From an uncultured virus (IMG/VR IMGVR_UViG_3300035454_002149) (Duplodnaviria > Heunggongvirae > Uroviricota > Caudoviricetes), in IMG/VR virus record IMGVR_UViG_3300035454_002149: DNA of 20,000 bases, one strand, 5' to 3'. The translations under genes and the position numbers were made by a program. Shown here in pieces: positions 1-20,000 of this stretch (positions within the stretch are counted from its first letter, which is position 1; each line of letters opens with the position of its first letter). Below the pieces are notes generated by a model. It searched no databases. It was not told the DNA's origin and was given only the letters and a program-made list of their open reading frames with translations.

Positions 1-1800
1 CCACCTGTGGTTATATTTCCGCCTGTGACATTACCTGTGGCGGTAACCAAACCGGTAGTAGTTAAGTTGCCACCAATGACGTTGCCGCTTGCTGAAACAG
101 TGACACCTTGCACCAACGCAGCTGATATCAAATTGCCACCGTTGATGTTGCCCGTGGCACTGACCAATCCAGTGGTACGTAGGTTACCAGCTTGTACGTT
201 TCCAGTAACTGAAGCTACGCCAGCGGTATTAAGGTTACCGCCAGTGATGTTGCCTGTGGCTGTGATCAGTCCACCTGTGACCAAATTGGCGCCGGTGATG
301 TTACCGGAAGCCGAAACGGTTGCAGAATTCACAGCGCTGGTTATGTTGGCATTGCCACCAACTAAGTTTCCGCTCGCTGAAACAGTGACACCTTGCACCA
401 ACGCAGCTGATATCAAATTACCGCCATTGATGTTGCCAGTGGCACTGACTAAACCAGCGGTAGTTACGTTACCACCAATGACGTTGCCGCTGCCACTAAC
501 CGTGACACCTTGTACTAGTGCAGCAGATATCAAGTTGCCACCATTGACATTTCCTGTGACTGATACGAGCCCAGCGGTGCGTAGGTTACCGGCTTGTACG
601 TTACCAATAACCGATGATGATTCTAAGTAGGCATTTCCTGCCTGGAATGTTCCATATGATGTTACTGTGATAACATCATTGGCGATGCTTACGCTGTTGG
701 CAACAATTATATTTCCGGTTGAGTTATCCCAACCCATAAATGCATTACCAGCAGCAGTGGTATAATATGTCAATAACGTACCGCGATCTTTACCGTCATT
801 TGATACCAACGCATTACCATTGGGCCCACCACCCAACTGGATGATCGGATCTTCAACACGTAAATCGTCAATATTGATATAGGTTAAGTTGCCCTGTACA
901 ACAAGGTTACCGCCTACTAATGCATCGCCTGATACACTTAGATTTGCAGTACTAAGGGTTCCGGCGGTGACAAGATTTCCACCGGTGACATTACCTGTAG
1001 CTGATACTTGTCCACCTGTAAGTACATTACCACCGGTGATGTTACCGGATGCTGACACAGTTGCAGAATTTACAGCACTGGTTATATTGGCATTACCACC
1101 AACTAAGTTTCCGCTTGCTGAAACAGTGACGCCTTGCACTAATGCGGCTGATATCAAGTTGCCACCCGTGACGTTGCCTGTGGCCGATACTAATCCTGTA
1201 GTTCTTAGATTACCTGCTTGTACGTTTCCAGTGACCGATGCCACACCACCTGTGTTAAGGTTACCACCAGTGACATTTCCTGTGGCCGATACAAGACCAG
1301 CGGTATTCACATTGCCGGCTATAACATTACCACTGGATGATAGTGTAACACCTTGTACTAAGGCTTGGGAAATAACATTTCCGCCAGTGACGTTGCCTGT
1401 GGCTGTTACTACACCTGCGGTGGTTATGTTTCCACCCGTGACGTTGCCTGTAGCACTAACCACACCAGCGGTAGTTAGGTTACCACCTATGACGTTACCA
1501 GTGACTGACGCTACACCTGCGGTATTAAGGTTACCACCAGTGACATTTCCTGTAGCAGTTACTACACCAGCGGTGGTTATGTTTCCACCTGTGACGTTAC
1601 CAGTGGCCAATACGAGACCAGCAGTACGTAGATTTCCTGCTTGTACGTTTCCAGTAACTGATGCTACACCACCTGTGTTGAGGTTGCCACCCGTGACGTT
1701 GCCTGTGGCTGATACGAGACCAGCTGTTAAAAAGTTTCCACTGGTGGTATTACCAGTGACTATTAAGTTTCCAACTATGTTACCGATGGTAACATTACCA
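1..1800 (-). repeat. Intragenic 17-aa (51-nt) GN(V/I)TGGNLxTxGxVSAT tandem repeats, with longer variants (GNLISAALVQGVTVSAS)
   Basis: Visible in translation. Near-identical nucleotide copies occur at ~85-155, ~370-440 and ~1110-1180. The array is interrupted by a non-repetitive domain at ~610-930. Confidence 0.85.
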
Positions 1801-2258
1801 AGATTTACCGTACCTGTGATGTTGGCATTGGCTGCTGTAAGCGTGTCAGTCTGCAATGATGCATAAGAAAGTATATTGGCTTGTGTATTAGTAGTGGCCG
1901 AATCAGTAAAAATAGTTGCAAACTGGTTAGAATTTTCGTCCCAGATAAATGCGATATTGTTAGAAGTACCGCGCTCTCCAATGAAACCAATATCTAGCGT
2001 AGGAGTACCGGTTTGTTCTTTGGCCAGCAAGATCAGCGGATCTTCGACTACCAAGTTAACTGTGTCAATGCTGGTAGTATTACCGTTGACTGTCAAGTTA
2101 CCGCTGATGGTGAGATCGGATCCGTAGACCAAGTTGTTGGAGATTTTACCAGATGTGATGGTGTAATCCTGCAGTTTTGTGGCAGCATTTACACCTAGAT
2201 ATACGTTGCCCGTACTCGCATCTGTGATCTGATTGTTGTTGATCCTCGTAATAGCCAT
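1..2258 (-). CDS. Long repeat-rich virion fibre/tail-associated protein, 3'-truncated by the window edge (>750 aa)
   Basis: Absent from the ORF track because no stop falls in the window. ATG at 2258 follows a GGAGA RBS. Translates MAITRINNNQITDASTGNVYLGVNAATKLQDYTITSGKISNNLVYGSDLTISGNLTVNGNTTSIDTVNLVVEDPLILLA..., then many GNVTGGNLxTxGxVSAT repeats. Confidence 0.85.
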   Translation of the reverse strand, partial: MAITRINNNQITDASTGNVYLGVNAATKLQDYTITSGKISNNLVYGSDLTISGNLTVNGNTTSIDTVNLVVEDPLILLAKEQTGTPTLDIGFIGERGTSNNIAFIWDENSNQFATIFTDSATTNTQANILSYASLQTDTLTAANANITGTVNLGNVTIGNIVGNLIVTGNTTSGNFLTAGLVSATGNVTGGNLNTGGVASVTGNVQAGNLRTAGLVLATGNVTGGNITTAGVVTATGNVTGGNLNTAGVASVTGNVIGGNLTTAGVVSATGNVTGGNITTAGVVTATGNVTGGNVISQALVQGVTLSSSGNVIAGNVNTAGLVSATGNVTGGNLNTGGVASVTGNVQAGNLRTTGLVSATGNVTGGNLISAALVQGVTVSASGNLVGGNANITSAVNSATVSASGNITGGNVLTGGQVSATGNVTGGNLVTAGTLSTANLSVSGDALVGGNLVVQGNLTYINIDDLRVEDPIIQLGGGPNGNALVSNDGKDRGTLLTYYTTAAGNAFMGWDNSTGNIIVANSVSIANDVITVTSYGTFQAGNAYLESSSVIGNVQAGNLRTAGLVSVTGNVNGGNLISAALVQGVTVSGSGNVIGGNVTTAGLVSATGNINGGNLISAALVQGVTVSASGNLVGGNANITSAVNSATVSASGNITGANLVTGGLITATGNITGGNLNTAGVASVTGNVQAGNLRTTGLVSATGNINGGNLISAALVQGVTVSASGNVIGGNLTTTGLVTATGNVTGGNITTG

Positions 2259-2279
2259 TACTAATCTCCGTCTATGCGA

Positions 2280-2285
2280 TATTTA
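2280..2285 (-). promoter_or_regulatory. T4-late-type promoter motif (CTAAATA)
   Basis: TAAATA lies upstream of the RBS and ATG 2258; the motif recurs before most genes in the window. Confidence 0.55.
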
Positions 2286-2317
2286 GCACAAACAGCAAAT
2301 TAGGAAATTGGGAGAAA

Positions 2318-3451
2318 TTACAGGAATCTTATGTCAATGACGTCACTGACCAGCGGCGCTTGGCTAAAAGTCAACTGATTTCCGATCACAGTATAGGCTA
2401 CTCCGGGTAGCTGTACCACGCCGTTGATCATGATCAAAACTGCTGCTTCAGTGGTGGCGCGGTCAAGAGTGAACAATGTTGTGACGTTGTCACCGTTAAG
2501 GATTTGATTTGTGACTTCGCTGACCACGCTATCCCACTCAGTGCCATCATAAACTTCCATGCGCTGTGTTTCAGTATTGAAACGCAAGGTGCCTGTTAGA
2601 GGCGACCCAGGACGCTGGGCTATATTGCCTACAGGAACTACCAATCCTGTAGTGGTATCGATTATAGCCAGTGCAGTTCCGGTAGGTTTTAAAGTGATAT
2701 TTCCTGTGGCCAGCGACGTAGAAATCGTGGTATTTGATATGGTTATATTGCCCAGGCTGATATTGCCCGTACCAGAAAAATTACTGGCGGTTATGGTACC
2801 TGCAGCGGAAACATTCCCGCTGGTAGTTAAATTTCCACCGGTGACGTTGCCAGTGGCGCTGACCAATCCAGTGGTGCGCAAATTACCACCCTGTATGTTG
2901 CCCGTAGCACTGACCACACCGGCTGTAGTTAGGTTACCTCCTGTGACGTTGCCAGTGGCGCTGACCAATCCAGTGGTGCGCAAATTACCTGCTTGTACGT
3001 TGCCTGTTATTGACGCCACACCTGCTGTGTTTAAGTTCCCACCTGTGATGTTGCCAGTGGCGCTGATCAGTCCAGTGGTACGGACATTTCCGGCCTGCAC
3101 ATTGCCGGTAGCGCTGACAAAAGTGTTGGAAGTGATGCTGTTGACCAGTAGATTGCCGCCGTTGACGATGTTTCCAATATCAATATTACCAACTAGTATA
3201 TCCTCAAAAACACCAATGTTTCCAGTGACGTTTCCTGAAGCTGATACACCATTGGCAAAAAGAGTAGTGGTGATATTGCAATTGCCATTGACTGTGAGGA
3301 TGTGTGTGGTAGCAGCAGTATTGACACCGACCCTGCCATTGATGACATCAATGAATAGCACATCAACTAACCCGCTGGTCTGCACAGAGAGATTTGAACC
3401 GCGTACTAGATCTTCCGCTAGGATGTTACCGCGTATATAATTGATGGCCAT
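2318..3451 (-). CDS. Virion fibre/baseplate-associated structural protein with 17-aa repeats
   Basis: 377-aa ORF with the same GNVTGGNL repeats (exact 47-nt duplicate at 2841 and 2943). Also has a 'PVG..AQRP...GTLRFNTE...EVYDGTEW' fibre motif and a C-terminal 'GD.VTTLFTL...INGVVQ.P..AYTV...LTFSQAP' beta domain. Confidence 0.75.
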   Translation of the reverse strand: MAINYIRGNILAEDLVRGSNLSVQTSGLVDVLFIDVINGRVGVNTAATTHILTVNGNCNITTTLFANGVSASGNVTGNIGVFEDILVGNIDIGNIVNGGNLLVNSITSNTFVSATGNVQAGNVRTTGLISATGNITGGNLNTAGVASITGNVQAGNLRTTGLVSATGNVTGGNLTTAGVVSATGNIQGGNLRTTGLVSATGNVTGGNLTTSGNVSAAGTITASNFSGTGNISLGNITISNTTISTSLATGNITLKPTGTALAIIDTTTGLVVPVGNIAQRPGSPLTGTLRFNTETQRMEVYDGTEWDSVVSEVTNQILNGDNVTTLFTLDRATTEAAVLIMINGVVQLPGVAYTVIGNQLTFSQAPLVSDVIDIRFL

Positions 3452-3468
3452 TGGATATCCTTATTGGA

Positions 3469-3475
3469 TATTTAT
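3469..3475 (-). promoter_or_regulatory. Late promoter motif ATAAATA overlapping the upstream stop codon
   Basis: CCATAAATATCC; its TAA is the stop of 3472..3873. Confidence 0.55.
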
Positions 3476-3873
3476 GGGTTATCGCTGTGGATGACCGAGA
3501 TGGGCTCGCCCGCAGGTGGGGCACTAGTAAAAGTGATGTCAAACCCGCCGTTTACTGTATAAGCAGTAATGGGATCTTGGTAGATTGATCCCACGAATAC
3601 TATGATCTGGGCAGTAGAACTTTCGACTTCGGACATGGTGAATACCGTAGTCACCCCGTCTCCAGTGAAACTGTCTACAGTATAAATCAATGATCCAGAA
3701 GCGCCCAACTGAACGAATTGTATTCCATTGAAGAATTCTACTCCAGCTAGATCGGTGTTGTACCGCATGAGTCCAAAAACCGGCGCTTGCGGGCGCACAG
3801 CAGATCCACCGGCAGGTAAAACTACTCCCGTGGACCCTGATTGCAGCTGGCGATTCTTGACGAAAATTCCCAT
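3472..3873 (-). CDS. Small virion structural protein, paralogous to the C-terminal part of 2318..3451
   Basis: 'PAG..AVRP...GLMRYNTD...EFFNG' plus 'FTGDGVTTVFTM...VGSIYQDP..AYTV...ITFTSAP'. Confidence 0.7.
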   Translation of the reverse strand: MGIFVKNRQLQSGSTGVVLPAGGSAVRPQAPVFGLMRYNTDLAGVEFFNGIQFVQLGASGSLIYTVDSFTGDGVTTVFTMSEVESSTAQIIVFVGSIYQDPITAYTVNGGFDITFTSAPPAGEPISVIHSDNP

Positions 3874-4187
3874 TATACTGATGTGTAACTGGTCACTGTG
3901 GTTATGGCGTTGTTGGCGCTGGCATCGACTTGTATAGAATCTCCATTGGCCATGATCAATTTTTCGTTTCCAGCGTAAAACTGATAAGTGTCGTTGGCTG
4001 TGATCAATAATTGGCTCAGCACTATGTTAGTGTTGCCTGCCGATCCACCACTGGGAACGACGTATACGTTGGCTGTGATGTTACCAGCGGTATAGTTGCA
4101 GATGCTCATGAAAGTCACCGCAGTAGTATTGGTGCTGACATAGGCATTTGATGGCGATGTTGTGATATTTCCTACTGCTAGACTCAT
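3873..4187 (-). CDS. Small beta-rich phage structural protein (hypothetical)
   Basis: 104-aa ORF with AAGGA RBS; its stop overlaps the next ATG (TAATG). Confidence 0.7.
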   Translation of the reverse strand: MSLAVGNITTSPSNAYVSTNTTAVTFMSICNYTAGNITANVYVVPSGGSAGNTNIVLSQLLITANDTYQFYAGNEKLIMANGDSIQVDASANNAITTVTSYTSV

Positions 4188-4196
4188 GATAATTCC

Positions 4197-4832
4197 TTAA
4201 AATATGATAGAATACAGTTTTGCTTTGGTAGCACTGATCAGCTCGTCGTTGTTGCTAGGACTGGCCACATAATAAATTCCCGAACCACCGCTGCTGGGAG
4301 TGTTGGCGTAGATGATTGAAGTGCTGGGCCAAGCCGATGGAACATTGCCTTGATTGCTGAATGCTATGGTTCCGTTGATCGCTACTTGGCTTGTGACTTT
4401 GTTAAAAGTAAAAGCAGAATTTCCCGCTACTACTCCACTGTCATTGAATTGCACATCGGTGTTGGCACCGCCCGCAGTGGCCGGATCAAGATCGGTGGTC
4501 AGATTTGCCCAAGTTCCCGTGAGACCAGAAGAATCTGTGCTGTCACTGATCTGCCAAGTGCTGGTATTGTTATTATAACGCAATCCAGCAAAGTCAGACG
4601 CGGTCTTGTGCGTGAGGATACCAGAATTGCTGGAATACGAAGCGGTATTGCTGCTGTTCAATAATATGAAAGGATCCCGGATGTTGAGTTCTTCAACATT
4701 GATATAAGTCAAATTTCCAGACACATCAAGATTGCCCCGGATTTCAAGGGTATTGGTCGTGACAACGACATTGTCTTGTGCATTGATCGTGGTGATATTG
4801 TAATCACCATCTATACGCTTATACGTGGGCAT
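4197..4832 (-). CDS. Phage fibre-like structural protein
   Basis: 211 aa. Shares the 'GNL.V.GNLTYIN...L...DP.I.L' module with the 1..2258 protein and has a 'GG.NTDVQFND.G..AG.SAFTFNK' fibre-type motif. Confidence 0.7.
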   Translation of the reverse strand: MPTYKRIDGDYNITTINAQDNVVVTTNTLEIRGNLDVSGNLTYINVEELNIRDPFILLNSSNTASYSSNSGILTHKTASDFAGLRYNNNTSTWQISDSTDSSGLTGTWANLTTDLDPATAGGANTDVQFNDSGVVAGNSAFTFNKVTSQVAINGTIAFSNQGNVPSAWPSTSIIYANTPSSGGSGIYYVASPSNNDELISATKAKLYSIIF

Positions 4833-5417
4833 TTATAGATCCTTTGATGTATTTATTCGGCGCAAGAAATCACCTAGATCCATTCTGAGCAGATTTTTAG
4901 CATCTGCCAGCTCGGGCGCTTCTGCTGTGCTGGGCCCGTGTACCCTGAAAAAACTAGCAGAAGGAAAGTCACCAGCCACTGTTTTTATCTGCCGTATCCA
5001 GTTGCCCGAAAATGTAGGTTCTGCAAATGATGGCTTGTAAAACTCTGTGTCAGCATAGATGTTGTTGAATTTTTCGCCCGGGGCGGATCCCAGATCAAAC
5101 CCCAACAAATATATCTCTTTGTGCCCGTCCAAAGCTGCCAATCCTGCTGCTATAGGACCCGAACTGAACCCGTGATAGGGTTTGGGCACGATCATCGCCC
5201 CTGTGCCTGGGCGCGGCCGCCGTGTGTAAAAACGATGATGCTGGCTGTAACCAGAATCTTGTATGGCCTGGGCTATGGGCGCATCCGTGGCCACTAGAGC
5301 CGTGACCGTGTGCGTGCGATATAGGGCATTACACCCATATACCGATCCCAAAGTCAAGAGCAAGTCGATGTCGATGTTTTCCCGGCTGCGGCCGTTGCCT
5401 AGCACGAATGCGGTCAT
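4833..5417 (-). CDS. GT42/CstII- or Maf/MptE-like nucleotide-sugar transferase-fold protein
   Basis: Motifs FVLGNGRSR, VYGCNALY and SSG..A..LA..DGHKEIYLLGFD parallel the GNGPS / CN / SG...GYKEIYL.G.D motifs of that fold. Confidence 0.55.
   Translation of the reverse strand: MTAFVLGNGRSRENIDIDLLLTLGSVYGCNALYRTHTVTALVATDAPIAQAIQDSGYSQHHRFYTRRPRPGTGAMIVPKPYHGFSSGPIAAGLAALDGHKEIYLLGFDLGSAPGEKFNNIYADTEFYKPSFAEPTFSGNWIRQIKTVAGDFPSASFFRVHGPSTAEAPELADAKNLLRMDLGDFLRRINTSKDL
4850..4856 (-). promoter_or_regulatory. Late promoter motif ATAAATA inside the end of the upstream gene
   Basis: AATAAATAC followed by an AAAGGA RBS and ATG 4832. Confidence 0.5.
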
Positions 5418-5452
5418 AAAAAATCCTCTCTGTATGTAGCCCAGAGAGGATT
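5418..5452 (-). terminator. Hairpin plus U-tract (intrinsic terminator) that also sequesters the downstream RBS
   Basis: Minus strand reads AATCCTCTCTG-GGCTACATA-CAGAGAGGATT-TTTT-ATG, an 11-bp perfect stem. Confidence 0.65.
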
Positions 5453-5470
5453 GGGGTTGCCAGCAATCGA

Positions 5471-5980
5471 TTACGAGTTGTAGTTCTCGATGAGGCCCAG
5501 CGTGACTGTCTGACCTTGTGTGCCTGACTTGATGGCTGTGCTGCCGCCGTCAAAGAAGTTGGCCACATAGCGCACGGGAGGTGTGCTGTAGTCCAAGGCC
5601 CACTTGTTGGTGAGTTTGGAAACACGCACAGGTGTAGAATCACCCTCATCCATGGTGATGGTCATGGTGTTGTCAGTGAGATCACCGTCATCAAGGTCTG
5701 CTAATACGCAAACACCAGTGTTGGTGCCATCGGACACCAGGTACTTGATGGTACCTTTCTGGCGGATGATGTAACCGTCGGCTTCGGCATTGCCACCGAT
5801 CTTCACACGCACTTTGACTGTGGGATATGTGGATGTATCGACTGTGTCGTTACCGCCTACCACACCGTAGAATTCTGTGGCTGCCATGGTGTTGGGGAAC
5901 ACAGGCACTTCAACTGCGTTGAATGCATTGAAACCAATGTCTTTGGTGGTTGTTTTTTTGATTTTGAGAGGACGTCCCAT
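5471..5980 (-). CDS. Putative virion (head-associated) structural protein
   Basis: 169-aa ORF starting MGRPLKIKK, with a strong AGGAGA RBS and its own late promoter, located downstream of the capsid gene. Function is inferred from position. Confidence 0.65.
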   Translation of the reverse strand: MGRPLKIKKTTTKDIGFNAFNAVEVPVFPNTMAATEFYGVVGGNDTVDTSTYPTVKVRVKIGGNAEADGYIIRQKGTIKYLVSDGTNTGVCVLADLDDGDLTDNTMTITMDEGDSTPVRVSKLTNKWALDYSTPPVRYVANFFDGGSTAIKSGTQGQTVTLGLIENYNS

Positions 5981-5984
5981 TTTG

Positions 5985-6073
5985 TTTTCTCCTATAAAGA
6001 AGTCCGATGTGGGTTCTAGCCACTACGCGGTGGGTTAACGCCGCATAAACGCAGGATGCGTCAAGTATTTAGC
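5985..6073 (-). promoter_or_regulatory. Late promoter (GCTAAATA, ~6066-6073) and structured 5' leader
   Basis: Hairpins ACGCA-TCC-TGCGT, TATGCGG...CCGCGTA and GTGG-CTAGAAC-CCAC precede the RBS. Confidence 0.5.
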
Positions 6074-6100
6074 AAAATATACTATCATAATCTCTGTGGT

Positions 6101-6107
6101 TTAAATA
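6101..6107 (+). promoter_or_regulatory. Late promoter motif TTAAATA 4 nt before ATG (leaderless-type)
   Basis: TTAAATA-TCCC-ATG with no RBS. Confidence 0.5.
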
Positions 6108-6111
6108 TCCC

Positions 6112-7260
6112 ATGGATCTAGAACAGTTGATAGAGCAGGGAAACCAACATCGAGCAGATCGTCGTCCCGATCTAGCACTCCAATGCTACGCACAGGTATT
6201 CGTAGCCAATCCCGATCATGCGGCGGCCTGGAACAACTATGGCAACGTCATCCGGGAGATGGGCCACCCAGATCGCAGCATTCCTTTCTTGGAACACTGC
6301 CTGAGGCTAGATCCCAATCACGAACAAGCCAACTTCAATCTGGCCGTGAGTCTGTTGCTCATGGGGGATTATCCGCGGGGGTGGCAACAATACGAACGCC
6401 GTTGGCAGTTTGAACATCTCCGTGGTCAACTACCCAACTTTCCGCAACCTCGCTGGTCGGGCGAGTCTCTGCAGGGCAAGACCTTGCTGATCATAGGCGA
6501 ACAAGGTCTGGGTGATTGCATCCAGTTTGTGAGATTCGTTAATGACATTGGTGAGCAAGGTGGCCGGGTGATATTAGTGGTGCCAGATCAACTGATACCG
6601 CTGTTTGGTACCAACCACACAGTGACGGCCACTGTGGGCTACGCAGATCCATTGCCACCGTTTGATTTCTGGACTCCCATGATGAGCATACCCGGAGTGT
6701 TGGGATTAAAATTACAAGATCTCGCCTCGCCTATCAGTTATATCTCTGCAGATACCAGCAAAACAGCAGCGTGGAACCAACTTCTGGGTGTCAAAACACG
6801 CATGCGGGTGGGAGTATCTTGGTCCGGGCGGAGAGATACCTGGATCAATCAACACAAATCAGTGCCGTTTGATCTGATATTGGAGATGATCCAAAATAAT
6901 CCCGAGTACCAGTGGATCAATCTGCAGATTGACGCCAGCGACGAAGAAAGCCAGAAACTGTCAGCAGCAGGTGTGGATCTCTACCCCGGGACCATCCGGG
7001 ACATGAGTGATACTGCTGCGCTGATCTCTAATCTCGATGTGGTGATCAGTGTGGACACGGCCGTGAGCCATTTAAGTGGTGCATTGGGACGCCCTACTTG
7101 GATCATGTTGAATCACTACGGTGTTGATTGGCGCTGGCTACTGGATCGCGGAGACAGTCCGTGGCACCCAACCGCAAGATTATTCCGGCAGCCCGCAATG
7201 GATCAGTGGGGACCAGTGCTGGAACGCATCCAAAAATTCCTTAAAGTTTTTACGATCTAA
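6112..7260 (+). CDS. TPR-repeat glycosyltransferase (GT9-like C-terminus, FlbA-like architecture)
   Basis: N-terminal TPRs (NPDHAAAWNNYGNV; LDPNHEQANFNLA), then GW..YE.RW, EQGLGDCIQFVRF and LDVVISVDTAVSHLSGALGRPTW...DWRW...SPW...RLFRQ. Confidence 0.85.
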   Translation: MDLEQLIEQGNQHRADRRPDLALQCYAQVFVANPDHAAAWNNYGNVIREMGHPDRSIPFLEHCLRLDPNHEQANFNLAVSLLLMGDYPRGWQQYERRWQFEHLRGQLPNFPQPRWSGESLQGKTLLIIGEQGLGDCIQFVRFVNDIGEQGGRVILVVPDQLIPLFGTNHTVTATVGYADPLPPFDFWTPMMSIPGVLGLKLQDLASPISYISADTSKTAAWNQLLGVKTRMRVGVSWSGRRDTWINQHKSVPFDLILEMIQNNPEYQWINLQIDASDEESQKLSAAGVDLYPGTIRDMSDTAALISNLDVVISVDTAVSHLSGALGRPTWIMLNHYGVDWRWLLDRGDSPWHPTARLFRQPAMDQWGPVLERIQKFLKVFTI

Positions 7261-7856
7261 TCTGTTTGCCAACTCTTGGTATAACTGTACACCCATGTGG
7301 GTCTCACCGTGGTGTTGCTTTGGTACTGCCGATTTGAATTGTCAGAGCTGGATGATTCGGTGATCCGGCATTCAAACACATGCTGGGAAAAATCGTCTAG
7401 AGCACCACCGGTGACCCCAGATCCCTGGCGCACGTAAGTGACCATGGGCGATAGATAATCCAACAACCAAGGTGCCATATCCCTACTGCCTTGATCGGTT
7501 TCTGTGCGACCGGTATATGCTACCCCAACTCCGTTGAAGCTGTTGGGGTTCACGCGCCTGACCACTGCCCAACGGCCCGTGATGGTGATCTGGCAAGACT
7601 CTGGGGGATATGTGATCTGGGTACCAGGATCGGTGTAAGCGGTGAGCTCAGAACCAGGAGGTATTGACCATGCCTGGGCCCGTAGATACAGTTCGCCACC
7701 CGACTCGGGACTGGGATAGGTCATGCTGAGACCAAACGTGGCTCCATCGTTGTATCCTGCGCCACTGAATCTCCATAGACCCGGTGCGACGACTTCTAGG
7801 CCATTGGAGGCTGTGAGTTCTGCTTGTCCCTGGAATGGTGTGATGAAAGTGGGCAT
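7257..7856 (-). CDS. Hypothetical protein
   Basis: 199-aa ORF preceded by GGTAAATA 4 nt upstream; converges on the GT gene with a 4-nt overlap. No family recognised. Confidence 0.6.
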   Translation of the reverse strand: MPTFITPFQGQAELTASNGLEVVAPGLWRFSGAGYNDGATFGLSMTYPSPESGGELYLRAQAWSIPPGSELTAYTDPGTQITYPPESCQITITGRWAVVRRVNPNSFNGVGVAYTGRTETDQGSRDMAPWLLDYLSPMVTYVRQGSGVTGGALDDFSQHVFECRITESSSSDNSNRQYQSNTTVRPTWVYSYTKSWQTD

Positions 7857-7860
7857 GCTT

Positions 7861-7866
7861 TATTTA
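7861..7866 (-). promoter_or_regulatory. Late promoter motif TAAATA overlapping the HNH stop codon
   Basis: GGTAAATAAAGCATG. Confidence 0.5.
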
Positions 7867-8628
7867 CCGGGGCCTGGCTTGGGCACAGTTAGGGCCGTGC
7901 CAGCGGGGGTAGGTATTGACCGCGATCATCTGTTGGCAGTGGGGGCAGAGTAGTTTGGGTTTGATTTTGCCTCGGTTCGCTTCTGCTCGGCGTGCTTTTT
8001 CTTCTTCAGTTTGTTTCCTACCTCGTATCTTGTTGCCAATCTTTTGACGAGTTGAATCTAAGACTTCTACTCCCCATCGATTGTTTTTTTCTCCGCGCTT
8101 ACTCTCAGCCATCTTGGCTCGCCATTCTTCACTAAATGGCGCACGTTTTTTTCCTAACTTGCTTTCTGCGATTTTTTGTCTTGCTTCTTCTGTTTTTGCT
8201 CCATTATTATCGCCGGATACAGCCGCACGTTGTCGTTGTTTCCCTTCTTCGCTGCGATAAAACTTGTCACCGTACATTGGATTGTTTTCCCCGCTAACCT
8301 TCTCACTTTGTAATCGTGCGTATTCTTTTTTGAGATTCTCATACACCCGAGCTGTTATCTTTGTATGATATCTTTTTTGTCCTGGATTCTCTGCCCGCAT
8401 CATTCTAAGAGCGTTAATCATCTTGTAATGATCTTCTCCGGTGGTCATCTTGACTAACAGCCAATGGCAAATAAAGTGTTCGCGGGGTGTAATAAACGCT
8501 ATATTTTCTTTTTCATCTGTACCGCCGAGACTACGTGGCGTAATGTGATGGCGCTCGTAAGGTGGCTCAAGGACTCTTCCTTGTGCTCTTTGGATAATTT
8601 GATTATACCATTTGGTGTATTTGTTCAT
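7864..8628 (-). CDS. Free-standing HNH homing endonuclease with NUMOD3 repeats and a C-terminal Zn-binding motif
   Basis: ERHHITPRSLGGTD...N...ITPREHFICH (HNH); GENNPMYG, TEEARQKIAESK and FSEEWRAKMAESKRGEKN (NUMOD3-like); CPHC...HGPNC. Start moved to ATG 8628 (MNKYTKWY), just after TATAAATA. Confidence 0.85.
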   Translation of the reverse strand: MNKYTKWYNQIIQRAQGRVLEPPYERHHITPRSLGGTDEKENIAFITPREHFICHWLLVKMTTGEDHYKMINALRMMRAENPGQKRYHTKITARVYENLKKEYARLQSEKVSGENNPMYGDKFYRSEEGKQRQRAAVSGDNNGAKTEEARQKIAESKLGKKRAPFSEEWRAKMAESKRGEKNNRWGVEVLDSTRQKIGNKIRGRKQTEEEKARRAEANRGKIKPKLLCPHCQQMIAVNTYPRWHGPNCAQARPR

Positions 8629-8633
8629 AATGT

Positions 8634-8641
8634 TATTTATA
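8634..8641 (-). promoter_or_regulatory. Perfect T4 late promoter TATAAATA
   Basis: Exact match to the T4 gp55 consensus, 5 nt before ATG 8628. Confidence 0.7.
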
Positions 8642-8671
8642 TAGGTTAGCACGAAATAAACATTATGTCAA

Positions 8672-8701
8672 CAAAAAACCCCACCGAAGTGAGGTTTTTT
8701 G
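8672..8701 (-). terminator. Intrinsic terminator after the major capsid gene
   Basis: AAAAAACCTCAC-TTCG-GTGGGGTTTTTT: a C(UUCG)G tetraloop stem followed by a U-tract. Confidence 0.85.
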
Positions 8702-8724
8702 ATGTTTCAAACAACTCGAACTGA

Positions 8725-9942
8725 TTACGAGAACGACAAATTGCTCACGGCAATTTCTCCCACGTAGTCGCCGGCGTTGCCGAACGAACTCGCGGTGTTT
8801 GTCAATTCTATGTAGCCATATCTTGTCATAAATGACACGACTGGTTCGAACGTTGTGGGATCCAACACAACACCACTGCTCATCAGAGGAATGTATGGGC
8901 AGTAGAACGCTGCTGCATCAGCCTCGGAAGAACCTTTGTAACCAACCAACACAGGTGTGGAATCGCTGGCATAGCTGTCAACGAACACACGCATAGCGCC
9001 GTTCAGTGTACCAACAAACTTGGTGTTTGTGGGAGCTTCGAAAGTACCTTCTGTGGTACGTGCGAAAGCGGATGTTGTAGCAGATTGCAACACAGTCAAG
9101 CTAGCGGGCGAAACGACTGCCCAGTTACCAGCGCCACGACGTGTACGCTGAGCGATCAGGTTAGCAACACGGTTGATCAGAACTGCCAGTGCGGCATGCT
9201 CGTCACCAACGAATGTGGCTGTACCAGAAACGGTAGCTTGGTTGTATGTGAACTCTGTCTGTGCCAAACTGCGCAGCGACAAGAGGATCTCTTGGTCGAT
9301 CTCAGCTGTGATCTCTTGGGCCAAAGCTGCCATGATCTCGGCTTCTACGTCGATACCATGCATAGCTTGTGCGTCTTGAGCAGCTTCAAATGTCCAGCGA
9401 GCTTGCAGTTTACGTGTCTTAGCTTCAACTGCTTGCTTCAGGATCTGCACGGAGATCTGACGACCACCGTTGCCCTCAAGGGCAGCAGTCTGACCACCAG
9501 CATAGCCTTGAGCGGCTGTCTGGGTTGTGGCAGCGTTGTCAGCACCACGAGCGCCGGCCGAGTAGGCAACAGCGATCTTGAAGGGGCTCAGAGCCTCTTC
9601 ACCAGCTGTTACAGAAGTAGCGGCTGCTGTTTGGTCAGTCATCGTGCTGGCATAACGCACACGCAGAGTGTGGATCTGGCCAACAGGACCGGTCATGGGC
9701 TGCACACCAACGAGTTCGTTAGCGATAACAGTGGGCATAACCCGTCGAATCACCGGCAGGATCACGCGGTTAAGCGTAGCGATATTGCCGGAGACAGTAG
9801 AACCAGGACTTGCGTTCTCTTTCAGGTACTTGCGGGTGTTCTCGAGGATGACACCCATTGTGTTGCGGCGTGAACCTTTGAGGCCTTCCATGAGGGCTTC
9901 TTTGGTCTCGTCCCAACGGCTTTCTAACAGTTCTTGTGACAT
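8725..9942 (-). CDS. gp23: Major capsid protein, T4 gp23-like
   Basis: RRVMPTVIANELVGVQPMTGPVGQI, VEAKTRKLQARWTFEAAQD..AMHGIDVEAE, GYKG...DAAAFYCPYIPL and DPTTFEP...FMTRYG; AGGAG RBS. Confidence 0.97.
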   Translation of the reverse strand: MSQELLESRWDETKEALMEGLKGSRRNTMGVILENTRKYLKENASPGSTVSGNIATLNRVILPVIRRVMPTVIANELVGVQPMTGPVGQIHTLRVRYASTMTDQTAAATSVTAGEEALSPFKIAVAYSAGARGADNAATTQTAAQGYAGGQTAALEGNGGRQISVQILKQAVEAKTRKLQARWTFEAAQDAQAMHGIDVEAEIMAALAQEITAEIDQEILLSLRSLAQTEFTYNQATVSGTATFVGDEHAALAVLINRVANLIAQRTRRGAGNWAVVSPASLTVLQSATTSAFARTTEGTFEAPTNTKFVGTLNGAMRVFVDSYASDSTPVLVGYKGSSEADAAAFYCPYIPLMSSGVVLDPTTFEPVVSFMTRYGYIELTNTASSFGNAGDYVGEIAVSNLSFS

Positions 9943-9960
9943 TTAAGTCTCCTTTTTCTA

Positions 9961-11052
9961 TTACAGTCCTGCCAGGCGCTTGATATCGATGACGTTGGAA
10001 CGGTCTTCTTCTTCAACTGCCTTGACATTTTTATCACCAGTCACTGCGACATGGCTCTCAGCGATCACCGATTTAGCTTTCACTGTCTTGCCTTCTGCCA
10101 GCACTGCCGGTAGATACTTCTCAAAAGCGCCTTTTAGACGTTGGGTCTGTACGCTTTCCAAGAGATTCTTCATGACTTCACGCTTCTCTTCATTGAGAGG
10201 AGCCAGCAATTCTTCCAAGGTGCTTTGACGCTCATTGGATTCCTTGATCATGCGGATCTCACGCTCTTTGGATTCGACGATGACTGATTTCTCTTCGGCG
10301 ATCCGGGTGGCTTCGGCCAACTGTTGCTCTTTGGCAGAAATTTCTTGGCGCAACTTGCGGACTTCAGCGTTCTCATTGAGATGAGTAGCGCCAAATTCTG
10401 CTGCATAGGCTTCAAAAATACGGCGACCAAAATTGTTCTCACGAGCAATCTTGATATCTTCGTGCAACTGGCTTAGTTCAGCCTTGAGATGCTTGCTAAC
10501 AGCTTGACCCATCTTGGCAGCAGATTCTTTTACGAAACGTGCTTTCAATGACTCAAGTTGACCACGTGCATCGCGGACCAGACGTACTTTGGTTTCTACC
10601 AAATCACGCTTGTCTTGTGCGAATTCCATGATCTCTTCTGCAAGAGCACGGACAACAAACTTCTCGAGTTTTTCGATAGCTTCGTTGTGCTGCTTGCGAT
10701 CTTTGCGCAATTCACCAATTTCTTCAGCCAATTTAGAAACCATGAAGTCGTTGAACTTCGTTGAGGATTCTTTGATCTTAGCTTGGAAACGGACGCGATC
10801 TTCTGCCAGTGCTTGCTTTTCAGCAGCAACAGCCGAGATCTCTGCTTGCAGACCTTCTGTTACCATGCGATCTAGGGCTTCCACCATTACTGTTTTGTCA
10901 TGCTCATAGCGTTGTGCAAACTCTTCGCGGAGTTCTGCACGTACTTGTTCACGAGCCTCGAGCAGCTTGGCTTCCCATGCTTCGGAAATAGCTGTGCGAG
11001 TGTCTTCGTTGATCAAGTCGCTATCTAGTAAGGGTTTGAGTGCATCTAACAT
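9961..11052 (-). CDS. gp22: Prohead core scaffold protein, T4 gp22-like
   Basis: Glu/Lys-rich coiled-coil protein located between the protease and capsid genes. Confidence 0.8.
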   Translation of the reverse strand: MLDALKPLLDSDLINEDTRTAISEAWEAKLLEAREQVRAELREEFAQRYEHDKTVMVEALDRMVTEGLQAEISAVAAEKQALAEDRVRFQAKIKESSTKFNDFMVSKLAEEIGELRKDRKQHNEAIEKLEKFVVRALAEEIMEFAQDKRDLVETKVRLVRDARGQLESLKARFVKESAAKMGQAVSKHLKAELSQLHEDIKIARENNFGRRIFEAYAAEFGATHLNENAEVRKLRQEISAKEQQLAEATRIAEEKSVIVESKEREIRMIKESNERQSTLEELLAPLNEEKREVMKNLLESVQTQRLKGAFEKYLPAVLAEGKTVKAKSVIAESHVAVTGDKNVKAVEEEDRSNVIDIKRLAGL

Positions 11053-11061
11053 GCGTTTCTC

Positions 11062-11688
11062 CTAGATTTTGAGATCTTTGATGAGCTTGGTTATCTCGCT
11101 CTTCAAATATCTCTGTACTTTGTTGTCTCCCCCAGCTTCTTTGGCCATCTCGAACACACGATGACCATATTTCATGTTCATCAAGCCTTCATAGATTGCT
11201 TTGGGATATGCGTTGGGCGCACTGGGTTGGGCAACAATGTCGACAGTGACTATTTCAAAATCACTGACGTGTCCGTTGGCCTCGTTTACGTTTCCGGAAC
11301 CGCGGCTCGAAACTCCTAATTTTACACCCGATTCCAACATGGTCTTGACCAGTTGGCCCATGGGTGTGGGCAGAATCTTTAATTTACCAAATCCGTTGGG
11401 ACCATCCATCCACATCGAAACGATGATGTGGCTCACTCGATCCAAGTTGATCTTGAGGTCATCGGGATGGTCAACTTCGCCCATCACTGAGTAACCTTCT
11501 GTGATCTGTTCGTTCAGTGTCTGCACTGCACGCTCGATCTCGTTTACAGGATAAACACGCTCATTGGCATTCTTTACACCACCTTGGATGCAGATGCCTT
11601 TCATATAGAGGTCCTTACCTTCACCAGCGCCTTCGACAACAATGCCAGCCTGGTTAAAGGTAAGGTTTTCTCTGAGGTAAAGAGCCAT
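11062..11688 (-). CDS. gp21: Prohead maturation protease, T4 gp21-like
   Basis: KNANERVYP, GEVDHP (catalytic His), LGVSSRGSG (catalytic Ser) and DIVAQPSAPNA. Confidence 0.95.
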   Translation of the reverse strand: MALYLRENLTFNQAGIVVEGAGEGKDLYMKGICIQGGVKNANERVYPVNEIERAVQTLNEQITEGYSVMGEVDHPDDLKINLDRVSHIIVSMWMDGPNGFGKLKILPTPMGQLVKTMLESGVKLGVSSRGSGNVNEANGHVSDFEIVTVDIVAQPSAPNAYPKAIYEGLMNMKYGHRVFEMAKEAGGDNKVQRYLKSEITKLIKDLKI

Positions 11689-11701
11689 TTACCTTCGGTC
11701 C

Positions 11702-12505
11702 TTATTGCTTGGGCAAGGGCGACTTGGTGTTGACACCAGAAGCTTGCGCAAGATGAGGTTTAGTAGCAGGCTTGGGTTCCTGTGTGCTTTGTGCAGGAGT
11801 GTTGCCTACTTTGCCAATTGCGTCTTTTGCTGTGGGTGCAGCACGACCTTGTGCTTCACCACCGGTTGTGCTCACAGGCTTGGCAACAGCACCTTTTGCG
11901 CCAGAATTGGCAGCAACAGGGCTCTTGGCATCTGTGCCAGCAGGCTCGGTAGTCACAGGCTTGGGAGCAGCTTTAAGGCTGACGTTTTCCATCATGCCTT
12001 CTGTTTCTAGTTCGTCAGCAGCGACTTCCTCAGCATCCATGTCGCCACCAAATTCTTCTTCGCCGCCCATTTCAACATCCATGTCGGCTTCTTCGGCGCC
12101 TTCGTCGCCCATAAGAGCTTCAAATTCTGCCATGAGTTCGTCCAGCTTGTCTTCCAAGTCAACCACGCGATCTTCGAGATCGGCATCGGCCATTTCTTCA
12201 GCGCCGGCTTCTTCGCCTTCACCTTCGATAGCGATACCTTCTTCTTCAACTTCGATATCATCGATGAGATCGTCAGCTTGGTCGCCGCCCATGGCTTCTT
12301 CCATGCCTTCTTCGACGGCCTCTGCAGACTCGTCCATCTCTTCTTTGTCTTCGTCGTCGTGCTTGGCTTCTTCGACGGTTTCTTCTTCCATCATCTCTTC
12401 GTAGATCTGACGGCTTTTCTCCACGACGATGTCGTGGAACAGTTCACGGGCTTTCGCCTCTTCATCATTGATCACATATTCGATCAGTTGTTCAAATTTA
12501 TTCAT
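11702..12505 (-). CDS. Highly acidic prohead core/internal protein
   Basis: Glu/Asp-rich with an Ala/Pro/Lys-rich tail, at the position of T4 gp67/gp68. Start set to ATG 12505 because GGAGG lies at 12511-12515. Confidence 0.7.
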   Translation of the reverse strand: MNKFEQLIEYVINDEEAKARELFHDIVVEKSRQIYEEMMEEETVEEAKHDDEDKEEMDESAEAVEEGMEEAMGGDQADDLIDDIEVEEEGIAIEGEGEEAGAEEMADADLEDRVVDLEDKLDELMAEFEALMGDEGAEEADMDVEMGGEEEFGGDMDAEEVAADELETEGMMENVSLKAAPKPVTTEPAGTDAKSPVAANSGAKGAVAKPVSTTGGEAQGRAAPTAKDAIGKVGNTPAQSTQEPKPATKPHLAQASGVNTKSPLPKQ

Positions 12506-12536
12506 GAGACCCTCCAAAAGTAATGGCTCTGTGATA

Positions 12537-12542
12537 TATTTA
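12537..12542 (-). promoter_or_regulatory. Late promoter motif GTAAATA
   Basis: Upstream of the core-protease-scaffold-capsid block. Confidence 0.55.
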
Positions 12543-12556
12543 CAACACCACGGAGT

Positions 12557-12596
12557 TTTCTAGGTACTTTTGGGGGTATTTCTAGGTATTTTGGGG
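12557..12596. repeat. Short intergenic direct repeat TTTCTAGGTA(C)TTTTGGGG x2
   Basis: Copies at 12557-12575 and 12579-12596. Confidence 0.7.
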
Positions 12597-12597
12597 A

Positions 12598-12816
12598 TTA
12601 TACCAGGGGTTGTGCAGGAGGAGCGTACTGGGTTTGTACTTTTTTGAGTTTTTGTTTAAATTCGTAAGTGCGCACATCGTTGAGACGACGCAGTTTGTTG
12701 ATCTGTCTCAGCGTGAGTTTGGTCTTGCGGAGATCGCTAAGATGCGGCTGCGAATTGTCTTGCTTCACATCTTGATAGGCTTCTGGTTCACGCTCGTAGA
12801 GTTCGTTAAGGATCAT
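12598..12816 (-). CDS. Small basic head-module protein (hypothetical)
   Basis: 72 aa containing RKTKLTLRQINKLR, directly after the portal gene and preceded by ATAAATA. Confidence 0.75.
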   Translation of the reverse strand: MILNELYEREPEAYQDVKQDNSQPHLSDLRKTKLTLRQINKLRRLNDVRTYEFKQKLKKVQTQYAPPAQPLV

Positions 12817-12821
12817 ATCAA

Positions 12822-12828
12822 TATTTAT
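12822..12828 (-). promoter_or_regulatory. Late promoter motif ATAAATA overlapping the portal stop codon
   Basis: GCATAAATATTGATATG. Confidence 0.55.
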
Positions 12829-14618
12829 GCAGGTGCGCCCGGACTAGGCGGTACCACTGCTGCTCCTGGCTGTGACCCTGGTGCTGGTGCTCCTGGGACG
12901 CCCGGTACAGCACCTATTTCTCCTGGAGCGCCCATGTCTGCGAACTCTTGACCGGCAGTGATATCTGCTTCAAGATCTGCAGGAGTCACACCCACTGATC
13001 TGAGGTCTTGTCCTGTAGCCGAAGGTAGCTCTGGCTGGCTACGCTCTTCGTGCCAGAGTTTTTCGTTTTCGGTGATCTCTTCTTCAGTGAGTCCAAGGTA
13101 TCGTTTGAGCAGGAAACGCTTGCTCATGTAAGGTACTTGTTCCAGGGCTTGGAAAGTATTGACACGAGCAGTGTCCAGCTCTGATTCCCGGTAACTGGCA
13201 AAGTTTTGCGGTGGGCAAAACTCCACGGAAAACAAGCCAGAATCGATGTTGAAACCGCGCCAACGCATGAACATCTTGAACTCGTCGTCCAGCTTTTGGA
13301 TCACCAATCTCTGCAATCTCTCGCAATATTGATTGAATCTGTATTCTTGGATCAGTGCTGTGCCTACACGCCCATCGGTCAATGTGCGATCTGAATCATC
13401 GGGTCCTGTGGGCAAATAGCTCGAAGGCACACGTAAACCTCGGCACATCTTGTTGTTGAAATATTTTAAATCGTCGATTTCGCCCAGATTTGAACCTCCG
13501 GGCAGGGTATCTACGCTGGATCCGCGTCCATCAGCAGTCTGGGGAAAATAGTAGTCTTCATTGATGCTGAGTGGATTGTAACTGCTGTCCATGATGTGGC
13601 GCCCGTCGCCGCCGCCGGTGTGGCTGGGAATACGTCGCTGATGGATTTCGTTTTTAACACGTTCAACAAAGGCCATGGCCATGTGGCTGGGCATGTTGCC
13701 CACGTCGATTTTGAATACCCTGCGCTCTGGAGCACGAGCCACACGATAAATCAGCACAGCATCTTCCAAGAGTTCTTTCTGTTTGAATACCTTGAATATG
13801 GTTTCCAGCACGCTCATACCAAACGGCCAGTAATAGTCAAGACCCTCACTGAGGCTGAGATGCACCACATGCTTGGCGTCTATGACTGTTTCGTTCATGG
13901 CCGCTGAAAAACGGCTGCCACCCACACCTTGCCCACCTGCGCCGGCATTGGGAGCGGTATAGTTGAACGGTGCTACATAACCCGAACTGGGAGGATTGCT
14001 TTGATAATCTGTGGTGGTCTTGATGGCAATAGACAGATTCTGGAAGTTGGGATTGATGTCGCGGATCACGTATTGTTCGGGGCGCTTGCCTTCGCTTTCA
14101 TTGACGATCACGCGGGCTACTTTGGTCATGTCTACCCAGTACATCTCAAATGTTTCAGGATCGCGCACGAACACCTGATCACCGTACTTGATGGTGTTGC
14201 GGAAGATACGGAAGATGCGCTGATCCAGCTTGTTGAGCTTGACCCATTGTTGTAACTGTTTCTTGATGATTTCTACTTCGTGATCTGTGGGAGTTTCGTT
14301 GTATTTGACCCGGAAAGGCACGTTGCTTTGGGTATCGAGCTGTGTGGAAAATTCGGATAAAATGTCTAGACAGGCGTTGATTTCGGGATCAGCATCCATG
14401 TTTTCGTACTGGTTATAGCGCTCAATACGGTTAGGGTGGCCGGTGTAGACTTCGGGCAATCGGCTGGCATAGTTACGATAGACGATATCTGCGTGACCTT
14501 GCAAAGGATCACCGCCGATGTTCCTGCCGTATCCAGGCAATCCGTTAGAGTCTCTGCCACTGAGTGGACTCAGAGTTCCATCAGAATTTGCGACTTTGAA
14601 GTATTTTTTCCAGGCCAT
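12825..14618 (-). CDS. gp20: Portal vertex protein, T4 gp20-like
   Basis: LLEDAVLIYRVARAPERRVFKIDVGNMP, EDYYFP...GRGSSVDTLPGGSNLGEIDDLKYF and LRVPSSYL. Confidence 0.97.
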   Translation of the reverse strand: MAWKKYFKVANSDGTLSPLSGRDSNGLPGYGRNIGGDPLQGHADIVYRNYASRLPEVYTGHPNRIERYNQYENMDADPEINACLDILSEFSTQLDTQSNVPFRVKYNETPTDHEVEIIKKQLQQWVKLNKLDQRIFRIFRNTIKYGDQVFVRDPETFEMYWVDMTKVARVIVNESEGKRPEQYVIRDINPNFQNLSIAIKTTTDYQSNPPSSGYVAPFNYTAPNAGAGGQGVGGSRFSAAMNETVIDAKHVVHLSLSEGLDYYWPFGMSVLETIFKVFKQKELLEDAVLIYRVARAPERRVFKIDVGNMPSHMAMAFVERVKNEIHQRRIPSHTGGGDGRHIMDSSYNPLSINEDYYFPQTADGRGSSVDTLPGGSNLGEIDDLKYFNNKMCRGLRVPSSYLPTGPDDSDRTLTDGRVGTALIQEYRFNQYCERLQRLVIQKLDDEFKMFMRWRGFNIDSGLFSVEFCPPQNFASYRESELDTARVNTFQALEQVPYMSKRFLLKRYLGLTEEEITENEKLWHEERSQPELPSATGQDLRSVGVTPADLEADITAGQEFADMGAPGEIGAVPGVPGAPAPGSQPGAAVVPPSPGAPA

Positions 14619-14639
14619 AACTATCCTTGACTAGTGGTA

Positions 14640-14645
14640 TATTTA
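14640..14645 (-). promoter_or_regulatory. Late promoter motif GGTAAATA
   Basis: Upstream of an AAGGA RBS and the portal ATG. Confidence 0.55.
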
Positions 14646-14648
14646 CCG

Positions 14649-17129
14649 CTAACTTGAGGACATCTGCAGTATCTTCTGGCTGGTATCTAATTGTCTGCGC
14701 ATGAGTTCAACCATGTCGTCCAATCTTGATATTTGGGACATCACTGCATTGACTTGCTCGCGCATGTTATTTGACAGATCGGGCATTTCTACAGGGATAG
14801 TACGACCATCTTTCAATGGGATGATGGCTTCGGTGCCATGTAACACAGCGGTGTATCCGCTAGTGGGACCAGATGCCACACCACCAAAACGATAACCGCT
14901 ACCACCCATTTTATCAGAGATCACCTTTTTAAGATCACCTACGCTGGAAACGCCGCGGAATATGGCAGGATTGCTGTCGATGATTCCTTTGTTAAACAAA
15001 TTAGTGACCGGCACTGAATCAGAATGGGTGAGTACTGCCCGGGCGCCGGCTGGACCAAAAACGTGTGCCATATAGACCGCAGCGTCAGTGGTGCTGAGCC
15101 CTTTGCTGGCCAGATATGATCTTAGATTATCTATCTGAGCGTTCAATGCTTCCTTCTGCAAGGAGGCGTTGCCTTGATATTGTTCAAATGTGGTGCCGTA
15201 GAGTGCGCTGCCCGGAGAAGAAGATTTTACCAGATCCTGATATCTACCACGTGTGATCTGCCCCAATCCTGAAGCTGAACTGTAGGGGTTGCGTGCAGTA
15301 ACCGAGCCACCTTCGGCCCTGACTATTTTGCTGGCTAAATCACCAATGGCTGCAGCAGTACCCCTGGCTGGTCCACCAGCGGCTGCTGCACCCGTGGCTG
15401 CTGGTCCACCAACCGTTCTAGCACCCGGCATGGCACTGACTGCATTGGCAAACAGTTTGGTTGCGCCAGCAAAGGTATTGCCGGTCTGGGCAAACGATCT
15501 CACCACACCGTCCATGCTCATGGCTGCGTTCAGCTGAGATCTCCCACCATCTACTAATTTCCCTAATTCTGCGTTGTTTAGTAACTGTAAATTCTTTTCG
15601 TCTTTGAGAAACTCATCCAGGGTCATGCCTTTCTGGGCAGCCATTTCTTGTATGCGTTGCAGGCGGATATTGGCATCCAGCAGCTGGGCGATGTTGCCCT
15701 GGATGACATCAATCTGGCCGGTGAATCTCGTGGTTTCGCTCAGTGAATCAATCTGATCTTTTGCAAATCCCAATGATTTCTGCAAGGTCTCTGCCACAGT
15801 TGTGTTGGGATCATTTAGCGCATCGTGGAGTCCTAATTGCATAGCAGCACGGACCGATTCCGGTGTGCTCATTACCCCGCCGCCAGCGGCAAATTGGAGA
15901 GTACCGGTGGCCAGGTCTGTCATACCGGCTGCACGCAGCATTGCAGCCAATCGGTTGGCTTTTTCTAAACGTTTGACCTCTTCAGTATCTCCGCGAATTT
16001 CAGCTGCTCTCTGCGCACTACGGAATCTCGCATCGGCCATGTTGGCATCAATGGCTTTTTGCTGCGCTTCTCGGCTGGCCCCAGTGAGTTGGGACATGAG
16101 GTCCATCTCTTTGGCAAACTTAGATCCTTCCACTGCCAATTGCTGTGCGGTCTTGAGCTCAATCTGTCCGGTACGAGCCTGCAGAGTCATGTAAGACATC
16201 ATGGCCTCGCGCTGCTCTTCTCGGGTGATGCCCATCATTTCAAGCTCACGACCGTACTCCTTGACCATGGTTCCTGCAGCGTCGGCAAATTTCTTGACAC
16301 CACCAGCTGCTGTAGCACCAAACATTCCCAAGGTGGCTACGTTGTTGCTCAATAGCTTGTTGAACTCTTCCAATTCAGCCGCCGACATGCCCAAGGTCTG
16401 CAGTGTACCAAACACATCATTGAGACCGCTTGTGAGTCCTATACCGGCACGGCTGAGGTTGTTGAATGACTTGAAAAGATTGTCGGTCTGTTCTGCGGCT
16501 TTTTCGTTGAGATCACTGACCAGCCCTACTGCCTTGGATACACCTACTAGGGCTATGCCCAGCAATCTTGCGGCCCGGGCCGCTGGCAGGAAAAAGCTCA
16601 GGACTGTGACTGTGGTACCTACTACCTCAGCGAGATCTTGCAAGGGTTTGACCGCAGCACTGGCGGCCTTGGCTGCAGGCAGCATACCTCGCTCGCCACG
16701 GTACAAGGCCCCGGCGTATTGCACAGTGGATTTGTACAGCCCTTCCAGTCCGGCAGTCAGTATCTTGGTGACTTCGCTGCCTTTTTCAAATTCCTGTCGC
16801 AACAAAGACGTAGTCGACGTGCCACGCCCAAACTCGTTCATGAGATCCGAAACCGTGTCACGATCCCGCATGCTCTGATGGATCGCTCGTTTTTTCTCTT
16901 CGTATTCTTCGCGCTGTTTCTTGACTAGAGCTGCACGTACTTCGGCCTCTGATCGGGTGGCTTTGGTGTTTGCTTCTACTGCTTTGGTGTTTTTTTCTAC
17001 TGTTTTGGTCTCAATGCCCAAGGCTTTGGCAAAGGCTTCTTCCCCGCTGATCACAGTTTTGGTCAGCTGGCGCATCTGGAAAGCCAGTTCCTGTATCTCT
17101 TCTAGTAGCAGTTCGCTTTCGCTAGCCAT
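14649..17129 (-). CDS. Tape-measure-like protein with a C-terminal lytic transglycosylase/lysozyme-like domain
   Basis: 826 aa, helical and Ala/Gly/Leu-rich. Contains IVRAEGG...ARNPYSSASGLGQIT...YMAHVFGPAGA (SLT-like motifs) and a terminal 'FGGVASGP.SGY...LHGTEAIIPL' motif. Confidence 0.7.
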   Translation of the reverse strand: MASESELLLEEIQELAFQMRQLTKTVISGEEAFAKALGIETKTVEKNTKAVEANTKATRSEAEVRAALVKKQREEYEEKKRAIHQSMRDRDTVSDLMNEFGRGTSTTSLLRQEFEKGSEVTKILTAGLEGLYKSTVQYAGALYRGERGMLPAAKAASAAVKPLQDLAEVVGTTVTVLSFFLPAARAARLLGIALVGVSKAVGLVSDLNEKAAEQTDNLFKSFNNLSRAGIGLTSGLNDVFGTLQTLGMSAAELEEFNKLLSNNVATLGMFGATAAGGVKKFADAAGTMVKEYGRELEMMGITREEQREAMMSYMTLQARTGQIELKTAQQLAVEGSKFAKEMDLMSQLTGASREAQQKAIDANMADARFRSAQRAAEIRGDTEEVKRLEKANRLAAMLRAAGMTDLATGTLQFAAGGGVMSTPESVRAAMQLGLHDALNDPNTTVAETLQKSLGFAKDQIDSLSETTRFTGQIDVIQGNIAQLLDANIRLQRIQEMAAQKGMTLDEFLKDEKNLQLLNNAELGKLVDGGRSQLNAAMSMDGVVRSFAQTGNTFAGATKLFANAVSAMPGARTVGGPAATGAAAAGGPARGTAAAIGDLASKIVRAEGGSVTARNPYSSASGLGQITRGRYQDLVKSSSPGSALYGTTFEQYQGNASLQKEALNAQIDNLRSYLASKGLSTTDAAVYMAHVFGPAGARAVLTHSDSVPVTNLFNKGIIDSNPAIFRGVSSVGDLKKVISDKMGGSGYRFGGVASGPTSGYTAVLHGTEAIIPLKDGRTIPVEMPDLSNNMREQVNAVMSQISRLDDMVELMRRQLDTSQKILQMSSS

Positions 17130-17142
17130 GGTTTTCTTAGCC

Positions 17143-17150
17143 TATAAATA
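17143..17150 (+). promoter_or_regulatory. Perfect T4 late promoter TATAAATA for the gp26-like operon
   Basis: Exact consensus, 31 nt before ATG 17182. Confidence 0.7.
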
Positions 17151-17160
17151 TCGACAGCAT

Positions 17161-17166
17161 TATTTA
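17161..17166 (-). promoter_or_regulatory. Late promoter motif GGTAAATA for the tape-measure gene
   Basis: 31 nt before ATG 17129; faces the plus-strand promoter. Confidence 0.55.
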
Positions 17167-17181
17167 CCAGAAGGAAAATCC

Positions 17182-18021
17182 ATGAATTCCAACCCATTAA
17201 GCCAGTATTTCCGGCAACCGGCGATCTATATACGCCTGCCCAGCCAAGGCAGATTCTATCCGCCCGGGTCCATTGATATGCCGGCCAATGGCGAGTTACC
17301 TGTGCTGCCCATGACCACTCTTGACGAGATCACTTACCGCACACCGGATGCGCTGTTCAATGGTCAGGCAGTGGCGTCAGTGATCGAGAGCTGCGTGCCC
17401 AACATCAAGACTGCATGGCAAGTCCCAGCCATGGACATCGACACCATACTCATAGCCATCCGCATCGCGACCTACGGTCACCAGCTAGACGTTGACACAA
17501 AATGCCCAAACTGTGAATCTGAGAACACGTTTGGTGTAGATCTGCGACATGTGCTGGATCGTATCAAAGCACCAGACTATAATCAAACTGTCAAGCACAG
17601 TGATCTGGAGATCTACTTCCGACCCATGACCTACGGCAACATCAATGAAAACAGCCTAGCGCAGTTTGAGGAGCAGAAGTCCTTGCAGATCATCGACGAG
17701 AATACTGAACAGACTGCTGAATCAAGATCGCAACAATTGAGCGAAATACTCCGGCAGATTACCAGCGTCACGGTCAAGGCTTTGGCGCAGAGCATCGCTG
17801 CGGTCAAAACTCCGCAGGCCACTGTGTCTGAATCACAACACATTGAAGAATGGCTGTCCAATTGTGATCGTAAACTGTTTAGCACAATCAGAGACCACAT
17901 CATCAAGATCAAACAATCCGGAGAGATCGCACCGCTGGATTGCCAATGCGGTAGTTGCCAGCATCAGTATCAACAACCTTTGACCTTGAACATGTCAGAT
18001 TTTTTCGAGGCCGCCTCCTGA
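17182..18021 (+). CDS. Baseplate hub/tail assembly chaperone, T4 gp26-like
   Basis: Start at ATG 17182 after AAGGA (MNSNPLSQYFRQP.IYIRLPS.G). Contains PMT..DE, D...ILIAIRIATYG, CPNC, CGSC and a terminal DFF. Confidence 0.75.
   Translation: MNSNPLSQYFRQPAIYIRLPSQGRFYPPGSIDMPANGELPVLPMTTLDEITYRTPDALFNGQAVASVIESCVPNIKTAWQVPAMDIDTILIAIRIATYGHQLDVDTKCPNCESENTFGVDLRHVLDRIKAPDYNQTVKHSDLEIYFRPMTYGNINENSLAQFEEQKSLQIIDENTEQTAESRSQQLSEILRQITSVTVKALAQSIAAVKTPQATVSESQHIEEWLSNCDRKLFSTIRDHIIKIKQSGEIAPLDCQCGSCQHQYQQPLTLNMSDFFEAAS
18000..18006 (+). other. Candidate -1 ribosomal frameshift heptamer T TTT TTC
   Basis: In-frame X XXY YYZ heptamer four codons before the stop; the -1 frame is open into the next ORF. 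Confidence 0.55.
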
Positions 18022-18059
18022 TCCAAACTCCAGATCAGATCGCAGTCACGATCGATCGC

Positions 18060-18236
18060 ATGGAAAAGGAGGCCAAACTCATCCGTGAAGAGGCGTTGAA
18101 AATGTGTTGGTACATGCGCGGCGGTATCACTTATGTTGATGCCATGAATCTCAGTTCAACTGAGAGAGAACTGGTCAGTTCTCTCATCAAAGAAAACCTA
18201 GAGACCACTAAAAAATCCGGGCTACCATTCTTCTAA
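18060..18236 (+). CDS. T4 gp51-like small baseplate assembly protein (possibly made only as a frameshift extension)
   Basis: WYMRGGITYVDAMNLS..ERE pattern after the gp26-like gene; no RBS before ATG 18060. Confidence 0.65.
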   Translation: MEKEAKLIREEALKMCWYMRGGITYVDAMNLSSTERELVSSLIKENLETTKKSGLPFF

Positions 18237-18239
18237 AAT

Positions 18240-18737
18240 ATGGATTTCGTACAAGCAAAGATCGACATAATGAATTGGATCACTGGGTTCGTAGAGCAAC
18301 CCAATGCCAGTCTTGATGGCTGGGCACCATGCCCGCACGCCAGGAAAGCACGCCTGCAGGGTCAACTGGACATACGCCCGGGAGAGATCGACCCTTACAC
18401 CGATCTCATGCACGCCGAACTGGGCAACTACATGGTCATTGGCTATGTGTACGATCCCCAGACTATCGACGCAGACAAGTTTGAAAGCCAGATACGGGCA
18501 GTAAATCAAGGATTTCTTGTGCCCAGGAATATCGTCGCCCTGGCCGATCATCCCCGCAGTCCTGAGATCATCAAAGGTATATCAATGAACCAAGGCACCT
18601 GGGCCATAGCGTTCATACAACCTTTGGACAAGCTGAATCATTTTGCACGCCTAATCGCGGGCAAAGGCTACTACGACGGCTGGCCCGAAGACTACCTGAA
18701 AGGATTGTTTGAGTTCCGCGAGGATCCCAGACAGTGA
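18240..18737 (+). CDS. DUF1415-like protein
   Basis: I..WI..FVE......PCPHARKA and LADHP resemble the CPFA / HP motifs of DUF1415. Confidence 0.5.
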   Translation: MDFVQAKIDIMNWITGFVEQPNASLDGWAPCPHARKARLQGQLDIRPGEIDPYTDLMHAELGNYMVIGYVYDPQTIDADKFESQIRAVNQGFLVPRNIVALADHPRSPEIIKGISMNQGTWAIAFIQPLDKLNHFARLIAGKGYYDGWPEDYLKGLFEFREDPRQ

Positions 18738-19177
18738 GCAGTTATCAGTTTGCACGTATCGATTTGTCCCGGACCAACTACACTGATTCTGTGTACTGGG
18801 CCTATCTCAGCAAGACCGATCACATGATCGATGAATGCCTAGAGATATATCGCAAGTACTGTATCCACAAGCATTTTGCATCGGTGATGCCCATGTTTGC
18901 CAGTAGATTCCTGGACCCCATGGCTGACATCATTGGGTATTATGACAACAACAAAATGGTAGCATTCAGCCTGATACGACGGTTTGACGACGAGAATGCC
19001 TTGTGCGATCAGTTTGCTTGGACATATCACGATCCCAAAAAGAGATTGGGAATCGAGACGATGAAAACAGAATGTGCTATCTACAAGGCTCGGGGGTTCC
19101 GCTATCTCTACCTCGAGCAGGCACATCTGTACAAATCAGAGATAGAAGGATTTGAAATCTTAGGACCAATGACATAA
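18734..19177 (+). CDS. GNAT-fold protein resembling the C-terminal domain of aminoacyl(Arg/Leu)-tRNA-protein transferases (ATE1/Bpt)
   Basis: GYYDNNKMVAFS...FAWTYHDPKKRLGIETMKTECAIYKARGFRYLYL...YK resembles YDP...LG....EI..A...G..Y.YLG...YK. GTG start overlaps the previous TGA. Confidence 0.55.
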   Translation: MSSYQFARIDLSRTNYTDSVYWAYLSKTDHMIDECLEIYRKYCIHKHFASVMPMFASRFLDPMADIIGYYDNNKMVAFSLIRRFDDENALCDQFAWTYHDPKKRLGIETMKTECAIYKARGFRYLYLEQAHLYKSEIEGFEILGPMT

Positions 19178-19512
19178 TGGCAGACTTATACACTATCTGG
19201 GCAGACAAAGAAGGGGATATCTCGGACCTTGATTGGGTCAACGGAATGAAATCATTCTTTGATCATCTCATCAGCGAGGGCAAGATGGAATCATACAGGA
19301 TCACACGTTGCAAGATGGGATTTCGCTCAATCCCAGATCTTCCAGAGTGGATGATCATTATGGAGTTCCAGAACATGGCACAAATGGACGAAGCATTCCG
19401 TCGTGTTGCTCCACTCCAAGGCGAACTTGAAACCAAACATCGGAGTTTCAATCAGTTTGTTTCGGGTAACATCCAACACGCACTCTTCAGAGATTGGCCT
19501 GATAAGTTTTAA
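19177..19512 (+). CDS. Small dimeric alpha/beta-barrel-like protein (DUF6614-like)
   Basis: YTIWAD...D..W......F..L..EGKM..YRITR.K.GF...PEW.I.MEF..MAQMD.AF...H...ALFRDWPD; TAATG overlap with the previous gene. Confidence 0.55.
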   Translation: MADLYTIWADKEGDISDLDWVNGMKSFFDHLISEGKMESYRITRCKMGFRSIPDLPEWMIIMEFQNMAQMDEAFRRVAPLQGELETKHRSFNQFVSGNIQHALFRDWPDKF

Positions 19513-19525
19513 ATTGACCTTATCA

Positions 19526-19599
19526 AGATGTGCTGCGCACATCTATTGACTGCGCTTCGCTTGTCAATGTTTTATAGTTAACGAACGAAGTGAGTTATA
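19526..19599. repeat. Cluster of short inverted repeats containing GCGNAGC-type mini-hairpins
   Basis: AGATGTGC-TGC-GCACATCT (19526-19544), ATTGAC...GTCAAT (19545-19568) enclosing GCTTCGC, and a CGAACGAAGTG element. Confidence 0.65.
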
Positions 19600-19950
19600 C
19601 AGTATCATCCAGATGCAATGGTCACACTAAGCCCAGAATCGGGCCAAGGGTGTTTTAGCATCATCCGAGTGCTAACAGTCACACAGCGTTATGGCATTAC
19701 AGAGGCGGTCGTCCGGTACCTCGAGCCACGTCTTCAACGACGGCGGTTGCTATACGAACGCTATCTCGCATCGCAACGTGCAGGTTCTCCCTGCTCTTTT
19801 TGCCTTTTATCCTTTTCCAACAACCAAATCGCAGGGCTTACAAAGCGATCGTCATCCTTTCGGGCAGTGGTTGAGTGCTCGCTGGCGCGGCGAGGCTTCC
19901 GTCCCTGCGATCCAGGATCCAGGTCAAGGGCACACGATGTTGGCCTGTGC
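19600..19950 (-). ncRNA. Candidate large structured non-coding RNA (unclassified)
   Basis: No credible ORF; at least eight helices found by eye, including a 9-bp long-range pair. Strand inferred from G-U pairs, a GAAA tetraloop and the orientation of the upstream gene. Confidence 0.5.
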
Positions 19951-20000
19951 TAGCCGTTGTTGCCTAATTTGCCTTTGATGTGAGAGCCGTGGACTCGAAC
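19950..20000 (-). CDS. 3' end of a gene entering from the right, probably a Seg-like GIY-YIG endonuclease-family protein
   Basis: Reads ...VRVHGSHIKGKLGNNG*. VRVHGSHI recalls the C-terminus of small phage GIY-YIG proteins, but only 16 codons are visible. Confidence 0.35.
   Translation of the reverse strand, partial: VRVHGSHIKGKLGNNG

Follow-up and report, generated by a model that had tools for sequence, protein, structure and literature searches.

The minus strand at one end of the window (the whole stretch of 20,000 nucleotides analysed here, from the uncultured virus IMGVR_UViG_3300035454_002149) carries an RNA already known as an orphan, whose 3′ module is new and strange. The conserved structured RNA at 19950-19603 is real, and it is a core element of T4-like freshwater phages of about 340-400 kb. 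Two copies of a 7-nucleotide sequence (7-mer X) in its 3′ module change together across phages, which, to judge from sequence comparison, suggests base pairing between the RNA and the DNA that encodes it, perhaps as a step that initiates DNA copying. It might be a cis-acting structured pre-primer analogous to ColE1 RNA II, encoded at a transcription-primed replication origin, a reading to which a probability of roughly 0.4 is given. The broader proposal of a new class of RNA device in phages, reading DNA through base pairs formed by a freely changeable twin 7-mer, be it a self-targeting origin RNA or a twin-guide RNA, falls a little short of an even chance. The features of the locus are listed below, where A1 is an alignment of 54 homologous sequences.

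19950..20000, minus: 3′ end of a SegE-like GIY-YIG gene; the frame ends ...HGSHIKGKLGNNG-stop, with the stop codon at 19952-19950
19603..19950, minus: whole structured RNA, about 350 nt (conservation in A1, covariation, GNRA loops)
19818..19955, minus: 5′ domain, Rfam Polynucleobacter-1 (RF01718; cmscan 111 bits, E 1e-23)
19685..19817, minus: middle core with two pseudoknots (covariation in A1)
19762-59/19688-85, minus: pseudoknot 1, already in the Weinberg 2010 supplement alignment (PMC2864571)
19741-37/19712-08, minus: pseudoknot 2 (covariation in A1)
19722-19702, minus: most conserved block (A1)
19659..19684, minus: unit 1, with UGAC, spacer, CUC (19669-67) and 7-mer X (19666-19660) (covariation in A1)
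19623..19653, minus: hairpin between the units (helix 13; 97.6% of cells paired)
19603..19627, minus: unit 2, with UGAC, spacer, UCU (19613-11) and the same 7-mer X (19610-19604) (7-mer identity with unit 1)
19526..19592, both strands: mini-hairpins with C-GNA-G triloops at 19592-85, 19568-45 and 19544-26 (DNA fold z about -3.2)
19177..19512, plus: DUF6614 gene, a convergent neighbour outside the element (PF20319, 76 bits)

Identity of the RNA

The RNA is a member of RF01718, and the motif and most of its structure were already known. The cmscan match covers the entire model (1-141 of 141) at 111 bits against a gathering score of 37, the 5′ 138 nt of the window RNA being a full-length member. 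The earlier note, which named this Rfam search as a check, had proposed a candidate new phage ncRNA; the strong match over 19818-19955 and the supplement alignment of 2010 remove that novelty. Polynucleobacter-1 was reported by Weinberg et al. (2010; PMC2864571), in the accessible parts of which it is catalogued without an assigned function; the alignment in supplement file 5 reaches about position 19685 of the window, marks one pseudoknot and names a chromosomal copy in Polynucleobacter. Its extended 3′ part, with the core block and the pseudoknot, is present in the window RNA on comparison with A1 by eye. The published alignment, as far as the accessible supplement goes, ends before the twin module, which forms the last ~85 nt of the RNA, and before the DNA hairpins. 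A further difference is the placement of the element in jumbo phages and not chiefly in Polynucleobacter. In some homologues the 5′ Rfam domain is swapped for other 5′ domains while the core and the 3′ module are kept, and RF01718 is matched in only 3 of 20 chosen divergent loci.

In the literature searched, which was mostly open-access, Weinberg et al. (2010) is the only paper with the name Polynucleobacter-1. What is new here, as not found in print in that literature, is the twin module, the downstream DNA hairpins, the position in the jumbo-phage core, the nuclease swap and the second subfamily. Neither Polynucleobacter nor SegE or endonuclease is mentioned in the accessible part of a genome-language-model preprint (10.64898/2026.09.22.753630). 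No tRNA or tmRNA was found on search, in agreement with the earlier note. Large orphan RNAs have repeatedly proved to be guides, templates or ribozymes.

Structure and covariation

A fold running almost end to end on the minus strand had been described from the window alone. The single sequence folds no better than chance (MFE z = -0.69; 24 of 100 shuffles fold as well), whereas covariation among homologues does uphold the structure. A 66-pair model is paired in 96.7% of the cells of A1 against 34-42% in slid controls, the former figure leaning in the favour of the model because this was drawn from A1 itself. Double-sided changes occur at 42 of the 66 pairs in these 54 sequences and are strong as far as the RNA 3′ end; one pair, for example, is C-G in 22, G-C in 12, U-A in 11 and A-U in 9, with no breaks. 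The pseudoknot of the 2010 alignment is 100% paired in A1, with double changes in 4 of 4 pairs. GNRA loops are enriched, as an RNA would lead one to expect (61, with 2.2 in shuffles), and conservation extends to about 19603 and then drops.

The strings listed in the earlier note all occur where it had placed them, and most of its helices are backed by homologues, namely 19950-46/19934-30, the CTC/GAG stem, the CC/GG loop and the hairpins 19792-81 and 19777-46, as well as 19728-25/19695-92, the AGG/CCT stem and 19648-27; the two pseudoknots and the twin 7-mers had been missed. Two of its helices are window-specific alternatives. The strands of the 9-bp helix 19903-11/19828-36 have different partners in homologues (19922-17 with 19911-05, and 19850-45 with 19832-27), and strand 19741-37 of the CGTC/GACG helix pairs there with 19712-08. 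The lack of a convincing ORF holds: frames open for 100 aa or more occur antisense in 4 of the 54 homologues and on the sense strand in none, the plus-strand ORFs over the RNA in the window being of 111 and 95 aa. The description of a multi-domain phage RNA of about 350 nt starting at the stop codon of a GIY-YIG gene is likewise supported. Extra covariation at A1 columns 255/421/437, 136/173 and 7/18 resembles a base triple and tertiary pairs, and one extra covariation ties the core to the twin-module hairpin.

Twin 7-mers

UGAC, similar spacing and an invariant A at position 6 of the 7-mer are common to both units. Under a pattern blind to identity, all 7 positions agree between the two 7-mers in 228 of the 237 distinct modules among the matches listed, with close relatives counted separately and 12 multiply placed loci left out; positions 2-6 are matched in all 237 of these listed modules, mismatches falling at the two end positions only. 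Mutual information on A1 gives four column pairs that covary by identity (54 of 54), and among the 19,701 pairs formed by 199 variable columns of A1, three twin pairs alone reach an identity of 1.0. When scans demanded a rare variant in unit 2 only, unit 1 was still matched. There are about 22 matched variants of the 7-mer, and about 60 changes are placed on a tree (FastTree, with the 7-mer left out), a number that the short alignment may inflate; of 252 loci, 30 that were unplaced and 16 that were placed more than once were left out of this tree. One variant tally took the best-matching placement and is biased, whereas the mutual information, the rare-variant scans, the tree and the identity-blind count are unbiased.

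In 127 of 127 cases the triplets CUC and UCU stay distinct, which speaks against ordinary gene conversion. Identity spills weakly into the flanks (0.65 vs 0.38 at -2; 0.71 vs 0.37 at +2); L113, L225 and L024 were dropped from the flank-identity, partner and residue analyses of the module. The hairpin between the units tolerates G-U pairs on the minus strand. The module is present once in 5 of 6 genomes, and the remaining genome, G013, has two copies far apart, with different 7-mers, each of them internally matched. In common variants, positions 4-6 of the 7-mer read UGA or UAA, both stop codons, which is broken in rare variants. In the locus L113, unit 1 and the hairpin are absent directly after the core, as if deleted between repeats; this gap may be a natural deletion or an assembly error.

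The earlier note had advised looking for a variable guide-like segment. The twin 7-mers are variable, and the search for their partner was negative. No complement of the 7-mer turned up in the RNA itself or up to 3 kb away (37 against an expected 29.9), and no consistent inverted 7-mer pair, two at 13-nt spacing being found in G002 only. A search for a tracking site in 270 gene families of 10 genomes (ORFs of up to 1500 aa) gave one match, in 3 of 7 rows, and genome-wide the 7-mer is neither enriched nor avoided. No nuclease codons were found to track the 7-mer, and no GIY-YIG residue in 102 proteins predicts it (best 0.70 against a baseline of 0.58 for X1, and 0.76 against 0.63 for X5). The different 7-mers of the two copies in G013 point to a local partner. 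The twin copies could stay identical because both pair with one strand, because one pairs with the complement of the other, or because a symmetric protein reads both. One complement is always present, in the template strand of the locus itself, and by exclusion within the RNA, the flanks, the shared genes and the nuclease residues, this strand is probably the partner. The twin 7-mer is a sharp and cheap handle, by which locus-DNA pairing, protein binding and template jumping can be separated, and a family of at least 237 distinct modules provides natural variation to design from.

Hairpins downstream of the RNA

Directly after the second 7-mer, the loop type switches from GNRA to GNA triloops. 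In 151 non-redundant loci, the next 170 nt contain 86 sense and 58 antisense GNA triloops (5-bp hairpins) against 3.4 and 3.2 in shuffled sequences, while inside the RNA there are 3 and 3 against 4.4 in shuffles. A stem motif of the type GAGCG...AGCGA is found in 108 of the 151 loci against 1.3 in shuffles. In the accessible part of a review by their discoverers, GNA mini-hairpins are described as much stabler as DNA than as RNA, and as occurring at the G4 origin, RSF1010 ssiA and N4 promoters (PMC13037366). In view of this stability and of the loop switch, the sequence appears to pass from an RNA function to a single-stranded-DNA function at unit 2, and 19526-19592 is a candidate single-strand initiation or helicase-loading zone.

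Phage and operon

The window is part of a T4-like phage according to profile matches to the major head protein (phrog_138), the portal (phrog_213) and the baseplate hub (phrog_150), and a blastn search of the window against cultured phages gave no match. The longest carriers of the RNA are records of 340-400 kb rated 95-100% complete, and a PHROGs scan of the proteins shared by the large RNA-carrying phages shows a T4-like replication set. In 10 of 10 long contigs, the operon runs in the order late sigma factor (gp55), gp47/SbcD, gp46/SbcC, optional inserts, nuclease and RNA. No sigma-70-like promoter was found in 18000-20000, and no minus-strand terminator-like site. Loci were collected from viral contigs with a 5′ pattern (109 loci) and a core pattern (at least 120 further loci).

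A possible replication pre-primer

Replication start in T4-like phages of 300-400 kb is largely unknown, hence the interest of a candidate origin. Among the three guesses of the earlier note, namely a partner of the nuclease-like protein, a replication-primer RNA and a protein sponge, the replication primer fits best. The operon transcript would fold and present copy 1 of the 7-mer, which would pair with the template strand at copy 2 as the polymerase passes, 7 nt being near the length of the RNA-DNA hybrid in the polymerase. This pairing would nucleate a lasting R-loop; the displaced single strands would fold into the mini-hairpins and load primase or helicase; and RNase H-type activity or the adjacent nuclease would trim or resolve the junction, with the RNA end priming DNA synthesis. 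If copy 1 pairs with the template at copy 2, the two copies have to match each other whatever their sequence, and so the twin identity, which covaries like a strict helix, counts for the model.

In ColE1, an upstream stretch of the RNA reportedly pairs with the template at a downstream copy, as Masukata and Tomizawa are said to have described in 1990. Such pairing is not stated in the accessible parts of PMC3977913, PMC3488243, PMC4555960 and PMC5703827. ColE1 priming is described, in the accessible part of one paper, as depending on a persistent hybrid, with the displaced strand used for helicase loading (PMC5043065). Both systems have a long structured RNA followed by a zone that needs single-stranded DNA, as far as that source goes for ColE1 and on sequence evidence for the phage locus. 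There is no sequence likeness to RNA II seen in Rfam, and the phage element differs in its variable 7-mer twin, its two-fold module and a phage with its own T4-like replisome; the RNA may work like RNA II without being a homologue.

The RNA lies 4-16 kb from the main transcription divergence point in 5 of 5 long genomes, which favours the pre-primer reading but may be plain synteny. A skew test at four-fold sites in 5 genomes, in which the best-fit origins scatter and most fits lie within the permutation range, the signal being weak overall, places no consistent origin at the RNA and does not support the model. GC-skew minima near the RNA follow gene orientation and are given no weight as signs of an origin. 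A lack of G-richness in the 7-mers counts against the model, and the two-fold symmetry of the module in UGAC and spacing is not needed for a one-way invasion, a protein dimer fitting at least as well. If the pre-primer reading is true, replication starts in an RNA-programmed manner in jumbo phages.

The adjoining nuclease

The RNA starts at the stop codon of a GIY-YIG gene, as had been proposed, and this codon overlaps the first RNA helix. The GIY-YIG homologues are of 141-148 aa, and a full-length one (L002) matches PF19835 (112 bits) and phrog_447. Its predicted model has a pLDDT of 93, and the best fold match is the catalytic domain of I-TevI (Z 8.3, rmsd 2.8, 83 aligned), followed by UvrC (Z 5.8) and T4 EndoII (Z 5.5); a Foldseek search with the model gave no match at E <= 0.001. 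Invariant Y, G, E and N residues are found in 73 aligned proteins. By profile and predicted fold, the upstream protein is a member of the GIY-YIG superfamily and a putative nuclease. Phrog_447 is labelled 'NAD synthetase' in PHROGs and in many records, while profile and fold are those of a GIY-YIG nuclease.

A nuclease gene lies upstream of the RNA in 202 of 211 loci among the matches listed, being of the GIY-YIG type in 193, which makes the linkage that the earlier note had wished to see checked a tight one, and of the PD-(D/E)XK type in 9; none of these loci has both and 9 have neither. These loci are what remains of 263 distinct ones after 52 with too little upstream sequence were left out; L225 and L473 were dropped from an upstream-gene comparison. 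Among the matches listed, the GIY-YIG gene is within 480 nt of unit 1 in 181 of the 193 loci. The PD-(D/E)XK gene belongs to PF24608 and phrog_244, 'RusA-like Holliday junction resolvase'. In whole-record searches, no PD-(D/E)XK homologue was found in four GIY-YIG genomes of at least 95% completeness, and G013 (85% complete) and G005 (60%) have PD-(D/E)XK while GIY-YIG was not found. A search for T4 endonuclease VII gave no match, the positive control likewise giving none. The GIY-YIG family extends more widely than the RNA, to 429 cultured phage records; in five cultured T4-like phages with distant homologues there is no room for the RNA, the best E of the twin-module model being 0.37. The idea that the RNA is a fixed partner of the GIY-YIG protein is weakened by the unrelated nuclease in some phages, by these distant homologues without the RNA and by the nuclease-free second subfamily.

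The neighbouring genes nevertheless allow an alternative to the pre-primer, in which a nuclease dimer (GIY-YIG or PD-(D/E)XK) is steered by two identical guides to a DNA site that is present twice, for example the symmetric strands of a recombination junction or sister copies of a locus in recombination-dependent replication. The near-constant presence of one or the other nuclease gene, the mutual exclusion of the two types in whole-record searches, the gp46/gp47 genes in the operon, the pseudo-symmetry of the units and a long basic beta-hairpin (residues 40-66) in the predicted GIY-YIG model speak for such a ribonucleoprotein. It is unlikely all the same, as one RNA would have to serve two unrelated folds, the five T4-like phages have the protein without the module, the second subfamily has no adjoining nuclease, no target was found in the inverted-pair, 3-kb flank, 270-family and genome-bias searches, and the two genomes with the PD-(D/E)XK gene are incomplete. 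If it is true, two unrelated junction nucleases are directed to symmetric DNA, and either this or the pre-primer would for the first time explain how a motif that has been a puzzle since 2010 works, through a new kind of recognition between RNA and DNA.

OMEGA and HEARO RNAs (IscB, TnpB) resemble the element in being structured RNAs of about 350 nt that overlap the stop codon of a nuclease gene. They differ in that the present RNA has no Rfam match to these families, occupies a fixed core position and not a mobile element, and has no single terminal guide. The tigRNAs of TIGR-Tas and the IS110 bridge RNAs share with it two pseudo-symmetric units, identity-covarying motifs, a phage-encoded origin and a place beside a nuclease, but here there is a single unit and the variable segments are identical instead of being two different spacers. 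Membership in TIGR-Tas was rejected, as there is no array (one module in 5 of 6 genomes) and the adjoining genes, PF19835 or PF24608, are GIY-YIG or PD-(D/E)XK and not of the Nop domain.

Other explanations of the twin identity

Both 7-mers might instead bind a symmetric protein dimer on a scaffold RNA, their identity being kept by the protein and not by base pairing. According to the accessible part of the source (PMC12045711), the repeats of TIGR arrays have box motifs that covary, being bound by a symmetric dimer, and this precedent, with the UGAC and the invariant A at position 6 common to both units, favours the idea. It is nonetheless distinctly unlikely: the 7-mer has some 22 matched forms and changes some 60 times on the tree, none of the GIY-YIG residues follows these changes, G013 carries two unlike 7-mers, and no Nop-domain family was found among 75 shared proteins (PHROGs scan, about 20 without a match).

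The twin copies also resemble the A-B-A′ template of DRT10 ncRNAs and telomerase RNA, in which a polymerase would copy from unit 2 to unit 1 and the product would re-anneal at unit 2 to give tandem repeats. In DRT10 ncRNAs, as far as the accessible text goes, A = A′ is kept under free variation of the sequence, and activity is lost on mismatch (10.1101/2025.10.16.682844), a signature equal to the one found here: two direct repeats with enforced identity and free sequence. Such a template is improbable here, for no reverse transcriptase was found, either as RVT_1 (PF00078) in 5 long genomes, of which 4 are 90% complete or more (a positive control matched in 3 of 14), or as an RT family among the 75 shared proteins (12 of 87 proteins were not scanned), although a very divergent or a host enzyme is possible; and B is a stable hairpin of about 50 nt, not an open loop. 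Membership in DRT10 was rejected, the A-B-A′ direct repeat with free sequence being there and a reverse transcriptase not found.

Just as improbable is a twin module that acts only as DNA, in slipped-strand or site-specific exchange with a 7-bp overlap, next to an upstream RNA that would be a separate regulatory or processing element of the operon 3′ end. In tyrosine-recombinase sites, the 7-bp overlap must be identical while its sequence is free. The weak spill of identity into the flanks and the locus that lacks everything between the units fit such exchange, but the latter is one locus and possibly an assembly error, the sites are 42-78 bp apart with no inverted arms, unit 1 abuts an RNA pseudoknot, and the inter-unit hairpin tolerates G-U pairs on the minus strand. 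Finally, a CsrA/RsmA sponge, which the earlier note had suggested for the many GGA motifs, or an ordinary 3′ UTR or terminator element is very improbable: of the 11 GGA motifs of this RNA in the window, 3 are found in every one of the 54 homologues and 5 are kept in at least 45 of 54, but 6 are poorly kept (3-31 of 54), those in the twin sites vary to AGA, GCA, GAA and AAC, no minus-strand terminator-like site was seen, and the twin identity, pseudoknots and downstream DNA hairpins would be left unexplained.

The second subfamily and further observations

A second subfamily has a different core with the same twin module and downstream hairpins, and no adjoining nuclease gene. Its members are L233:1501-1860 (in G013 at about 165.7-166.1 kb), L529, L531, L534, L562 and L588, and the element has no Rfam match above threshold. 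In L534, a tmRNA-like gene (1163-1457, minus) is convergent to the second-subfamily RNA.

Bacterial genome bins gave 10 matches to the RNA. Two contigs of one bin labelled Haliscomenobacter, L364 (148 kb) and L366 (183 kb), each carry the RNA with differing 7-mers; they are probably binned phage DNA and possibly a hint at the host. In L166, L128 and L199, in which the usual gene end is missing or lies far off, several short direct repeats of the AGGCAC type are located 5′ of the RNA. Elsewhere in the window, the Rfam freshwater-2 RNA (RF02980; 63.4 bits against 49.9) is found at 5978-6063 on the minus strand directly 5′ of the start of a 169-aa gene, and an HNH/NUMOD3 homing-endonuclease-like gene (7864-8652, minus) directly follows the major head gene. 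A short divergent gap at 17130-17181 separates an 826-aa gene from the baseplate-hub gene and contains, at 17143-17150 on the plus strand, TATAAATA, the T4 late-promoter consensus.
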